Shown here piece after piece: positions 1 through 64,000 of a DNA stretch of 64,000 nt (positions are counted from its first letter, which is position 1; each line of letters opens with the position of its first letter). A program made the position numbers and the translations under genes. The notes beneath the pieces were generated by a model. It did not search any database, was not told the origin of the DNA, and saw only the letters and a program-made list of their open reading frames with translations. Origin of the DNA: Solirubrobacterales bacterium (GTDB lineage Bacteria; Actinomycetota; Thermoleophilia; Solirubrobacterales; Solirubrobacteraceae); contig JBBSMC010000005.1 in the NCBI GenBank assembly GCA_038233375.1, forward strand, positions 2,296 to 66,295, in the 5' to 3' direction.

Positions 1-2
1 GC

Positions 3-1505
3 ATGCCCACCGCAGTCACCACCACCGTCACCGAGCTGCCCGATTCGCGCGTGAGCGTCGACGTCGAGGTCGCCGCCGAGGAGATCCAGAAGTCGCTGGA
101 GTCTCAAGCGCGCAAGCTCGGCCGCGAGATGAAGGTCCCCGGGTTTCGTACCGGCAAGATCCCGCCGGCGGTCGTCATCCAGCGCATCGGCCGTGAGCCG
201 ATCCTCGACGAGGCCGTCCGCGGCCGCCTGACCGACTGGTACATGAAGGCCGTCGACGAGTCCGGCATCGCCCCCGTCGGCGACCCCGACGTCGATCTGG
301 ACTTCGGCAAGCTGCCCAACGAGGGCAAGCCGCTGAGCTTCTCCTTCGAGGTCGGCGTGCGCCCCACGGCGACGCTCGGCAGGTACCGCGAGCTCGAGGT
401 CGTGCGCCGCGAGGCGGCCGCCGACCCCGAGGACGTCGACGCGCAGATCGACGAGATGCGCGAGCGCATGGCCCGACTCGAGGTCGTCGACCGCCCCGCC
501 GCCAACGGCGACTTCGTGATCCTCGACTTCGTCGGCACGATCGACGGCGAGCCGTTCGAGGGCGGCGAGGGCCGCGACCAGCTCGTCGAGGTCGGCGCCG
601 GCCGTCTCATCCCCGGCTTCGAGGAGGGCCTCGTCGGCGTCGCCGCCGGCGAGCAGAAGACCGTCGACGCGACGTTCCCCGACGACTACGCCGCCAAGCA
701 CGTCGCCGGCAAGCCGGCGCGGTTCGAGTTCACGGTCAAGGAGGTCAAGCACAAGGACCAGCCGCCGCTCGACGACGACTTCGCCAACGACGCGGCGGGC
801 TACGACACGCTCGACGAGTTGCGCGAGTCGATCGCCAAGGAGCTGCTCGAGCACGACGCCACCCGCGTCGAGGCCGACTTCCGCGCGGGGGCGCTGGACG
901 CCGTCGTAGACGAGGCGACGGTCGACGTACCGCAGCCGCTCGTCACCGCGCGCGCCAAGGAGCTGCTGGACCGCATGCTGCACTCGCTCGGTCACCAGGG
1001 TATCTCCAAGGAGGCCTACCTCCAGATCACCGGCAAGACCGAGGACGAGCTGCTCGAGCAGTCAAAGCCCGACGCCGAGCTCGCACTGCGCCGCGAGGCC
1101 GTGCTGGCGGCGGTCATCGACGCCGAGAAGATCGAGCCGAACGAGGACCAGCTGCTCGACGCGCTAGAGGAGGCGGCGACGCGCGAGCAGACCTCGCGCA
1201 AGAAGCTGCTCGACCGCCTGAAGCAGGCCGGCCGCGTCGACATGCTCATCAAGGAGGTCGCCGCCGAGCAGGCGATCGACCTCGTGGTGACGACGGCCGT
1301 GCCGGTCGCCCCGCAGGAGAAGGCCGCCGAGAAGCCCGCCAAGGCCGCCAAGACGAAGGCGCCGGCGGCCAAGGCCAAGGCCAAGAAGCCGGCGGCCAAG
1401 AAGCAGGCGCCGGCCAAGCAGCAGGGCGACAAGGGCGGCGAGCTGTGGACGCCCGAGAAGGACGCCGCCGCCAAGAAGGACAAGCTCTGGACCCCCGAGT
1501 CATAG
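3..1505 (+). CDS. tig: Trigger factor with a Lys/Ala-rich C-terminal tail
   Basis: Complete ORF from the ATG at 3. It carries the GFRTGKIP ribosome-binding signature (GFRxGxxP) and lies upstream of clpP-clpX, the usual arrangement. Confidence 0.9.
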   Translation: MPTAVTTTVTELPDSRVSVDVEVAAEEIQKSLESQARKLGREMKVPGFRTGKIPPAVVIQRIGREPILDEAVRGRLTDWYMKAVDESGIAPVGDPDVDLDFGKLPNEGKPLSFSFEVGVRPTATLGRYRELEVVRREAAADPEDVDAQIDEMRERMARLEVVDRPAANGDFVILDFVGTIDGEPFEGGEGRDQLVEVGAGRLIPGFEEGLVGVAAGEQKTVDATFPDDYAAKHVAGKPARFEFTVKEVKHKDQPPLDDDFANDAAGYDTLDELRESIAKELLEHDATRVEADFRAGALDAVVDEATVDVPQPLVTARAKELLDRMLHSLGHQGISKEAYLQITGKTEDELLEQSKPDAELALRREAVLAAVIDAEKIEPNEDQLLDALEEAATREQTSRKKLLDRLKQAGRVDMLIKEVAAEQAIDLVVTTAVPVAPQEKAAEKPAKAAKTKAPAAKAKAKKPAAKKQAPAKQQGDKGGELWTPEKDAAAKKDKLWTPES

Positions 1506-1615
1506 CGAGCGGGTAGCACACGCGCCCCGCCCGGAAGCGTCCGGACGGGAGTCGGGCGATTGGTACGCTGCCCCGGCAGGACTTCACCAGACGACGCCTA
1601 ACTGAAGCGAGGACC

Positions 1616-2200
1616 ATGAGCCCCCTTGTCCCGATGGTGGTTGAGCAGACGTCGCGAGGCGAACGCGCCTTCGACATCTACAGCCGGCTGCTCAACGAGC
1701 GCATCGTCTTCATGGGCCAGCAGGTCGATGACCAGATCGCGAACCTCGTCGTCGCACAGCTCCTTCACTTGGAGTCCGAGGATCCCGACAAGGACATCTC
1801 GCTGTACATCAACTCGCCCGGCGGATCGGTCTACGCGGGCCTGGCGATCTACGACACGATGCAGTTCATCAAGCCCGACGTGTCGACGATCTGCGTCGGC
1901 ATCGCGATGTCGATGGGGGCGCTGCTGCTGGCCGGCGGCGCGGAGGGCAAGCGCATGGCGCTGCCCAATGCGAAGATCCTCATCCACCAGGTCTCCAGCG
2001 GCTTCCAGGGCCAGGCGACGGACATCGAGATCCACGCCAAGGAGATCATCGACATCCGCCAGCGGCTGGACCAGATCATCGCCAAGCACACCAAGCAGCC
2101 CTACGAGAAGGTCCGCACCGACACGGAGCGCGACTACTTCCTGAGTAGCGAAGAGGCCAAGGACTACGGCATCATTGACCGGGTGATCTCCCAGCACTAG
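1616..2200 (+). CDS. clpP: ATP-dependent Clp protease proteolytic subunit
   Basis: 194 aa. N-terminus reads [19 protein letters not shown]. Catalytic Ser context is [11 protein letters not shown] and His context is ILIHQ. The gene sits between tig and clpX. Confidence 0.95.
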
Positions 2201-2216
2201 GCGGCTGGCAGTACCG

Positions 2217-3491
<1,275 letters not shown>

Positions 3492-3520
3492 CGGCGCACG
3501 GCGCCGGGTACCATCCGCCG

Positions 3521-3790
3521 ATGGCCTCCCTGATGCGCGTCCGCGCGATGCCCTGGCTCATGGTGTTCGAGCTCGCCGTCACGCTGCGCAAGCACTGGCG
3601 CCGCCTCGAGCCCGCCGACCGCAACCGCCTCGCCGAGCTCGTCAAGAAGTCCCAGGGCCGGCCGCACCGGCTGACGGCGTCCGAGCGCACCGAGATGCGC
3701 GGCCTCGTCGCCAAGCTCGAGCCCGGCCAGATCGCGCGCAGCGTCATGCCGATCGGCCGCCGCGCGATCAAGGGTCGCCGCGGGCGCTAG
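3521..3790 (+). CDS. Small basic hypothetical protein (89 aa)
   Basis: Internal ATG of ORF 3389..3790, located just after the clpX stop. GC3-rich codons and no recognisable motif. Confidence 0.35.
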   Translation: MASLMRVRAMPWLMVFELAVTLRKHWRRLEPADRNRLAELVKKSQGRPHRLTASERTEMRGLVAKLEPGQIARSVMPIGRRAIKGRRGR

Positions 3791-3890
3791 CGCGTTCGCG
3801 GTCCGGTGCGCGTTGGTGCGCACGGGGCTCGTCGCCGGGCCGTTCGGACGGGGCGCCGATGCCCGCCGACGCTCCATAGACTGGATCGTC

Positions 3891-6569
3891 GTGTCCACGG
3901 GAGACCTGCAAGCACGCACGCGCTTCGAGCCGGCCGACGTCGAGCCGCGGATCCTCGCGCGCTGGCTGGAGTCCGGCCTGGTGCACCCAGAGGCCGCCGG
4001 AACGACGGAGCAGAACTTCTCGATCGCGATCCCGCCGCCCAACGTCACGGGCGCGCTGCACATGGGCCACGCGCTGAACTGGACGATCCAGGACGTCCTG
4101 ATCCGCACGAACCGCATGCGCGGGCGGCGCGCGAAGTGGATCTTCGGCACCGACCACGCCGGCATCGCCACGCAGCGCCAGGTCGAGAAGCTGCTCGTGA
4201 CCGAGGGCACGTCGCGCGTCGAACTCGGCCGCGAGCGCTTCCAGGAGCGCGTCTGGCAATGGCGCGAGCGCTACGGCGGCGAGATCATCGAGCAGGGCAA
4301 GCGCCTCGGTGCGACGCCCGACTACGAGGACGAGCGCTTCACGATGGACGAGCGCTACGTCCAGGCCGTGCTGAAGGTCTTCGTCGAGCTCTACGAGCAG
4401 GGCCTGATCTACCGCGACCACTACATGGTCAACTGGGATCCGGGCCTGCGCTCGGCGATCTCCGACCTCGAGGTGCAGGAGCGCGAGGGCGTCGTCGACA
4501 CGCTGTACTCGATCGCCTATCCGCTGGTCTCGGGCGATGGCGAGCTCGTCGTGGCGACGGTGCGCCCGGAGACGATGCTCGCCGACACCGCCGTGGCGGT
4601 GCACCCCGACGACGAGCGCTACGCGCACCTCGTCGGCCGGGAGGTCGTCCTGCCGCTCGTCGGCCGCCGCCTGCCGATCATCGCCGATGAGTACGTCAAG
4701 ACCGACTTCGGCACGGGCGCGCTGAAGATCACCCCCGGCCACGACCCCAACGACTTCGAGATCGGCCGCCGCCACGGCCTGGAGGAGATCAGCGTCATCG
4801 GCGAGGACGGCCTGATGACCGCCGCCGCCGGCCGCTACGCCGGGCTGAAGGTGGTCGAGGCGCAGGAGCGCGTCGTCGCCGACCTCGAGGCGCTCGGCGC
4901 GATCCGCGCGCGCGAGGAGTACGTCCACACCGTGCCGTTCAGCCAGCGCTCCGGCGAGCGCGTCGAGCCGCTGATCTCACTGCAGTGGTTCATGCGCATG
5001 GACGAGCTGGCCGGCCCGGCGATCGATGCCGTGCGCGACGGGCGCATCAAGATCCACCCCGAGTCGCAGTCGCGGCGCTACGTCGACTGGCTGGAGAACA
5101 TCCGCCCGTGGTGCATCTCGCGCCAGCTGTGGTGGGGCCACCAGATCCCGGTGTGGTACCGCGAGGACACCCGAATCGAGGGAGAGAACGATTCGGGCGC
5201 GCGCGAGACCCACGTCGGCGCGACGCCGCCCGAGGGCGAGGGCTGGGAGCAGGACCCCGACGTGCTCGACACCTGGTTCTCGTCGGGGCTGTGGCCGTTC
5301 GCGACGCTCGGCTGGCCGCAGGACACGCCGCAGTTGCGCGCTTTCCATCCGACGGACGTCCTCTCGACGGGCCGCGACATCCTCTTTCTCTGGGTCGCGC
5401 GGATGGTGATGCTCGGGCTGCGCTTCACCGGCGACATCCCGTTCGAGCACGTCTACATCCATTCGATCATCCAGGCGCCGGACGGGCGGCGGATGAGCAA
5501 GTCGCTGGGCACCGGGGTGGACCCCCTGGCGCTCGTCGAAGGCGGTCCGCGCCCCGAGGTGTTCGCCAGGAAGCCGGGCGAGGATCCGGGCGAGTTTCCC
5601 GCCTACGGCGCCGACGCCGTGCGCTTCGGCCTGCTGGCGATGTCCTCCACGCAGGACGTGCGCTTCAGCGAGGAGAAGATCGCTCAGGGGCAGGCGCTCG
5701 CCAACAAGCTCTACAACGCGACGCGCTTCGTCGTGACGCGCGTCGGGCACGGGGCCGGCTCCGCGGAGGCTGCCGGACCGCAGCCGCGCACCGTCGAGGA
5801 CCGCTGGATCCTCTCGCGCCTGCAGGCGGCCAAGGCCGAAACCCAGGCGCGCCTGGACAGCTTCGACTTCGCGAAGGTGGCGCTCGGCCTCTACGACTTC
5901 ATCTACGGCGAGCTGTGTGACTGGTACCTGGAGATCGTCAAGCCGCGCCTCGGCGAGGACGCCGACCCGGACGACCGCGAGGCGCTCGCCGCGACGCTCC
6001 TGCACGTCCTGCGCGAGACGGTCGCCGCCGCCCATCCCGTGATCCCGTTCGTCACCGAGGAGCTGTGGGACCACGTCCCCGGCACCGAGGGGCTGCTGGC
6101 GACGAGCGCGCTGCCCGCGCCCGACCGCCTGCTCGTCGACCTCGAGGCCGAGGCGCAGATGGGGCAGGCGATCGAGGCGGTACGCATCCTGCGCGCCTGG
6201 CGCGACTCGGTCGGCGTGCGGCCGGGCGCGATCGTGCCCGCGACGCTGAACGCCGCGGGCTACGAGACGACCGCCGACCGCGTTGGCGCGCTCGCGCGGT
6301 TTGCCTTCGACGGCGGCGGGGGCGTCGACGGGGAGGTCGCGAGCGTGGCGGTGCCCGGCGGCACCGTGAGCGTGCTCGAGTCCGGCGACGTGGACCTCGG
6401 CGCAGCCGAGCGACGCCTGCAGCAGCAGCGCGAGACGCTGCGCAGCGAGATCGAGCGCGCCCAGCGCAAGCTCGCCAACGAGGGCTTCGTGGCGAAGGCG
6501 CCGGCCGCAGTGGTCGACGGCGAGCGCGCGAAGCTCGAGCGCCTGCGGGCGGAGCTGCGGTCGCTGTGA
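3891..6569 (+). CDS. valS: Valine--tRNA ligase
   Basis: Class I aaRS motifs PPPNVTGALHMGH (HIGH-type) and RMSKS (KMSKS), with a C-terminal coiled coil. The ORF opens at 3813. The GTG at 3891 (VSTGDLQARTRFEP) matches the usual N-terminus, so the start is uncertain. Confidence 0.9.
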   Translation: MSTGDLQARTRFEPADVEPRILARWLESGLVHPEAAGTTEQNFSIAIPPPNVTGALHMGHALNWTIQDVLIRTNRMRGRRAKWIFGTDHAGIATQRQVEKLLVTEGTSRVELGRERFQERVWQWRERYGGEIIEQGKRLGATPDYEDERFTMDERYVQAVLKVFVELYEQGLIYRDHYMVNWDPGLRSAISDLEVQEREGVVDTLYSIAYPLVSGDGELVVATVRPETMLADTAVAVHPDDERYAHLVGREVVLPLVGRRLPIIADEYVKTDFGTGALKITPGHDPNDFEIGRRHGLEEISVIGEDGLMTAAAGRYAGLKVVEAQERVVADLEALGAIRAREEYVHTVPFSQRSGERVEPLISLQWFMRMDELAGPAIDAVRDGRIKIHPESQSRRYVDWLENIRPWCISRQLWWGHQIPVWYREDTRIEGENDSGARETHVGATPPEGEGWEQDPDVLDTWFSSGLWPFATLGWPQDTPQLRAFHPTDVLSTGRDILFLWVARMVMLGLRFTGDIPFEHVYIHSIIQAPDGRRMSKSLGTGVDPLALVEGGPRPEVFARKPGEDPGEFPAYGADAVRFGLLAMSSTQDVRFSEEKIAQGQALANKLYNATRFVVTRVGHGAGSAEAAGPQPRTVEDRWILSRLQAAKAETQARLDSFDFAKVALGLYDFIYGELCDWYLEIVKPRLGEDADPDDREALAATLLHVLRETVAAAHPVIPFVTEELWDHVPGTEGLLATSALPAPDRLLVDLEAEAQMGQAIEAVRILRAWRDSVGVRPGAIVPATLNAAGYETTADRVGALARFAFDGGGGVDGEVASVAVPGGTVSVLESGDVDLGAAERRLQQQRETLRSEIERAQRKLANEGFVAKAPAAVVDGERAKLERLRAELRSL

Positions 6570-6579
6570 GGCCGTCGCG

Positions 6580-7908
6580 ATGACCCGTGCCGGCCTCGAC
6601 GCCGGCGCCGCCCGGACTCATGGCGCGGAGGACGCCGAGCGCTGGCTGCTGTCGCTCGAGCTGTTCGGGATGCGCTTCGGCCTGGACCGCATGCGGCGGC
6701 TGATGACCGCGCTCGACGCCCCGCACGCGCGCTTCTCGGCGATCCACGTCGTCGGCACCAACGGCAAGTCCTCGACCGTGCGGATGATCGCGGCGCTGCT
6801 GCACCATCACGGCATCCGTGCCGGCGCGTACCTCTCGCCACACCTCGTCTCCTTCGCCGAGCGCATCCGTGTCGACGGCGCGGACGTCTCGCCGCAGCAG
6901 TTCGCCGAGGCGGTCGGCCGCGCGCGTCGCGCCACGCAGCTCGTCGACCGCACGCTGGACGCCGACGACCGCGTCACGCAGTTCGAGGCGCTGACGGCCG
7001 CGGCCTACGCCCAGCTGGCCGAGGCCGGCGTCGAGGTCGCGGTCGTCGAGGCCGGCCTGGGCGGGCGCTGGGATGCGACGAACGTCATCGACGCCCGCGT
7101 CGCCGTGCTGACGAACGTCGGGCTCGAGCACACGCGCTGGCTCGGGCCGACCGTCGCGGACATCGCCCGCGAGAAGCTCGCGGTCGTCAAACGGTCTGAC
7201 CCACCCACCACGCTCGTGCTGGGCGGCGACCTGCACCCCGAGGCCGAGGCCGAGGCGCTGATCGTGGCCGAACGCCAGGAGGCGACGATCGTACGCGCGC
7301 CCGCCGCGCCGCCCGCGGGGACCGAGCTCGTGGCGCGAGGCGCGTTTCAGCGGCGCAACTTCGCCGTCGCGTGCGCCGCCGCCGAGGCGTGGCTGGGGCG
7401 TCTGGAAGACGACGCGGTCCGCGCGGCCGCGGCGTCCACCGTCGTACCCGGGCGCTTCGAGGTGCTGGCGGCCGATGGCGCGATCGAGGTCGTCCTCGAC
7501 GGCGCGCACAACGCGGGCGGGATCGCGGCGCTCACCGGATCGCTGCCGGACTTCGTGGCGGGGCGCCCGCTCGTGGCCGTCCTGTCGGTGCTCGACGACA
7601 AGGACGCCGCCACGATGCTCGAGACGCTCCTGCCGCTCTGCGCCGGCGTCGTGTTCACCGCCAACGTCAACCCGCGAGCCCTCTCGCCGGCGACGCTCGC
7701 CTCACTGGCCGGCCAGATCGGCACGCCGGCGGTCACCCGCGTCGAGGCTGACCCGCATCGCGCCGTCGCGCTCGCCCGCGGCCTCGCCCGCGGCCTCGCC
7801 CGCGAGCTCGACGCGGGCGGCGGAGGGGTCGTCCTCGCCACCGGCTCGATCTACCTCGTCGCCGACCTCGTACGGCCGGCCGGCGCGGGCCGGGGGTCGA
7901 CGCTGTGA
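6580..7908 (+). CDS. folC: Folylpolyglutamate synthase / dihydrofolate synthase
   Basis: Mur-ligase P-loop VVGTNGKSST. The valS-folC-ndk synteny supports the call. Confidence 0.85.
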   Translation: MTRAGLDAGAARTHGAEDAERWLLSLELFGMRFGLDRMRRLMTALDAPHARFSAIHVVGTNGKSSTVRMIAALLHHHGIRAGAYLSPHLVSFAERIRVDGADVSPQQFAEAVGRARRATQLVDRTLDADDRVTQFEALTAAAYAQLAEAGVEVAVVEAGLGGRWDATNVIDARVAVLTNVGLEHTRWLGPTVADIAREKLAVVKRSDPPTTLVLGGDLHPEAEAEALIVAERQEATIVRAPAAPPAGTELVARGAFQRRNFAVACAAAEAWLGRLEDDAVRAAAASTVVPGRFEVLAADGAIEVVLDGAHNAGGIAALTGSLPDFVAGRPLVAVLSVLDDKDAATMLETLLPLCAGVVFTANVNPRALSPATLASLAGQIGTPAVTRVEADPHRAVALARGLARGLARELDAGGGGVVLATGSIYLVADLVRPAGAGRGSTL

Positions 7909-8021
7909 ACCACGAGGGCCCGTCGGCGCTGAAGCTCATCGCCGCCGTCGCGCTGCTCGTGGCGGTCACGATCCTGTTCTGGTTCGGCGTCGGCTACGGC
8001 CTCGGCCGCCTCTTCCTCTGA
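7905..8021 (+). CDS. Possible small membrane protein (38 aa)
   Basis: The GTG start overlaps the folC stop (GTGA). It encodes one hydrophobic helix (LKLIAAVALLVAVTILFWFGVGYGL). From memory, many actinobacteria carry a small membrane protein between folC and ndk. Confidence 0.3.
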   Translation: MNHEGPSALKLIAAVALLVAVTILFWFGVGYGLGRLFL

Positions 8022-8068
8022 CGACCGCCTACCACGTCATCCCTCGCGCCGGATAAGCTGCCTCGATC

Positions 8069-8545
8069 GTGCTTGCCGTCTTTGGCATCAACAGCGATGG
8101 GCTGAACCTTGCGGTCAACATGCTCATCCTGTTTCTCGTCGTCATCTACCTGGCGCTCGTGTACTGGACGTACATGGACGCGATCAGGCGGATCGAGGAC
8201 CCGATGCTCGTGATCTGCGCCACGGTCGCATCGCTGTTTCCGTTCGTCGGGACGATCCTCTACGTGATCGTCCGTCCTCCGGAGTACCTCGAGGACATCC
8301 AAGAGCGCGAGCTGGAGATGCAGGCCGCCGAGGCGCGATTGCACGAGGCGAACTACATGCTCTGCCCGCATTGCGACTACGAGGTCAAGGAAGACTTCCT
8401 ACGCTGTCCCAACTGCGTGCGCAAGCTGCGCGACCCGTGCCGCAACTGCGGCCGGCCGCTGGACCCGACCTGGAAGCTCTGCCCGTATTGCGAGGCAGAG
8501 CCGGGCGACGTCGGACGACAGCCGCGGCTGCGCTCCGAAGCCTGA
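8069..8545 (+). CDS. Membrane protein with a PLD-N-like two-helix anchor and a double zinc ribbon
   Basis: Two N-terminal TM helices followed by CPHC...CPNC...CRNC...CPYC (four CxxC pairs). Confidence 0.6.
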   Translation: MLAVFGINSDGLNLAVNMLILFLVVIYLALVYWTYMDAIRRIEDPMLVICATVASLFPFVGTILYVIVRPPEYLEDIQERELEMQAAEARLHEANYMLCPHCDYEVKEDFLRCPNCVRKLRDPCRNCGRPLDPTWKLCPYCEAEPGDVGRQPRLRSEA

Positions 8546-8573
8546 GCTCCCCCCGACCTAGGAGACACACCAC

Positions 8574-8984
8574 ATGGACCGGACTCTGATCCTGGTCAAG
8601 CCCGACGCGTTCGCGAGGGGGCTGACCGGGGAGATCATCGCGCGCTTCGAGCGCAAGGGCCTGAAGCTCACGGCGATGGCGCTGAGGACGCTCGACGAGG
8701 CCACGGCCAAGCGCCACTACGCAGATCACGAGGGCAAGCCCTTCTTCGGCGGCCTGATCGAGTTCATCACCTCCGGGCCGGTCGTCGCGGCGATCTTCGA
8801 GGGCCAAAACGCCGTCGACGCCGGCCGGCAGATCATCGGCGCGACCGATCCCCTGAAGGCAGCGCCCGGCTCGATTCGCGCCGACTACGCCACCGAGATG
8901 CGGCGCAACCTCGTGCACGGCTCGGACTCGCCCGAGTCCGCCGAGCGTGAGATCGCGATCTACTTCGGCGAGGCGGGCTCCTGA
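8574..8984 (+). CDS. ndk: Nucleoside diphosphate kinase
   Basis: 136 aa. N-terminus [13 protein letters not shown] and active-site region NLVHGSDS. Confidence 0.95.
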
Positions 8985-9141
8985 CGGTGGGGCCGGATGA
9001 GTCCAGGACGCGCGGTCCCCGAGGCGACATCGGACCCGCTGCAATCGGAGCGAATCGCATCGGATGTGTCTTGGTGGCGGAGGCGTTCGAGGGTCTGACA
9101 ACGACGGGTGGCCCCGGCACAATCGGGTTGCAAAAGACAGC

Positions 9142-9158
9142 TAAGTATCAGATACTTA
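9142..9158. promoter_or_regulatory. Perfect 8-1-8 palindrome TAAGTATC-A-GATACTTA, a candidate operator or promoter element
   Basis: Read directly from the sequence. It is AT-rich in a GC-rich genome and ends 7 nt before the ATG of the first ATPase gene. Confidence 0.4.
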
Positions 9159-9165
9159 TTTGTGA

Positions 9166-10122
9166 ATGCGCTTTCGAGATCGTCCACTCCTCCTCGACGG
9201 CATCGATGCCGCCTTGTACCTTGATCGGCCCGAGCTGGAGTCCAAACTCGTCGAGACGCTGTGGTCGGAGCGCAATGTTCTCCTGCTCGGTGAGCCCGGA
9301 TCGGGCAAGAGCACGCTGCTGCGCAAGGCGGCGAGCTTGCTCGAGAGTCGCGGACGTGCCGCTGTCCTGGTCAACGGGGCATTGGCCCAAGAAGCGACGG
9401 GCCTGCTCGAGCTCGTCGATGACGCTTTGCCCCCGAGCGAAGCCCGTGGTGCACCGCAACGAGCTGCGAGTTCCGGGCTACTGAACGCAGCGCGTCGGCT
9501 GCGGCGCGCGTCGCCGGTGGCGATACTGCTCGACAATCTGGTTGATGGTGAGATCGGCTACGACGTGTTCGGGCGGTTGCGCGACGAACTGTGGGAGCTC
9601 CGGCACCCGTGGGCGGTGGCAGTGCGCCCGCGCGACTCGGGTGCCCTGCGGACCCCGCCGGCAAATGCGTTCTGGTCCAGTGTCGTCGAGATCCCTCCCC
9701 TGGGTTACGACCAGATCGAGCGCCTATTGGCGCTCGGCCTGAACGATGCGGAGTACGAGACCGTTCACCGTGACTGCGTCATCAGTGGCGCGCATCCTCG
9801 GCAGATCATCCGCGCCGCTCAGCAAGCCGTCGCGCAGGGGAGCACCGTTTCATTGGCTCCGGGCCAGGAACTCATCGATCGCGCGACCGAGCTCGGCCGC
9901 AGCGAGGCGATGGCGATGGCGGAGCTGCAGGCGCTTGGGCGACCGGTGAGCGCGCACGATCCTGAGTTGCTCGCACGGCTCGGCTGGTCTCGATCGTACG
10001 CACAGCGCATCCTCGCGCATCTGGAGGCCAACAAGCTGCTGCGGACGATGCCCGAACGTGGCGACCGAGTCGGGCGCCCGCGAAAGCTTTACGAACCCCA
10101 GCCCAGCACGGAGCGCATGTGA
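9166..10122 (+). CDS. Orc1/Cdc6-like AAA+ ATPase with a C-terminal winged-helix-like domain
   Basis: Walker A GEPGSGKST, Walker B-like AILLDN, lid-like IPPLGYDQIERLL, and a C-terminal RILAHLEANKLLRTMPERGDRVGRPRKLYEP. GC is lower than in the flanks. Confidence 0.7.
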   Translation: MRFRDRPLLLDGIDAALYLDRPELESKLVETLWSERNVLLLGEPGSGKSTLLRKAASLLESRGRAAVLVNGALAQEATGLLELVDDALPPSEARGAPQRAASSGLLNAARRLRRASPVAILLDNLVDGEIGYDVFGRLRDELWELRHPWAVAVRPRDSGALRTPPANAFWSSVVEIPPLGYDQIERLLALGLNDAEYETVHRDCVISGAHPRQIIRAAQQAVAQGSTVSLAPGQELIDRATELGRSEAMAMAELQALGRPVSAHDPELLARLGWSRSYAQRILAHLEANKLLRTMPERGDRVGRPRKLYEPQPSTERM

Positions 10123-11171
10123 GCCTGCAGCGCATCCACGAGCGCGGCGTCTTCGATGACGCGACGACGGACGAGCGCCGTACCCGCGTCTACGTTCGCT
10201 CGGGTGAGCTCGGTCTCGTCAGCCGTGCTGACCTCGAGCTGATGGATGCGCTCACGACGCGACCGCTACCGCAACGCCTACACATCGTCGGTCCCAGCGG
10301 GGCGGGGAAGACCAGTCTCATACTGCGTGTCGCCGCAGATCTCATGCGGCTCGAGCTCGGCAGAAGGCACGAGATCCTGATCCTCCGGGTGGGAGATCGT
10401 CCGGAGCGGCTGGCCAGCCCCGAGGAAGTGATGAAGATGGTGCTCGAGGCGATCGCGGTCGAAGGTCATCGCTTCTCCAACATCAGCCCAGACGTCCTGC
10501 GCGCGGCTGCTGCCGATGAACGCACACATACGCCGAAGCAGGTCGAGCACCGCGGGGGATTGCGCGCTCCAGTTGTCAGCTATTCGGCCAACCTGAAGCA
10601 GGCATACGACACGATCGCGTTCGGTCAGAACGCCGCGAGGGTGCGGCACGACCTCGAAGATGTTCTCGCTCAGGTCGATCGGGCTGGGTACAGGCCCGTT
10701 CTCGTTCTGGACGACACCGAGAAGTTCGTCAGCCCGGGGGCTGACGGAAAGCTCGATGAGAGCTCGGTCGAGAACCTCTACCACCACGGCGTGCGCATTC
10801 TCGGTGAGCTTCCCGTCGACCTCGTCGTGGCCATGCACCCGCGTTTCGAGGCCGTGGATCGAGTCCGCGACGTGATCGAGCGCCTCGGCATGCCGCGTAT
10901 CGACGTGCCCGAGTTGCCCGCGGACAGCGATGAACCGGCGCTGGCGGCGATCTTTGAGCGCCGCATACAGCGCGATGATGTCGAGGTGGCGCTTGAGACG
11001 GTGATCGAGCGAGCCGCTATCGAAGAGCTACAAGTCCTGTACCACGATCGCGACAGCGACCTGCGGTCGGTGCTACGAGTTGCACACACTGCTGCGGGAC
11101 ACGCGCTGGATCGAGGCGCCGGCAGGATTCAGCCCCGCGATATCCGTGCAGTTGTCGCGACCGCGACCTGA
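10119..11171 (+). CDS. P-loop AAA+-type ATPase, partner of the upstream gene
   Basis: Its ATG overlaps the upstream stop (ATGA). Walker A is GPSGAGKTS and Walker B is VLVLDDTE. A long insert separates the two motifs. Confidence 0.7.
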   Translation: MSLQRIHERGVFDDATTDERRTRVYVRSGELGLVSRADLELMDALTTRPLPQRLHIVGPSGAGKTSLILRVAADLMRLELGRRHEILILRVGDRPERLASPEEVMKMVLEAIAVEGHRFSNISPDVLRAAAADERTHTPKQVEHRGGLRAPVVSYSANLKQAYDTIAFGQNAARVRHDLEDVLAQVDRAGYRPVLVLDDTEKFVSPGADGKLDESSVENLYHHGVRILGELPVDLVVAMHPRFEAVDRVRDVIERLGMPRIDVPELPADSDEPALAAIFERRIQRDDVEVALETVIERAAIEELQVLYHDRDSDLRSVLRVAHTAAGHALDRGAGRIQPRDIRAVVATAT

Positions 11172-11189
11172 CGTTGTGGTGGCGGCCCG

Positions 11190-11789
11190 GTGACCACGAG
11201 TCGGCGCGCCGCGCGCGCAGCGGACACACGGCCCCTGATCCTGGCCAGCCGGTCCCCCCAGCGGCGGGCGATCCTCGAGCAGTTGGGGATCGCCTTCGAG
11301 GTGCTCGCCGTCGACGTCGAGGAGCTCACCGCCGGCGACCCGGTCGAGGTCGCGCGCGCCAACGCGCTCGCCAAGGCGCAGGCGGCGGCCCGCCTGCGCC
11401 CGGACGACACGATTCTCGGCGTCGACACGGTCGTCTCGCTCGACGGCGAGATCCACGGAAAACCGCCCTCCGAAACGGCCGCGCGGAAGACGCTGAAACG
11501 GCTCGCGGGACGCACCCACGAGGTCGTCAGCGGCATCGCGCTCGTCAAGTCCGCCAACCCTCAGGTTGCGCATGAGGTAACGAGCGTGACCTTTCGAGCA
11601 CTCGACGACGACCTGATCGCCCGGTACGCCGCGACCGGCGAATGGTCCGGTAGGGCGGGGGGTTATGCGATCCAAGGCTTGGGCGCGTTGCTCGTTCGCC
11701 GCATAATGGGCGACTACCTCAACATCGTCGGTCTACCCGTCGGCAGATTGCTCGACCTCGACCTGAGCCTTATCCTCAGGGAGAACTAG
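11190..11789 (+). CDS. maf: Maf-like nucleoside triphosphate pyrophosphatase
   Basis: LILASRSPQRRAILEQLG near the N-terminus. It sits upstream of mreBCD as in many bacteria. Confidence 0.85.
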   Translation: MTTSRRAARAADTRPLILASRSPQRRAILEQLGIAFEVLAVDVEELTAGDPVEVARANALAKAQAAARLRPDDTILGVDTVVSLDGEIHGKPPSETAARKTLKRLAGRTHEVVSGIALVKSANPQVAHEVTSVTFRALDDDLIARYAATGEWSGRAGGYAIQGLGALLVRRIMGDYLNIVGLPVGRLLDLDLSLILREN

Positions 11790-11872
11790 AGGGATGGCTC
11801 GGCGCAGGCCTCTTCGCCGCTAGACTCAACGGCGGCGGCAGCGCCGCGAGCACCCCTCGCACGCGGTCCTGA

Positions 11873-12949
<1,077 letters not shown>

Positions 12950-12976
12950 CGACAGAAACCTGGAGTCAGCGCCCAC

Positions 12977-13843
12977 GTGTACGACAAGACCGTCCGCCGG
13001 CGCCGGGCAGTTCTAGGATTGCTCGTCGCCTGCTCGCTGATCCTGCTCACCGCGTACTTCGGTGAGTCGGGCAGCGGCGTGCTGCACTCGGTTCAGCGAG
13101 GCACGAGCGAGATCCTGAGTCCCGTCCAGGAGGGTGCCAGCCGGGCGCTCAAGCCTGTCCGCGACCTGTTCGGCTGGTTCGGCGACACGATCGCCGCCAA
13201 AGGGCAGGTCGAGGACCTGCGCAAGGAGCGCGATCGGCTGCGCACCGAGCTCGCGCAGACCGAGGTCAACAGCGCCGACCTCGACCGCCTGAGCAAGCTC
13301 TTCGAGCTCGACGGCGCCCTTGGCATCGAGGACCTCGGTCCGCAGACCGGCCGCGTCATCTTCCAATCCGCGACGGTGTGGTACTCCACGATCCGCGTCG
13401 ACAAGGGCGCCGAGGACGGCGTGCGGGTCGGCCATCCCGTCATCAACGAGGAGGCGCTGATCGGCCGCGTCACCAACGTCTTCGGCGGCACGGCGCAGGT
13501 GACGCTGATCACCGACACCACGACCAAGGTGCCCGTCCGCGCGGGCCGCGAGCAGGCGTTCGGGATCGTCGAGCCCGCGAGCGCCGGCAACCCGACCGAC
13601 ATGGTCATGAAATTCACGCAGCCCAACGCGAAGATCGGCGTCGGCGACCGCGTCGTCACGCGCGGCACGGAGCCCGAGGACCACGCGGCGTCGCGCTACC
13701 CCGTCGGCCTGCCGGTCGGTCAGGTCAGCCGGATCGAGCACGAGGGCACCGATACGCAGGAGATCCACGTGCGCCCGTACGCGAACCTGCGCAGCATCGA
13801 CTTCGTGCAGATCCTCACCCGGCCGCGCGGGGCCAACGGATGA
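12977..13843 (+). CDS. mreC: Rod shape-determining protein MreC
   Basis: N-terminal TM helix, a coiled coil and a beta-rich C-terminus. It follows mreB directly. Confidence 0.8.
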   Translation: MYDKTVRRRRAVLGLLVACSLILLTAYFGESGSGVLHSVQRGTSEILSPVQEGASRALKPVRDLFGWFGDTIAAKGQVEDLRKERDRLRTELAQTEVNSADLDRLSKLFELDGALGIEDLGPQTGRVIFQSATVWYSTIRVDKGAEDGVRVGHPVINEEALIGRVTNVFGGTAQVTLITDTTTKVPVRAGREQAFGIVEPASAGNPTDMVMKFTQPNAKIGVGDRVVTRGTEPEDHAASRYPVGLPVGQVSRIEHEGTDTQEIHVRPYANLRSIDFVQILTRPRGANG

Positions 13844-14424
13844 CGGCGCTCTCGCCGCAGCTGCTCCTGCGCCTCGCCGCGCTCGGCATGCTCGGCGTCG
13901 TCGTCCAGACGGCGGCGATCTCGCAGCTGCCGATCGCCGGCGCCAACGCCGACCTGTCGCCGCTGCTCGTGATGGCCGTCGGCCTGCTGTGCGGCTCGCT
14001 GGCCGGCGGCGCCTTCGGCTTCGGGGTGGGCCTGTTCACCGACGTCGTCTCCCTCCAGACGCTCGGCATCTCCTCGCTCGTGCTACTCGCCGTCGGCTAC
14101 GGCGCGGGACGCCTGCGCGAGGCGCGTGACCCGGAGGGGACGCTGGTCCCGCTCGCCGTCGGCGCGGCCGCCACCCTCGCGTTCGGCGTCGGCTTCGCGG
14201 TCATGCAGTTCCTGCTCGGCGTCGACGCGCCCGTCTCGTGGGCGCTCCTCCGCCAGCTGCTGGCGACGCTCGTGATCAATGCGCTGCTGGCGCTGCCGCT
14301 CTACGCGCTCGTGCGCCGCTGCCTGCACGGCGCGATGCCCGACGACCCGCGCCGCCGCCGCCGGCGCGCCTACACGACCGGCGGCCTGAGCCCGCTCTCC
14401 CGCGGCCCGGAGATCCGACGCTGA
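13840..14424 (+). CDS. mreD: Rod shape-determining protein MreD
   Basis: Its ATG overlaps the mreC stop. It is a polytopic hydrophobic protein of 194 aa, and its position supports the call. Confidence 0.65.
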   Translation: MTALSPQLLLRLAALGMLGVVVQTAAISQLPIAGANADLSPLLVMAVGLLCGSLAGGAFGFGVGLFTDVVSLQTLGISSLVLLAVGYGAGRLREARDPEGTLVPLAVGAAATLAFGVGFAVMQFLLGVDAPVSWALLRQLLATLVINALLALPLYALVRRCLHGAMPDDPRRRRRRAYTTGGLSPLSRGPEIRR

Positions 14425-16487
14425 TGATGGAGTCATCCGGCGATCGCCGCGCCCCGATCACGCCGCAGCTCGCGCTGCGCGTGGCGATCCTCGGCGGCGT
14501 CGCGTTCGCGCTCTTCGCGATCGTGTTCTTCCGCCTCTGGTACCTGCAGGTGCTGTCGGGCGACAAGTTCCTCGCCCAGGCGACGGTCAACCGGGTGCGC
14601 GAGCTGCGCATCCAGGCGCCGCGCGGGAAGATCGTCGACCGCAGCGGCAAGGTCATCGTCGCCAACAAGCTCGCCATCGTCGTCGAGCTCGACCCGGCCA
14701 AGCTGCCCGAGTCCGAGCGCGAGCTCGCCGCCGACTGGGCCTTCCGCGTCAACCAGCGGGCCGCCCGGCCGAAGGGCAAGCGCGGCGACCCGATCGCGAT
14801 CCCGGGGGTCAAGACCGCGGAGCTGCGCGTGCGCTACAAGCGCATCGGCCGGGTCCTCGGCCTGCCCGCGAGCGAGGTCCACCGCCGCGTCGTGCGCTCG
14901 CTCGTGCTGGTGCCGTACTCAAACGTGCGCCTGAAGACCGACGTGTCGGACTCGACGCTGGCGTTCATCACCGAGCGCCCCGAACTCTTCCCCGGCGTGA
15001 CAGTCGACCGGACCTACCTGCGCTCCTATCCGCGCGGCTCGCTGGCGGCGCAGATCCTCGGCACCGTCGGCGAGATCAGCCCGGCCGAGACAAGGGAGGC
15101 GCGCTTTCGCGGTGTGAAGGAGGGCACGATCATCGGCAAGGACGGCCTCGAGCGCGCATACGACCGCTACCTGCGCGGTCAGGACGGCAAGCAGCGCATC
15201 CAGGTCGACGCCTTCGGACGCCCTGCGCCGAACCCGCGCCTGAAGCGCACCGAGCCGGTCGCCGGCCAGCGCCTGCGTCTCTCGCTCGACGTGGGCCTCG
15301 AGCGCGTCACCCAGGATGCTCTGCGCGAGATCGGCGGCAAGCCCGGCGCCGCCATCGCGCTCGACCCCCGCGACGGCGCGATCGTCGCGATGGCCTCGCA
15401 CCCCACGTTCGACCCCGCCGTCCTCACCAAGCCGTTCACGCAGGAGCGCTACGAGGCGCTGACCGGCGAGGACACCGGCAAGCCGCTCTTCAACCGGGCG
15501 ATCGCCGGCCAGTACCCGACGGCCTCGACGTTCAAGGCGATCTCGGCCCTGGCCGGCTTGGAGAAGGGCCTCATCACGCCCGCCACGACGATCGTCGACG
15601 CAGGCTGCGTCAAGGTCGGCGAGCGCGAGCGCTGCAACGCCAAGGAGCAGGCCTACGGCGCTGTCGACCTGACCCGCGCGCTCTCGGTCTCATCCGACAT
15701 CTACTTCTACAAGCTCGGCATGAGCGCGTTCTACGCCCCCGGCGACGATCTAGTCATCCAGCGCTACGCGCGCAAGCTCGGCTTCGGGCGGGTGACCGGG
15801 ATCGACCTGCCGGGTGAGGACGACGGCGTGATCCCCGACATCGCGTGGCGCAAGGAGATCAACGCGTTCGAACGCTCATGCCGCAAGAAGAAGAACATCT
15901 CCCTCGAGGCGAACGTCTTCGCGGCGGGTGCGGCGGGCTGTGGGCGCTCGGACCTGCGCGACTACAACCTCGGTGACACCGTGAGCCTCGCGATCGGTCA
16001 GGGCGACCTGCAGGCGACGCCGCTGCAGCTCGCCGTGGCCTATGCGGCGATCGCCAACAAGGGCAAGGTCGTCGTGCCGCACCTGGGCCTGGAGATCCAG
16101 CGGTCCACCGGCGAGCTCGTGCAGCGCATCGAGCGCGACCCCGCCCGCCGCATCGACATCGACGAGGCCGACCGCCAGGCGGTCGCCGGTGGCCTGCAAC
16201 TCGCGACGAGCTCCGCCGGCGGCACCTCGGCCGACGTCTTCGCCGGCTGGCCGCAGGGCGAGTATCCCGTGTACGGCAAGACCGGCACCGCACAGCGCCC
16301 GCCCAAGCAGGACCAGTCGTGGTACGTCGCCTACGTGCCGCATCCGAAGCGGCCGATCGTCGTCGTGGCCACCGTCGAGGAGGGCGGCTTCGGCGCCGCT
16401 ACGGCGGCACCGATCGCCTGCCGCATGCTGGCGAAGTTCTACGACGTCGAGGCGGCCTGCGCGCGCGGCGAGGACTCCGCGCGGTGA
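14424..16487 (+). CDS. mrdA: Penicillin-binding protein 2 (elongation transpeptidase)
   Basis: Its ATG overlaps the mreD stop. It has a TM anchor, the STFK (SxxK) motif and KTGTA. Confidence 0.85.
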   Translation: MMESSGDRRAPITPQLALRVAILGGVAFALFAIVFFRLWYLQVLSGDKFLAQATVNRVRELRIQAPRGKIVDRSGKVIVANKLAIVVELDPAKLPESERELAADWAFRVNQRAARPKGKRGDPIAIPGVKTAELRVRYKRIGRVLGLPASEVHRRVVRSLVLVPYSNVRLKTDVSDSTLAFITERPELFPGVTVDRTYLRSYPRGSLAAQILGTVGEISPAETREARFRGVKEGTIIGKDGLERAYDRYLRGQDGKQRIQVDAFGRPAPNPRLKRTEPVAGQRLRLSLDVGLERVTQDALREIGGKPGAAIALDPRDGAIVAMASHPTFDPAVLTKPFTQERYEALTGEDTGKPLFNRAIAGQYPTASTFKAISALAGLEKGLITPATTIVDAGCVKVGERERCNAKEQAYGAVDLTRALSVSSDIYFYKLGMSAFYAPGDDLVIQRYARKLGFGRVTGIDLPGEDDGVIPDIAWRKEINAFERSCRKKKNISLEANVFAAGAAGCGRSDLRDYNLGDTVSLAIGQGDLQATPLQLAVAYAAIANKGKVVVPHLGLEIQRSTGELVQRIERDPARRIDIDEADRQAVAGGLQLATSSAGGTSADVFAGWPQGEYPVYGKTGTAQRPPKQDQSWYVAYVPHPKRPIVVVATVEEGGFGAATAAPIACRMLAKFYDVEAACARGEDSAR

Positions 16488-17650
16488 ACGAGCCGGCCCC
16501 GAGCCGACTCCCCGCCGGCCTGCGCCTGCCGTTCGATCCGCTGCTCGCGCTGGCGGCGATCGGCCTCATGGCCGCCTCGCTCGTTACCCTCAACGCATCC
16601 ACGAGCAACGACGTTCCGGGCGATCCGCACTTCTACGTAACGCGCCAAGGCGTGTTCTTCGCCGTCGGCGCGTTGCTCGCGATCGTCCTGAGCCGGATCG
16701 ACTACTCGCGCCTGCGCGAGCTGAAGTACGGCGTCTACGGTCTGATGATCGGCGGGATCCTGCTGGTCGCGCTCTTCGGTGGCGTGACGCGTGGCTCGCG
16801 GCGCGCGATCCAGCTGCCCTTCTTCGAAGTGCAGGCGTCCGAGCTCGGCAAGGTGCTGCTGATCGTCGCGCTCGCGGCCTTCGTGGTGGACCGCTCGCGG
16901 CGCCTGGGCGAGCGCGACACGACGGCGCGCCTGGTGCTCGTCGGCATGGTCCCGGCGACCTTCGTCATGGCCTCGGACCTCGGCTCCGGGCTCGTCTACA
17001 TCGCGATCCTCTTCGCCGCGCTCTTCGTCGCGGGCGTGAGCTGGCGGCACTTCGCCGGGCTGATCACGCTCGGGATCGTCTCGATCGCGCTCGTGCTGAC
17101 GGCCGCGCCGGCGCTCGGCGTGACCGTGCTGACGACCGAGCAGTCCTCGCGCCTGACCTCGTTTTTGTCCCCGTCGGACGCCGCCGGCGACGCCGGCTAT
17201 CAGCAGAACCAGTCGCGGATCGCCATCGGGTCGGGTCAGAAGACCGGCCGCGGCGAGCAGGCGACCCAGTCGCAACTGAACTTCCTGCCCGAGGAACGCA
17301 CGGACTTCGCGTTCGCCGTCGTCGGCGAGCGCTGGGGCTTTGCCGGTGCGGGCCTCCTTCTCTCGCTCTACGCGCTGCTCATCTGGCGCGGTCTGCGGAT
17401 TCTCACCATGGCCAAGAACCTCTACGGCGCGCTGATCGCCGGAGGCATCGTGGCGATGCTCCTGTTTCAGGTCTTCATCAACGTCGGCATGAACGTGGGA
17501 ATCATGCCCATCACCGGGATTCCACTGCCGCTCTTCTCATACGGCGGCAGCTCGGTGCTCTCCACCCTCTTGGCCATCGGCCTGTTGCAGTCCGTCTACG
17601 CGCAAGGGCGCTTCGCCGCTGCAACCAAACGCCGGGGGCTCCCATTCTGA
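16484..17650 (+). CDS. rodA: SEDS-family peptidoglycan polymerase RodA
   Basis: Its GTG overlaps the mrdA stop. It is a polytopic membrane protein of the FtsW/RodA type, with a C-terminal PITGIPLPLFSYGGSS. Confidence 0.85.
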   Translation: MNEPAPSRLPAGLRLPFDPLLALAAIGLMAASLVTLNASTSNDVPGDPHFYVTRQGVFFAVGALLAIVLSRIDYSRLRELKYGVYGLMIGGILLVALFGGVTRGSRRAIQLPFFEVQASELGKVLLIVALAAFVVDRSRRLGERDTTARLVLVGMVPATFVMASDLGSGLVYIAILFAALFVAGVSWRHFAGLITLGIVSIALVLTAAPALGVTVLTTEQSSRLTSFLSPSDAAGDAGYQQNQSRIAIGSGQKTGRGEQATQSQLNFLPEERTDFAFAVVGERWGFAGAGLLLSLYALLIWRGLRILTMAKNLYGALIAGGIVAMLLFQVFINVGMNVGIMPITGIPLPLFSYGGSSVLSTLLAIGLLQSVYAQGRFAAATKRRGLPF

Positions 17651-17668
17651 GCAAAGGACCCTTCACCC

Positions 17669-19624
17669 ATGAAGAAGCAACTGCTGGTCAGCGTCGACCG
17701 GGGCGAAACCCGTGTCGCGCTGTTGGAAGCATCCGGTAAGCCGAGCGCCGCAGGCGCCGCGAAGCCGGCCACACGTTCCAGGAAGCCCGATCCGGCCGAC
17801 GGCTACCGCGTCGCCGAGCTGTACTTCGAGCGCCGCGGCGCGCGCTCGATCGTCGGCAACATCTACAAGGGCAAGATCGACAACGTCCTCGCCGGCCTGG
17901 AGGCCGCGTTCGTCGACATCGGCCTGGACAAGAACGGCTTCCTGCACGTCGACGAGATCGTCGTGCCGGGCGTCGACGTCGGCCGCCGCGGACGCGGCAA
18001 GGAGGGCGGCTCGAAGATCACCGAGCTCATCAAGCCCGGCCAGGAGATCGTCGTGCAGGTCGTCAAGGACCCGCTGAAGAGCAAGGGCGCGCGGCTGTCG
18101 ATGGAGCTGACGATCGCCGGTCGGTACATGGTCTACGCCCCGATGGGCGAGGGCGTCGGCGTCTCCCGGCGCCTCGACGATCGCGAGCGCGAGCGCCTGC
18201 GCCGCGAAACGAAGGGGCTGGACCTGCGCGGCGGCGGCGCGATCATCCGCACCGCGGCCAGCGGCGCCACGCGCCAGGACTTCGAGCGCGAGCTGCAGTA
18301 CCTCTTCAAGCTGCACGAAGTGCTCCTCAAGCGCGTCGAGGAGACGCCCGCGCCGGGCCTCGTCTTCCAGGAGGCCGACCTCTCGGTCCGCGTCGTGCGC
18401 GACATCTTCTCCGAGCACTTCGAGAAGGCGATCGTCGACGATCCCAAGCAGCACCAGCGCCTTGTCTCGTTCTTCACGCGCACCGCGCCCGAGCTCGTCG
18501 ACCGCGTCGAGCTCTACGAGGACAAGACGCCGCTGTTTGCGGCCTCCGGCGTCGAAAAGGTCATCGACGGGCTCATGACGCGCCGCGTCGACCTGCCCAG
18601 CGGCGGTTACCTGATCATCGACTACGCCGAGGCGCTGACGGTCATCGACGTCAACTCGGGCTCTTTCATCGGCCGCGGCAAGGGCGCGCGCCTGGAGGAC
18701 ACGATCACGACGACGAACCTCGAGGCCGCCGAGGAGGTCGTCAACCAGCTGCGCCTGCGCGACATCGGCGGAATCATCGTCATCGACTTCATCGACATGG
18801 CCCGCGCGCGCAACCGCGACGCCGTGCTGAAGACCTTGCGCAAGACGCTCGACGAGGACCGTACGAAGACCTTCACCGCGGAGATCTCCAAGCTCGGGCT
18901 CGTCGAGATGACGCGCCAGAACGTCACCGAGGGCGTGCGCGAGATCATCTCCCGGCCCTGTCCGACGTGCAACGGCGACGGCGTGATCAAGTCCGAGGAG
19001 ACGATCGCGATCGAGTTCGAGCGCCGCCTGCGCGTCGTCGCCAAGAAGGCGCCCAAGAAGAACGAGGCGTTCCTCGTGCAGATGAGCCCGCGCGTCAGCG
19101 CCGTGTTCACGGGCAACGCCAAGCGCGTGCTGCACACGCTCGAGGAGGAGACCGGCCGGCGCTTTCACTTCACCGGCACCGAGGGCCTGCCGCTGGACTA
19201 CTTCGACATCGTCATGGAGGGCTCGCGCGACGAGGTCATGGAGCGCGCCGTGCCGTTTCGCGAGGGCGACGAGGTGCTCGTGCACATCATCGAGCCGCAC
19301 ATGTACGACGTCGACGACGCCGTCGCGAAGATCGACGGCTACATCATCAGCGTGGCCGGCGGTGGGCGCTTCGTCGGCAACAAGCGGCTCGTGCGGATCG
19401 ACCACGCCGGGCGCACGTCGGCGACGGCGACGATGCTCGACGCTCCTGAAGCCGACGAAACCGCCGCGTCCGCCAGCCCGCCCGCAGCGGCCGCGCCGAG
19501 CGCCGAGGACGATGCCGGAGACGATGGCGTAGAATCGACGACTCGGCGCCGAGGCCGTAGAGGCGGACGGCGACGCAGACAGGTCGCGGCAGACTCTGGC
19601 GCGACACCGACTTCGGAAAGCTGA
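17669..19624 (+). CDS. rne: Rne/Rng-family ribonuclease (RNase E/G)
   Basis: S1 domain (GNIYKGKIDNVLAGLEAAFVDIG), a DNase I-like core (VIDVNSG) and an Arg-rich tail. It lies upstream of rplU-rpmA, as in actinobacteria. Confidence 0.85.
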   Translation: MKKQLLVSVDRGETRVALLEASGKPSAAGAAKPATRSRKPDPADGYRVAELYFERRGARSIVGNIYKGKIDNVLAGLEAAFVDIGLDKNGFLHVDEIVVPGVDVGRRGRGKEGGSKITELIKPGQEIVVQVVKDPLKSKGARLSMELTIAGRYMVYAPMGEGVGVSRRLDDRERERLRRETKGLDLRGGGAIIRTAASGATRQDFERELQYLFKLHEVLLKRVEETPAPGLVFQEADLSVRVVRDIFSEHFEKAIVDDPKQHQRLVSFFTRTAPELVDRVELYEDKTPLFAASGVEKVIDGLMTRRVDLPSGGYLIIDYAEALTVIDVNSGSFIGRGKGARLEDTITTTNLEAAEEVVNQLRLRDIGGIIVIDFIDMARARNRDAVLKTLRKTLDEDRTKTFTAEISKLGLVEMTRQNVTEGVREIISRPCPTCNGDGVIKSEETIAIEFERRLRVVAKKAPKKNEAFLVQMSPRVSAVFTGNAKRVLHTLEEETGRRFHFTGTEGLPLDYFDIVMEGSRDEVMERAVPFREGDEVLVHIIEPHMYDVDDAVAKIDGYIISVAGGGRFVGNKRLVRIDHAGRTSATATMLDAPEADETAASASPPAAAAPSAEDDAGDDGVESTTRRRGRRGGRRRRQVAADSGATPTSES

Positions 19625-19638
19625 ACCCTCTTTTCATC

Positions 19639-20007
19639 ATGGCCTACGCAATCGTCAAGACCGGCGGCAAGCAGTACCGCGTCGAGGAGGGGCAGACCCT
19701 GCTCGTCGAGCGGCTGTCCGAGGAAGAGGGCGCGACCGTCGTGCTCGCGCCGCTTCTGTATGCGGCCGACGACGCCGTCTTCGACGCCGATGGCCTGAAG
19801 AAGGTCTCGGTCAAGGCCCGCATCGTGGCCCACGAGCGCGGCGAGAAGCTGCGCGTGTTCAAGTTCAAGCCCAAGCGCGGCTACAAGCGCACGACGGGAC
19901 ACCGCCAGGAGCTCACGCGTCTTGAGATCACGGAAGTCTCTGGCGACGCACGGAGTCAGTCCACATCCGAACGCGGGGCCGGACGCCCTGCGGAGGTGAC
20001 CACCTAA
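19639..20007 (+). CDS. rplU: 50S ribosomal protein L21 with an extended C-terminus
   Basis: [19 protein letters not shown] and [16 protein letters not shown]. Confidence 0.9.
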
Positions 20008-20267
20008 TGGCACACAAGAAGGGGCTCGGCTCCTCCCGCAACGGGCGCGACTCCAACGCCCAGCGCCTCGGCGTCAAGACGTTCGCCGGCGAGATCGTCA
20101 GCGGCGGCGAGATCATCGTCCGCCAGCGCGGCACGCGCTTCCGTCCCGGCGACGGTGTCGGCATCGGCAAGGACGACACGCTGTTCGCCCGTTCGGCGGG
20201 GACTGTCGTCTTCGGCCAGAAGCGCGGCAAGCGCGTCGTCTCGATCACTCCGCACGACGCGGGGTAG
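20007..20267 (+). CDS. rpmA: 50S ribosomal protein L27
   Basis: [24 protein letters not shown]. Confidence 0.95.
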
Positions 20268-20276
20268 CACTCCGCC

Positions 20277-20320
20277 ATCGCCGGCCGACCAGACGGGTGC
20301 GGATTTGCCGGACGGATCAC
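20277..20320 (+). repeat. 44-nt conserved motif, copy 1 (partner at 51787..51830)
   Basis: The 34-nt core GGCCGACCAGACGGGTGCGGATTTGCCGGACGGA is identical in both copies. The 44-nt extension has 2 mismatches. Confidence 0.85.
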
Positions 20321-20381
20321 TAGATGCCGTAGGGCCGGCCACGCTCCTTGTCGGGAAAGCCGCCGAAGGTCATTGCCGGCG

Positions 20382-20729
20382 TCATGCCGGCGGATCGCCC
20401 GGCGCGCCGGCGACGGGTGCGTCGGCCGGACGCCCGAGGATGTTGCGCCACTCCCCGGGCCCCTGCTGGGGCGGATGGGCCTCGAGCCAGCCCGGCGCCG
20501 CCGCGCTGGCGACGCGCGCGATCTCGGCGTGGCTCGCGTCGGCGGCCGGCTGGGCTATGACGCCGAGCCCGACGAGCTGGCGCACGATCGCCCGCAGCGG
20601 CGCGTGCGCGTGGCACCACGGCTCCGGGAACGGGTCGCCCGGCTTGGCGGCCGCGACCCACTCGACGAGCAGGCGGTCGCTGAGCATGATCCGCTCGGGC
20701 GGGGCCGGGATGCCGCTGGCGTCGCTCAT
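20382..20729 (-). CDS. Hypothetical protein (115 aa)
   Basis: Its ATG overlaps the stop of the upstream SDR gene (ATGA). GC3 is high and no motif was recognised. Confidence 0.45.
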   Translation of the reverse strand: MSDASGIPAPPERIMLSDRLLVEWVAAAKPGDPFPEPWCHAHAPLRAIVRQLVGLGVIAQPAADASHAEIARVASAAAPGWLEAHPPQQGPGEWRNILGRPADAPVAGAPGDPPA

Positions 20730-21415
20730 GTCGGCTGGCTCACCGGCCGGATGAGGATCTCGTTGACGTCGACGTGGGGCGGCTGAGACACCGCGAACAT
20801 GATCGCACGGGCGATGTCGCCGGGCTCGAGGGCGTTGCTGGGGCGATCGTCGAAGAACGGCGTGTCGACCATGCCGGGCTCGATCGAGGTCACGCGCACG
20901 CCGCTGTCGTCGAGGTCCTGGCGCGCGGACTCGGCCATCGCCGTGACGGCGTGCTTCGTCGCGCTGTACAGCGAGCCGGGCAGCGCGCGGCGCCCGGCGA
21001 CCGAGCTGGTCAGCAGCAGGTGCCCGACCGACTCCTCGAGCGACGGGATCGTCGCGCGAATCGTGTAGGCGCAGCCGAGCACGTTCGTGAGCACCATGTC
21101 GCGCCACTGCTCCGGGCTCTCGTTGAGGAAGCCGCGCGCCGCTCCGAAGCCGGCGTTGGCGAACGCGACGTCGATGCGCCCGAAGGCGTCCAGTGCGGCC
21201 TGCACCATCGCCTCCTGCTGGGCGAAGTCGGTGACGTCGCAGGTGACGGCGATCGCCCGCTCGCCACCGCCGAGCTCCTCGGCGAGCGACTCGAGCTTGT
21301 CGGTCGAGCGGGCGGCCAGCACGAGGCGGTGGCCGGCGGACGCGGCCAGGCGCGCCGTGGCGGCGCCGATGCCGCTCGAGGCGCCGGTGATCAGGAAGAC
21401 GGGGTCGTCGGCCAT
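20726..21415 (-). CDS. Short-chain dehydrogenase/reductase
   Basis: Cofactor motif TGASSGIG near the N-terminus, NAG, and catalytic YSATK (YxxxK). The start is taken at the internal ATG MADDPVFLITG. Confidence 0.85.
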   Translation of the reverse strand: MADDPVFLITGASSGIGAATARLAASAGHRLVLAARSTDKLESLAEELGGGERAIAVTCDVTDFAQQEAMVQAALDAFGRIDVAFANAGFGAARGFLNESPEQWRDMVLTNVLGCAYTIRATIPSLEESVGHLLLTSSVAGRRALPGSLYSATKHAVTAMAESARQDLDDSGVRVTSIEPGMVDTPFFDDRPSNALEPGDIARAIMFAVSQPPHVDVNEILIRPVSQPT

Positions 21416-21485
21416 GGTTCTCCTTGATGGTGATCGGGGCGAGGGTCCGGCCGCTGACCGGTGACCCCCTAACGTTGGCAGGGAC

Positions 21486-22784
21486 ATGCTCTACGACAAG
21501 GCGCGCATCAACGTGGTGGCAGGCGGCGGCGGCGACGGCTGCCTGAGCTTCCGCCGTGAGGCTCATGTCCCGCACGGCGGCCCCGACGGCGGCGACGGCG
21601 GGCACGGCGGCGACGTCGTGCTCGTCTGCGACGACTCGCTGCGCGACCTGCAGTCCTTCAAGCGCAGCGTGCACTACAAGGCCAGGCGGGCCGGCCACGG
21701 CGAGGGCGCGCTGCGCCACGGCGCCGACGGCCCGCCGCTGGAGGTACACGTCCCGCCCGGGACGCAGGTGGCCTCCTGGGACGGCAGCACGCACGACCTC
21801 GTCGTACCCGGTCAGCAGGTCGTCGTCGCCCGCGGTGGCTCCGGCGGGCGCGGCAACAAGAAGTTCGCTTCGTCGACGACGCAGGCGCCGCGCATGCGCG
21901 AGCGCGGCCTTCCCGGCGAGGAGGGCTGGATCGACCTGCGCCTGAAGTTGCTCGCCGATGTCGGTCTCGTCGGCCTGCCCAATGCCGGCAAGTCCTCGCT
22001 GCTGACGCGCATGACGCGCGCCGCGCCGAAGGTCGCCGCGTACCCGTTCACGACGCTCGAGCCGGTGCTGGGCACGCTCGACGGCCCCGACCGCCAGCTC
22101 ATCATCGCCGACATCCCGGGGCTCATCGAGGGCGCCAGCGACGGCGCCGGCCTCGGCCACGACTTCCTCGCCCACGTCGAGCGCACGCGCCTGCTCGTGC
22201 ACGTCCTGGACCTCGAACCGCTCGACGGCTCGGACCCGCTGACCAACCACGCGACGATCGAGGCCGAGCTGCGCGCCCACGACCGGCGGCTGGCCGCGCT
22301 GCCGCGGCTGCTGGCGCTCTCCAAGGCCGACCTCGTTCCGGCGCAGGAGGCCGAGCAGGCGGCGGCGCAGTGGCGCGAGCGCCTCGGCGACGAGGTGCCG
22401 GTGCTGATCACCTCGTCGGCGACCGGCCAGGGCACCGACAAGCTGGCGCTCGAGTTGCTGCGCCGCGTGCCGCGGGTGGGCACCGTGGCGCCCGGCGACA
22501 CTGTCGCGCTGGAGGACGCACCGGCCGTCGAGCACCGCGTCTTCCGGCCCGCGGCGAACCGCGGCTTCCGCATCGAGCGCGTCGCCGACGGCGTCTTCCG
22601 CGTCGAGGGCGACGGCGTCGAGCGGCTGCTCATGCGCCACGATCTCGACAACGACGAGTCGCTCGCCCACGTCGAGGGGCGGCTGCGCAAGATGGGCGTC
22701 ATCGGGGCGCTCGAGGCGCAGGGCTTCGAGCCCGGCGACGACGTCGAGATCGCCGGCGTCGTGTTCGAGCTGCACCCGGGTTAG
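21486..22784 (+). CDS. obg: GTPase Obg/CgtA
   Basis: Gly-rich Obg fold (GGDGGHGGDV), G1 motif GLPNAGKSS and G3 motif DIPGLIEGA. Confidence 0.95.
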   Translation: MLYDKARINVVAGGGGDGCLSFRREAHVPHGGPDGGDGGHGGDVVLVCDDSLRDLQSFKRSVHYKARRAGHGEGALRHGADGPPLEVHVPPGTQVASWDGSTHDLVVPGQQVVVARGGSGGRGNKKFASSTTQAPRMRERGLPGEEGWIDLRLKLLADVGLVGLPNAGKSSLLTRMTRAAPKVAAYPFTTLEPVLGTLDGPDRQLIIADIPGLIEGASDGAGLGHDFLAHVERTRLLVHVLDLEPLDGSDPLTNHATIEAELRAHDRRLAALPRLLALSKADLVPAQEAEQAAAQWRERLGDEVPVLITSSATGQGTDKLALELLRRVPRVGTVAPGDTVALEDAPAVEHRVFRPAANRGFRIERVADGVFRVEGDGVERLLMRHDLDNDESLAHVEGRLRKMGVIGALEAQGFEPGDDVEIAGVVFELHPG

Positions 22785-22942
22785 CCGCGCCGGCCCACCA
22801 CCGGCGCAACCTTCGCGCCCGAGCAGGTGTTCTGGCAGGCGAGCGGGAACTGAAAACAGGGGAGGTCGATGTGCGGCGAGGCAGCAGCAGGTGGGCGACG
22901 GCGGGGACACGACGACGCGTGACCCATTACGGTTGCGCGCCG

Positions 22943-24589
22943 ATGAGCCTTCGCAGACTTTCAGCCCTCACCGTCCTGCTCGCCTGCCTGTGCGTACCGG
23001 CAGCGGCGCAGGCCTCACCTGACCAAGCGTCGATCATGATGGACGACGACCAGCTGCTGTACCGCGACAACGTCACCCAGACGCGCACGCTCGTGACGAT
23101 GCGCTCGATGGGCGTCGACGCGGTGCGCGCGACCGTGCTCTGGCGGATCGTCGCCGAGGGCGCCGATCTGACCAACAAGGAGATCGAGCGCATCAAGGGC
23201 GCGAAGAACCGCGACAAGGCGCGCGCCCAGCGCGCGCGGTTCAAGCCGACCAACCCGCGCACGTATCCGACCCGCAACTGGGATCGCTACGACAACCTCG
23301 TCAAGGAGGCCACGCGGCTGGGCATGCGCGTGTTCTTCACGATCACCGGCCCGGGACCGAGCTACGCGCACAAGATCGCGCCGTCCAACCAGCGCCGGAA
23401 CGCCGGCACCTACCGGCCCTACCCGTCGCGCTTTCGCAGCTTCGTCGAGGCGATCGGCAAGCGCTACTCGGGCACGTACAAGGACGAGAACGCGATCCGC
23501 AAGATCCTGCCGCGCGTCTCGCTGTGGTCGCTGTGGAACGAGCCCAACCAGCCCGGCTGGCTGTCGCCGCAGTGGGAGAAGGTCGGCGGCGTCAACACGC
23601 CCATCGCCCCGATGCTCTACCGCCAGCTGCACCAGGCCGGCGTGCAGGGCCTCGAGCGCTCCGGCCATGGCAACGACCCGATCCTGCTCGGCGAGCTCGC
23701 CCCGCTCGGCTCGGACAAGACCGGCCCGACCAACGGTCTGCGCCCGGTCCCGTTCCTGCGCGAGATGGTCTGCCTGAAGGCCGACGGCACGCCGTACGAT
23801 GGCGCCGACGCGGCCCGCCGGCGCTGCCAGGACTTCGTCAGGAACCCGACGTTGAAGGCGACCGGGTTCGCGCACCACCCGTACACGAAGAAGACCGCGC
23901 CGACGGTGGCCCCGAAGAACCCCGACGAGATCACGATCGCCAACATCGGCACGCTCGGGCCGATCCTCGACACGCTCGCCGCGCAGTCGGGTGGCAAGAT
24001 CGCGGCCGGCCTGCCGATCTTCCTGACGGAGTTCGGTTACGAGAGCGAGCCCGACCCCCGCAACGGCATCCCGCTCATGCGTCAGGCGCAGTTCAACCAG
24101 CTCGCCGAGTTCCTCGCCTTCAACGACCCGCGCGTGGCGGCGACGACACAGTTCCTGCTCAAGGACGCCCCGCCGCTGCGGCGCTCTCCGGTCACCCGCA
24201 AGGCCTACAAGGTCGGCTCGCGGGAGTACTGGTTCACGTACCAGTCCGGCTTGTACAACACGCGCAACCGGGCCAAGCCGGCGGCCTTCGCCTATTCGTT
24301 CCCGCTCGTCGTCTTTCCCGCGGGCGCGGGAACGGTCGGCTTCTGGGGGCAGGCGCGGTTCCGGCCCAACGCGGGCACCGACACGATCCTCTTCTTGTGG
24401 AGGCCCGACCCGAAGTCGCCCTGGCAGCAGCTCACCGAGCTGGTGACCGAGAACCCGCGCAACTTCTTCACCGGCTCGGCGCCCATCCCGGGTCCCGGCG
24501 GTGAGTACGCCGCGGCCTACTACGTGCCGGCGACGGAGACCACCGCGCCGAAGATCGGCGCCTACTCCCTGCCGACGAAGCTGGGGTAG
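22943..24589 (+). CDS. Secreted clan GH-A (GH5-like) glycoside hydrolase-like protein
   Basis: Signal peptide MSLRRLSALTVLLACLCVPAAAQA. LWNEPN is an acid/base-type motif and FLTEFGYE is a nucleophile-type motif. The start is an internal ATG of ORF 22370..24589. Confidence 0.65.
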   Translation: MSLRRLSALTVLLACLCVPAAAQASPDQASIMMDDDQLLYRDNVTQTRTLVTMRSMGVDAVRATVLWRIVAEGADLTNKEIERIKGAKNRDKARAQRARFKPTNPRTYPTRNWDRYDNLVKEATRLGMRVFFTITGPGPSYAHKIAPSNQRRNAGTYRPYPSRFRSFVEAIGKRYSGTYKDENAIRKILPRVSLWSLWNEPNQPGWLSPQWEKVGGVNTPIAPMLYRQLHQAGVQGLERSGHGNDPILLGELAPLGSDKTGPTNGLRPVPFLREMVCLKADGTPYDGADAARRRCQDFVRNPTLKATGFAHHPYTKKTAPTVAPKNPDEITIANIGTLGPILDTLAAQSGGKIAAGLPIFLTEFGYESEPDPRNGIPLMRQAQFNQLAEFLAFNDPRVAATTQFLLKDAPPLRRSPVTRKAYKVGSREYWFTYQSGLYNTRNRAKPAAFAYSFPLVVFPAGAGTVGFWGQARFRPNAGTDTILFLWRPDPKSPWQQLTELVTENPRNFFTGSAPIPGPGGEYAAAYYVPATETTAPKIGAYSLPTKLG

Positions 24590-24638
24590 ACCGCCACGAC
24601 GGGGCGCAGCGGCCATGCGCGCGTAAGCTCAAGCGCGC

Positions 24639-25766
24639 ATGGCCCGCTATGTCATCAAGCTCGGTTCAAGCATCGTCGCGCAGGACGACGGCGAGCTGCG
24701 CGCCGACGTCATCGAGCGCATCTGCGCCGAGGCCGCGGCGCGCCATGAGGCCGGCCACGACGTCGTGCTCGTCACGAGCGGGGCGATCGCGCGCGGCATG
24801 CGCGTGATGGGCCTGGCGGTCCGTCCAATCCGTCCAGTCCGTCCAATCCGTCCAATCCGTCCGCGGGCGATCGAGGACCTGCAGGCGGCCAGCGCCGTGG
24901 GCCAGGGCAAGCTCTACCGCGTCTACGACGAGCTGCTGCGCGAGCACGGCATCACGTCGGCGCAGGTGCTGCTGACGTTCTTCGACATGAGCGCCCGCAC
25001 GCACTACCTCAACGCGCGCGGCACGCTGGCCAAGCTGCTCGAGTGGCGGGTGCTGCCGGTCATCAACGAGAACGACACGACGACGACCGACGAGATCTCC
25101 TTCGGCGACAACGACTTCCTGGCCGCTCAGGTCGCGATGCTCGTCGGCGCCGACCTGCTCGTGCTGCTGACCGACGTCGACGGCCTCTTCACCGCCAGCC
25201 CGCGCACCGACCCGGACGCGCGCCTGGTCTCGTCGGTGACGGACTTCGCCGCGCTGGCAGACCTGGCGATCGGCCATACGACCTCGCCGCTGGGCACCGG
25301 GGGGATGCGCTCGAAGGTCGTCGCGGCCGAGATGGCGACCGCCGGCGGCATCGAGACGGTGATCTGCAGCGGGCTGCGCGAGGGGGCGCTGAGCGCCGTG
25401 CTCGACGGCGAGCCGGAGGGCACCCGCTTCGGCGCCGGCGAGGCGCGCTACTCGTCGTTCAAGCTCTGGCTGCGCTACGCCAAGCCGGCCCGCGGCACCG
25501 TGGTCGTCGATGCCGGCGCGGCGCGGGCGCTGCGCGACGGCGGCACGTCGCTGCTGCCGGTCGGGATCACCGAGGTGCGCGGGGCCTTCGACGCCGGTGA
25601 CGCCGTGCAGGTCGCGCACGGGGCGATCGTCATCGGCAAGGGGATCTGCAACTACGCCGCCGACGAGCTCGGCAAGGTCATGGGGATGAAGTCCGCCGCG
25701 GTGCGCGAGGTCGTGCCGCGCGCAACCGACGAGGCGATCCACCGCGACTACTTCGTGCTGAGCTGA
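24639..25766 (+). CDS. proB: Glutamate 5-kinase with a PUA domain
   Basis: Contains VIKLGSS, VLVTSGAI, INENDT and a C-terminal PUA-like segment. It lies upstream of proA. Confidence 0.95.
   Translation: MARYVIKLGSSIVAQDDGELRADVIERICAEAAARHEAGHDVVLVTSGAIARGMRVMGLAVRPIRPVRPIRPIRPRAIEDLQAASAVGQGKLYRVYDELLREHGITSAQVLLTFFDMSARTHYLNARGTLAKLLEWRVLPVINENDTTTTDEISFGDNDFLAAQVAMLVGADLLVLLTDVDGLFTASPRTDPDARLVSSVTDFAALADLAIGHTTSPLGTGGMRSKVVAAEMATAGGIETVICSGLREGALSAVLDGEPEGTRFGAGEARYSSFKLWLRYAKPARGTVVVDAGAARALRDGGTSLLPVGITEVRGAFDAGDAVQVAHGAIVIGKGICNYAADELGKVMGMKSAAVREVVPRATDEAIHRDYFVLS
24822..24863 (+). repeat. In-frame 9-bp tandem repeat (CGTCCAATC, about 4.7 copies) inside proB
   Basis: Read directly. 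It encodes RPI-RPV-RPI-RPI-RP. Confidence 0.9.
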
Positions 25767-25783
25767 CGCCGTAACCTTCGTCC

Positions 25784-27061
<1,278 letters not shown>

Positions 27062-27077
27062 GATAACACCGCGGCGC

Positions 27078-27677
27078 GTGGCCCGGATCGGGATCCTCGG
27101 CGGCTCGTTCAACCCGCCCCACCTCGCTCATCTCGTCTGCGCCTCGGAGGCCGCGGCGCAGCTGTCGCTGGACCGCGTGCTGCTTACGCCGGTCGCGGCG
27201 CCCCCGCACAAGGAGGCCGAGCAGGACCCGGGCCCCGAGGTGCGCCTGGAGCTCTGCCGCCTGGCGATCGAGGGTGACGAGCGGCTCGGCATCTGCGATC
27301 TCGAGCTGCGGCGGGGCGGTCCGTCGTACACGGTCGATACCCTGAGGGAGCTTCATGCGCGTACGCCGGAGGACCACCTGACCTTCATCGTCGGGGGCGA
27401 CATCGCCCTCGGACTCCCGAGCTGGCACGAGCCGGAGGCGGTGCTCGGCCTGGCGCGGCTGGCGGTCGCGGATCGGTCGGGGACCGATCGCCAGGACATC
27501 GCAGGGCGGCTGGCGCAGCGGTTCGGAGCGCAAGCGGCCGCAGTCTTCTTCGACATGCCGCGGTTGGACATCTCGTCGTCGCAGATCCGGCGCCGCGTGG
27601 CGCAGGGGGAACCCATTCGCTATCTCGTACCCGATCGTGTTGCCGAGCGGATCGCTCGGGGAAGGCTCTATCGATGA
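27078..27677 (+). CDS. nadD: Nicotinate-nucleotide adenylyltransferase
   Basis: GILGGSFNPPHLAHL (the H/TxxH nucleotidyltransferase motif). Confidence 0.9.
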   Translation: MARIGILGGSFNPPHLAHLVCASEAAAQLSLDRVLLTPVAAPPHKEAEQDPGPEVRLELCRLAIEGDERLGICDLELRRGGPSYTVDTLRELHARTPEDHLTFIVGGDIALGLPSWHEPEAVLGLARLAVADRSGTDRQDIAGRLAQRFGAQAAAVFFDMPRLDISSSQIRRRVAQGEPIRYLVPDRVAERIARGRLYR

Positions 27678-28030
27678 CCCCAGACCAGCTCGCAGAGACG
27701 ATCGCCGCACAGGCGGCGGACAAGAAGGCGATCGACGTCGTCGAGCTCGACGTGCGCGGCGTCGTGAACTACACGGACTTCTTCCTCGTCTGCTCGGGCA
27801 ACACGTCGCGCCAGGTCAAGGCGATCCACGACGCCATCCACCAGGCGCTCAAGGACGACCACGGGCTTCTGCCGCGCCGCGTCGAGGGCCAGACCGAGGC
27901 GACCTGGATCCTGATGGACTACCTCGATGTCGTGGTGCACATCTTCACCCCCGAGGCACGTGACTTCTATCGCCTCGAGCAGCTCTGGGGCGAGGTGCCC
28001 GCGCGGGCGATGGAGCCGGCCCAGGCTTGA
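27674..28030 (+). CDS. rsfS: Ribosome silencing factor
   Basis: Its start overlaps the nadD stop. 118 aa, with the WILMDYLDVVVHIF motif typical of RsfS/IojAP. Confidence 0.9.
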   Translation: MTPDQLAETIAAQAADKKAIDVVELDVRGVVNYTDFFLVCSGNTSRQVKAIHDAIHQALKDDHGLLPRRVEGQTEATWILMDYLDVVVHIFTPEARDFYRLEQLWGEVPARAMEPAQA

Positions 28031-28252
28031 GCCGGCGGGTGCCGCGGGCGAGGGCGAGCGCCTGCGCGACGATGCCCAGATCCTCGGCGAGCATCTCGCG
28101 CTGAGCCTGACGCGCCTCGCCGTCGCGGCCGCGCAGGATAGGGGATGGATCGTGGCGACGAACAGCGGGTCGTCGGCCATGCCGCGGGAGTTCCCGCTGC
28201 GCCGCGCCGGCAAGCCTGGAACACAGGCATCACCGATACGCGGACGCGGGAG

Positions 28253-28325
28253 TGGAGCTGAGGGGGATCGAACCCCTGACCTTTCGGCTGCCAGCCGAAC
28301 GCTCTCCCAGCTGAGCTACAGCCCC
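28253..28325 (-). tRNA. tRNA-Ala (anticodon GGC)
   Basis: The reverse complement is GGGGCTGTAGCTCAGCTGGGAGAGCGTTCGGCTGGCAGCCGAAAGGTCAGGGGTTCGATCCCCCTCAGCTCCA. It folds as a cloverleaf by eye and has the G3:U70 alanine identity pair. CCA is not encoded. Confidence 0.9.
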
Positions 28326-28375
28326 AAGCGGGTAATCGCGGGCCATCTTAACACCGCGTGCCGGGCGGCACGGCC

Positions 28376-29116
28376 TCAGCGCGGGCGGCGCGGGATGAAC
28401 TCCGGGATCTCGGGCTCCGGCGACGACGACGACGAGGGCGACGACGAGGACTGCACGTCGCGATCCAGGCGCTCGACGGACCCCCCGCGATCGGGGTCGA
28501 CGCGGTCCAGCCGCGCCGTCATCTCGGCGTGGGCGGCGCGGATGTCGAGCAGGAGGCGCTCGGCGTTGGCGCGCAGCGAGTCCGACAGCTCGCGCAGGTG
28601 GCCGCTCAGCGTCTCGCCGTCGCGCAGCACCTCGCGCGTGGCCAGGCGCGCATCGTAGAGCAGCTCGCGGGCGCCCTTGGCGGCCTTGTCCTGCGCCTCG
28701 CGCGCGGCGGCCTCGGCCTCGGCGCGGGCGTCCTGCGCGGCGATCTCGGCCTCGTCGAGCGCCTCGCGCGCGGCGGCCTCGGCCTCGGCGCGCATCTCGC
28801 CCGCGGCAGCCTCGGCGGCCTCGACGGCCTCGCGCGCGGCGGCCTCGGCCTCGGCGCGCATCTCGCCCGCGGCAGCCTCGGCGGCCTCGACGGCCTCGCG
28901 CGCTTTTGCCTCGGCGAGCGCGCGCACATCGGCGGCCGCCTCGTCGGCCGCGCGCACGCGCAGCTCCCCGGCCCGCTCGGCCTCGGCGATCCGTTCGTTC
29001 GCACGCGCCTCGGCGGCGGCGCGCAGCTCCTCGGCGGTGCGCTCCGCGGCCTTGACGATCTGCTCGACGTGACGTGCAGCGGACCCGGCACCATTGGAGT
29101 CTCGCTGCTGCGACAT
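28376..29116 (-). CDS. Ala/Glu-rich coiled-coil protein with internal tandem repeats and a Ser-rich, Pro-containing tail
   Basis: 246-aa ORF with AEAEAAAREA-type heptad-like periodicity. It is divergent from priA, and its function is unknown. Confidence 0.6.
   Translation of the reverse strand: MSQQRDSNGAGSAARHVEQIVKAAERTAEELRAAAEARANERIAEAERAGELRVRAADEAAADVRALAEAKAREAVEAAEAAAGEMRAEAEAAAREAVEAAEAAAGEMRAEAEAAAREALDEAEIAAQDARAEAEAAAREAQDKAAKGARELLYDARLATREVLRDGETLSGHLRELSDSLRANAERLLLDIRAAHAEMTARLDRVDPDRGGSVERLDRDVQSSSSPSSSSSPEPEIPEFIPRRPR
28761..28892. repeat. Exact 66-bp tandem duplication (two copies, with a third starting) inside the coiled-coil gene
   Basis: Units at 28761-28826 and 28827-28892 are identical by eye. 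Each encodes 22 aa. Confidence 0.85.
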
Positions 29117-29195
29117 GACCGAGGATGGTAGGCAGGCGCGCGCGTGGGCGGCGCAAGACCGCCACCACCGCCGCCCGCCGCGTCATCCTAGATCC

Positions 29196-31271
29196 GTGCC
29201 CCCGATCGCGAAGGTCGAGCCGATCACGACGGCCCGTGCCCTGCGCGGGCCGTTCGACTACCTGCGCCCGGACGGCGTCGGCATCGGTTCCGTGCTCGTC
29301 GTGCCGTTCGGCCACCGCGACGTCGTCGGCGTCGTCGTCGGCGTCGCCGAGCGCTCGGAGCTGGCCGACGACCGCCTCTCCGAACCGCGCCGCGTACTCG
29401 ATCACGACCTGCCGCCCGAGCTCGTCGCGCTCGCGCTCTGGATCGCCGAGCAGTACTGCTCCACGCCCGCCCGCGCGCTCGCCCTCGTCTCGCCGCCCGC
29501 GGGCGCCAGGGCGAAGCTGACCTGGTGGGCGCAGGCCGCACCCGAGCCGCCCGCGCAGGATCGCTCCCTGACCGAACGCCAGCAGGCCCTCCTGGCACAG
29601 CTTCCGCGCGCCGCCGGCGGCGATCTGCCCGCGCTGCGGCGGCTGCAGGCGCGCGGCCTCGTCATGCTCACTCGCCGCCCGACCCGCCGCCGCGTGCACC
29701 ACGAGAGCGTCGGCGCCCGCCGCCCGCAGCCCGCGCTGACCGCCGACCAGACGATCGCGCTCGCGGAGATCGAGACCGCGATGGCGCGGCCCGCGCCGCA
29801 ACCGCTGCTGCTGCACGGCGTCACGGGCTCGGGCAAGACCGAGGTCTACCTGCGCGCGGCGGCGACCGCGCTCGAGCAGGGCCGCGGCGTGATCGTCCTC
29901 GTCCCGGAGATCGCGCTGACGCCGCAGATCGTCAGCCGCTTCGTCGACCGCTTCGGCGACACAGTCGCGGTCCTGCACTCCAAGCTCGCCGCCGGCGAGC
30001 GCCACGACGAGTGGAGCCGCCTGCGCGCCGGCACCGCGCGCGTCTGCATCGGCCCGCGCTCGGCCGTGTTCGCACCGATCGAGCGCGTCGGGCTGATCGT
30101 GGTCGACGAGGAACACGACTCGTCCTACAAGCACGAGGGCGACCCTCGCTACGACGCGCGCCACGTCGCCCACCGCCGCGCCGAGCAGGCCGGCGCCTTG
30201 CTCGTCGCCGGCAGCGCCACACCACGGCCCGAGAGCGTCCACGCGCTGCGCCGCGTGCGCCTGCCCGCGCGCGTCGACTCACGGCCGCTGCCGCCGGTGC
30301 AGATCGTCGACATGCGCGAGACGCGCGGCGCCCTGCATCCCGACACGAGCCACGCGCTCGTCGACGCGTCGAAGGCGATCGTCCTGCTCAACCGCCGCGG
30401 CTGGTCGAACTTCGTCGACTGCCGCTCCTGCGGGCACGCCTGGACCTGCCCGCAGTGCGACGTGTCGCTCGTCCTGCATCGCTCCCGCAACGTCCTCGCC
30501 TGCCATCACTGCGGCCACCGCCAGCGCGTGCCGGAGCGCTGCACGGCGTGCGGCTCGGTGTCGATCGGGCGTCACGGCGCGGGCACGGAGCGCCTCGAGC
30601 ACGACCTCGCCCAGGTCGGTCACGAGGTCTTTCGCCTCGACGCCGACGTGCGCGACGCCGGCGCGCTGCTGCGCCGCTTCGAGCAGGCGCCGCGCGGGAT
30701 CCTGCTCGGCACGCAGATGGTCGCCAAGGGCCATGACTTCCCCGACGTCACGCTCGGCGTCGTGGTCGACGCCGACGGCACGCTGCGCTTCCCCGACTTC
30801 CGCGCGGAGGAGCGGACGTTCGCGCTGGTCGCCCAGCTCGCCGGCCGCGCCGGCCGCGGCCCCGGCGGCGGCCGTGTCATCGTCCAGACGATGGCCCCCG
30901 AGGCCGCGTCGATCGCCGCCGCCGCGAGCCACGACGCCGACGGCTTCCTCGACGGCGAACTCGCACGCCGCGAGGTCCTGCGCTATCCGCCGTTCTCCCA
31001 CCTCATCCGGATCGTCTGCTCGGCGGAGGATCCGCACGCGGTCCTCGACGCCGCCGGCGCGGTCCGCGCGGCCCTCGGCGACATCCCCGGCGCGACGATC
31101 CTGGGACCGGCGCCGCTCTTTCGGCTGCGCGGGCGCGAGCGCGCCCAGCTCGTCGTCAAGGGCACGCAGCGGGCGGCGGCGGTGCGTGCGGCGGGCGCCG
31201 CGGTCGACGCGGTCGCGGGCGAGCGCGCCCGGCGCGGGGTGGCCTTCTCCGTCGACGTCGATCCGCAATAG
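29196..31271 (+). CDS. priA: Primosomal protein N' (replication restart helicase PriA)
   Basis: Walker A GVTGSGKT, DEEH box (VVDEEHDSSYK) and a Cys-rich zinc-binding insert (CRSCGHAWTCPQCD...CHHCG...CTACG). The GTG start at 29196 is inferred. Confidence 0.85.
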   Translation: MPPIAKVEPITTARALRGPFDYLRPDGVGIGSVLVVPFGHRDVVGVVVGVAERSELADDRLSEPRRVLDHDLPPELVALALWIAEQYCSTPARALALVSPPAGARAKLTWWAQAAPEPPAQDRSLTERQQALLAQLPRAAGGDLPALRRLQARGLVMLTRRPTRRRVHHESVGARRPQPALTADQTIALAEIETAMARPAPQPLLLHGVTGSGKTEVYLRAAATALEQGRGVIVLVPEIALTPQIVSRFVDRFGDTVAVLHSKLAAGERHDEWSRLRAGTARVCIGPRSAVFAPIERVGLIVVDEEHDSSYKHEGDPRYDARHVAHRRAEQAGALLVAGSATPRPESVHALRRVRLPARVDSRPLPPVQIVDMRETRGALHPDTSHALVDASKAIVLLNRRGWSNFVDCRSCGHAWTCPQCDVSLVLHRSRNVLACHHCGHRQRVPERCTACGSVSIGRHGAGTERLEHDLAQVGHEVFRLDADVRDAGALLRRFEQAPRGILLGTQMVAKGHDFPDVTLGVVVDADGTLRFPDFRAEERTFALVAQLAGRAGRGPGGGRVIVQTMAPEAASIAAAASHDADGFLDGELARREVLRYPPFSHLIRIVCSAEDPHAVLDAAGAVRAALGDIPGATILGPAPLFRLRGRERAQLVVKGTQRAAAVRAAGAAVDAVAGERARRGVAFSVDVDPQ

Positions 31272-31300
31272 GGCGATCCAGAGACTCCTAGACTGGGGTC

Positions 31301-31912
31301 ATGGCGGACGACGTCGAACAGATCGAGCCGACGGCCGGAGAGGCCGAGCGCGAGGCGCCGCCGGCGCTCGATCCCGAGGTCCTCGCGCGTCGCGACGAGG
31401 CCCTGCGCCACGTGCGCAAGCTCGGCGATCCGATCCTCAAGACGAAGGCGCGGGCGGTCGAGCGCTTCGACGACGAGCTGCGCGACGAGTTCGCGCGCAT
31501 GGGCGCGCTCATGCACGACGCGCTCGGCATCGGGCTCGCCGCGCCGCAGGTCGGCATCGCCCATCGGGTGCTCGTCTACCGCGTCGAGCCCGACAGCCCG
31601 ATCGTCGCGCTCGTCAACCCGGAGATCGAGTGGTCCAGCCGCGACGAGGAGATCTCCGAGGAGGGCTGCCTGAGCCTGCCGATGATCCACGTCGACGTCG
31701 AGCGCCCGGTCGCGATCCTCGTCAACGCGCGCAACGAGCACGGCGAGGAGATACTGATCGAGGCGACGGGGCTCGAGGCACGCGTCATCCAACACGAGAT
31801 CGACCACCTCGACGGCATCCTGATTCTTGACCGCACGAGCCGCGAGCAGCGCAAGCTGGCGATGCGCGCGCTGCGCGAGGCCGAGCAGGCGCGCGCCGCG
31901 AGCCTCGCGTGA
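31301..31912 (+). CDS. def: Peptide deformylase
   Basis: GIGLAAPQ, EGCLS and HEIDHL motifs. Confidence 0.95.
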   Translation: MADDVEQIEPTAGEAEREAPPALDPEVLARRDEALRHVRKLGDPILKTKARAVERFDDELRDEFARMGALMHDALGIGLAAPQVGIAHRVLVYRVEPDSPIVALVNPEIEWSSRDEEISEEGCLSLPMIHVDVERPVAILVNARNEHGEEILIEATGLEARVIQHEIDHLDGILILDRTSREQRKLAMRALREAEQARAASLA

Positions 31913-32781
31913 CACGGACCGTCTTTCTCGGCACTTCGGACTTCGCCGCGGCCGTCCTCACCCGCCTCGCCGACAGCCCGCACCGGCCACAGCTCGTCGT
32001 CACGCGCCCGGATCGCCCGGCGGGCCGCGGGCGCAGGCTCTCGGCACCGCCGGTCGCGCAGGCGGCCCGCGCGCTGGAATTCCCGCTCCTGCAGCCCGAG
32101 AAGGTCAACGACGAGGACGCCCGCGCGCAGATCGCCGCCGCGGCGCCCGACGCCGTCATCGTCTGCGCGTTCGGCGCGCTCATCCGCGAGCCGCTGCTGT
32201 CGGACTTCGAGATGCTCAACGTCCATCCGTCGCTGCTGCCGCGCTGGCGCGGCGCGGCGCCGGCAGAGCGGGCGATCATGGCCGGCGACGAGGAGACCGG
32301 GGTCTGCATCATGCGGTTGACCGCCGGCCTGGACAGCGGGCCCGTCTGCCTGATGGGCCGCGAGCCGATTGCCCCTGACGACACGTACGGCACGCTGACG
32401 CCGCGCCTGCAGCAGGTCGGCGCCGACCTGCTGCTGCGTGTGCTCGACGAGCGGCCCGCCTGCGCCGAGCAGACCGAGGAGGGCGTCACGTACGCCGACA
32501 AGATCTGCCCCGCCGACCGCACGCTCGACCCGGCCGCAACCGCGGCGGTCAACGACCGCGTCCTGCGCGCGCTGACGCCGCACATCGGCGCCCGCGTGAC
32601 GCTCGCCGACGGCTCGTTCCTCGGCGTCCTGCGCGCAGCCGTGCGCGACCCGGACGCGGCGGGCCGGCTGCGCGCCGACGGCGACCGGCTGCTGCTCGGC
32701 GGCCTGGAGCTGCTCGCTGTCCAGCCCGCCGGCGGCCGGCCGATGGACGTGGCGTCGTACCTGCGCGGCCGCAGCGTGTGA
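31909..32781 (+). CDS. fmt: Methionyl-tRNA formyltransferase
   Basis: Its GTG overlaps the def stop. Contains NVHPSLLPRWRGAAP. Confidence 0.9.
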   Translation: MTRTVFLGTSDFAAAVLTRLADSPHRPQLVVTRPDRPAGRGRRLSAPPVAQAARALEFPLLQPEKVNDEDARAQIAAAAPDAVIVCAFGALIREPLLSDFEMLNVHPSLLPRWRGAAPAERAIMAGDEETGVCIMRLTAGLDSGPVCLMGREPIAPDDTYGTLTPRLQQVGADLLLRVLDERPACAEQTEEGVTYADKICPADRTLDPAATAAVNDRVLRALTPHIGARVTLADGSFLGVLRAAVRDPDAAGRLRADGDRLLLGGLELLAVQPAGGRPMDVASYLRGRSV

Positions 32782-32877
32782 CAGTCCCCGCGCTGTCTGC
32801 GCACGATCTGTGGCGCCGCCGTGCCGTTCCGGCGAGGGGCAGCGCTGGCCATGGGTCTGTGCGGCAGTGTCCAGCAC

Positions 32878-33247
32878 GGCATCAGCCAGCTGCACCAGGC
32901 TGCGCAGGCGGGTCGGGGGGCGAGCACGCGGCGACCTGTCTGCTGTTCGGGCCCAAGCACGCCGCGCGGCTGCGCGCGCTGGAGCGCGACACAGACGGCT
33001 TCGAGCTCGCCCAACTCGACCTCGAGCTGCGCGGCGAGGGCGAGATCGCCGGGACGCGCCAGTCGGGCCTCGCGCAGTTGCGGTTCGCGCAGCTGCCCGC
33101 GGACGAGCCTCTGGCGGAGGCGGCGAAGGTCTACGCCGAGTCGCTGCTGGGGACCGACCCGGAGTTGGTCGGGCCTGAGCATGCCTTGCTGGGGGATGCG
33201 CTGGCGCAGGCGTACGGGGCGGGCGAGCTGGCGCGCTGCCGGTGTGA
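32878..33247 (+). pseudogene. Displaced copy of the 3' end of recG (last ~120 codons), frame-disrupted
   Basis: Aligns by eye with 55529..55900 at roughly 90% identity (LLFGPKHAARLRALER...GEGEIAGTRQSG...AEAAKVYAESLL). There is no helicase core upstream. A 1-nt deletion near the end removes the stop codon from frame. Confidence 0.75.
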
Positions 33248-33428
33248 GCGTGAGCGTGATGTGCGCTTCGCGTCACCGCGCGAGGCGATCGCGTCGTCGA
33301 AAGGCATCTCTGAGGGTGTGAGCTCGTGTGGGTGCCGGCCGTTGTGCCGGGGCCGGCGTTCGGATGGGGAGCGTGGCGCGTTGATGTTCACAGCGAACAG
33401 AAACCCGCCGCGCTCCTGGTGGAGGGGC
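33248..33428 (+). repeat. Partial copy (5' half) of the structured element that follows the genuine recG
   Basis: Continues the duplication and aligns with 55901..56081. The 3' arm of the inverted repeat is absent here. Confidence 0.7.
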
Positions 33429-33670
33429 GTGCGGACGGGCGCGATGGCACGAAATGAGGCGGAAAGGGAGATGGGGAGGGTGCATCGGTACCCGCGCGAC
33501 GACGACTACGACGGCTACGAGATGGATCGTCGATGACGGTTCCGACGATCGCGCGTAGATTGGAGGAGGGCGCGACGCGGGCGCGGGCCATCTCAGCCTC
33601 GCCGGCACGACTGCCGAGCGCAAGCCCGCCACCGATCGGAGATCCGCCCCCGGGCGCGCCGCGGCGCCAG

Positions 33671-33811
33671 ATGAGCTTTCGGCTCGGCGAGCACGAGCGA
33701 CTGCTCGAGGCCGCCCGGCTGTTCGGCATGCGGCTGGCCGTGCTGGCGCGCGTCCTGACGGTCCGCGGGGTCGACTGCGCGCTGCGCGACGCACGGCGTG
33801 GGGAAGGATGA
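33671..33811 (+). CDS. Possible small ribbon-helix-helix-like protein (46 aa; the ORF could begin at 33533)
   Basis: MSFRLGEHERLLEAARLFGMRLAVLARVLTVRGV has a beta-strand plus two-helix pattern. Its stop overlaps the rsmB ATG (ATGA). Support is weak. Confidence 0.3.
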   Translation: MSFRLGEHERLLEAARLFGMRLAVLARVLTVRGVDCALRDARRGEG

Positions 33812-35076
33812 GCGAGGTCACACCCGCCCGGCGGGTCGCGTTCTCCGTCGTCCGGCGCGTCTTCGAGCAGGGCGCCTACGCCGACCGCGCGCTGCACGGG
33901 GAGGCGAAGGGCCTGGATCCGCGCGAGCGTTCGCTGGCGATGGCGCTCGCGTACGGAACCGTCCAGCGCAAGCTCACGCTGGACCACTTCATCGAGCAGC
34001 TGGCGCGGCCGGCGAACGAGCTCGACCCGCCGACGCTCGCGGCCCTGCGGCTCGGGCTCTACCAGCTCGTCTTCCTCGACGGGGTCGCGGCGCACGCCGC
34101 GGTCGGCGAGAGCGTCGAGCTGGCCAAGGGCGGGCGCGGCGGCGGGCACAAGCTCGTCAACGCGGTGCTGCGGCGGGCCGCCCGCGGCGAGCTGCCGCCA
34201 TTGCCGGCGGACGACACGCCCGCCGGTGCGGCGATCGCCCACTCCCATCCACGGTGGCTCGTCGAGCAGTGGTGGGAGCAGTTCGGGCCGGGCGAGACGC
34301 GGGCGCTGCTGCGCGCCGGCAACGCGCGCGGCGAGCTGGCGCTGCGCGTGAACACGCTGCGCGCCACGCCCGCCGAGGTCAGCGACGCGCTGAGAGAGCT
34401 GGCACCTGCCGTCGAGGCACGCCCGGCAGGCGACGAGCTGCCCGAGGGGCTCGTCGTCGGGGGCGCGTTCGACGCCCACGGCCACCCGCTCTACGCCGAG
34501 GGCGCCTACACCGCGCAGTCGCGCGGCGCCATGCTCGTCGGGCGCGCGGTCGATCCGCAACCCGGCGAGCGCGTGCTCGACCTGTGCGCCGCGCCCGGCG
34601 GCAAGACGACCCACCTCGCCGCGCTGATGGGCGACAGCGGCGAGATCGTCGCGGTCGAGCGCCACGCCGGCCGCGCCCGCGCCCTGCAGCGCACGTGCGA
34701 GCGGATGGGCGCCACGTCGGTGCGCGTCGAACACGCCGACGCCGCCCGCTTCACCACCGAGACGGCATTCGACAAGGCGCTCGTCGACCCACCCTGCAGC
34801 GGTCTCGGCACGCTGCAGGGCCATCCCGACCTGCGCTGGCGCATGGACCCCGAATCGATCGAGCGCCTCGCCCGCGGGCAGGCGAAGATCCTCGAGGCGG
34901 CGCGCGCGGCGGTCCGGCCCGGCGGCACGATCGTCTACGCGACGTGCACGCTCTCGCGGGCGGAGAACGAGGCGGTCGTGGCCGCGTCCGGGCTGTCACT
35001 AGACTCCGAACGCCTCGTGCTGCCCCACCGCGATCGCACCGACGGCTTCTACATCGCCCGCCTGAGCTGCCCATGA
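33808..35076 (+). CDS. rsmB: 16S rRNA (cytosine967-C5)-methyltransferase
   Basis: NusB-like N-terminal domain. SAM site DLCAAPGGKT and the catalytic DPPCSG and TCT/S region. Confidence 0.9.
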   Translation: MSEVTPARRVAFSVVRRVFEQGAYADRALHGEAKGLDPRERSLAMALAYGTVQRKLTLDHFIEQLARPANELDPPTLAALRLGLYQLVFLDGVAAHAAVGESVELAKGGRGGGHKLVNAVLRRAARGELPPLPADDTPAGAAIAHSHPRWLVEQWWEQFGPGETRALLRAGNARGELALRVNTLRATPAEVSDALRELAPAVEARPAGDELPEGLVVGGAFDAHGHPLYAEGAYTAQSRGAMLVGRAVDPQPGERVLDLCAAPGGKTTHLAALMGDSGEIVAVERHAGRARALQRTCERMGATSVRVEHADAARFTTETAFDKALVDPPCSGLGTLQGHPDLRWRMDPESIERLARGQAKILEAARAAVRPGGTIVYATCTLSRAENEAVVAASGLSLDSERLVLPHRDRTDGFYIARLSCP

Positions 35077-35291
35077 CCGACGAGATCGGCATGGCCTGCC
35101 CGAACTGCCGCGAGCCCTGGCTGCGGCCCGCCAACCTGCCCGGCCGCTACCGCTGCGTGTACTGCCTGCATCGCTTCGAGCTGTGCTCGCTGTGCCCCGA
35201 CTGCGGCGAGCATTCTACGATCGTGCGCATGTCCAAGACCGCGATCCTGTCCTGCAACGCCTGCTCAGCCTCGATGCTGCGCGAGATCTAG
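35073..35291 (+). CDS. Small zinc-ribbon protein (72 aa, four CxxC pairs)
   Basis: Its ATG overlaps the rsmB stop. Contains CPNC...CVYC...CPDC...CNAC. Confidence 0.5.
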   Translation: MTDEIGMACPNCREPWLRPANLPGRYRCVYCLHRFELCSLCPDCGEHSTIVRMSKTAILSCNACSASMLREI

Positions 35292-35298
35292 AGGCCCC

Positions 35299-35961
35299 GT
35301 GTCCGTACTCAACGAACGTCACGTCACCCCGTCGATCCTCTCCGCCGACTTCGCCGACCTGTCCACGCAGGTGCGCGAGATCATGGACGCGGGCTGCCGC
35401 GTCATCCACTGCGACGTCATGGACGGCCACTTCGTCCCGCCGATCACCTTCGGCCCGATGGTCGTCGCCGCGTTGCGCGAGTCGCTGCCCGACGAGGCCT
35501 ACCTCGACGTGCACCTCATGATCGAGCGCCCGGAGCGCCAGGTCGCGGAGTTCGCCAAGGCCGGCGCCGACGGGATCACGATCCACGCCGAGTCGACGCC
35601 GAACATCGCATTCACCCTGTCGGCGATCCGCGACCTCGGAGCCAACGCCGGGCTCGTCGTCTCGCCCGGCACTCCGGCCGACCACTTCGGTGAGAACGAG
35701 CTCGACCTCGCGCTGATCATGACCGTCAACCCCGGCTGGGGCGGCCAGCCTTTCCTGGCCAACCAGCTCGACAAGGTCAAGCGTGTGCGCGCCATGCTCG
35801 GCGACGGCGTGCCGATCGAGGTCGACGGCGGCGTGAACCCGCAGACGGCGGCCCAGTGCGCCGAGGCGGGCGCGAGCTGGTTCGTCGCGGGGTCGGCGAT
35901 CTTCGGCGCCGACGACCCGGCGGCCGCCTACCGCGAGATCGCGGCCGCGGCCGGCTGCTGA
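35299..35961 (+). CDS. rpe: Ribulose-phosphate 3-epimerase
   Basis: PSILSADF, HCDVMDGHFVP and MTVNPGWGGQ. Confidence 0.95.
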   Translation: MSVLNERHVTPSILSADFADLSTQVREIMDAGCRVIHCDVMDGHFVPPITFGPMVVAALRESLPDEAYLDVHLMIERPERQVAEFAKAGADGITIHAESTPNIAFTLSAIRDLGANAGLVVSPGTPADHFGENELDLALIMTVNPGWGGQPFLANQLDKVKRVRAMLGDGVPIEVDGGVNPQTAAQCAEAGASWFVAGSAIFGADDPAAAYREIAAAAGC

Positions 35962-35996
35962 CGAACCGAACGTCGCGTTCCGCTACTTTCGGGACC

Positions 35997-37139
35997 GTGC
36001 GGGCGATTCGCAGAGCGCTGCTCCCGGCCCTGGCGGTGCTGCTCGCGGCGGCACCGGCCGCGACGGCCGGGCCGGGCATCACCTTCTACCCGAAGACCGG
36101 TCCGGTCCTCACGCTGACGGGCGGGCAGGTCGCCTCGCTCGCCAACACGGCGGCCAGGACGTACACCCTGCCGCCCGACGCCGAGCAGGCGGGCAGGAAG
36201 GTGACCCTGCGGGGGGTCTCGATCGGGGCTCTGGTCGCTCGCTCCGGGCAGGGCGCCCAGCGCGTCCAGGTCGTCAAGCGCAACGGCGGCTCCGTCGGCG
36301 TCTCACCGGCGAGCTTCTCGACCGCGATCATCTCCGACGACGGCGTCACGACGCGCTACATCCGCTCCTCGGGCGGCGTGGTGGTCGACTACATCGAGAC
36401 CAGCGACATTCCCCTGGAGGTGTCCGTCGACGGCGGCGACCTCGTGGTTCGGGCGAAGGCGAACCGCAAGAAGGTGAAGGTCGGGGAATCGGTCACGTTC
36501 GAGGCCACCGTGTCGGGCGGAAAGCCGGGCGTCGCCTACAGCTTCGAGTGGGACTTCGGCGAGGGCCCGGTGAACGGCAAGCGGGTCAGCTACAGCCCCG
36601 AGCTGGCGGGCGTGCTGTTCGCCCAGGTCGAGGTCCGCGACCCTGATCCGGGCTGCACGCTGCGCTGCGGCGGCACCGAGCAGGTGCAGGTCGACGTCGG
36701 CGACGCGCCCGAGCAGCCGGACGACCCGGCTGCGGGCGGCGCGAACGGCGCCCCCGGCGGCGCGGGCTCCGCCGGCGGGACCGGCGGCGGCGGCCAGGGC
36801 GGTACCGGTACCGGGAGCGGATCGGGGACGGGCTTCAGCAGCGATGCCGAGGGCCTCGCCGCCGCCGAGCGCGTCGCCGGCATCAAGCCGAGCACGCCGC
36901 CCGAGCCGAATAGGGGGTTCGGCACGACGATCTCCGGCGTGCTCATCAACGACACCGGCTCGACCGCTCGCAAGCTGCCCGGCGGCAAGCCCGCTGGCGC
37001 GGAGGAGGGCGTCCGCGCGGTGCGCGGCGGCGACACTCCCGGCGGCTTCCCGCTGGGCCTCGGCGGGCTCCTCGCGCTGGGCTTCATGTGGGTCGGGGCG
37101 CTTCGCGAGCGCCGAGGCGTCAGACTGCCCGTCGCATGA
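35997..37139 (+). CDS. Secreted, membrane-anchored protein with a PKD-like domain, a Gly-rich linker and a C-terminal TM helix
   Basis: GTG start followed by signal peptide RALLPALAVLLAAAPAATA. PKD-type segment VGESVTFEATVSGG...YSFEWDFGEG. C-terminus reads PGGFPLGLGGLLALGFMWVGALRERRG. Confidence 0.6.
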   Translation: MRAIRRALLPALAVLLAAAPAATAGPGITFYPKTGPVLTLTGGQVASLANTAARTYTLPPDAEQAGRKVTLRGVSIGALVARSGQGAQRVQVVKRNGGSVGVSPASFSTAIISDDGVTTRYIRSSGGVVVDYIETSDIPLEVSVDGGDLVVRAKANRKKVKVGESVTFEATVSGGKPGVAYSFEWDFGEGPVNGKRVSYSPELAGVLFAQVEVRDPDPGCTLRCGGTEQVQVDVGDAPEQPDDPAAGGANGAPGGAGSAGGTGGGGQGGTGTGSGSGTGFSSDAEGLAAAERVAGIKPSTPPEPNRGFGTTISGVLINDTGSTARKLPGGKPAGAEEGVRAVRGGDTPGGFPLGLGGLLALGFMWVGALRERRGVRLPVA

Positions 37140-37786
37140 GCGCCGTCATCGCCGTCTCCGGCATCGAAGAGGTCCTGTTCGAGCTTGCCAACGCGATGCG
37201 CGTCCCGGTCTTCGTGGCCGCGATCGCTGCGCTGGCGTTCGTGCTGTTCGACCTCGGCGCGTTCTTCGTGGAGCTCAACCGCCGCCGCCGCCAGGGCCGT
37301 CGCGAGCAGGTGCAGGAGGCGACGGCGAGCGCGCGCCATGCGCTCGCGGTCAATGACACGGGCGCCGCCCAGCACGCACTCATGCCGCTGGCCTCCAGCG
37401 CGCAGATGGCCGACACGCTCGCGACCCTCGTTAACGGCCACGACCAGCCGGGCATCCACGACCGCCGCGCGAAGGCGCTGGCGGACTTCGACCTCACCTC
37501 CCTGCGCAAGCTCGAGCGCAGCCGCCTGCTCGTGCGCTTCGGCCCCGCGCTGGGCCTGATGGGCACGCTGATCCCGCTCTCGCCGGCGCTCGAGGGCCTC
37601 GCCGAGGGTAACGTCGCCCAGCTCTCTGAGAACCTGCGCGCGGCGTTCAGCGTGACCGTGATCGGCCTGCTCATCGGCGCGGTCGCGTTCTCGATCTCGC
37701 TCGTGCGCGACCGCATGTACGCCCAGGACCTCTCCGACCTGGAGTACGTCGTCACGGCGCTCGATCCGTCCGAACCGGGTCGATGA
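37136..37786 (+). CDS. MotA/TolQ/ExbB-family proton channel protein
   Basis: Its ATG overlaps the upstream stop. One N-terminal TM helix plus a C-terminal TM pair, with GPALGLMGTLIPL, typical of ExbB/TolQ. Confidence 0.7.
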   Translation: MSAVIAVSGIEEVLFELANAMRVPVFVAAIAALAFVLFDLGAFFVELNRRRRQGRREQVQEATASARHALAVNDTGAAQHALMPLASSAQMADTLATLVNGHDQPGIHDRRAKALADFDLTSLRKLERSRLLVRFGPALGLMGTLIPLSPALEGLAEGNVAQLSENLRAAFSVTVIGLLIGAVAFSISLVRDRMYAQDLSDLEYVVTALDPSEPGR

Positions 37787-38154
37787 AGACGCCGTCGCGC
37801 AGCCGCATCACGCCACACGCCAGCCGGCGCGGCGACCGCGGCGGTGACCCGCTCGATGGCCTCGTCAACCTCTTCGACCTCGGCATCGTGCTCGCGGTCG
37901 CGTTCCTGGTCGCCGCGCTGCAGTCCGTCAACCTCTCGGACCTGCTGACGCAGGAGAACGTCACCGTGCTGCGCACGGAGGCCGACAGCCAGACGCTGAT
38001 CGTCAAGGAGGGCGAGTCGATCAAGACCGTCAAGCTCAGCAAGCAGACCGTGACCGGCTCCGGCCGCCGGGTCGGCGAGGTCTTCCGGCTGCAGGACGGG
38101 CGCCTGGTCTACGTCACGGGCGAGGGCGGCAAGGTCGTCGACCCGACGCCGTGA
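37783..38154 (+). CDS. DUF2149-like, ExbD/TolR-like single-pass membrane protein
   Basis: Its ATG overlaps the upstream stop. One N-terminal TM helix with an Asp at its entrance (LVNLFDLGIVLAVAFLVAAL), followed by a small beta-rich domain. Confidence 0.5.
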   Translation: MKTPSRSRITPHASRRGDRGGDPLDGLVNLFDLGIVLAVAFLVAALQSVNLSDLLTQENVTVLRTEADSQTLIVKEGESIKTVKLSKQTVTGSGRRVGEVFRLQDGRLVYVTGEGGKVVDPTP

Positions 38155-39494
38155 GCGCCTGACCGGTAGACCGCCGTCAGCAGGACGCTGAGCACGGCTG
38201 TGGCGGCGAAGTAGCCGACCTCGGTGCGCAGCAGCTGGTCGTCGATCACCGGGCTCAGCATCCAGACGACGAAGGCGGCGGCGCTGACCAGCCACGCGAT
38301 CGCCGCGCCGAGCGCCTGCCCGCGGGCCAGCGCCGCCTGGTTGAGCGTGCCCGCGATCAGGTGAAAGCCCATCCCCAGGCCGACGAGCGCCAACCCGCCG
38401 CGGGCGATATCGCGATCGATGTCGAACACCGTGCGCACGACCGGCGGGCCGATCGCGAACAGGCCGGCGGCGACCGCCAGCGCGAAGCCGGCGATCGCCA
38501 GCACGGTGATGCGGATCGCACGGCGAAACTCGTCGGCGCCGGCGGTCGCCTGCAGCGCCGCGAGGTGGGGCAGCAGCGACCCCTGCACGGCCTGGAAGAG
38601 CTGCAGCGGAGCCCGCGTGATCATCAGCACGCTGAAGACGACGCCTGCCAGCACGGCATCGTCGGAGGTGCCCTCGACGGTCAGCACGGCGGCGTTGAGC
38701 AGCGTCTGCTCGGAGAGCATGATCGCGAAGACCGCGACCGCGAAGCCGAGGCCGTGGCGCATCGTCAGCCCGCCTTCGCCCTCCTCGACCGCGCCCGGGT
38801 GGGCAGCGCCCGCGGTATCCGCGCCCGTGGCCGTGTCCCCGGCGTCATGGCGGGTGGTCGGCGGGTCGCGCCGCGCGAAGAACCACGGCACGACGAGCAG
38901 CGACATGAGCGGCGCGATCGCCATCCCGAGCGCGACCGCCGCTTGCCCCGATGCGATCCCGACGACGACCGCCAGCGCGAAGCAGACCCGCGAGACCGCC
39001 TCGAGGAAGACGAGCAGGCCGTAGAGCTCGAAGCGCTGGTGGCCGGCGAGGAAGCCGCGCGCGAAGTAGCTCGCCGCATAGGCCAGGACGCCGACGACGA
39101 GCACCCAGTACAGCGCCGCCGAGCCGTCGAAGAGGTCGTCCTGCAGCAGATCGCGCAGCGCGAGCGCCAAGAGCAGGAAGGCGAGCGCGAAGCTCGCCTG
39201 GATCGCCAGCGCGACGCGCAGGTTGTGACCGCCGCTGTGGCCGCGCGCACGGCGGTCGGCGATCGTGCGCGACAGCAACTGCTCGATCGGCCGGTAGATG
39301 ACCGACGCGACGACGAACATGATCGACCAGACGAGCGAGATGCGCTTGTACTCGAGATCGGAGAGCGCGTGGGCGGCGAGCGCGAAGTAGGCCAGCGTGA
39401 CGACGCCGGTCGTCGCGATGCCGATCGAGAGGATCCGAGCGCCGCGACCGTAGGAGGACCGCGCTGGCGAGACGCTGGTAGCGGGCGTCGACAC
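38109..39494 (-). CDS. Polysaccharide/oligosaccharide flippase-like protein (MOP/Wzx superfamily)
   Basis: 461 aa with about 12-14 predicted TM helices. It is the last gene of the GT2-methyltransferase operon. Confidence 0.65.
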   Translation of the reverse strand: MSTPATSVSPARSSYGRGARILSIGIATTGVVTLAYFALAAHALSDLEYKRISLVWSIMFVVASVIYRPIEQLLSRTIADRRARGHSGGHNLRVALAIQASFALAFLLLALALRDLLQDDLFDGSAALYWVLVVGVLAYAASYFARGFLAGHQRFELYGLLVFLEAVSRVCFALAVVVGIASGQAAVALGMAIAPLMSLLVVPWFFARRDPPTTRHDAGDTATGADTAGAAHPGAVEEGEGGLTMRHGLGFAVAVFAIMLSEQTLLNAAVLTVEGTSDDAVLAGVVFSVLMITRAPLQLFQAVQGSLLPHLAALQATAGADEFRRAIRITVLAIAGFALAVAAGLFAIGPPVVRTVFDIDRDIARGGLALVGLGMGFHLIAGTLNQAALARGQALGAAIAWLVSAAAFVVWMLSPVIDDQLLRTEVGYFAATAVLSVLLTAVYRSGAHGVGSTTLPPSPVT

Positions 39495-39503
39495 GCCGCC
39501 GGG

Positions 39504-40190
39504 CTACAGGCGGACGAGCAGCATGGTCCACGGAAACGGCGAGCGCGCCTCGATGACGTCGCCGTGGCGCGACAGCAGCTTCACGAAGCTGCGCTTGGAC
39601 CAGTGGTTCAGGTGCCCCGGCGTGTTACCGAGGTCCTTGGTGTAGGCGCCGCGCGCCATGTTCAGCCCGCGCCAGAGCGGCTCGCGCGGCACGGAGACGA
39701 GCAGGTGCCCGCTCGCCACGCGCGCCATCTCGGCCACGGTGTGGGCCGGATCGGGCACGTGCTCGAGCACCTCGATCGCCGTCGCGACATCGAACTCGCC
39801 GTCGGCGAACGGCAGGTTCTCGGCCTTCATGACGCGGTAGGCGAGGTTCGGCGCCTGGCGTCCTTCCCACTCGGCGTGCAGCAGCGGGTCGTCGAGGTCG
39901 ATGCCGACGACGCGGCGCTCGCCGAGCCGCTGGGCCCACTTGTGCGTCAGCACCGCCTCGCCGCAGCCGACGTCGAGCAGCGACTGCGGCGCCGCCTGCG
40001 CGAAGAGCTCGTCGAGCGTGCGCTCGAAGGCGCCCATGAGACGCCGGACGACGGGGTTCGTCGAGCCGTACTTGTCGTAGGTGTTGCCGGTGACCGTGCC
40101 TTCCGCATCGACGGTCAGCGTGCCCGAGCCGCCATCCGGCCGGCTCTTCTGAGGACGCTGTCCGCCATCCGGAGGGCTCGCCGGCGTCAC
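39504..40190 (-). CDS. Class I SAM-dependent methyltransferase
   Basis: SAM motif I LLDVGCGEAVL and AIEVLEHVPDP. Confidence 0.85.
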   Translation of the reverse strand: MTPASPPDGGQRPQKSRPDGGSGTLTVDAEGTVTGNTYDKYGSTNPVVRRLMGAFERTLDELFAQAAPQSLLDVGCGEAVLTHKWAQRLGERRVVGIDLDDPLLHAEWEGRQAPNLAYRVMKAENLPFADGEFDVATAIEVLEHVPDPAHTVAEMARVASGHLLVSVPREPLWRGLNMARGAYTKDLGNTPGHLNHWSKRSFVKLLSRHGDVIEARSPFPWTMLLVRL

Positions 40191-41251
40191 AGGCGCACCA
40201 CGTCGCGCTCATCGGTCTTGCCGGTCGCGGCGCCCGCGTCGGCGCCGGTCGTCGGGGCCTGACCGGCGGCGCCCGGCGCGCCGGGCTCGTAGTGCGAGGG
40301 CGCGACGCCGAGCTCGAGCTCGATGCGCCGCACGCGCTCGAAGGTGCGCTGGATCATCGTGCGCTGCGCCGACATGAGGTCGCCCATGACGCCGAGCGCC
40401 GCGAGCACCATCGCCGCGTTGAAGAGCACCGCGCCGAGGATCAGCGACTGGACGTGGCCCTTGCCCTCGTCCTCGAAGACGTAGAAGTACGCAAAGCGCG
40501 CCCAGACGACGAGCGCCGCCAGCCCGACCACCGCGGCCGCGGTCATGAAGACGCGCAGCGGCTCGTACTGCGAGTAGATGCGGAAGATCGAGACCGAGTT
40601 GCGGCGCACGTATGACCACATCGACGGAAACAGGCGCGACTCGCGCGTCTTGGGGTTCGTCCGGATCGCGACATGGTCGACGGCGACGAGCTGCTTGCCC
40701 GCCTGGATGATCGTCTCCAGCGTGTAGGTGAACTTCGAGACGACCGCCATCTGGATCGCGGCCTCGCGGTTGTAGGCGCGAAAGCCCGAGGTCGTGTCGG
40801 GGACCTCGGTGGAGGACGCCTGGCGCACGACCCACGAGCCGAGGCGCTGCAGCGTGACCTTCAGCGGGGAGAAGTGCTCGATCTTCTGGACCTCGCGGTT
40901 GCCGACGACCATGTCGGCCTTGCCGGCGAGGATCGGCCCCACGAGCTTGGGGATGTCCTTGCCGTCGTACTGGTTGTCGCCGTCGGTGTTGACGATCACG
41001 TCGGCGCCGAGCTTGAGGCACGCGTCGAGGCCCGCCTGGAAGCCCGCGGCCAGGCCCTTGTTGTTCGTCAGCCGCACGATGTGGTCGACGCCACCGGCCC
41101 GCGCGACCTCGATCGTCTTGTCCGTCGAGCCGTCGTCGATGATCAGCCACTCGACCGCGTCGAAGCCGTCGACGCGCCGGGGCAGGTCCGCCAGCACGAG
41201 CGGGAGTGTCTGCTCCTCGTTGAAGCAGGGGATCTGGATGATCAGCTTCAT
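40187..41251 (-). CDS. GT2 glycosyltransferase, polyprenol-phosphate sugar synthase type (Dpm1/GtrB-like) with C-terminal TM helices
   Basis: IQIPCFNEE, IIDDGSTDKT, a DGDNQ (DxD region), and two TM helices near the C-terminus. Confidence 0.85.
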   Translation of the reverse strand: MKLIIQIPCFNEEQTLPLVLADLPRRVDGFDAVEWLIIDDGSTDKTIEVARAGGVDHIVRLTNNKGLAAGFQAGLDACLKLGADVIVNTDGDNQYDGKDIPKLVGPILAGKADMVVGNREVQKIEHFSPLKVTLQRLGSWVVRQASSTEVPDTTSGFRAYNREAAIQMAVVSKFTYTLETIIQAGKQLVAVDHVAIRTNPKTRESRLFPSMWSYVRRNSVSIFRIYSQYEPLRVFMTAAAVVGLAALVVWARFAYFYVFEDEGKGHVQSLILGAVLFNAAMVLAALGVMGDLMSAQRTMIQRTFERVRRIELELGVAPSHYEPGAPGAAGQAPTTGADAGAATGKTDERDVVRL

Positions 41252-41287
41252 GCGGTTGGTCCGCGTGGAATCCTAACGTTCATCGAA

Positions 41288-42823
41288 GTGTCATCCGCGC
41301 CCAGCGCCACCAGCCCGGCCCCCGTCGCACCGCCGCCGCCCGCCGAGGCTCCGGTCGCGGAGCGTCGGCGCCTGCCCGCGATCGCCGTCGGCGTCTACGA
41401 GAAGCTCGCGCTGGGCGTGCTCGCGCTGGCCGCCCTCGTCGGCTACATCGTCTACCCGACGTATCCCAACTACGACTCGTACTACTCGCTGCTGTGGGGG
41501 CGCGAGCTCGTCGGGCTGGACCCGCTGTCCTTCACGGCCTATCGCGCGCCGACCGAGCATCCGCTGGCGATCGCCTTCGGCGCGCTGCTGACGCCGCTGG
41601 GCAACGACGCCGATCGCGTGATGGTCGCCTGCGCGGTGATCTCGTTCCTGGTCCTCGTGGCCGGCGTCTACACGCTCGCCAAGACCGCGTTCACGCCGCT
41701 CGTCGGCTTCGCGGCCGCGGCGCTGCTCGTCTCGCGCTTCGACTTCCCCTTCCTCGCCGCCCGCGGCTACATCGACATCCCGTATCTCGCGGTGATCATG
41801 TGGGCGGCGGTGATCGAGGCGCGCGCGCCACGCAGGCACCCGGTCGTCGTGCTCTCGCTGCTCGCCGCGGCCGGGCTCATGCGGCCGGAGGCGTGGCTGC
41901 TGGCCGGCCTGTACTGGCTGTGGATCGTGCTGCGCGCCGGCGTCACGTGGCGCCGGCGGTTCGCCTACGCCGCGCTGGCGGCGGTCGGGCCGCTCGTCTG
42001 GGTCGCCACCGACTTCGCCGTCACCGGCAACCCGCTGTACTCGCTGACGGCGACCGGCGAGCTCGCCGAGGAGCTCGGCCGCAACAAGGGGGGCGCCGCC
42101 GTGCCGGCCGCGCTGTGGGCCTTCCTGATCAAGCTCGCGAAGTTCCCGGTCGTCATCGCCGGCGTGTTCGGGCTCGTCCTCGCCGTGCTGCTGACGCCGC
42201 GCCGCGCGCTCATGCCGCTGGCGCTCTTCGCCGTCGGGGTCGGCACGTTCGCGCTCGTCGGATTCGCCGGCCTGTCGGTGATCGACCGCTATCTGCTCGT
42301 GCCGTCGCTGTGCGTGATGATCTTCGCGGCCGTCTTCATCGCCGGCTGGACGATGCTCGAGCCCGGCAACGGGTGGCGGCGGGCCTGGATGACAGGCGGC
42401 GCCGCGATCCTCATCTTCGGCATCGTGTTCACGGCGACCCGCGTTAACCTCGTGCAGCTGCGCAACGAGCTGCAGTTCCGCGGGGACTCCCACGTCGCGC
42501 TCGAGCGCGTGCTGCGCGACCCGGCGGTGACGCGCGCGCTGCGCTGTGGAACCGTCTACGTGCCCAACCACAAGCTCATCCCCGACGTGCGCTGGATCCT
42601 CGACCGTCCGAAGGAGGGCGTGCTCGCGCGCTCCAACGTCCGCTCCACGAAGAACCCCGCGCCGCCGCCGACGCGCGGCGTCGTGATCCTCGTCCACAAC
42701 CGCCCGGCGCTCTTCAAGCAGGCCTTCGTCACCCCCGCCGACGAGTCCGCCGACAACCTCCCGCCGGCCGGCTACGACCGGGCCGCCACGAGCCAGTACT
42801 ACGCCGCCTATGTCAACTGTTGA
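41288..42823 (+). CDS. GT-C-fold membrane glycosyltransferase-like protein
   Basis: Polytopic protein. The first extracytoplasmic loop is rich in aromatic and acidic residues (YPNYDSYYSLLWGREL). The GTG start is inferred within ORF 40673..42823. Confidence 0.55.
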   Translation: MSSAPSATSPAPVAPPPPAEAPVAERRRLPAIAVGVYEKLALGVLALAALVGYIVYPTYPNYDSYYSLLWGRELVGLDPLSFTAYRAPTEHPLAIAFGALLTPLGNDADRVMVACAVISFLVLVAGVYTLAKTAFTPLVGFAAAALLVSRFDFPFLAARGYIDIPYLAVIMWAAVIEARAPRRHPVVVLSLLAAAGLMRPEAWLLAGLYWLWIVLRAGVTWRRRFAYAALAAVGPLVWVATDFAVTGNPLYSLTATGELAEELGRNKGGAAVPAALWAFLIKLAKFPVVIAGVFGLVLAVLLTPRRALMPLALFAVGVGTFALVGFAGLSVIDRYLLVPSLCVMIFAAVFIAGWTMLEPGNGWRRAWMTGGAAILIFGIVFTATRVNLVQLRNELQFRGDSHVALERVLRDPAVTRALRCGTVYVPNHKLIPDVRWILDRPKEGVLARSNVRSTKNPAPPPTRGVVILVHNRPALFKQAFVTPADESADNLPPAGYDRAATSQYYAAYVNC

Positions 42824-44648
42824 GAGCCCAGAGCGCGACGGCGACGCGCAGGCGCCGCAGTCGCCGCCGGCCGAGGGCGGCGGGCTGACGGGACTGCTGA
42901 CCGGCCCCGGGCTGAGCCTGCGAGCGCCCAGCCGCGAGCGGCTCATCTGGGGCGCGGCCGTCAGCGGCCTGCTGCTGCTCGCCTTCCTGCTGCGCATCTG
43001 GGGCAACGGCCACGGCCTGCCCTACGCCTACAACGCCGACGAGAACGCGCATTTCGTGACCCGCGCGATCGGGCTCTTCGGACACGACTGGGATCCCAAC
43101 TACTACATCAACCCGCCGGCCTACACGTACCTCGTGCACCTCGTGCTCGGGGTCTGGTACGGCGGCCGGGCGGGCGTTTCGAACTCCTTTGCCGCCGATC
43201 CGACGACGATCTGGATCATCTCGCGCACCGTCGCGGCCCTGCTGGGCACGCTCGCGGTCTGGCTGCTGTACCTCGCCGGCGCGCGGCTCGTGGACCGCCG
43301 CGTCGGCCTGCTGGCGGCCGGCATCTTCACGGTCGCCTTCCTGCCGGTCTTCTACTCCAAGCTCGCGCTCAACGACGTGCCGACGCTCGCCGGCGTCTGC
43401 CTGGCGCTGTGGGGCGCCGCCGGCATCCTGCGCAACGGCCGGCTGCGCGACTACGTCCTGGCCGGGCTCGGGCTCGGGCTGGCCTGCGCGACGAAGTACA
43501 CCGGCGGGATCGTGCTGCTGCCGATCGTCGCCGCCGCGATCGCGCAGTTCACGGCATCCGGCGGCAAAGCGGGCGCGCTGCGCGGCATCGCGATCGTCGC
43601 CGGCATGGCGCTCGTGTCGTTCTTCGCCGCCAACCCGTACTCCGTGCTGGACTTCTCCTCGTTCTGGGACGGGCTGACGCATCAGTCGACGGCGTCCGGC
43701 GACGCCGCCGGCAAGCTCGGGCTCACGCAGGACTCCGGCTACGCGTACTACCTGTGGTCGTTCGGCTGGGGCCTGGGTTGGGTCCCCCTGCTGTTCGCGG
43801 TCGGTGGTTGCGTGCGGCTGTTCGTCGACGAGCGGCGGCTGTTCTGGATGCTCGTGCCGCCGATCGTCGTCTTCGTCCTGTTCATGGGCTCGCAGGAGCG
43901 CTACTTCGGGCGCTGGCTGATGCCGGTCTTCCCCTTCGTCTGCGTGCTGGCCGCCTACGGCGCGATCGAGCTCGCCGACCGGCTCGGGCGCATGTCGCCG
44001 GCCCTGCGGCCGACGATCATCACGGCGGCGGTCGTGCTGCTGTGCGGGCAGGGCCTCGTCTACTCGCTGCACTCGGGCCTGGTGCTCTCCCGCGACGACA
44101 CGCGCAACATCGCCCGCGAGTGGATGGTGGCGAACGTTCCGGAGCGGACGAAGATCGTCGTCGAGCCGGTCGTGCCCGACCAGTGGGCGCAGGACATCGG
44201 CAAGCCGTCCGCGCTCTTGGACAACGGCAACCGCTGGAACAAGTATCCGCTCAGCCGCAGGATCGATCCGGCGACCGGGGAGCCGGTGCCCGGCGCGGCC
44301 GGCATCGTGAACATCGAGGACTTCGAGCGCGTGCTGCACCCCGGCCTCGTCGACCTCTTCGAGCAGCAGTCCTACTGCTACGTCGTCGTCGGCTCCACCC
44401 AGCGCGGCCGCGCCGAGGTCGAGCCCGAGGTGGTGCCGCAGGCGCTGGCCTACTACAGGGAGCTCGAGCGCCGCTCGGAGGTGGCCTACGAGGTGTCGCC
44501 CTACTCGCGCGGGAAGGGCCCCGTGGCGTTCAACTTCGACTGGACGTTCAACTACTACCCGCTGGCCTACAACCGCCCTGGGCCGACCATGACGATCTAC
44601 CGCCTGCGCGGCGGCCGCTGCGCCGAGGAGGTCACCGCAAACCCGTAG
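42810..44648 (+). CDS. GT-C-fold glycosyltransferase (ArnT/PMT, GT39/GT83-like)
   Basis: First-loop motif YNADENAHF (a DE-type motif), about 10 TM helices, and a soluble C-terminal domain. Confidence 0.65.
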   Translation: MSTVESPERDGDAQAPQSPPAEGGGLTGLLTGPGLSLRAPSRERLIWGAAVSGLLLLAFLLRIWGNGHGLPYAYNADENAHFVTRAIGLFGHDWDPNYYINPPAYTYLVHLVLGVWYGGRAGVSNSFAADPTTIWIISRTVAALLGTLAVWLLYLAGARLVDRRVGLLAAGIFTVAFLPVFYSKLALNDVPTLAGVCLALWGAAGILRNGRLRDYVLAGLGLGLACATKYTGGIVLLPIVAAAIAQFTASGGKAGALRGIAIVAGMALVSFFAANPYSVLDFSSFWDGLTHQSTASGDAAGKLGLTQDSGYAYYLWSFGWGLGWVPLLFAVGGCVRLFVDERRLFWMLVPPIVVFVLFMGSQERYFGRWLMPVFPFVCVLAAYGAIELADRLGRMSPALRPTIITAAVVLLCGQGLVYSLHSGLVLSRDDTRNIAREWMVANVPERTKIVVEPVVPDQWAQDIGKPSALLDNGNRWNKYPLSRRIDPATGEPVPGAAGIVNIEDFERVLHPGLVDLFEQQSYCYVVVGSTQRGRAEVEPEVVPQALAYYRELERRSEVAYEVSPYSRGKGPVAFNFDWTFNYYPLAYNRPGPTMTIYRLRGGRCAEEVTANP

Positions 44649-44679
44649 ATCGCGGTCGTGCGCGCGTCCCTATGCTGGG

Positions 44680-45813
44680 ATGGTGTCCACGCTGACCGCG
44701 GTCGACCACGACCATCTCGCACGTTCGATCGAGCTTGCCGAGTTCGGCTTGGGGCGCGTGCATCCCAACCCGATGGTCGGCGCCCTGGTCGTGCGCGACG
44801 AGAAGATCCTGGGGGAGGGCTGGCACGAGGAGTGCGGCGGGCCGCACGCCGAGGTCAACGCGATCGGCGCCGCGGCGGCGGCCGGCGCGACCGACCTGAC
44901 GGGCACGACGCTCTACGTCTCGATGGAGCCGTGCTGTCACCACGGCAAGACGCCGCCGTGCACCGATGCGATCATCGCCGCCGGCTTCGCTCGCGTCGTT
45001 GTGGCTTCCGACGATCCGAGCTCCAAGGCCGCCGGCCGCGGCCTGGGCATCCTGCGCGACGAGTCGATCGAGGTCGATGTCGCCGACGGCGAGCTCGCCG
45101 TCCGCGCCCGCCTCGTCAACCAGGCCTTCCGCAAGCACGCCCGCACGGCCCGGCCGTGGGTGCTGTTCAAGTCGGCGATGACGCTCGACGGCAAGGTCGC
45201 CACCCGCACCGGCGACTCGCAGTGGATCTCCGACGAATCCAGCCGCGCCCGCGCCCATCGCTGGCGCGCGAGCCTCGACGCCGTCGCGGTCGGGATCGGC
45301 ACGGCGCTGGCCGATGACCCGCAGCTGACGTCGCGCGTCGAGGGCGTCCACCACCAGCCGATCCGCGTCGTGTTCGACGCCACCGCGCGCCTGCCGCTGG
45401 ACTCCCAGCTCGTCCGTGCCGCGCCGGAGTCGGCGCTGACCGTCGTCGTGTCGCGCGCCGCGCGCCGCTCCGCGATGGAGGCGCTGACGATGGCCGGCGC
45501 CGAGGTCGTCGTCGCGACCGGCGAGAACGAGCCCGCCCGCGTGCGTTCGGCCCTCGACCAGCTCGGCGCCCGCGGCATCACGTCGATCCTGCTCGAGGGC
45601 GGGCCGCACCTAGCCGGCGCCTTCCTCGACGCCGGCGAGATCGACGAGGTCCGCCTGTTCCTCGCGCCGCTGCTGCTCGGCGGGCGCGCCGCCCGCGACC
45701 CGCTCGAGGGCGAGGGCGTCGAGCAGATCTCCGAGGCGATCCGCGCGCTCACGCTCGACTGCGAGCGCGTGGCCGACGACCTGCTGATCTCCGCCCGCCT
45801 GCGGGAGTGGTGA
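44680..45813 (+). CDS. ribD: Bifunctional riboflavin biosynthesis deaminase/reductase
   Basis: Deaminase zinc motifs HAEVNA and PCCHHGKTPPC, plus the reductase domain. Confidence 0.95.
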   Translation: MVSTLTAVDHDHLARSIELAEFGLGRVHPNPMVGALVVRDEKILGEGWHEECGGPHAEVNAIGAAAAAGATDLTGTTLYVSMEPCCHHGKTPPCTDAIIAAGFARVVVASDDPSSKAAGRGLGILRDESIEVDVADGELAVRARLVNQAFRKHARTARPWVLFKSAMTLDGKVATRTGDSQWISDESSRARAHRWRASLDAVAVGIGTALADDPQLTSRVEGVHHQPIRVVFDATARLPLDSQLVRAAPESALTVVVSRAARRSAMEALTMAGAEVVVATGENEPARVRSALDQLGARGITSILLEGGPHLAGAFLDAGEIDEVRLFLAPLLLGGRAARDPLEGEGVEQISEAIRALTLDCERVADDLLISARLREW

Positions 45814-45880
45814 TGGTCTCGCCAGGCCGGATGACGAGCGTGATCTCAGCTGCGGGGCCCGAGGCCCCGCGGAGGTAACC

Positions 45881-46498
45881 ATTTTCACGGGCCTCGTGGC
45901 CGACCTCGGCAGCGTTGCCGCGCTCGATCCGACTCACGACGGCCTGCGCCTGACGCTGCGCTCCCAGCTGGCTTCTGAGGTGGCCGAGGGCGACTCGGTG
46001 GCCGTCAACGGGGTCTGCCTGACGGCGACCGCGGTCGACCGCGACAGCTTCGCCACCGAGGTCATGCACGAGACGCTGGACCGCAGCACCCTGCAGGCGG
46101 TCGCGGCGGGCGCGCAGGTCAACCTCGAGCTCGCCGTCCGCGCCGCCGACCGCCTCGGCGGGCACATCATGCAGGGCCACGTCGACGGCGTCGCCACGGT
46201 CGCCGCGCTGCGCGAGGACGGCTTCGCCCGCGTCGTGACGATCGCACCCGACGACCGGGCGCTGCTGCGCTACATCGTCCACAAGGGCTCGATCGCCGTC
46301 GACGGCGTCTCGCTGACGGTCGCGCGGATCGACGACGCCGGCTTCGACGTCTCGCTCATCCCGGAGACGCTGGAGCGCACGACGCTTGGTGGCGCGGTCG
46401 CCGGCGCGCGCTGCAACCTCGAGGTCGACGTCATGGCGAAGTACGTCGAGAAGCTGCTGTCGCTCCAGCCCCGTGGTTCCCCCGGTTTGCCAAGCTAA
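45881..46498 (+). CDS. ribE: Riboflavin synthase alpha chain, probable ATT start
   Basis: The universally conserved N-terminus MFTGxV is encoded as ATT-TTC-ACG-GGC-CTC-GTG, 15 nt upstream of the first ATG. A GGAGG sits 5 nt before the ATT. There is no ATG, GTG or TTG in frame between the ribD stop and the ATT. Confidence 0.8.
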
Positions 46499-47796
46499 TG
46501 GCCATGAGCTCGAAGACACGCACCCCCTTCGCCACGATCGACGAGGCGCTCGAGGACATCCGCCAGGGCAAGATGGTGGTCGTCTGCGACGACGAGGACC
46601 GCGAGAACGAGGGCGATCTCACGATGGCCGCGCAGTTCGCGACCCCCGAGGCGATCAACTTCATGGCGACGCACGGGCGGGGCTTGATCTGCCTGTCGCT
46701 CACGCCCCAGCGCTGCGACGAGCTCGGCCTCGACCTGATGGCGGCCAAGAACGAGTCGCCCTTCGAGACGCCGTTCACCGTCTCGATCGAGGCTCGCGAG
46801 GGCGTCACGACCGGCATCTCGGCGCACGACCGTGCGCGCACGATCCAGGTCGCGATCGATCCCGAGTCCTCGCCGCGCGATCTCGTCCAGCCGGGCCACA
46901 TCTTTCCGCTGAAGAGCCGCGCCGGGGGCGTGCTCGAGCGCATCGGCCAGACGGAGGCTGCGATCGATCTCGCCCGCCTGGCGGGCCTGAATCCGGCCGG
47001 CGTCATCTGCGAGGTCATGAACGACGACGGCACGATGGCGCGCGTCGGCGACCTCGTCGGGTACTGCGCCCGCCACGGCCTGAAGATGATCACGGTGGCC
47101 GACCTGATCGCCTACCGCCGCCGTCACGACAAGCTCGTCGAGCGGGTCGTGTCGACGAAGCTGCCGACCGGCTTCGGCGACTTCGACGCCGTCGGCTACC
47201 GCGAGCTCGTCGGCGGCAAGCACCACGTCGCGCTGGTCAAGGGCGACGTCCAGGACCAGCCGGACGTGCTCGTGCGGGTGCACTCCGAGTGCCTCACCGG
47301 CGACGTCTTCCACTCCCTGCGCTGCGACTGCGGCGAGCAGCTCGAATCCGCCCTGGCGATGATCGAGCGCGAGGGCCAGGGGGTGCTGCTCTACCTCTCC
47401 CAGGAGGGGCGCGGGATCGGCCTGCTGAACAAGCTGCGCGCCTACAAGCTGCAGGAGGGCGGCCTCGACACCGTCGAGGCCAACCTCCAGCTCGGCCTGC
47501 CCGCCGACCTGCGCGACTACGGCATCGGGGCCCAGATCCTCGTCGACCTGGGCCTGAGCTCGATCCGGATCCTCACCAACAACCCGAAGAAGATCCGCGG
47601 CCTGGAGGGCTACGGCCTTTCGGTCTGCGAGCAGGTGCCGATCGAGCACATCTCCAACCCGCACAACGAGGCCTACCTGCGCGCCAAGCGCGACCGGATG
47701 GGGCACACGCTGCACCACCAGGGCCTCGACGTCGACAAGGAGATGCTCCACGACGAGGAGCGCCAGGACGCCCAGGCCGGAGACGCCGGCCAGTGA
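46498..47796 (+). CDS. ribBA: Bifunctional 3,4-dihydroxy-2-butanone-4-phosphate synthase / GTP cyclohydrolase II
   Basis: DRENEGDL, and the [12 protein letters not shown]...CDCG zinc site. Confidence 0.95.
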
Positions 47797-48248
47797 CGGG
47801 TCCCGGAGGGGCGGGCGACGGCGATCGCTACGCGATCGTCGTCGGGCGCTTCTACACCGAGCTCGCCGAGCGCCTCGTGACGAGCGCGACCCGCGTGTTC
47901 GAGGAGGCGGCGGGGGAGGGCAGCGTCGACGTCTTCGACGTGCCCGGCGCCTTCGAGCTGCCGCTCGCCGCGCAGATCGCGGTCCAGACCGGCCGTTACG
48001 CCGGCGTCGCCTGCCTCGGCGCGGTGATCCGCGGCGAGACGACGCACTACGACCACGTCTGCAGCGAATCGGCGCGCGGCATCCAGGACGTCGCGCTGCG
48101 CACAGACGTGCCGTGCAGCTTCGGCGTCGTGACCGTCGAGAACATGGAGCAGGCGATGGCCCGCACCGGCGGCGGGAAGCGCGACCAGGGCGCGCACGCC
48201 GCCGAGGCCGTGCTGGCGCTTGTGCGCGTGCGCGCCCAATTGGGCTGA
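47793..48248 (+). CDS. ribH: 6,7-dimethyl-8-ribityllumazine synthase
   Basis: Its GTG overlaps the ribBA stop. Contains VPGAFELP and [12 protein letters not shown]. Confidence 0.9.
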
Positions 48249-48278
48249 TTTCTCGCCGCTGCGGGGTAGGCTGGGCCC

Positions 48279-48656
48279 ATGCCCGCTGCCGAGGCAGAGG
48301 AGATGATCGCGCTGGCGCTCGTGTCCGTCGTGCACGTGATCGGTGGCCTCATGCTCGTGTGGGCCCTGCTCGACGCCGACCAGCGCTCGGGCTGGCGCAA
48401 CCTTCCCCGCCCGCCCCGCGGCGGCGGGGACGACGGACCGCCGCCCCCGCAGCCACCACGGCCGCCCGACGCACACACCCCCGCCGGACCGCCGCCCGCG
48501 CCGCTACCGCTGTGCGATGGCGCTCCCAGCCGCGTGCGCCTGCGTGAGCCGCTGCCGCTGGCCGGCGGCTATCCGCGGCCGGCGCGCAGGCCCGAGCACG
48601 AGCCCCAGCCGCAGCGCGCCCCCGTGCCGGGGCGCCAGCGCCAGCGCCGCCCCTGA
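48279..48656 (+). CDS. Possible small membrane protein with a Pro-rich tail
   Basis: One TM helix (IALALVSVVHVIGGLMLVWALL). Its 3' end overlaps the convergent GH10 gene, which makes the call doubtful. Confidence 0.25.
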   Translation: MPAAEAEEMIALALVSVVHVIGGLMLVWALLDADQRSGWRNLPRPPRGGGDDGPPPPQPPRPPDAHTPAGPPPAPLPLCDGAPSRVRLREPLPLAGGYPRPARRPEHEPQPQRAPVPGRQRQRRP

Positions 48657-49816
48657 CCCGCGGGCGCGGCGGCCTTCCTGCCGCGCGGCGCGAACGCGCT
48701 GCGCACGGCCGCAAAGGCCGGCTTCGGCTTGTAGGCCGTGTCGAAGAGCAACGGCGCCTCGCCGGAGCCGATCCAGGACAGGCGGTCGGTGATGCCCCAG
48801 GTCGTGAAGCGCTTGCAGGCCTTGACGGCGTTGCAGGCTCGCGCGGCGGCGCCGTAGGCCTCCGCCTGGCGGGTCAGCCGGTCCGAGCCGGTCACGTTGA
48901 GCAGCGAGGTCCCCACGTCCATCTCGGTGACCTGGACCTCCAGCCCCATCGCGGCGAAGCGGCGCATCGTCCACTCGAGCGTCTTCTGGTCGTGGAAGCC
49001 GAGGATGTGCGAGTGCATCTGCAAGCCGATGCCGTCCAGCGGCACGTTGCGCTTCTGCAGGTCGCGGACGAGCTCGACGAGCCCTTCGAGCTTGCGGCCC
49101 GGGCCTTCGACGCCGTATTCGTTGATGAAGAGCTTCGCCTTCGGATCGGCAGCGCGGGCGGATCGCAGCGCCAGCTCGACGTAGTCGGGGCCGATGAAGC
49201 GCCGCCAGACGCTCGGCGCGGGCCCGCCGTCGGCGGCCATCGGCTCGTTGACCACGTCCCACTCGGCGACATCGCCCGCGAAGTGGCGCATGACGGTGCT
49301 GATGTGCGTCCGCATGACCGACAGCAGCTCGTCGCGGCGCCAGCCGGTCAGCAAGGTCGCGCCCTCCGAGAGTCCCCTGCCGAGCGCACCGGGCAGGCGC
49401 GGCAGGACGATCGGCGGCAGGCGCAGGCCGAGCTCATCGGTGGCCCCGTGGTCGACCAGCCAGAGCGGCAGCGACAGGCCCCAGACGAGCGCGTGGCCGT
49501 GGATCGCCTTGTCGTTGCGGCGGGCGAAGTCGACGAGCTCGTCGGCCGCGGTGAAGTCGAACCGCCCGCGGTGCGGCTGCAGCGCCGCCATCTTCATCCC
49601 GTTCTCGGCCGTCAGGGAGTCGAACTCGCGCAGGAACGTGGCGCGGTAGCGCGTGTCCTCGCGCAGTGCGGAGAGGCGGACGGCGCTGCCCAGCGGAACC
49701 GAGCGCAGCATGTCCTTGGCGGGCGCGGATTGGGCGAGCTGCGGCGTGGCGAGCAGCGCGAGCAGCGCGAGCATGGCTAGCAAGCCGACCCGTCGTAGCA
49801 CCCCGCGCGCCCCCAT
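48569..49816 (-). CDS. Secreted GH10 endo-1,4-beta-xylanase-like protein
   Basis: Signal peptide, then TAENGMKM, HGHALVW, FINEYG (acid/base) and VTEMDV (nucleophile). Confidence 0.85.
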   Translation of the reverse strand: MGARGVLRRVGLLAMLALLALLATPQLAQSAPAKDMLRSVPLGSAVRLSALREDTRYRATFLREFDSLTAENGMKMAALQPHRGRFDFTAADELVDFARRNDKAIHGHALVWGLSLPLWLVDHGATDELGLRLPPIVLPRLPGALGRGLSEGATLLTGWRRDELLSVMRTHISTVMRHFAGDVAEWDVVNEPMAADGGPAPSVWRRFIGPDYVELALRSARAADPKAKLFINEYGVEGPGRKLEGLVELVRDLQKRNVPLDGIGLQMHSHILGFHDQKTLEWTMRRFAAMGLEVQVTEMDVGTSLLNVTGSDRLTRQAEAYGAAARACNAVKACKRFTTWGITDRLSWIGSGEAPLLFDTAYKPKPAFAAVRSAFAPRGRKAAAPAGQGRRWRWRPGTGARCGWGSCSGLRAGRG

Positions 49817-49842
49817 CGGACAGCGAAATCTAGCGCGTTGGA

Positions 49843-51408
49843 CTACTCATTGTCGCCCTTCTTGGCCTTCGCCTTCTTGCCGTTGCCGGTGGTTTCGCCG
49901 TTGACCTGCGCCTCGGCCTTGTCGAGGGCGGCCTGGATGATCTCGGGGCGATCGTCGCTGCGCTGCAGGCGCTCCTGCAGAAGCGGGATCGCGGCTGCCG
50001 GCTGGCCCGTGGCGATCAGCGCCTCGGCGAGGTTGAACAGCGCGAAGTGGTAGTTGACGTTCGAGCGCGCGCCGGCCTTGCGAAATCCCTCGACGGAGCG
50101 CTGCAGGAGCGCAACGGCGCCCGCGGGGTCGCCGCCCTTGAGGAGGTCGTAGCCCTGGTCGTTGAGCTGGGAGGGATTCCCGGTGCTCGCGCTCGCGGCG
50201 GGCGGGGGCGGTGGCGAGGGCGAGTCGGCGGGCTGCTCGGCGTCGGCTGCGGCTTGCTGGGGCGTCGTCGTCGAGGAGGACGGCGACTTCTTCGGCGTCG
50301 TCGTGGCGGATGATTCGCCCCCACCCGCCCCGCCGCCGGCGAGCGCGACCGCGACGATCACGGCGGCGATGGTCGCGGCGGCGACGCCGACCGGCAGCCA
50401 GCGCGCGGGCTTGCGACGTCCCTGGCCGGGCGCTGGAGCGGCGAGCGAGGACGGGCGGCGGGCCGCCGGAGGGGTGTGCGCAGGCGCGGCGGCCGCTGCG
50501 CCTGCCGCGGCGGCCGGAACGACGGGGGGCATCGCCCGCGTCGAGTCGACGCGCCGCGTCGGCGCTGTCGTCCCGAGCGCCCGCTCGATCTCGTCGACGA
50601 GCCCGACGGCCGTCTGGGGACGATCGCGCGGATCCTTGGCGAGCCCGCGGCCGAGAACCTCGTCGATGGCGACCGGGAGCTCCGGGGCGGCGTCGGTCGC
50701 CTTGTCGGGCTGATCCTCGACATGCTGGCGGGCCTGGGCGGTGACCGGCCCGCCGGCGAAGGGCCGCGCCCCGGTGAGCAGCTCGTAGGCGACCACGGCG
50801 AGCGCGTAGCGGTCGCTCGCGGCGGTCGCCGGCTGGCCGAGCGCCTGCTCGGGCGACAGGTAGGCGGCGGTGCCGAGCACCTGGCCGGTCTGCGTCATGT
50901 GCGTGTCGTCGGCGAGGCGGGCGATCCCGAAGTCGCCGACGGCGAGACGATCCTGGGCGTCGATGAGCAGGTTCGCCGGCTTGACGTCACGGTGCACGAT
51001 GCCTGCGCCATGGGCGGCGTCGAGGGCCAGCGCGGTCTCGCGCAGCCAGCGCAACGTCGTGTCGCGCGGCACGGGTCCGCCGCCGTCCTTCGCCGCCTTG
51101 AGCCGATCGGCGAGTGTGCCCCCGCTGAAGTACTCCATGACGATGTAGGTGTCGTCACCGTGCTCGCCGGTGTCGTAGATCGTGGCGATGTGCGGATGCT
51201 CGGAGACGCGCGCGGCGGTGCGCGCCTCGCGCTGGAAGCGCGCGCGGGCCCCGGCGTCGGCGGCGTATTGAGCGCCTAGCACCTTCACCGCGACCACCCG
51301 TCCGAGCAAGGTGTCCTCGACCTCCCAGACGGACGCCATGCCGCCGCTGGCGATGTGGCGTGTGACGCGATAGCGCTCGGGCAGCTCGATTCCTGAAGCG
51401 AGCGGCAT
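49843..51408 (-). CDS. Ser/Thr protein kinase with one TM helix and an extracytoplasmic TPR-like domain
   Basis: [21 protein letters not shown], a Pro/Ala-rich linker, TM helix [21 protein letters not shown], and a helical-repeat C-terminus. Confidence 0.9.
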
Positions 51409-51506
51409 CTCGCGTCAAGATACCCGTCGCCCCGCCCGGCCCAACCGTCTGGCGGTGCATCCGCGTGCGGACCATCGCGCAGCGACTCACTACACTGCTC
51501 GTCGCG

Positions 51507-51698
51507 ATGGCCAAGGTATGTCACAGCTGCGGTAAGAAGCCGGCGTTCGGTCAGAGCCGAAGCCACTCGATGCGCGCCACCAAGCGCCGTTTCAATCCGA
51601 ACCTCCAGAAGGTCCGGGTGCTGATCGGCTCGGCTCCGCGCCGCGTCTACGTCTGCACGCGCTGCCTGAAGGCCGGGAAGGTCCAGAAGGCGCTCTAG
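51507..51698 (+). CDS. rpmB: 50S ribosomal protein L28
   Basis: [36 protein letters not shown]. Confidence 0.9.
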
Positions 51699-51786
51699 TG
51701 CTCCCTCCGGCAGGTCCGGAGGAGGACGCCGCGGGCACCGACGACGAGCCGTCGGCGTCAGCCGATCGGATCGCCGTTGGTCGGCG

Positions 51787-51830
51787 ATCGGCGGCCGACC
51801 AGACGGGTGCGGATTTGCCGGACGGACCAC
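51787..51830 (+). repeat. 44-nt conserved motif, copy 2 (partner at 20277..20320)
   Basis: Same 34-nt core as copy 1, in the same orientation, downstream of rpmB. Confidence 0.85.
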
Positions 51831-51888
51831 CAGGGCCTGGCCGTCGTCCGCCGGTTGCCTGACCCGACCGGGCCAGGCGCGACACTGG

Positions 51889-53613
51889 ATGTCGATGGAT
51901 CCCAGCCTCGTCCGCTTCCGCGCCGTCGTCGAGGGCGCGCTCGTGCACCTCGAGTCGCGCCGTCAGGAGATCAACGATCTCAACGTCTTCCCGGTCGCCG
52001 ACGGCGACACCGGCGACAACATGGCGCTTACGCTCGAGGCGGTGCTCGCCGAGGTCGACCGCCTCGCGTCTGATACCCGCTCGCCCGGCGGCTCGCACCC
52101 GCTCGCCCGGGGGCTCGCAGGGCACAGGCAGGGCACAGGTGGGGGACGCCTGATCGACGAGATCGGGCGCGACGAGATCGTCGAGTCCGTCGCCCGCGCA
52201 GCCCTGCTGGGCGCGCGCGGCAACAGCGGCGTCATCCTGTCCCAGCTCATCCGCGGCGCGGCCGAGGAGCTCGTGAGCCGGCCCGGCGAGCTCGTCGACC
52301 CGGTGCTCATCGGCGCGGCGATGGCGCGCGCCGCCCAGCGCGCCTACAGCTCGGTGCGCGAGCCGGCCGAGGGCACGATCCTGACCGTCGTGCGCGACAT
52401 GGCCGCCTGCGTGGCCAGCGAACTCGCCCACATGGGCGACACCCGGCTCGGCGGCGAGGGCGACGCGGCGGTGCAGAACGCCCTCCTCGCCGACGTGCTC
52501 GAGCGCGCGCTGCGCGCGGGCGAGGAGTCGGTGCGCCGCGGCCCCGAGCAGCTCGCCGTGCTGCGCGAGAGCGGGGTCGTCGACGCCGGCGGCCACGCGC
52601 TGACGATCATCTTCGCGGGCATGATCGCCGCCCTGCGCGGCACCGAGCCGCCGCTCGTGGCGCGTCACGCGGCGCCCGCCCGGGTGACACATCCCGAGCA
52701 CGAGTCGTCGACCTTTCGCTACTGCACGAACTTCGCCGTCAGGGGGCAGGATCTGAACCCGGGCCCGTGGATCGAGCGCCTCGAGGCGCTGGGCGACTCG
52801 GTGCTCGTCGTCGGCGACGCCGCGACGCTGAAGGTTCACGTCCACACCGACTTCCCGGGCGGCGCGACGGCGCTCTTCGACGGGATCGGCGAGGTCTCGC
52901 ACCTCGACGTCGCCGACATGCACGCGCAGGTGCTGGCGCGCGACGAGCGGCTCGCGCCGGCCGCCGTCGCGCAGCAGCCGCAGCAGCGCTGCGCCGCGCT
53001 GGCGGTCGTCGCCGGAGAGGGGATGCGCGAGCTCTACGAGTCGCTGGGCGTCTTCGTGGTCGATGGTGGGCCGACGATCAACCCCTCGACCTACGACCTG
53101 CTCGCGGGCATCCACGACGTCCCCGCCGAGGAGGTCGTCCTGCTGCCGAACTCGCCGAACGTCTTCATGGCCGCCGAGCATGCCGCCGAGCTGTCGGAGA
53201 AGGTCGTGTGCGTGAGCGCGGCCCGCTCCCAGCAGACGGGGCTCGCCGCGGCGCTCGCGCTGGACCCGGCACGCTCGGCGGCCGAGAACGCCGCCGCCGT
53301 CGACGCTGCGCTGGAGCGCCTGCGCACGGGCGCGGTGGCGCCCGCGGCGCGCGACGACGGCGAGGGGCGCTTCGTGACCGGCGAGGCGGTCGGCTTCGTC
53401 GACGACGCGATCTTCGCCTGGGGCGAGCCGGGCCCGACGCTCGGCGCGGTGCTGGGAGAGCTCGGCGAGGACGCCGAGCTCCTGACCTGCATCGCCGGGG
53501 TCGACGCCCCGCTGGACGAGGAGGACGTGCGCGCGCTCGTGCCGGCGGGCATCGAGCTCGAATGCGAGGACGGCGGCCAGCCGGCGTACTGGTGGCTCGT
53601 CGCGGCCGAGTAG
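51889..53613 (+). CDS. DAK2 domain fusion protein (YloV-like)
   Basis: N-terminal Dak2 signature (FPVADGDTGDNM). Its position between rpmB and recG matches the Firmicutes/Actinobacteria arrangement. Confidence 0.85.
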   Translation: MSMDPSLVRFRAVVEGALVHLESRRQEINDLNVFPVADGDTGDNMALTLEAVLAEVDRLASDTRSPGGSHPLARGLAGHRQGTGGGRLIDEIGRDEIVESVARAALLGARGNSGVILSQLIRGAAEELVSRPGELVDPVLIGAAMARAAQRAYSSVREPAEGTILTVVRDMAACVASELAHMGDTRLGGEGDAAVQNALLADVLERALRAGEESVRRGPEQLAVLRESGVVDAGGHALTIIFAGMIAALRGTEPPLVARHAAPARVTHPEHESSTFRYCTNFAVRGQDLNPGPWIERLEALGDSVLVVGDAATLKVHVHTDFPGGATALFDGIGEVSHLDVADMHAQVLARDERLAPAAVAQQPQQRCAALAVVAGEGMRELYESLGVFVVDGGPTINPSTYDLLAGIHDVPAEEVVLLPNSPNVFMAAEHAAELSEKVVCVSAARSQQTGLAAALALDPARSAAENAAAVDAALERLRTGAVAPAARDDGEGRFVTGEAVGFVDDAIFAWGEPGPTLGAVLGELGEDAELLTCIAGVDAPLDEEDVRALVPAGIELECEDGGQPAYWWLVAAE

Positions 53614-53764
53614 TCCGCTCCCCTACCCGCCCGCCGGGCCGGTCCGGTTGATGCGCCGGCGACGCTCGGCCCGTTCGCGGACTTCGCGGTCGGCTCGACG
53701 CGCTCGGCGACTCTCAGGACGGCGGTTAGCCGGAGCGATCCGCGCCGCCGACCACAATGGTCGT

Positions 53765-55900
53765 GTGGCCACCGCGTTCGCCGATTCGCAAGAGCTCGAC
53801 CGCGAGGCGCTGCTGGCGGCGCCGCTGCGCTGGCCGCGGCCGTCGGAGCTCGCGACCGCGCTGAAGGTCACGCCGCAGAAGTCCGCCGACGCGGCCGCCC
53901 AGCTCGGCCTGCTGACCGTCGGCGACCTGCTCGAGCACCTGCCGCGCGACCGTCGCGAGGCGCGCTCGGTGGCGACGCTGAAGCCCGACGACGTCGCGAC
54001 CGTGGTCGTCGAGGTGCGCTCGATCACGAGCCGTCCGGTGCGCCGGCGCGGGATGAAGCCGCTTGTCGAGGCCACGGTCGCCGACGAGACCGGCGTCATG
54101 AAGGCGACGTTCTTCAACCAGCCGTGGCTGGCGCGCAGGTACCCCGCCGGCACGCGGCTGGTCCTGCACGGCAAGTACGCGGCGCGCAACGCGTTTCGCG
54201 TCACGAGCCATGCGCCCACCGACGAGTCGACCGGCAGCGCGAACGAGGTCGCCCACTATCCCGCGACGGAGGGCCTGTCCTCGACGCAGATCCTCGCGTT
54301 GGTGCGCGCTCATCTGGCGGCGGCCGAGCACGCCGTCGAGCCGCTGCCGGCGCGGGTGCGAGTGAGCATGCTGGGCGGCCTGCCCGATCGCCGCGCGGCG
54401 ATCGTCGCCGCGCACGGCGATCACGAGGACGGGTCGGTCGGCCGGCGGCGACTGGCGTTCGACGAGCTGCTGCTGGCGCAGCTCTCGCTGCTGCGCCGCC
54501 GCGCGCAGCGCCGTGCTTCGGGCGCGGCGCCGGTGCTCGACGGACCTTCCGAGCTGACACGCCGCTGGCGCGAGGAGCTGCTGCCGTTCACGCCGACCGG
54601 CGACCAGATGCGCGCGATCGCGACGCTCGACGAGGAGCTCGCTGCGCCGCGGCCGATGCAGCGCCTGCTGATGGGGGAGGTCGGCTCGGGCAAGACCGTG
54701 GTCGCGCTGCACGCCATCCTGCGCGCGGTCGAGCACGACATGCAGGCGGTGTTCATGGCGCCGACCGAGACGCTCGCCGAGCAGCACTTCGCGACGCTGC
54801 AGGCCTTGCTGCCGGGTGAGGCGGTGCGCGCGGCGCTGCTGACGGGCTCGACGCCGGCGGCGCGGCGGACTGACACGCTGTCCAAGCTCGCCACAGGGGA
54901 ACTGTCGTTCGTCGTCGGCACGCATGCGCTCGTCGAGCCCGACGTGCGGTTTGACCGCCTCGCGGTCGTCGTCGTCGACGAGCAGCACCGCTTCGGCGTG
55001 CGCCAGCGCGCGGCGCTGGACGCCAAGGCACGGGCACACAGCCCGGATGGCTGGGTCGGGCTCGTGCCGCACGTCCTGCACATGACCGCGACGCCGATTC
55101 CGCGCACGATGGCGCTGCTGCGCTACGGCGATCTCGACATCACGACACTCAGGGAGCTGCCGCGCGGGCGCCAGCCGGTGGCGACGCACGTGGCGTCGAC
55201 GGACGCCGAGCGCGCCCGTGCCTACGACCTCGTTCGCGAGCAGCTCGACGCCGGCCGCCAGGCGTTCGTCGTGTGCCCCCTGGTGGAGGAGTCCGAGGCG
55301 CTGCAGGCGCGCGCCGCGACGGTCGAGTACGAGCGGCTGCGGCTCGGCGAGCTGCGCGACTACCGGGTCGCGCTGCTGCACGGCCAGATGCGCCCGCGCG
55401 AGAAGCAGGCGGCGATGCTGTCGTTCGCCGCGGGGCAGGCCGACGTGCTCGTGGCGACGACCGTGATCGAGGTCGGCATCGACATCCCCAACGCGACGGT
55501 GATGCTCGTCGAGGGCGCCGAGCGCTACGGCATCAGCCAGCTGCACCAGCTGCGCGGCCGGGTCGGGCGCGGCGCGCACCCGTCGACCTGTCTGCTGTTC
55601 GGCCCCAAGCACGCCGCGCGGCTGCGCGCGCTGGAGCGCCACGCCGACGGCTTCGAGCTCGCCCGGATCGACCTCGCGCTGCGCGGCGAGGGCGAGATCG
55701 CCGGGACGCGCCAGTCGGGTATGGCGCAGTTGCGGTTCGCGCAGCTGCCCGAGGACGAGCCTTTGGCGGAGGCGGCGAAGGTCTACGCCGAGTCGCTGCT
55801 CGCGACCGACCCGCAGTTGGTCTCGCCTGAGCATGCCTTGCTGGGGTATGCGCTGGCGCAGGCGTACGGGGCGGGCGAGCCGGCGCCGCTGCCGGCGTGA
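53765..55900 (+). CDS. recG: ATP-dependent DNA helicase RecG
   Basis: Wedge/OB domain, Walker A GEVGSGKT, DEQH box (VVDEQHRFGV) and TATPIPRT. The ORF opens at 53648, and the GTG at 53765 is an inferred start. Confidence 0.9.
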   Translation: MATAFADSQELDREALLAAPLRWPRPSELATALKVTPQKSADAAAQLGLLTVGDLLEHLPRDRREARSVATLKPDDVATVVVEVRSITSRPVRRRGMKPLVEATVADETGVMKATFFNQPWLARRYPAGTRLVLHGKYAARNAFRVTSHAPTDESTGSANEVAHYPATEGLSSTQILALVRAHLAAAEHAVEPLPARVRVSMLGGLPDRRAAIVAAHGDHEDGSVGRRRLAFDELLLAQLSLLRRRAQRRASGAAPVLDGPSELTRRWREELLPFTPTGDQMRAIATLDEELAAPRPMQRLLMGEVGSGKTVVALHAILRAVEHDMQAVFMAPTETLAEQHFATLQALLPGEAVRAALLTGSTPAARRTDTLSKLATGELSFVVGTHALVEPDVRFDRLAVVVVDEQHRFGVRQRAALDAKARAHSPDGWVGLVPHVLHMTATPIPRTMALLRYGDLDITTLRELPRGRQPVATHVASTDAERARAYDLVREQLDAGRQAFVVCPLVEESEALQARAATVEYERLRLGELRDYRVALLHGQMRPREKQAAMLSFAAGQADVLVATTVIEVGIDIPNATVMLVEGAERYGISQLHQLRGRVGRGAHPSTCLLFGPKHAARLRALERHADGFELARIDLALRGEGEIAGTRQSGMAQLRFAQLPEDEPLAEAAKVYAESLLATDPQLVSPEHALLGYALAQAYGAGEPAPLPA

Positions 55901-55916
55901 GCGTGAGCGTGATGTG

Positions 55917-56193
55917 GGCTTCGCGTTGGCGCGCGAGAGCGATCGCGTCGTTGAACGGCATCTCTGAGGGGGTGAGTCTCGTGCGTTGCCAGCGTTCGGT
56001 CCGGAGCCGGCGTGCGGGTGGGGGAGCGTGGCGCGTAGATGTTCGTAGCGAACAGAAACCCGCCACGCTTCGGCTCGGGAGGCGCGCGCCTCCTCCCGGT
56101 TCGCGGGCCCCGGACCGCACGCTCGCGCGACTATCCACTGACACACCCTCAGAGATGTCGTTCGCCGACAGCCTTGCCGACGCCGACGCGAAG
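55917..56193. other. ~280-nt nested imperfect inverted repeat: a candidate structured ncRNA or a MITE-like element
   Basis: Non-crossing complementary pairs read from the sequence are 55917-25/56185-93 (9 bp), 55958-69/56145-56 (12 bp) and 55991-56003/56109-21 (12 of 13). Internal hairpins are 56024-32/56060-68 and the palindrome at 56077-92. Confidence 0.45.
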
Positions 56194-56219
56194 CGCACCA
56201 CGGGGCGGTCGCACAACTC

Positions 56220-56753
56220 ATGAGGGTCGTCGCCGGCACCTACGGCGGGCGCAGGCTCGTCGCCCCCGCCGGCAGCGAGACACGGCCCACGAGCGATCGC
56301 GTCCGCGAGGCGCTGTTCAGCGTCCTCGGACCGGCCGTCCAGGACACGCGCGTGCTCGATCTCTTCGCCGGGTCCGGCGCGCTCGGCATCGAAGCCCTCT
56401 CCCGAGGGGCGCAGTCAGCCGTCTTCGTCGACCGCTCGCGCAAGGCGATCCAAGCCGTTCGCGCCAACCTCGAAGCCCTCGGCATCGAGGCCGACGTGCG
56501 CACGATCGCGGCGCGTCCGGCGCTCCGCGCGGCATCCGCCCGCCGCGAGGCATACGATCTGGTCTTCCTCGATCCTCCCTACCGGCATGCCGCCGAGCTG
56601 GGGCGGGAGCTGTCGGAGCGGTTGGCCGCGGTGCTCGCACCCGGCGCCCGTGTCGTCACCGAGAGCGACCGCCGCGCTCCGCTGCAGCTGGACCTGCCAC
56701 TGACCGACGAGCGCCGCTACGGCGACACCGTCATTCGCATCCATGAACCCTGA
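56220..56753 (+). CDS. rsmD: 16S rRNA (guanine966-N2)-methyltransferase
   Basis: RPTSDRVREALF, LDLFAGSGALGIEALSRGA and the DPPY motif. Confidence 0.9.
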   Translation: MRVVAGTYGGRRLVAPAGSETRPTSDRVREALFSVLGPAVQDTRVLDLFAGSGALGIEALSRGAQSAVFVDRSRKAIQAVRANLEALGIEADVRTIAARPALRAASARREAYDLVFLDPPYRHAAELGRELSERLAAVLAPGARVVTESDRRAPLQLDLPLTDERRYGDTVIRIHEP

Positions 56754-57240
56754 TCACCGCATAGCCCTCTGCCCGGGCTCCTACGACCCGGTCACCAACG
56801 GCCACCTCGACGTCATCAAGCGCGCGGCCGAGCTGTTCGACGAGGTCATCGTCGCGGTCGTCAACCTGCCCGCGCGCAAGGGCAGGACGCTCTTCGGCGC
56901 CGAGGAGCGGATCGGCTTCATCGAGGAGGCGACGAAGGACATCGCGGGGGTGCGCGTGGAGTCGTTCTCGGTGCTCGTCGTCGACTTCGCACGCGAGCTG
57001 AACGCCAAGGCGATCGTCAAGGGGCTGCGCGCGATCTCGGACTTCGAATACGAGTTCGAGATGCACCAGCTCAACCGCCTGCAGGCGCCGGATATCGACA
57101 CGCTCTACCTGATGGCCAGCCCGCAGTACAGTTTCATCAGCTCGAGCGGGATCAAGGAACTCGCGATGTTCGGTGGAAGGATCGACGAACTTGTCCCGGA
57201 ACGGGTCGCCGAGCGCTTGAAGGAAGAGCTGGGCCGCTAG
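56743..57240 (+). CDS. coaD: Phosphopantetheine adenylyltransferase
   Basis: CPGSYDPVTNGHLD (the T/HxGH motif) and ISSSGIKE. Confidence 0.95.
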   Translation: MNPDHRIALCPGSYDPVTNGHLDVIKRAAELFDEVIVAVVNLPARKGRTLFGAEERIGFIEEATKDIAGVRVESFSVLVVDFARELNAKAIVKGLRAISDFEYEFEMHQLNRLQAPDIDTLYLMASPQYSFISSSGIKELAMFGGRIDELVPERVAERLKEELGR

Positions 57241-57256
57241 CGAAACAAGGGTTGCC

Positions 57257-57721
57257 ATGGACGTCCTCGTACTCATCGACAAGCTCGACGACTTGGTGCA
57301 CAACGCCAAGCTCGTCCCGATGACCGGCCAGGTCCGCGTCGACAAGGACGAGATCTACGACATCCTCGACCAGATGCGCGCGACCATCCCGGAAGAGATC
57401 AAGCAGGCGCGCTGGATCGTCAAGGAGCGCCAGGAGATGCTCGCCGAGGCCAAGCGCGAGGCCGAGCGGATCATCAAGGAAGCGCGCGAGGCCCAGGACC
57501 AGCTCGTCGGCGAGGAAGAGGTCACCAAGCAGGCCCAGCGTGCCGCCGAGGACATCATCGAGGACGCCCGCGCCCGCGAGCGCGAGATCCGCCTCGGCGC
57601 CGAGGACTACGCCGACGAGATCCTCAACACGCTCGAGGTCAACCTGTCGAAGTTCATCGCGGCCGTCCAGCGCGGCCGCGAGCGCCTGCAGGGCAAGGAC
57701 GAGCCGGCCGAAGTCCGCTGA
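57257..57721 (+). CDS. Coiled-coil protein (ATP synthase b-like / DivIVA-like helical protein)
   Basis: 154 aa of a charged helical heptad pattern. Function unknown. Confidence 0.5.
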   Translation: MDVLVLIDKLDDLVHNAKLVPMTGQVRVDKDEIYDILDQMRATIPEEIKQARWIVKERQEMLAEAKREAERIIKEAREAQDQLVGEEEVTKQAQRAAEDIIEDARAREREIRLGAEDYADEILNTLEVNLSKFIAAVQRGRERLQGKDEPAEVR

Positions 57722-57741
57722 GCGGCGCCCCCCCGGTCGCT

Positions 57742-58503
57742 TCAGGCCGCGGCGGAGTCCTGCTCCTCGGCGGCCGTGCGCCGCTGATCGGCGACGGCGT
57801 CACGGTGTGCGGCGTCGCCGGCCGCACCGGCGGGGCGATGGTCGAGCTCGCTGAGCCGGTCGGCGCGCCCGTACAGCAGCAGGATCTCGCCGGCGGCGAC
57901 GCGCGTCTCGAAACTCGGTGCGCCAAGGTAGCTGCCGTCGGCCCGCTCGACGCCGAGCACGGCGACGCCCTCGGCGCGCAGGTCGAGCACCTTCAGGCTC
58001 TTGCCGGCCAGCCAGTCATCACCCCGCACGGCCACCTGCCCGACGCCCCAGCGCCCACCTAGATGCAGCAGCTCGGCGTAGTCGCGGGCGTGGAGGTCGG
58101 TGTAGCGGTTGACGAGCCGCGTGACGAGCGGGCTCAGCGCGCGGTTGAACCAGCGGCTGCGCGACAGCACCACGAGCCCGGTCAGCGCGAGCAGCATCGC
58201 GCCGAGCCGGCTGTAGGCCTCGCCGCGCGTCGCGTTGGCAAAGCCGATCACGAGCGTGGCGAACGTCGTGAGGATGCCCGCACCGCCGAGCAGCATGAGC
58301 GTCATGACGATCTTCCGCCGCACGGGGTGGTTGACGACGCTCTCGGACTCCGCCGTAGTGAAGCCCGTGCCCGACAGCGCCGAACGGGCCTGGAAGCGCG
58401 CCGCCTCCTGCGACATGCCGGTCAGCACGAAGGCGACGGTCGCCACGCGGGTGATGAGCAGCGAGACGACGGCGACGGCGAACAGGCTCACGACGGCGAT
58501 CAC
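57742..58503 (-). CDS. Membrane protein with a TrkA-C (RCK C-terminal) domain, ion channel/transporter-like
   Basis: Two to three TM helices with an SGTGFTT pore-like segment, followed by a TrkA-C-like beta-rich domain (GKSLKVLDLR...VAAGEILLLYG). Confidence 0.65.
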   Translation of the reverse strand: MIAVVSLFAVAVVSLLITRVATVAFVLTGMSQEAARFQARSALSGTGFTTAESESVVNHPVRRKIVMTLMLLGGAGILTTFATLVIGFANATRGEAYSRLGAMLLALTGLVVLSRSRWFNRALSPLVTRLVNRYTDLHARDYAELLHLGGRWGVGQVAVRGDDWLAGKSLKVLDLRAEGVAVLGVERADGSYLGAPSFETRVAAGEILLLYGRADRLSELDHRPAGAAGDAAHRDAVADQRRTAAEEQDSAAA

Positions 58504-58558
58504 GCTTTCGGGCTACCCGCTCAGCGCGCCCGCATCCGCCGCGCCGCCGCCGTCGTCG

Positions 58559-58834
58559 TCAGCGCACCGCGAACGCCGTGCGGCCCTCGGGCTCGGCCTC
58601 GCTCACCTCGAGATCCTCGACCCGCGCGCCGCGCGGTCCGCCGCGACACCACAGCACGAGCTCGGCGACCGCGTCGGGCGAGCCCTCGAAGACGGCCTCG
58701 ACCGTCCCGTCGCGCCGGTTGCGCACCCAGCCGCCCACGCCGAGCCGGTTGGCCTCGCGCCGCGTGCTGTCGCGAAAGAACACGCCCTGCACCTGACCGC
58801 TGACGACGACGCGACGGGCGATGCGCGCGGCCAC
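58559..58834 (-). CDS. acyP: Acylphosphatase
   Basis: VSGQVQGVFFRDSTRREA and GWVRNRRDGTVE. The GTG start is inferred. Confidence 0.85.
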   Translation of the reverse strand: MAARIARRVVVSGQVQGVFFRDSTRREANRLGVGGWVRNRRDGTVEAVFEGSPDAVAELVLWCRGGPRGARVEDLEVSEAEPEGRTAFAVR

Positions 58835-58841
58835 GGTCCGA

Positions 58842-59477
58842 TCAGGCGGCGAGCAGCCCGGGCAACTCGGCCATGTCGAAGAACACCTCGCCGCCGGCGT
58901 CTGCCAGCCGTTCTGCATCCGTGTCGTGCGCGAACGCGAGCGCCCGCATTCCGGCCGCGCGCGCTGCATGCACGCCCGGCACGCTGTCCTCGACGACCGC
59001 CGTCGTGGCCGGCGCGAAGCCCATCGCGCGCGCCGCGTGCAGGAACAGGTCGGGCGCGGGCTTGCCGTGGCGGACCTCGGTCGCGCTGAAGATCCGGCCC
59101 GCGAAGCGCTCCCACAGCCCGGTGCGGCGCAGCGTGACCTCCATCTTGTGATGCGGGCCACTCGACGCGACGCAGCTCGGCAGGGTGATTCGGTCCAGCG
59201 CGTCGATCACGCCCGGGATCGCCTGCACCTCGCGGGCGAAGACGGCCTCGGCCTTGGCGTAGTAGCGCTCGGGGATGTCGCCGGGCAGTGGGGCGCCGTG
59301 GCGCTCGCCGGCGAGCTCCATGACCGACGCCAGCGAGCAGCCGCGGTAGTCGCGCAGGCACAGCTCGAGCGTCGTCGGCAGGCCGGCGCCGGTCAGCAGC
59401 CCGGCGAGCACGGTGTTGGAGATCAGCTCGGTGTCGACGAGGACGCCGTCGCAGTCGAAGATCACGGCGCAGATCAC
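58842..59477 (-). CDS. HAD-superfamily hydrolase (phosphatase / beta-phosphoglucomutase-like)
   Basis: DCDGVLVDTE (DxDGT/V motif I) and EDSVPGVHAARAAGM (motifs III/IV). The ORF extends to an ATG at 59546, and the GTG at 59477 fits the family N-terminus better. Confidence 0.8.
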   Translation of the reverse strand: MICAVIFDCDGVLVDTELISNTVLAGLLTGAGLPTTLELCLRDYRGCSLASVMELAGERHGAPLPGDIPERYYAKAEAVFAREVQAIPGVIDALDRITLPSCVASSGPHHKMEVTLRRTGLWERFAGRIFSATEVRHGKPAPDLFLHAARAMGFAPATTAVVEDSVPGVHAARAAGMRALAFAHDTDAERLADAGGEVFFDMAELPGLLAA

Positions 59478-59513
59478 GATCCGCAGGCTACCCAGCGTTC
59501 CGCCGCCGCCGGC

Positions 59514-59698
59514 TCCTCCTCCTCCGGCCGGGCCCGGCCTCGGCAAGCAGCTCAGGCGTCCGGCGGGTTGCCCGCCTCGGCAAGCAGCTCAGGCGTCCGG
59601 CGGGTTGCCCGCCTCGGCGAGCAGCTCAGGCGTCCGGCGGGTTGCCCGCCTCGGCGAGCAGCTCAGGCGTCCGGCGGGTTGCCCGCCTCGGCGAGCAG
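59514..59698. repeat. 37-bp tandem repeat array (four good copies plus one degenerate) reiterating the last 11 codons and stop codon of the upstream gene
   Basis: Read directly. The period is 37 nt with unit starts at 59551, 59588, 59625 and 59662, and a degenerate unit at about 59514. Two units carry A and two carry G at one position. Confidence 0.9.
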
Positions 59699-60952
59699 GA
59701 CCTCGATCGTCGCGAGGTGGCCGCGCACGTTGGCCGCCATCGCGTCGACGATCCTGCGCGCTTCCTCGATGCCGGTCGTCGCGTTGGTCAGCTGCGACTT
59801 GATCCGGCGCACGTCCTCCATCGCGCCCTGCGCGCGCTCGACCTCGGCCTGCAGCGCCGCGGTGTCGATCCCGCCGCTCGCCGCGCGCGCCATCAGCACA
59901 CGGGCGCGGGCGAGGCCGTAGGCGACCTCGAGGGCGAGCGTCGAGCCCTCCTCGGGATCGAATGTGACGAAGAGCTTGTCGCCGTTGAACTCGCGTAGTG
60001 GATGCGTGCGCGCAGGGAGCTTGCCCTCGGAGGACACGACGAGCACGGCGTAGTCGGCGGCGCGTGTCTCCAGCGCGCCGTCGAGCTCGGCCAGCGCCTC
60101 GTTCTTCGACAGCTTGGAGTTCTTGGCCTCGAAGACGATCTTGCCGCGCGACGGGCCCGTGCAGGCGTCGATCGCCACGACGACGTCGCCCTTCTTGCCG
60201 CCCTCGCCGCGCACGTCGCCGACGGCGTCGCAGTCGTCACCGCGGGCGGCGGCGATCGCCTGCAGGGCCTCGGCGACCGAGTCCTCGTAGGTGCGGCCCT
60301 TGGCGGTGCCCTTGTCCTGCGCCGCGGCGACCTCCGTCAGCTTCTCCTTCTCGGCGCGCAGCCGCGCGATCTCGAGGTTCATCGTCTCGAGCTTCTCGTT
60401 CATCGCGCGCATCTGCTCGGACTGCTGGCCGGCGATCTGGTGCGCCTGCGCGAGGTGCACGCGCTGGAAGACCGCGAGCGGGTTGGAGTCGTTGTCCGAC
60501 GAGAACTGCTTGCGCAGGTCCTCGCGCATCTGCGCGGTCACCTCGCCGAGCACGGCGCGCACGCGGTGCTGCACGGCGACCGACGACTCGTCGCCGAAGT
60601 GCTTGGCGAGCGCCTTCGTCACGTGGCCGTGCTCGGGACCGAAGACGTCGTCGATCCGCGCGTCGAGCCGGTCGGCCACCTTCCGCGCCCGCTCGACGAA
60701 CTCGTTGTCGAGCTCGCGCGCGGTCTTCTCGAACTCCGCGCGCACGAACTCGGCGTTGGCGCCCGTCTGCTCGCGGTCGAGCACGCGCGCGCCGATCTCG
60801 ATCGCCTCGACGACGAAGCGCACCGGGTCGTCGCGCTCGGACGCCAGCCGCACGGCGGTCTCGTCTTCGACCGTCAGGAAGTCGATCGCCAGGCGGCGGT
60901 TGGAGACCTGGACGCGGGCAAGCGGGAGGGGGAGGGCGGAGACGGGCTTCAT
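59663..60952 (-). CDS. Coiled-coil protein with a C-terminal PD-(D/E)xK-like nuclease fold (DUF2130/RmuC-like)
   Basis: Long helical N-terminal half. The C-terminal GDVVVAIDA...KIVFEAKNSK fits a D...ExK pattern. ATG at 60952, with an alternative TTG at 60967. Confidence 0.55.
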   Translation of the reverse strand: MKPVSALPLPLARVQVSNRRLAIDFLTVEDETAVRLASERDDPVRFVVEAIEIGARVLDREQTGANAEFVRAEFEKTARELDNEFVERARKVADRLDARIDDVFGPEHGHVTKALAKHFGDESSVAVQHRVRAVLGEVTAQMREDLRKQFSSDNDSNPLAVFQRVHLAQAHQIAGQQSEQMRAMNEKLETMNLEIARLRAEKEKLTEVAAAQDKGTAKGRTYEDSVAEALQAIAAARGDDCDAVGDVRGEGGKKGDVVVAIDACTGPSRGKIVFEAKNSKLSKNEALAELDGALETRAADYAVLVVSSEGKLPARTHPLREFNGDKLFVTFDPEEGSTLALEVAYGLARARVLMARAASGGIDTAALQAEVERAQGAMEDVRRIKSQLTNATTGIEEARRIVDAMAANVRGHLATIEVLLAEAGNPPDA

Positions 60953-61122
60953 GGCGTACTCACCCAAGCTACGGACCGCCCCCGACGGATTGCAGGATCG
61001 TGCTCAGCTCGGGGCCCGCGGCCCGCACGACGGCACCTCTCGGCCGGCGCCAGACGCCGGGCCCGCGGGACCGGCGGCCCCACCCGACGGCGCCCTCTCG
61101 GCCGGCGCGGCCCCGGGCTCGG

Positions 61123-61614
61123 TCACGGCGCGGCGGCGCGCGCCTTCCACCAGCGCACGAGGTCCTGGCGCTGGTGGTCGAGCGGGTTGGCGCGCGGGTT
61201 GCGCTCGCTGACGCGGCGCAGCGCCTCGGCGGGCTCGACGCCCTCCTCGAGGGCGATGATCGCCGCCGCCACCGTGGCGGAGCGCTGCATCCCCGCGCGG
61301 CAGTGCACGTAGACGCGCTCGCCCTCCGCCAGCCACGGCCGCACGATCCCCACGGCGCGCTCGATGTGGCCGGGCAGCAGGTTGCCGTAGTCGATCACCT
61401 CGACGCGCTGCTCGAGGATTCTCGCCGCGGCGAGCGCCGTGGCGCAGGCCTCGCGGCCCTCGCCCTCGTACTCGACGTCCTGCACGAGGTTGAAGACGCG
61501 GGTGACCCCCGCCTGCGTCAGCGCGGCGACGTCGTCGGCATCCTGCGGGTAGGCGCCGATCAGCAACTCGTCGCCGACCGAGCCGAAGCCGAAGTGCTCA
61601 AACCAACCTGACAC
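61123..61614 (-). CDS. Dual-specificity / Cys-based protein phosphatase
   Basis: Active-site loop VHCRAGMQRS (HCx5R-S). Confidence 0.8.
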   Translation of the reverse strand: MSGWFEHFGFGSVGDELLIGAYPQDADDVAALTQAGVTRVFNLVQDVEYEGEGREACATALAAARILEQRVEVIDYGNLLPGHIERAVGIVRPWLAEGERVYVHCRAGMQRSATVAAAIIALEEGVEPAEALRRVSERNPRANPLDHQRQDLVRWWKARAAAP

Positions 61615-61690
61615 GGGGGCGGAGGGTAATGCCTGCCCGCGGCCGGCTCATCGCATCTGCTCCACGGCGAGCGGCCGTAGGCTCGTTGCC

Positions 61691-62650
61691 ATGAGCCGGC
61701 TCGCCAGCGCGTTGCAGGACGCTGGAGGAACCGCCGCTCCGCGCGAGCGCGGGGCGCAGCTGCGCGCGCTGCTGCACGACGAGCTCGAACGCTCCGAGCG
61801 CGAGCTCGGGCTGCCGCGCTCAGGGCGCGAGGAGCCCGTCACGATCGTCCTGGCCGCCGCGCCGGGCGCGCTGCTGGCGATCGTCCCGGTCGCGGTCGCC
61901 GTGCGCGCCGACCCCGGCGCGGTGTCCGAGCGGGGCTGGCTGGCCGTAGCCGCGGCGATCGGGGCGCTCGTCGAGATCGCCGGGCTCGCCACGCCCCGCG
62001 GTCCCGACGATCTGAAGCTCGAGGCCGGCGCACTCGGCGCCCATCTCGCGCTGCGCCTGCCGGCGCCGGCCGTCGGCGAGGACGACGCCGAGCTCGCCGT
62101 CGTCGCCTTCGAGGAGCACGCCGCGACGATCGCCCGCCTGCGCAGCCGCGCGCTCGCCGTGCCGGCTCACGTCCTGAGCGAGGCGGAGGACTGGCGCGCG
62201 CCGATCGCGCAGGCGCTGCGCAGCGCGGAGGCGGTGGCCCGGCTCGGCGGCCGGCCCGCCGACGGCGACTCCGTCATCGAGCACGAGGAGGCGGCGCTCG
62301 CACTCGTGCACCCCGGCACGGGCGACGGGGCGGGGGACGCGGGACGACCGATCCGTCCGCACGACGATCCGCAGCCCGCGCGGCGGATCGCGCGGCGCAT
62401 CCTGCAGCGCCTCAACGGGATGGGCAAGTGGGGCGGCTACCACACGGACTTCCGCCATCTCTCACGCGGCTTCGCGGGCACCGAGCGCGCGCTCGCCGAC
62501 GAGGTCGGCGAGGCGCTCGTCAGCGCGGGGCTGCTCGCCGAGAAGCCGAGCGTGGGCCAGCGGCACGTCTTCCTCAACCCGCGCCGCGCCGCCGACATCC
62601 ACGCGCTGATCGACCGCGGGGCGGTCCCCCCGGATCTGCGGCTGCCATAA
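61691..62650 (+). CDS. Hypothetical protein with a possible TM segment pair and a C-terminal winged-helix-like region
   Basis: 319-aa ORF with GC3-rich coding. C-terminal segment RLNGMGKWGGYHTDFRHL...EALVSAGLLAEKPSVGQRHVFLNP. No family recognised. Confidence 0.45.
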   Translation: MSRLASALQDAGGTAAPRERGAQLRALLHDELERSERELGLPRSGREEPVTIVLAAAPGALLAIVPVAVAVRADPGAVSERGWLAVAAAIGALVEIAGLATPRGPDDLKLEAGALGAHLALRLPAPAVGEDDAELAVVAFEEHAATIARLRSRALAVPAHVLSEAEDWRAPIAQALRSAEAVARLGGRPADGDSVIEHEEAALALVHPGTGDGAGDAGRPIRPHDDPQPARRIARRILQRLNGMGKWGGYHTDFRHLSRGFAGTERALADEVGEALVSAGLLAEKPSVGQRHVFLNPRRAADIHALIDRGAVPPDLRLP

Positions 62651-62663
62651 CGTAGGCCGACGC

Positions 62664-64000
62664 GTGCTGCTCGACACCCTGTCAGCCAAGGCCTTCTCCG
62701 CACGCGCGCTCGCCGCGAGCGGAATGTTCGCGGCGACGCGTCCGGATCGCCTCGCACGCGTCGTCATGGCGCTGAAGGACTGGGGGCCGACAGTGGCCGC
62801 GGGCTACGCCGTCTCGGCGATCCGGTTTCCCAACGCCACGGCGATCGTCGACGACCACGGTGAGCTGACGTTCGCCGAGGTGCAGCGCCGCACGAACGCG
62901 CTCGCCCACGCCTGGCGCGCCGACGGGATCGGCGCGGGCGACACGGTCGCGATCCTCTGTCGCAACCACCGCGGCTTCGTCGAGGCGCTCACCGCGGCGT
63001 CCAAGCTCGGCGCCCACGCGCTGTTTCTGCACACCGCCTTCTCGGGCCCGCAGCTCGCCGCGGTGTGCGCGCGCGAGGACCCGCGCGCCGTCGTCTACGA
63101 CGCGGAGTTCGCGGGGCTCATCGAGGACGCGGCCCGCGGTCGCGCACGCTACGCCGCCTGGACGGAGCGATCCTCCAACGGATCGGCGCCGACGCCCGCC
63201 ATTGCCGCCGACCCGACGCTGGACCAGCTCATCGAGCGCGGCGACCACGCGGAGGTGCAGCCGCCGCCGACCAGGGGCCGGATCGTGATCCTGACGAGCG
63301 GGACGACCGGCGCGCCGAAGGGCGCCAACCGCAGGGAGCCCCGGACGCTCGACCCGGCGGCGGCGCTGCTGTCGCGGATCCCACTGCGCGCCCGCGAGCG
63401 CACGCTGGTCGCCGCGCCGCTCTTTCATTCCTGGGGCCTGGCGCACCTCGTGCTCGGCCTCGGCCTGTCGTCGACGCTCGTCCTGCACCGGCGCTTCGAC
63501 GCCGAAGAGACGCTGCGGTCGATCGACGAGCACGGCATCACCGCCCTGATCGTCGTCCCGCTGATGCTGCAGCGGATCCTCGAGCGCGGCCCGAAGGTCG
63601 TGCGCAGGTACGACAGCGGCTCGCTGCGCGTGATCGCCTCGAGCGGATCGGTGCTGCCCGGCGAGCTCGCCACGCAGGTCATGGACACCTTCGGCGACGT
63701 CCTCTACAACCTCTACGGCTCGACCGAGGTGGCCTGGGCGACGATCGCCACGCCGCAGGATCTGCGCGCCGCGCCCGGCACAGCGGGACGGCCGCCGCGA
63801 GGCACCGTCGTGTGCCTCTATGACGACGCCGGCGAGGAGGTCGCAGAGGGCGAGACGGGACGTATCTTCGTCGGCAACGACCTCGTGTTCGACGGCTACA
63901 CGGGCGGCGACAACAAGACGGTCATCGACGGCCTCGTGTCCTCCGGCGACGTCGGGCACTTCGACGAGGACGGGCGCCTGTACGTCGATGGCCGCGAGGA
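62664..64000 (+). CDS. AMP-dependent acyl-CoA synthetase/ligase (FadD-like), 3'-truncated by the window edge
   Basis: Open frame running to the window end. AMP-binding motif ILTSGTTGAPKGA and YGSTE. The start is the GTG at 62664 or the ATG at 62766. Confidence 0.85.
   Translation, partial: MLLDTLSAKAFSARALAASGMFAATRPDRLARVVMALKDWGPTVAAGYAVSAIRFPNATAIVDDHGELTFAEVQRRTNALAHAWRADGIGAGDTVAILCRNHRGFVEALTAASKLGAHALFLHTAFSGPQLAAVCAREDPRAVVYDAEFAGLIEDAARGRARYAAWTERSSNGSAPTPAIAADPTLDQLIERGDHAEVQPPPTRGRIVILTSGTTGAPKGANRREPRTLDPAAALLSRIPLRARERTLVAAPLFHSWGLAHLVLGLGLSSTLVLHRRFDAEETLRSIDEHGITALIVVPLMLQRILERGPKVVRRYDSGSLRVIASSGSVLPGELATQVMDTFGDVLYNLYGSTEVAWATIATPQDLRAAPGTAGRPPRGTVVCLYDDAGEEVAEGETGRIFVGNDLVFDGYTGGDNKTVIDGLVSSGDVGHFDEDGRLYVDGRE

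Follow-up and report, generated by a model that had tools for sequence, protein, structure and literature searches.

What are two overlapping genes for AAA+ ATPases doing between ndk and maf, in the housekeeping core of a member of the Solirubrobacterales? The two ORFs, here called A and B, are real genes and not chance reading frames, on the basis of their clusters of homologues (192 in all for A, 97 for B) and confident AlphaFold models (AF2 pLDDT of 92.1 for A and 87.7 for B). They constitute an accessory, mobile, self-contained operon whose two AAA+ products are deeply diverged and fall in the ORC/Cdc6-STAND assemblage. Because no described system matches the pair, relatives just as close lack it and it is sometimes located beside anti-phage genes, it is a credible candidate for a conflict module that has no recognisable effector. 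The explanation that we favour, and to which we give an even chance of being correct, is that A and B form a heteromeric module that binds DNA, is switched by ATP, regulates its own expression and acts in genetic conflict.

ORF calling recovered the two frames of 318 and 350 aa as they had been given in a preliminary description of the locus, together with their 4-nt overlap, which reads GTGA and not ATGA as stated there (the GTG start of B is at 10119 and the TGA stop of A at 10120-10122). They make up a cassette of approximately 2.2 kb inserted between ndk and maf (Table 1). The flanking order, valS-folC-Zn-ribbon-ndk on one side of the A-B pair and maf-mreBCD-PBP2 on the other, bears out the claim of core housekeeping neighbours in conserved order, and in the window, i.e. 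the whole 64-kb stretch of DNA that was analysed, no effector gene adjoins the pair, also as claimed. The visibly lower GC reported for the pair is real as well: its total GC is 0.65-0.67 versus 0.716 for the window, and the GC3 of the two ORFs (0.762 and 0.755) is the window minimum, about 3 sd under the mean of 0.916 (sd 0.050) for 43 window genes. This low GC3 and a patchy distribution agree with the view of the module as acquired, but a relative, L019, carries the pair at the same ndk-maf site with native GC3 and codon composition. Neither direct nor inverted repeats were found bounding the insertion, nor was a tRNA or Rfam RNA found at it.

Table 1. Features of the A-B cassette and their positions in the window
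Feature	Position	Strand	Remarks
-35-like hexamer TTGCAA	9128..9133	+	putative promoter of the cassette
Perfect 7-1-7 palindrome AAGTATCaGATACTT	9143..9157	.	predicted operator for the winged helix of A
ORF-A	9166..10122	+	ATG start; conserved N-terminal motif MRFRDRPLL, AAA+ core, lid, helical linker, C-terminal winged helix
A Walker A GEPGSGKST	9289..9315	+	residues 42-50; G42, G45, G47 and K48 invariant in both clades
A Walker B strand AILLDN	9520..9537	+	residues 119-124; Asp123 conserved
A winged helix-turn-helix	9937..10098	+	residues about 258-311; recognition helix WSRSYAQRIL, wing GRPRKLYEP
ORF-B	10119..11171	+	GTG start over the stop of A; AAA+ core, large helical insertion, lid, no winged helix
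B Walker A GPSGAGKTS	10290..10316	+	residues 58-66; G58, G61, G63 and K64 invariant
B helical insertion	10389..10688	+	residues about 91-190, between strand beta-2 and the Walker B strand
B Walker B VLVLDDTE	10698..10721	+	residues 194-201
B Arg316 in D-L-R-S-V-L	11064..11066	+	candidate sensor-2 arginine in the lid

A survey of the ndk-maf junction established that the pair is not universal there. The junction is occupied in the window, L019-21, L023, L024 and L028, and it is empty, with ndk directly followed by maf, in L088/89, L090 and L091; core-gene identity is similar for the two groups, and the relatives that lack the pair are as close to the window as pair-bearing L019. Maf is found in more than 120 clusters at at least 75% identity, against about 14 for A at at least 69%. 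These observations bear on a reading that we consider unlikely, though not far-fetched, namely that A and B regulate transcription or chromatin in a lineage-specific way, in which case A would be a minimal STAND/LAL-type ATP-switched winged-helix protein and B its co-ATPase, responding to a metabolic or stress signal and controlling cellular genes elsewhere. Presence or absence at one site in close relatives, and a distribution that is patchy in comparison with Maf, argue against such a role, while the stable position of the pair within clades (the ndk-maf clade and the ACS/SHOCT/SpoU clade) and its mostly housekeeping neighbours speak for it. Within-clade stability of this kind looks more like vertical inheritance than like island turnover. 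Identity is 73% for A and 79% for B versus 82-86% for valS, folC, ndk and mreC and 98-99.7% for the Zn-ribbon protein and MreB, with Maf (81%) near B, and by this measure A and B are diverging faster than most of the flanking core genes.

The cassette appears to carry a conserved promoter of its own and a predicted operator, both additions to the earlier description of the pair. In most clade-1 loci TTGCAA or TTGACA lies 17 nt upstream of GATACT, independently of the flanking genes, and a promoter role is suggested for these hexamers; in a consensus scan the window promoter scores 8/12, which is under threshold, and the TTGACA loci score 10/12. The -10-like GATACT (9151-9156) sits inside the right arm of the palindrome AAGTATCaGATACTT, which is unique in the 64-kb window with up to 3 mismatches allowed and is repeated exactly, in the same place relative to A, in 11 fetched loci. 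Among the distinct upstream sequences compared, symmetry is 7/7 in 20 and 6/7 in 6 more. The palindrome travels with the pair, the sequence further upstream is unrelated between loci, and other clades have different palindromes in the same place. Palindrome class covaries with the recognition helix of A (WSRxYAQR, WTRPHAAR or VSGQRARK), and the 7-1-7 symmetry with its one-base centre fits a dimeric DNA-binding protein and not an RNA hairpin. Because the palindrome ends 8 nt before the ATG of A, with no Shine-Dalgarno sequence in between, the A-B mRNA is probably leaderless or nearly so. On the regulator reading the palindrome would be a matter of ordinary autoregulation, and the genes controlled would lie elsewhere; however, neither the 64-kb window nor any of the fetched loci contains a second operator copy.

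An HTH gene placed first, a palindrome over the -10 element and a 4-nt overlap with the downstream gene together form the classical type II toxin-antitoxin layout. The cassette, which is small, autonomous, patchy and mobile, might then be an addiction module, with A as a DNA-binding antitoxin and autorepressor and B as an ATPase toxin neutralised by A, persisting since its loss is costly, with or without a role in abortive infection. Toxins would be expected to decay first, as is seen in L060/61, which retain A without detectable B, and a MazE-PIN gene pair adjoins the cassette in L002. We nevertheless regard this reading as quite improbable. A and B are both large, belong to one clade of AAA+ ATPases and have kept their nucleotide-binding motifs, which points to partners in one machine more than to a toxin paired with its inhibitor; no resemblance of B to known toxin folds or families was found in Pfam, NCBIfam, PADLOC or PDB folds; and instability of A is an assumption made by this reading only.

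The best PDB folds for A in Foldseek are the Cdc6/Orc1 structures 1fnn, 2v1u and 2qby (E of 2e-9 to 1e-8), followed by ORC subunits, RuvB and NLR/STAND proteins (Sr35, NLRC4, CED-4 and Apaf-1). Both of the motifs that had been read from its sequence, Walker A and AILLDN, were located. The Asp-Asn of the latter had been taken as a hint of weak hydrolysis: Asn does follow the Walker B Asp here, Gly does so in most Solirubrobacterales relatives, and none of the Solirubrobacterales members has an acidic residue at this position, but L092, the sole distant homologue read, has Asp-Asp. The degeneracy is therefore not family-wide, and reduced ATP hydrolysis by A may be proposed at the level of this lineage. 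The C-terminal segment, previously called winged-helix-like, is a winged helix in the AF2 model (helices 266-272 and 276-288, strands 292-296 and 307-311), with G303, R304, P305 and Y309 invariant, and gives weak MarR_2 and IclR profile matches. These MarR-like matches, weak AAA_16, NACHT and nSTAND5 matches, the structural matches to NLR/STAND proteins and the JGI name 'predicted transcriptional regulator' borne by some members of the A family count in favour of the regulator reading.

For B, the best PDB matches are ORC1/Cdc6 (7jgr_A, 2qby_A and 1w5t) and RuvBL1/2, with E of about 1e-6; against viral structures, Foldseek gave nothing for B beyond generic clamp-loader and AAA matches. By hhalign, similarity between A and B is confined to the surroundings of Walker A, and the two are not recent paralogues. 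The Walker A and B motifs of B were found as described, separated by an unusually long insert; the distance from the Walker A Lys to the Walker B Asp is 134 residues, close to the 140 aa or so that had been claimed. Members of the Solirubrobacterales type all have D198, and conservation of D199 and T200 is at least 90%. In the model the insertion consists of helices 95-98, 101-114, 124-136, 150-165 and 172-188, and residues 135-148 are modelled with low confidence. It is kept across the family and deleted in the variant L025, and its place in the order of secondary-structure elements would correspond to the initiator-specific motif of the ORC/DnaA clade. Arg316, which shows no variation in A4 and is kept at a level of 90% or more across clades, resembles in its setting the Cdc6 motif 'GDxRxAxxLL' and is for this reason a candidate sensor-2 residue. 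The model ends in the lid, in agreement with the absence of a C-terminal DNA-binding domain noted previously. Members of the family, A and B alike, are uniformly 315-360 aa in length.

In spite of these folds, neither protein can be placed in a known family by profile. When A and B were scanned with Pfam, NCBIfam, PADLOC and PHROG, every match was either at P-loop level or sub-threshold, all Pfam scores being under gathering thresholds, and profile searches against PDB sequences gave P-loop matches only (RecA, midasin, ABC); the pair thus belongs to no characterised system covered by these collections, as had been proposed. Its designation as Orc1/Cdc6-type holds for the fold of both proteins, but not for sequence-level membership of the initiator family, nor for a winged helix in B. 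The Orc1/Cdc6 model TIGR02928 gave 12.1 bits for B against a cut-off of 181.3 and no match for A, and PF24389 (ORC-CDC6-like) matched weakly in relatives.

Known archaeal initiators include the Sulfolobus solfataricus Orc1-1/Orc1-3 heterodimer on origin DNA (2qby), P. aerophilum Cdc6 (1fnn) and A. pernix ORC1/ORC2 (2v1u, 1w5s). Like them, A has the three-domain arrangement of AAA+ base, lid and C-terminal winged helix, B (base and lid) has a helical insertion where, by secondary-structure order, the initiator-specific motif would lie, and two different paralogues are encoded together with a specific inverted repeat beside the gene. Unlike them, A and B are only 13-18% identical in sequence to these proteins, B has no winged helix and an insertion of approximately 100 residues instead of a short helix-extension-helix, and A in this lineage does not have the Walker B acidic pair. 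Set beside the canonical hhhhDE and sensor-2 Arg, and judged by motifs and model, B presents DD-TE with Arg316, and A presents D-N with Arg212 of an HPR motif. The pair is also dispensable, patchy and found in bacterial hosts, and bacteria normally initiate replication with DnaA.

Since archaeal orc1/cdc6 genes adjoin origins with ORB repeats, the pair could be conceived of as a relic or minimal replication-maintenance module of an integrated element, with ORC/Cdc6-like initiators beside an origin-like inverted repeat. The origin-binding proteins among the best folds, including the 2qby heterodimer on DNA, the clade-specific inverted repeat and AT-richer stretch immediately upstream of A, and the integrase that adjoins the pair in L069 would all be in keeping with this idea. 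It is very improbable in our view, however, because the palindrome is single and coincides with promoter elements, with no repeated ORB-like boxes and no extended unwinding element; because integrase, relaxase and partition genes, att repeats, TSDs and tRNAs are absent in the window and in most loci; because the pair is absent from viral contigs; and because intact genes have been kept over deep divergence in chromosomal contexts.

Also comparable are operons that pair two Orc/CDC6 genes, one of them disrupted in Walker B; comparative genomics has placed these in mobile counter-invader neighbourhoods, where a KAP P-loop NTPase is included and fusion of the active copy to STAND, pentapeptide or TIR domains is frequent (PMC10853773). 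Going by that description, the pair resembles these operons in having two genes of the Orc/CDC6 clade, with an intact Walker A and, in this lineage, a partly disrupted Walker B in A, and in being mobile, accessory and sometimes located beside immunity genes; it differs from them in having no third KAP gene and no STAND, TIR or pentapeptide fusion, and KAP, TIR and pentapeptide were not among the top neighbour families. STAND NTPases (NACHT, NB-ARC, nSTAND, Avs/NLR-like and MalT/LAL) share with A the NBD-helical-winged-helix core and the ATP-switch logic. All STAND models fell under their cut-offs: for A, NACHT 21.5 versus 26.7, nSTAND5 20.5 versus 34 and nSTAND3 20.4 versus 27.2, and for B, nSTAND1 20.2 versus 27.1. 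In contrast to STAND proteins, A ends at the winged helix (residue 318) and B at the lid, with no sensor repeats or effector domain, and the pair splits the function over two AAA+ proteins. A sensor domain (TPR, WD40 or ligand-binding) is likewise missing from the pair, which counts against the regulator reading.

BREX BrxC, which has a wHTH, and standalone BrxD are bacterial ORC/Cdc6-clade ATPases that act on DNA in defence (PMC12839542). BrxC/BrxD and SspC are similar to A and B in being bacterial AAA+ proteins of this clade, but A and B are much smaller than BrxC and match no PADLOC Brx model, and PglZ, PglX/BrxX methyltransferase, BrxA/B and Ssp partners were neither present in the window nor recurrent among 138 neighbours. 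IstB/TniB/TnsC are AAA+ proteins of the same broad assemblage, and the pair gives weak AAA_22-type matches; the TniB model, however, gives 11.9 bits where 22.4 are required, the pair has no terminal repeats, and a transposase is neither adjacent to it in the window nor recurrent among more than 20 other contexts. The best antiphage matches in PADLOC v2.0/NCBIfam (mad8, 7e-5; EruA, 2.6e-5) cover only 40-50 residues around the P-loop, and partner genes of named anti-phage systems were not present.

A is immediately followed by B in more than 80 loci, wherever the contig continues, and the exceptions are those in which B is decayed or undetectable. The co-occurrence of A and B outside this genome is therefore strict, and it extends to a distant clade and another phylum: adjacency persists even where identity has fallen to 32% (A) and 26% (B), and in a Dormibacteraeota genome (L092). 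Across loci, B either starts inside the end of A or directly adjoins it, and neighbour-joining trees of A and B contain the same clades and are congruent. A search with the B profile returned 374 representative clusters at E<=1e-10; a contig scan with the same profile gave listed matches dominated by the P-loop pattern, which provide no prevalence estimate, and one of these matches, L009, is an ABC transporter and a false positive. Both the spread of the pair across phyla and the existence of B decay variants speak against a lineage-specific regulator. A 687-aa protein (P0463) considered as an A-B fusion looks like frameshift read-through of A into B. In another protein (P0388), a protease-like N-terminus is joined to B in a putative fusion.

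No conserved third gene accompanies the pair, and all-against-all clustering of neighbour ORFs recovered A, B and lineage synteny only. The neighbour lists should be taken as approximate, and the GC3 values in them as biased upward, since the gene caller, which worked from GC3, overlooked A at many loci. Most loci, that of the window included, have purely housekeeping neighbours; in other clades the pair occurs in unrelated contexts, some of them defence or mobile-element contexts. The Dormibacteraeota locus has Ymh, HEPN_AbiV, HNH, Abi_C and a methyltransferase as neighbours, L069 has a SMODS cyclase (CBASS) in addition to its integrase, L049 has PD-Lambda-2_B, L022 has DUF4365-TPR, L004 has IS transposases, and there is one AbiEii match among the neighbours. 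Such defence contexts are individual cases in a minority of loci and not a measure of enrichment, though a location inside Abi, CBASS or integrase islands would not be expected of the regulator described above. DpdF, PsyrT and Cas3-like PADLOC matches among the neighbours all trace to one RecQ-like helicase in L006, which may be housekeeping. Flanking genes of about 500 aa in L001, L046 and L075 are mutually unrelated and do not represent a common partner; tyrosine-recombinase-like motifs noticed by eye in the 504-aa gene of L001 have no Pfam or PDB support. A coiled-coil/NlpC-P60-like gene in L003 and L017 reflects local synteny. On viral contigs neither A-profile relatives nor the 18-nt operator was found, and nothing ties the pair to phages directly.

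We propose the following working model for A and B as an autoregulated module in genetic conflict. A dimer of A, through or alongside its winged helix, would bind the palindrome over the -10 element and repress the leaderless A-B transcript, thereby keeping both proteins scarce. A would serve as the ATP-binding switch and DNA-recognition subunit, the former suggested by its intact Walker A and the lack in this lineage of an acidic residue after the Walker B Asp, and B would be the hydrolysing partner, with its full Walker A and B, sensor-2 Arg and insertion of approximately 100 residues where the initiator clade contacts DNA. In an ATP-dependent manner, the two may assemble on DNA via AAA+ interfaces, as do archaeal Orc1 heterodimers or ORC-Cdc6. 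Both the interaction of A with B and the binding of A to the palindrome are inferred. The role in conflict could be defence against invading DNA or addiction. The output would then be the DNA-bound ATPase complex itself, by occlusion or capture of DNA or by toxicity on derepression, and not a separate nuclease or protease effector; this step is speculative, as neither protein has a recognisable effector domain. Distinctly unlikely is an ORC-like machine for immunity or exclusion in bacteria that works with no enzymatic effector, a replication interference by a domesticated initiator-type complex in which A-B loads on invader DNA in an ATP-dependent manner, blocks its replication or partition and is held in check by tight autorepression at its operator; there, invader DNA would be recognised by the rapidly co-evolving winged helix together with the enlarged initiator-type insertion of B.

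To our knowledge, ORC/Cdc6-clade and STAND ATPases that serve as the recurrent switch or scaffold of prokaryotic conflict systems are nearly always accompanied by a recognisable effector or modification partner. The present family comprises several hundred clusters at 50% identity and consists of only two ATPases plus a predicted self-operator. Should the pair turn out to protect its host or to act by addiction, the effector would have to be the complex of ATPase and DNA itself, which, if true, would constitute a new mode of action for initiator-type AAA+ proteins in bacteria. As a 2.2-kb cassette with its own putative promoter, the pair is readily testable, and the covariation of operator and recognition helix lends itself to specificity swaps. 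Even if A and B should prove to be only a regulator, they would represent two paired protein families of soil Actinomycetota and Dormibacterota that have not been curated.

The adjacent genes A and B (ORF-A and ORF-B) encode two AAA+ proteins of the ORC/Cdc6 fold that form an obligate, co-evolving pair. Homologues of A fall into 192 clusters and those of B into 97, from Solirubrobacterales-type metagenome-assembled genomes and soil metagenomes. Co-occurrence beyond the source genome, proposed as a check in the preliminary description, took the form of strict adjacency: in more than 80 fetched loci, including another phylum, a B homologue directly follows A wherever the contig continues, the exceptions being loci in which B has decayed or is undetectable. 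The start of B usually overlaps or abuts the stop of A across these loci, the neighbor-joining trees of the two proteins contain the same clades, and the pairing holds in a distant clade (A 32–39% and B 26–30% identical) as well as in a genome of Candidatus Dormibacteraeota. All-against-all clustering of the neighboring ORFs yielded no third conserved gene, only lineage-specific synteny, and of the 374 representative clusters that an exhaustive B-profile search returned (E ≤ 1e-10), almost every one is a stand-alone protein of 340–360 aa. One protein from that search, P0388 (585 aa), carries the B-family ATPase domain at residues 260–577 and a trypsin-like serine-protease signature, GSSGSPVF, in its N-terminal region; this may reflect a genuine fusion to an effector, or a gene call that ran on.

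In the window, the pair is preceded by valS, folC, a Zn-ribbon membrane protein gene and ndk, and followed by maf, mreB, mreC, mreD and the PBP2 gene. All motifs quoted in the preliminary description were found in A and B, and the 4-nt overlap that it reported is right in size, although its letters are GTGA and not ATGA; the junction reads ...CGC ATG TGA GCC, with the A stop TGA at 10120–10122. This overlap suggests coupled translation. The lower GC claimed for the pair was likewise borne out, as a compositional anomaly at synonymous sites: A has a GC3 of 0.762 and B one of 0.755, the lowest values among the window genes, 43 of which average 0.916 (sd 0.050). The relative L019 has its pair at the same ndk–maf site, with a native GC3 of 0.92 versus 0.76 in the window (3 sd under its neighbors), so that low GC3 is not a general property of the pair; the window allele may have been replaced from a donor of lower GC, or codon selection may have relaxed. 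Elsewhere in this gene cluster, a small ORF (38–39 aa) that shares 4 nt with the end of folC, stop codon included, lies ahead of the Zn-ribbon gene. Gene calling recovered it from each relative examined; it has no Pfam match, and the valS–folC–ndk cluster may thus include a conserved micro-protein. The Zn-ribbon/DZR membrane protein itself shows 98–99% identity among relatives in which Ndk, Maf and FolC reach only 76–86%, an unusually strong constraint for a small, poorly characterised protein with Pfam matches to DZR/zinc-ribbon only.

Features of the A–B pair, its upstream region and its neighborhoods (L numbers, fetched loci of relatives and homologues)
Feature	Location	Strand	Remarks
−35-like TTGCAA	window 9128-9133	+	17 nt before GATACT, upstream of A
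Palindrome AAGTATCaGATACTT	window 9143-9157		perfect 7-1-7; covers the −10-like hexamer
−10-like GATACT	window 9151-9156	+	9 nt before the ATG of A
A–B pair	window 9166-11171; L019 3952-5954		between ndk and maf
ORF-A	window 9166-10122	+	318 aa, ATG start
ORF-B	window 10119-11171	+	350 aa, GTG start at 10119
A Walker A	residues 42-50		GEPGSGKST
A Walker B	residues 119-124		AILLDN
B Walker A	residues 58-66		GPSGAGKTS
B Walker B	residues 194-201		VLVLDDTE
38–39-aa ORF	window ~7905-8021; L010 783-899; L019 2775-2891; L088 3816-3932	+ (window)	between folC and Zn-ribbon gene
Zn-ribbon/DZR gene	window 8069-8545		between folC and ndk
Inverted repeat	L055		ATGTATCTGATACAT
Inverted repeat	L001/L046/L049/L052		GCACTAA-N13-TTAGTGC
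Inverted repeat	distant clade		TTGCGAAA-N11-TTTCGCAA, around a TATAGT
Inverted repeat	L069		AACGAATCTTAC-T-GTAAGATTCGTT, perfect 12-1-12 palindrome
A recognition helix	clade 1 (window-type pairs)		WSRxYAQR
A recognition helix	L001 clade		WTRPHAAR
A recognition helix	distant clade		VSGQRARK
Decayed B	L025 1332-2015		in-frame loss
Decayed B	L030 2448-3508		C-terminal frameshift
A alone	L060/L061 8972-9578		B not detectable
Defence island	L092 3292-8017 (Candidatus Dormibacteraeota, JALYEO010001464.1)		compact, directly 3′ of pair; Hypoth_Ymh, HEPN_AbiV, HNH, Abi_C, N6/N4 DNA methyltransferase
Integrase and cyclase	L069 6708-11306		phage-type integrase divergent upstream, SMODS (CBASS-type) cyclase convergent downstream of a distant pair
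Three-gene block	L049 7616-12458		immediately 3′ of pair; PD-Lambda-2_B
Neighbors	L022		DUF4365-TPR
Neighbors	L002		MazE-PIN, in a region differing from near-identical sister L001
Neighbors	L004		IS transposases
Bracketing genes	L001/L002 4459-5973 and 8074-8649		504 aa and 191 aa

No curated family in Pfam, NCBIfam, PADLOC or PHROGs matched A or B above threshold; sub-threshold matches were to AAA_16, AAA_22 or nSTAND-type models centred on the P-loop, with weak MarR_2/IclR matches at the A C-terminus, and PDB-sequence profile searches gave nothing beyond the P-loop. AlphaFold2 models from 76- and 79-sequence alignments were confident (pLDDT 92.1 for A, 87.7 for B). In Foldseek comparisons with the PDB, archaeal Cdc6/Orc1 structures ranked top for A (1fnn, 2v1u, 2qby; E 2e-9 to 1e-8), followed by eukaryotic ORC/Cdc6 subunits, RuvB and NLR/STAND proteins, and ORC1, Cdc6 and archaeal ORC2, with RuvBL1/2, ranked top for B (E about 1e-6). 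The earlier label Orc1/Cdc6-type therefore holds for the fold, archaeal Orc1/Cdc6 initiators being the nearest relatives of both proteins, but not for sequence membership (TIGR02928 gives 12 bits, where 181 is the cut-off). That the pair is a relic replication module is, in our estimation, highly improbable. Recent paralogy of A and B was rejected, as hhalign aligned just 66 columns, around Walker A.

A comprises a conserved N-terminal motif, AAA+ base, lid, helical linker and winged helix, with a nearly invariant wing sequence, GRPRKLYEP. B is modelled as an AAA+ base and lid lacking a winged helix, and in its AlphaFold2 model a helical insertion of ~100 residues runs from strand 2 to the Walker B strand, which by position probably corresponds to the DNA-contacting insert of the initiator clade. 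In Solirubrobacterales members the Walker B Asp of A is followed by Gly or Asn, leaving no acidic residue; a distant A homologue has DD there, and B has DD-T-E plus DLRSVL, a Cdc6-like sensor-2 motif. A, in a nucleotide-bound state, would act as the switch and read the DNA, with hydrolysis falling to its partner B, and the two would assemble on DNA via AAA+ interfaces, like Orc1 heterodimers or ORC–Cdc6.

Even at 3 mismatches, the palindrome upstream of A has a single match in the 64-kb window; it is exact in 11 fetched loci, and keeps its position before A in loci with unrelated upstream genes. Among the distinct upstream sequences compared it is present at 7/7 in 20 and at 6/7 in 6 more, and it often extends to ~29 bp (CGCAGnTAAGTATCnGATACTTAnCTGCG). 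In other clades the equivalent site holds inverted repeats of another sequence, the repeat end always lying within about 10 nt of the A start codon, and the recognition helix of A varies in step with the repeat class. The stretch from the repeat to the ATG of A contains no Shine-Dalgarno sequence, an indication that the mRNA lacks a leader or nearly does, and no Rfam family matches the region upstream of A. The palindrome is better read as the DNA operator of a dimeric winged-helix protein, since a centre of one base cannot form the loop of an RNA hairpin. The promoter region with its clade-specific palindrome is portable and travels with the pair, its promoter and operator roles being predicted. 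A dimer of A would bind this palindrome and so repress the A–B operon.

The pair is accessory and lies in unrelated places in other clades. The window's species (L010-15, L028) shares the order ndk–[A–B]–maf with relatives L019-21, L023 and L024, and in three other lineages (L088/89, L090, L091) ndk is followed directly by maf, 28–107 nt apart. The survey of this junction, also proposed earlier, thus found it occupied in some relatives and empty in lineages equally close by core genes, whose ValS is 82–90% identical to that of the window as against 82% for L019. The pair otherwise lies between glyoxalase and GMC oxidoreductase genes (L016), between a coiled-coil/NlpC-P60-like gene and SHOCT/SpoU (L003, L017, L041, L043), or in further contexts that are likewise mutually unrelated. 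Maf forms more than 120 clusters at at least 75% identity and A about 14 at at least 69%, so that, as a rough estimate, a minority of relatives carry the pair. Between the window and L019, A is 73% and B 79% identical, compared with 82–86% for valS, folC, ndk and mreC and 98–99.7% for the Zn-ribbon protein and MreB; Maf, at 81%, is barely less diverged than B. At its borders the window cassette lacks repeats, whether direct or inverted, as well as any tRNA or integrase, and no relative was found on viral contigs. Decay was seen in B: L025 has lost residues about 81–200 in frame, removing the insertion and Walker B, a common C-terminal frameshift affects L030, L031 and L051, and in L060/L061 an intact A stands with no detectable B. 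A TA-like addiction module is a reading of the pair that we consider improbable.

Ordinary metabolic or housekeeping genes flank the pair in about two-thirds of the non-redundant loci, and defence or mobile genes do so in a minority. That the pair is a lineage-specific ATP-switched regulator seems to us rather unlikely. In the Candidatus Dormibacteraeota locus, scpB lies upstream of the pair and a defence island on its other side; in the three-gene block of L049 the middle gene matches PD-Lambda-2_B (E 1e-34), and no PADLOC model matched the two outer genes (about 620 aa). An AbiEii match also occurs among the neighbors. Matches to DpdF and PsyrT both arise from one RecQ-like helicase in L006 that may be housekeeping. 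Defence-gene enrichment near the pair, judged from these loci themselves, is no more than suggestive. In the near-identical strains L001 and L002 the same 504-aa and 191-aa genes bracket the pair and the outer flanks differ, those of L002 including MazE-PIN and five extra genes; the 504-aa product has no Pfam match and C-terminal motifs that by eye resemble a tyrosine recombinase, and the 191-aa product has a faint GIY-YIG match. Together with its bracketing genes, the pair may make up an island of four genes within a variable region.

STAND families, TniB/IstB, and all PADLOC and NCBIfam antiphage models fell below thresholds or lacked partner genes. The preliminary proposal of a compact acquired two-ATPase module outside known systems is supported. 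To it our analysis adds the strict pairing and co-evolution, the empty-site relatives, the co-varying predicted operator, and the occasional residence of the pair in defence islands, including in another phylum. ORC/Cdc6-clade ATPases are described as scaffolding components of BREX (BrxC/BrxD) and of Ssp systems (PMC12839542). The nearest arrangement described is that of mobile operons in which a KAP NTPase accompanies two Orc/CDC6 genes, one of these having its Walker B disrupted (PMC10853773). Unlike those operons, the cassette has no KAP NTPase and no fused effector or sensor, and its predicted self-operator is its own addition.

With about even confidence, we read the pair as an autoregulated heteromeric DNA-binding module in genetic conflict, a function that is predicted. 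Its output might, speculatively, be the DNA-bound A–B complex itself, acting by occlusion or capture of foreign DNA or by toxicity on derepression. If so, the cassette would be a conflict module without an effector.

Follow-up and report, generated by a model that had tools for sequence, protein, structure and literature searches.

What can a MotA/ExbB-type motor be doing in a cell that has no outer membrane? Proton motors of this kind are understood as carrying energy to the outer membrane or the flagellum, and the homologues that occur here and there in Gram-positive bacteria were written off as likely to be non-functional (PMC12204202). The question is raised by three consecutive genes, encoding proteins here called P1, P2 and P3, in a window of 64,000 nucleotides (the whole stretch of DNA that was analysed) from a Solirubrobacterales bacterium. 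A first-pass annotation had described them as a stator-like module of a PKD surface protein, a MotA/ExbB channel and a DUF2149 protein.

The locus and its host

The three open reading frames lie on the same strand and are chained by ATGA stop/start overlaps exactly where the first-pass annotation had read them (Table 1). Because their third codon positions (GC3 of 0.93 for P1, 0.93 for P2 and 0.97 for P3) are far richer in GC than their second positions (GC2 of 0.44 to 0.59) in a window of 72% GC, we regard all three as real coding frames. The closest matches are Solirubrobacteraceae MAGs at 95% to 97% identity, so that the host is, judged by these matches, a member of this family of Actinomycetota and the early guess of a monoderm actinobacterium was right.

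On its 5' side, the trio is flanked by proB, proA, nadD, rsfS, priA, def, fmt, rsmB and rpe, and on its 3' side by genes for a flippase, a methyltransferase, a GT2 and two GT-C enzymes followed by ribD-E-BA. The window copy is an orphan between rpe and this convergent glycan cluster, a synteny that may be incidental. As previously noted, no TonB, Tol-Pal, flagellar or gliding genes are found within ca. 12 kb on either side, and the ca. 25 genes between 24.6 and 53.6 kb of the window include neither TonB (TonB_C) nor a TonB-dependent outer-membrane transporter. Neither an ABC transporter nor CobN nor any further client is encoded in the whole 64 kb. Rfam riboswitches (e.g., Moco or B12) were detected neither in the window nor in nine related loci of the type B described below, and a scan for promoters and terminators gave nothing exceeding chance expectation. 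As to defence systems, none of the three proteins matched Zorya ZorA/ZorB or any other PADLOC model at E ≤0.01.

Table 1. Coordinates of the three genes and of their sequence features, counted from the first nucleotide of the window.
Feature	Position	Strand	Details or basis
P1, exported PKD-domain protein with C-terminal membrane anchor	35997..37139	+	380 aa, GTG start
P1 predicted signal peptide, aa 1-24, cleavage after ATA	35997..36068	+	hydrophobic segment aa 7-25, model helix aa 2-17
P1 N-terminal alpha/beta domain, aa 25-147, common to P1-family proteins	36069..36437	+	
P1 PKD/Ig-like domain, aa 148-236	36438..36704	+	Pfam PKD, Foldseek
P1 Gly/Ala/Pro-rich spacer, aa 237-306	36705..36914	+	pLDDT <50
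P1 membrane-proximal motif, aa 307-350, FGTTISGVLINDTG...KLPGGKPAGA	36915..37046	+	
P1 C-terminal TM helix and basic cytoplasmic tail, aa 351-380, ...GALRERRGVRLPVA, with stop codon	37047..37139	+	
ATGA stop/start overlap P1/P2	37136..37139	+	direct sequence reading
P2, MotA/ExbB-family three-TM protein, HmuU-type subfamily	37136..37786	+	216 aa, PF01618
P2 channel core, aa 130-192: R130, GPALGLMGT144LIPLSPAL, AFSVT174VIGLLIG	37523..37711	+	conservation
ATGA stop/start overlap P2/P3	37783..37786	+	direct sequence reading
P3, DUF2149 single-pass protein, HmuV-type	37783..38154	+	123 aa, PF09919
P3 TM helix, aa 23-48, DPLxGxxNLFD motif nearly invariant	37849..37926	+	AF2 helix, alignments

A motor-like pair and an exported partner

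P2 matches the Pfam family MotA_ExbB (PF01618) over aa 96-187 with 32.6 bits (cutoff 22.9; E 7.8e-8), which confirms its initial assignment, and its homologues likewise carry precomputed PF01618 matches. Hydropathy scanning marks aa 25-43 and 172-190 as hydrophobic, while the middle TM segment (ca. aa 133-155) falls below the threshold and was positioned by alignment to PF01618 and to MotA/PomA. The sequence fits the ExbB/TolQ-type topology claimed for it earlier, i.e., TM1, a cytoplasmic helical domain and a TM2-TM3 hairpin with conserved Gly/Thr, and basic residues flanking the helices suggest that its N-terminus faces outward. The GLMGT motif that had been pointed out at the outset sits at aa 140-144. 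This whole motif and T174 are invariant, none of the core columns varies among 16 sequences, CobN-linked homologues among them, and conservation is also seen across 89 sequences. The dN/dS of P2 (0.30 to 0.52) is similar to that of rsmB.

P3 is a DUF2149 protein (PF09919; 82.1 bits with a cutoff of 27.1, covering profile positions 1-90 of 92), again as first annotated, from a family with only 384 clusters (at 50% identity) among 1.84 billion representative proteins. It is 75% to 97% identical across Solirubrobacteraceae and evolves like rsmB in the dN/dS comparison. Its hydrophobic segment spans aa 27-45, and NLFD corresponds to aa 29-32, with D32 (codon 37876-37878) at least 90% conserved in 51 diverse DUF2149 proteins. 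The basic residues flanking the helix would give P3 an ExbD-like, N-in single pass, with D32 lying toward the cytoplasmic side of the helix. The first-pass annotation had called P3 ExbD-like, and of this claim the single pass and the conserved TM aspartate stand, but homology to ExbD, TolR or MotB is not detectable beyond the TM helix, so that the likeness is solely one of analogy. In hhalign comparisons with E. coli ExbD and TolR, no part of P3 but the TM helix aligned, at a probability of 12% to 13% and with D32 placed opposite ExbD D25 and TolR D23. In Pfam, P3 has no ExbD, TolR, MotB or OmpA match, and Pfam and NCBIfam together give no ExbD at E ≤1; comparing the DUF2149 profile to the PDB gave chance matches only, with no ExbD, TolR or MotB chain at E ≤10. 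Only ca. 70 residues of P3 lie outside the membrane, and the ectodomain (aa 60-112) is modelled by AF2 at low confidence (pLDDT 64) as five strands without helices, a model for which a Foldseek search returned nothing at E <0.06.

Comparison with flagellar stators shows both likenesses and differences. MotA and PomA give the best PDB sequence matches of P2 (E 0.03 to 0.1) and are the only PDB proteins found by its profile, though the similarity is weak (E ca. 0.04), and MotB and PomB share with P3 an aspartate in the single TM helix of the partner protein. In contrast to these stators, P2 would have three rather than four TM segments, P3 lacks both a plug and an OmpA-like peptidoglycan-binding domain, and flagellar genes are absent.

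For P1, Pfam, hydropathy and the AF2 model agree with the earlier description of an exported protein with a PKD-like domain, a Gly-rich linker and a C-terminal anchor. Hydrophobic segments were found at aa 7-25 (signal) and aa 351-369, the GPG at the start of the mature protein is conserved in the P1 alignment, and the block-mean pLDDT is 84 to 95 over aa 31-230. The N-terminal domain has a block-mean pLDDT of 88 to 95 over aa 31-150, and its HMM matches PKD proteins of other locus types (E 1e-6 to 1e-19). No Pfam, NCBIfam or PDB sequence matched this domain, even with a 23-sequence profile, and Foldseek offers no more than a lead, in which sulfite oxidase is matched weakly and without confirmation over two domains (E 3e-5, rmsd 13 Å). 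The following domain is recognised by Pfam PKD (PF00801; 28.4 bits, cutoff 23.5, aa 154-217), resembles the PKD domains of ColG (Foldseek TM-score 0.8, E 2e-5) and carries the invariant residues W185, C220 and C224. Of the 70 spacer residues, 21 are Gly, 12 are Ala and 8 are Pro, and most P1 orthologues have a TonB-like (E/K)P-rich run at its position.

Conservation of P1 is concentrated at its C-terminal end. While the head evolves fast (dN/dS 0.6 to 1.1), the last 75 residues are the best-conserved part of the protein, with 56% identity in distant homologues for the membrane-proximal motif and 59% for the TM helix and tail, versus 32% to 40% for the head (32% for the N-terminal domain). The helix spans aa 356-372 in the AF2 model, and the basic tail behind it is nearly invariant. 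All locus types share this C-terminal module, composed of xxGxLL, the TM helix and a G-A-x-R/E-E-R-R tail. Among 93 P1 homologues, every one with a named source comes from Solirubrobacteraceae or Actinomycetota.

Genomic company in Actinomycetota and beyond

The trio was found at no fewer than 500 loci in actinobacterial species-representative genomes. For a survey of genomic context, we counted phmmer and hmmsearch matches to six-frame ORFs at 80 species-level loci. Since these were retrieved with a close set of 16 sequences, the alignment of 51 DUF2149 proteins being too variable, they are biased to Thermoleophilia and a few Microbacteriaceae. Of the 80 loci, 72 have a match to the PKD protein or to a remainder of its C-terminus, in most cases reaching up to the start of P2; several of the other loci are truncated contigs. 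P2 and P3 occur without a detected P1 in nine of the 80. Distant relatives retain the order P1-P2-P3 even where P1 identity has dropped to 29%. A P1-family protein thus almost always accompanies the P2-P3 pair in Actinomycetota, which is a new observation; together with the strong conservation of the anchor, it bears out the suggestion of the first-pass annotation that the surface protein is integral to the module. Literature searches turned up neither an account of a PKD-MotA/ExbB-DUF2149 module nor one of ExbB-like genes within actinobacterial ABC importer operons.

In 26 of the 80 loci, the genes form a tightly packed arrangement, here called type B, that runs from a TupA-like binding protein over the PKD protein (detected as a P1-family gene at 21 of these loci), P2 and P3 to a TupB-like permease and an ATPase. 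Among the hosts of type B are Frondihabitans, Galbitalea, Conexibacter and Solirubrobacter soli, all of them cultured monoderms. Nine further loci have ABC genes on the 3' side only, and a MacB-type ABC system adjoins the trio in 10 loci instead, so the partner is variable. The window, with no TupA-like, TupB-like permease or ATPase gene in its 64 kb, is not of type B, and annotation of the second-copy loci L061 and L083 from two-copy MAGs revealed no informative partner. The importer genes of type B best match the NCBIfam subfamilies TupA, TupB and ABC_perm1, with PBP_like_2 as the Pfam family of the binding protein, but score far under the equivalog cutoffs (TupA 101 versus 400; TupB 110 to 122 versus 320). 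Their binding proteins are long (540 to 860 aa), have extra Ig-like domains and lack a lipobox Cys, and canonical Tup operons in turn contain no MotA/ExbB, DUF2149 or PKD genes. The first-pass annotation had held that regular association with a known partner would speak against its reading. The recurrent TupABC-like operon goes some way toward this because it points to an uptake role, though the window copy has no such partner and the context leaves the mechanism unexplained.

Outside Actinomycetota, the MotA_ExbB-DUF2149 pair adjoins CobN-like chelatases or cbiMNQO, and a DUF2162-type membrane protein is present alongside CobN in such loci. These chelatase and cobalt partners had likewise been named beforehand as possible explanations; they do adjoin the pair in other phyla but are absent from the window, and neither DUF2162 nor CobN was met in those actinobacterial loci whose flanking genes were scanned with Pfam. 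The combination of MotA_ExbB and DUF2149 is the HmuU/HmuV pair of the hmuYRSTUV operon of Bacteroidota (PMC11681262, PMC10434189), a pair that has remained experimentally uncharacterised (PMC12094164). By sequence, P2 and P3 are such an HmuU/HmuV-type pair, and the initial statement that the arrangement cannot be assigned to any described system was therefore too strong. Both kinds of module combine the same Pfam families, share the near-invariant motifs GP.LGLMGTLIP..PAL in the P2 core and DPL..(N)LFD in P3, and consist of three genes of which the first encodes an enigmatic membrane protein. Common to both would also be a client that is exported and held by a C-terminal TM anchor: a C-terminal TM helix is predicted for HmuS (PMC12583661), and the CobN-like proteins adjoining the pair likewise have a TM helix with a basic tail at their C-terminus. 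Unlike the trio, whose first gene encodes a single-pass PKD protein, Hmu-type modules begin with the multi-TM DUF2162/HmuT, and their partners (CobN, a TonB-dependent receptor and a hemophore) are all missing at the trio, which resides in a monoderm host and has a TupABC-like ABC importer as its recurrent actinobacterial partner.

A candidate proton motor for nutrient uptake

We propose that the trio encodes a single membrane complex that is powered by the proton motive force and serves the capture or hand-over of nutrients, a reading for which we see about as much to be said in favour as against. By analogy with ExbB-ExbD, TolQ-TolR and MotA-MotB, from which we infer complex formation, stoichiometry and proton use, P2 would form a ring around P3 helices bearing the protonatable D32 as an ion-conducting core. 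P1 would be the Sec-exported output subunit, with its N-terminal domain and PKD head reaching into the cell wall on a Gly/Pro-rich spacer of 70 to 110 residues and the membrane-proximal strand, C-terminal TM helix and basic tail fixing it to the motor. An exported and spacer-borne subunit docked in this way would transmit force much like TonB or TolA, only with inverted topology and without an outer membrane. Likenesses to Ton and Tol systems are the combination of a three-TM MotA/ExbB protein with a single-pass partner carrying a TM aspartate, a third protein that crosses the membrane once and bears a globular domain at the far end of a long Pro/Gly-rich spacer, the translational coupling of the genes and the link to nutrient uptake. 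However, TonB and TolA are anchored N-terminally while P1 is anchored C-terminally after Sec export and has no TonB_C or TolA domain (no TonB match in Pfam). P3 falls outside PF02472, with an ectodomain modelled at low confidence as a small all-beta unit, P2 is closer to MotA and PomA than to ExbB and TolQ in PDB searches, and the trio comes without outer membrane, TonB-dependent transporter or Pal.

That the work of the motor would be nutrient capture or hand-over is suggested by the actinobacterial relatives that place the trio between TupABC-like binding-protein and permease/ATPase genes; in other phyla, the P2-P3 pair would serve C-terminally anchored chelatases of the CobN/HmuS type. Since the window copy has no adjacent transporter, its client may be encoded elsewhere or the module may act alone. 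It counts against an uptake role that the need of a small oxyanion importer for mechanical energy is not obvious.

The surroundings of the window copy could instead hint at a Tol-like machine for envelope maintenance or glycan handling that acts on the wall or on the surface glycan of the neighbouring cluster. The flippase (Polysacc_synt), methyltransferase, GT2 and two PMT_2-type GT-C genes adjoin the trio convergently in the window and 21 related loci, and PKD domains often bind glycans. With Tol-Pal, there is an example of a motor of the ExbB type that helps to keep the envelope intact (PMC12204202). We nevertheless consider this explanation unlikely, as the glycan cluster sits on the opposite strand, is missing at three loci of the rpe type (L013, L014 and L022) and at every type-B and type-C locus, and P3 has no peptidoglycan-binding OmpA-like domain. 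Since the association is seen in a single family whose synteny is strong in other respects too, it may simply be inherited gene order.

To a similarly low degree we credit P2 and P3 with being a gated ion channel or sensor, for which P1 would be the ligand-binding receptor that gates ions or signals via its tail. The nearly invariant cytoplasmic tail would suit an intracellular contact, nothing here points to rotation or force, and P3 lacks a wall-binding domain that could act as stator anchor. Yet this tail comprises only ca. 11 residues, no regulator or kinase is consistently adjacent, and all characterised members of the MotA/ExbB superfamily are energy transducers (PMC9389320). A position between transporter genes also suits a structural subunit better than a sensor.

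Still less probable is a device for surface motility or adhesion in which P1 would be an adhesin that the motor drives through the envelope or along it. In GldL/GldM and AglRQS, a motor of the MotA/ExbB type is coupled to single-pass proteins that bear Ig-like domains, and the fast-evolving, exposed head of P1 with its Ig-like domain and long spacer would fit this picture. The motors of these gliding machines belong to the MotA/ExbB class (PMC9389320), but P1, P2 and P3 show no sequence match to GldL/M or Agl proteins, other gliding, pilus or track genes are missing nearby, and what recurs next to the trio in genomes is an ABC importer instead of motility genes. Finally, though a survey calls incomplete actinobacterial Ton systems likely non-functional (PMC12204202), it is very unlikely that the trio is a vestigial Ton-system remnant of a monoderm lineage, given three intact ORFs with GC3 >0.9, dN/dS values of P2 and P3 comparable to that of rsmB, the family-wide identity of P3, the occurrence at 500 or more loci in species-representative genomes, the conserved gene order and translational coupling, and a pair that belongs to the DUF2149 subfamily and not to ExbBD proper.

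With proton-assisted uptake as the preferred reading, a wider and distinctly tentative view, meant for its two parts jointly, is that monoderm Actinomycetota have a functional TonB-like force transduction in which the MotA/ExbB-DUF2149 proton motor would pull a C-terminally anchored, wall-spanning PKD protein and so help an ABC importer with a non-lipid-anchored binding protein to capture or release its substrate, and that such motors might more generally be the extracytoplasmic energy source for exported proteins with a C-terminal anchor, P1, HmuS and CobN-like chelatases among them, replacing the ATP-driven partners that these proteins have inside the cell.

The conservation of the trio under purifying selection in at least 500 actinobacterial species genomes, with an output subunit that resembles an inverted TonB, argues that such motors do real work without an outer membrane. 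From its repeated insertion into an ABC importer operon follows a concrete and testable idea, in which protons would assist in capturing nutrients across a thick wall, and several of the hosts are cultivable. It would also tie HmuTUV from the abundant heme operon of gut Bacteroidota to a wider principle of a motor joined to a C-terminally anchored exported protein. Given that related bacteria carry these three genes within an ABC uptake operon of the tungstate type, the trio probably helps uptake by means of proton power in cells without an outer membrane.

The trio and its surroundings in the window

The first-pass annotation had described three chained genes as a stator-like module of no assignable system, and the ORFs, their overlaps, their Pfam families and their context all confirm the features so described. 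They encode an exported PKD protein with a C-terminal anchor (P1), a MotA_ExbB protein (P2) and a DUF2149 protein (P3), joined by ATGA stop/start overlaps at exactly the positions first read, and Pfam bears out all three assignments with matches to PKD (28.4 bits, cutoff 23.5), MotA_ExbB (PF01618; 32.6 bits, cutoff 22.9) and DUF2149 (PF09919; 82.1 bits, cutoff 27.1). NCBIfam added nothing for P2 beyond sub-threshold matches to MotA and PomA. The window has ca. 72% G+C, and third-position GC (0.93 for P1 and P2, 0.97 for P3) is so high that all three are real genes in this genome.

Hydropathy and AF2 models agree on topology. P1 carries a signal peptide and, near its C-terminus, a single TM helix (aa 351-372) that leads into the tail RERRGVRLPVA. 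In P2, a TM segment near the N-terminus (25-43) is succeeded by RRRRQGRRE, a cytoplasmic stretch of ca. 85 residues and a TM2-TM3 hairpin, of which TM2 lies under the hydropathy threshold and was therefore positioned by alignment. P3 starts with a basic stretch, crosses the membrane once (TM helix 23-48, bearing D32) and has ca. 70 residues outside it.

Upstream of the trio lie the housekeeping genes proB, proA, nadD, rsfS, a tRNA, priA, def, fmt, rsmB, a 72-aa Zn-ribbon ORF and rpe. Past its downstream end, genes for a flippase (Polysacc_synt), a methyltransferase and a GT2 are encoded on the opposite strand, and beyond them come two PMT_2-type GT-C genes and ribD-E-BA. The reported absence of Ton, Tol, flagellar and gliding genes holds among the annotated neighbours. 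The Cys-rich Zn-ribbon ORF, which weakly matches PF07191 (Zn_ribbon_6), overlaps the rsmB stop by ATGA and recurs as the same small gene at the same position in related contigs. Between fmt and rsmB, an ORF of 252 aa has RecG C-terminal domain 3 as its sole Pfam match and a GC3 (0.81) below that of the genes around it; it could be what is left of recG, or a gene that evolves fast. The 3' ends of P3 and the convergent flippase gene overlap by 46 bp, in which no terminator-like site was found, and the GH10 xylanase and Ser/Thr protein kinase genes beyond the rib genes are ordinary and unrelated to the trio.

Positions of the trio, the regions of P1 and adjoining features in the window; identity is to the window P1 in its 18 most distant homologues
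Feature	Window position	Strand	Residues	Description	Identity
P1	35997-37139	+	380 aa	ORF, GTG start
P2	37136-37786	+	216 aa	ORF
P3	37783-38154	+	123 aa	ORF
P1 N-domain			aa 25-147	alpha/beta (AF2 model)	32%
P1 PKD domain			aa 148-236	fold match to ColG PKD domains, TM-score 0.8	40%
P1 two-domain head	36069-36704		aa 25-236
P1 spacer			aa 245-353	disordered over this range (AF2 model); identity is for the spacer as aa 237-306	39%
P1 membrane-proximal segment					56%
P1 terminal helix			aa 356-372	AF2 model
P1 TM helix and tail					59%
RecG-like ORF	32778-33536	+	252 aa	between fmt and rsmB
Zn-ribbon ORF	35073-35291	+	72 aa	between rsmB and rpe
P3/flippase overlap	38109-38154			convergent 3' ends
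GH10 xylanase and Ser/Thr protein kinase genes	48569-51408	-		downstream of rib genes

The P1 family and its genomic contexts in Actinomycetota

The top matches for P3 and P1 come from Solirubrobacteraceae MAGs (class Thermoleophilia, Actinomycetota) at 95-97% identity. P3 is strongly conserved, its identity spanning 75-97% across the best 120 clusters, each of which has DUF2149, while P1 diverges much more quickly, to 29% identity, and keeps its place ahead of P2-P3. Pairwise dN/dS is 0.30-0.52 for P2 and 0.31-0.50 for P3, much as for rsmB (0.28-0.45), and 0.6-1.1 for whole P1; every one of these values is raised, since a GC3 of more than 0.9 compresses dS. The AF2 model of P1 is confident for aa 31-230 (block-mean pLDDT 84-95), and across 36 aligned homologues the columns that are invariant or nearly so cluster at the C-terminus (FG.TISGVLI.D.G ... 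KLP.G.PAG ... GALRERRGV(R/K)LR(V/L)A). Together, dN/dS and regional identity draw the picture of a fast-evolving, probably exposed head on a conserved anchor. The spacer between them includes in most orthologues a TonB-like (Glu/Lys)-Pro-rich run, e.g., PKPEPKPPPPPPKP, and in the window P1 a Gly-rich version (21 Gly in 70 residues).

Scanning one genome per GTDB species yielded at least 500 loci, of which the best 80 were classified by phmmer and hmmsearch matches on six-frame ORFs; all 80 are from Actinomycetota, namely Thermoleophilia and the Microbacteriaceae genera Galbitalea and Frondihabitans. As these are the closest relatives only, the following fractions are not a census. The window type rpe-P1-P2-P3 accounts for 27 loci, a count that takes in a truncated contig and a MacB locus lacking rpe; in 21 of the 27 the flippase cluster comes next, and three long contigs preserve the window-like order priA-def-fmt-rsmB-(Zn ribbon)-rpe-P1-P2-P3, then the convergent flippase cluster and rib genes. 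In another 26 loci a PBP_like_2 binding-protein gene lies upstream and BPD_transp_1 permease and ABC ATPase genes lie downstream, with a PKD protein detected between binding protein and P2 in 21. ABC genes were detected downstream only in nine loci (several being truncated contigs), the P1-family gene sits elsewhere or after P3 in nine, and P2-P3 alone was detected in nine. Ten of the window-type loci, all from Solirubrobacteraceae (L020, L021, L028, L030, L032-L034, L036 and L066, e.g., L030:2784-6091; L019 with a weaker permease match), carry directly upstream of P1 an ABC ATPase of MacB/LolD type and a duplicated FtsX/MacB_PCD permease of 850-970 aa, placed between rpe and P1 in nine of the ten. 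The trio thus has a further ABC system, of another class, as a neighbour in these loci.

PKD proteins encoded in MacB-linked, ABC-linked and other loci share a C-terminal module (an xxG.LL strand, a TM helix and G-A-x-(R/E)-E-R-R) and are recognised by the P1 N-domain HMM (E 1e-6 to 1e-19), so P1 forms one family across all contexts.

Genes of the transporter-linked loci lie close together, either overlapping or separated by 1-34 nt (e.g., Conexibacter L046); cultivable hosts of such loci are Conexibacter woesei, Solirubrobacter soli and Frondihabitans. NCBIfam places this transporter closest to TupABC: binding proteins score 72-101 bits against TupA (cutoff 400) and permeases 110-122 bits against TupB (cutoff 320) and 131-166 bits against the ABC_perm1 subfamily (cutoff 100), from which we read it as an oxyanion-type importer, though below the Tup cutoffs. 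In the binding proteins (540-860 aa) the signal peptide is of the ordinary kind, with no lipobox Cys, and the C-terminal part carries Ig-like domains, seen as extra Big_13 domains in L046:3996-5792, L051:4344-5969 and L071 (gene end 5951). Binding proteins of monoderms must be tethered, and since the hosts are monoderm, an untethered one is unexpected here. No Tup-like transporter is encoded in the 64-kb window, and no riboswitch was found there or in nine loci where the trio sits between the TupA-like gene and the TupB-like permease and ATPase genes.

In a Foldseek search, chicken sulfite oxidase (Moco and Ig-like dimerisation domains) matched both domains of the P1 head with an E-value of 3e-5 over ca. 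330 columns, but with an rmsd of 13 Å. Beside the W/Mo-type transporter of related loci this model-based likeness is an intriguing lead, without support from sequence profiles.

The P2-P3 pair and its chelatase-linked relatives

DUF2149 is a small family (384 clusters at 50% identity among 1.84 billion representative proteins). In the hmuYRSTUV heme operon of Porphyromonas, Prevotella and Bacteroides, which also encodes the CobN-like dechelatase HmuS and the membrane protein HmuT, the DUF2149 protein is named HmuV and its MotA/ExbB partner HmuU, and the roles of HmuT, HmuU and HmuV are called unclear (PMC11681262, PMC10434189, PMC12094164, PMC12583661). The P2-P3 pair is thus of a known but uncharacterised kind. 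A cobalt or chelatase partner, named by the first-pass annotation as a possible refuter, turned out to be the pair's usual neighbour outside Actinomycetota, as judged from the loci of five remote DUF2149 proteins, which share 31-36% identity with P3. In Planctomycetota and metagenomic contigs, a gene for DUF2162 or a multi-TM protein of ca. 240 aa precedes MotA_ExbB-DUF2149 beside CobN-Mg_chel; of the five loci, one adjoins a radical SAM gene, one adjoins cbiMNQO and TP_methylase, and one has a CobN-like protein directly upstream. In L089 (64-5643), a DUF2162-MotA_ExbB-DUF2149 module is divergent from cbiMNQO (a cobalt ECF transporter) with a TP_methylase gene close by, an arrangement that therefore ties a P2-P3-type pair to cobalt/corrinoid metabolism. 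The P2 core GP.LGLMGTLIP..PAL...AF..TV.GL is invariant in actinobacterial and CobN-linked homologues, which hence constitute one subfamily.

Among solved structures, the P2 profile matches flagellar MotA and PomA only, weakly (E 0.04-0.1). P3 has no Pfam match to ExbD, TolR or MotB families and its family profile has none to PDB sequences; hhalign against E. coli ExbD and TolR aligned the TM helix alone (probability 12-13%), with D32 opposite ExbD D25 and TolR D23. By these searches P3 is no detectable homologue of ExbD, TolR or MotB. Across 51 diverse family members, conservation of D32 and of the DPL..(N)LF motif ahead of it is at least 90%, and the P3 ectodomain was modelled as a low-confidence five-stranded beta unit without a fold match. 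"ExbD-like" therefore denotes an analogy in topology, Asp and kind of partner and makes no claim to family membership. In L083, phmmer found two tandem P3-like ORFs (7337-7657 and 7962-8300) with Pfam DUF2149 for the second only; the first is perhaps a duplicate that has diverged, or else a false match.

The trio resembles Ton/Tol in outline of working; by our tests it belongs to none of ExbD/TolR, MotB and TonB and is a member of MotA_ExbB and DUF2149, of the HmuU/HmuV-type subfamily. Where Hmu-type modules have their own DUF2162/HmuT and CobN, the trio instead has a single-pass PKD protein, no CobN, a monoderm host and, as recurrent actinobacterial partner, the Tup-like ABC importer. The literature searched held no description of a PKD-MotA/ExbB-DUF2149 arrangement; new here are the third gene, i.e., the P1 family, and the actinobacterial context of the pair.

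A proposed role in nutrient acquisition

We infer, and consider well supported, that P2 and P3 form a MotA/ExbB-superfamily proton-conducting complex with P1 as a third subunit docked via its C-terminal module. By analogy with that superfamily (PMC9389320, PMC12215075), the complex would be a 5:2 rotary motor passing force to P1. That P2-P3 is instead a gated channel or sensor seems unlikely to us. Similarly improbable is a Tol-like role in the envelope or in glycan handling, connected with the neighbouring flippase/GT cluster, as that cluster lies on the opposite strand and is missing from most other locus types. We give still less credence to a motility or adhesion device, and no support was found for a Zorya-like defence system. 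A vestigial Ton remnant is very hard to credit: one survey rates actinobacterial Ton remnants as likely non-functional (PMC12204202), but these genes are intact, under selection, translationally coupled and present in at least 500 species genomes.

Our overall reading, a proton-powered P1-P2-P3 motor serving nutrient acquisition, is one that we would credit and doubt in about equal measure; its purpose is suggested by the ABC and chelatase contexts. On its spacer, the P1 head would extend into the wall and take hold of the untethered binding protein or of the substrate, and a conformational cycle driven by proton flow would lead to delivery or release at the permease. The client of the window copy may be encoded elsewhere, which is conceivable since at least two MAGs hold two DUF2149 loci each.

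Outside Actinomycetota, CobN-like proteins adjoining MotA_ExbB-DUF2149 end in a TM helix and basic tail that mirror the P1 anchor: the one in L090 (1-1584), directly upstream of the MotA_ExbB start, ends in ...GRWMAALLGVTAVLALALGAWRRVGTSR, and the one in L088 (3862-8307) has N- and C-terminal TM segments. For Bacteroides HmuS, too, anchoring through N- and C-terminal helices is predicted (PMC12583661). The motor genes of both settings thus accompany an exported protein that is anchored by a TM helix and basic tail at its C-terminus, and these few cases suggest a shared logic in which a MotA/ExbB-DUF2149 unit would act on C-terminally anchored extracytoplasmic proteins.
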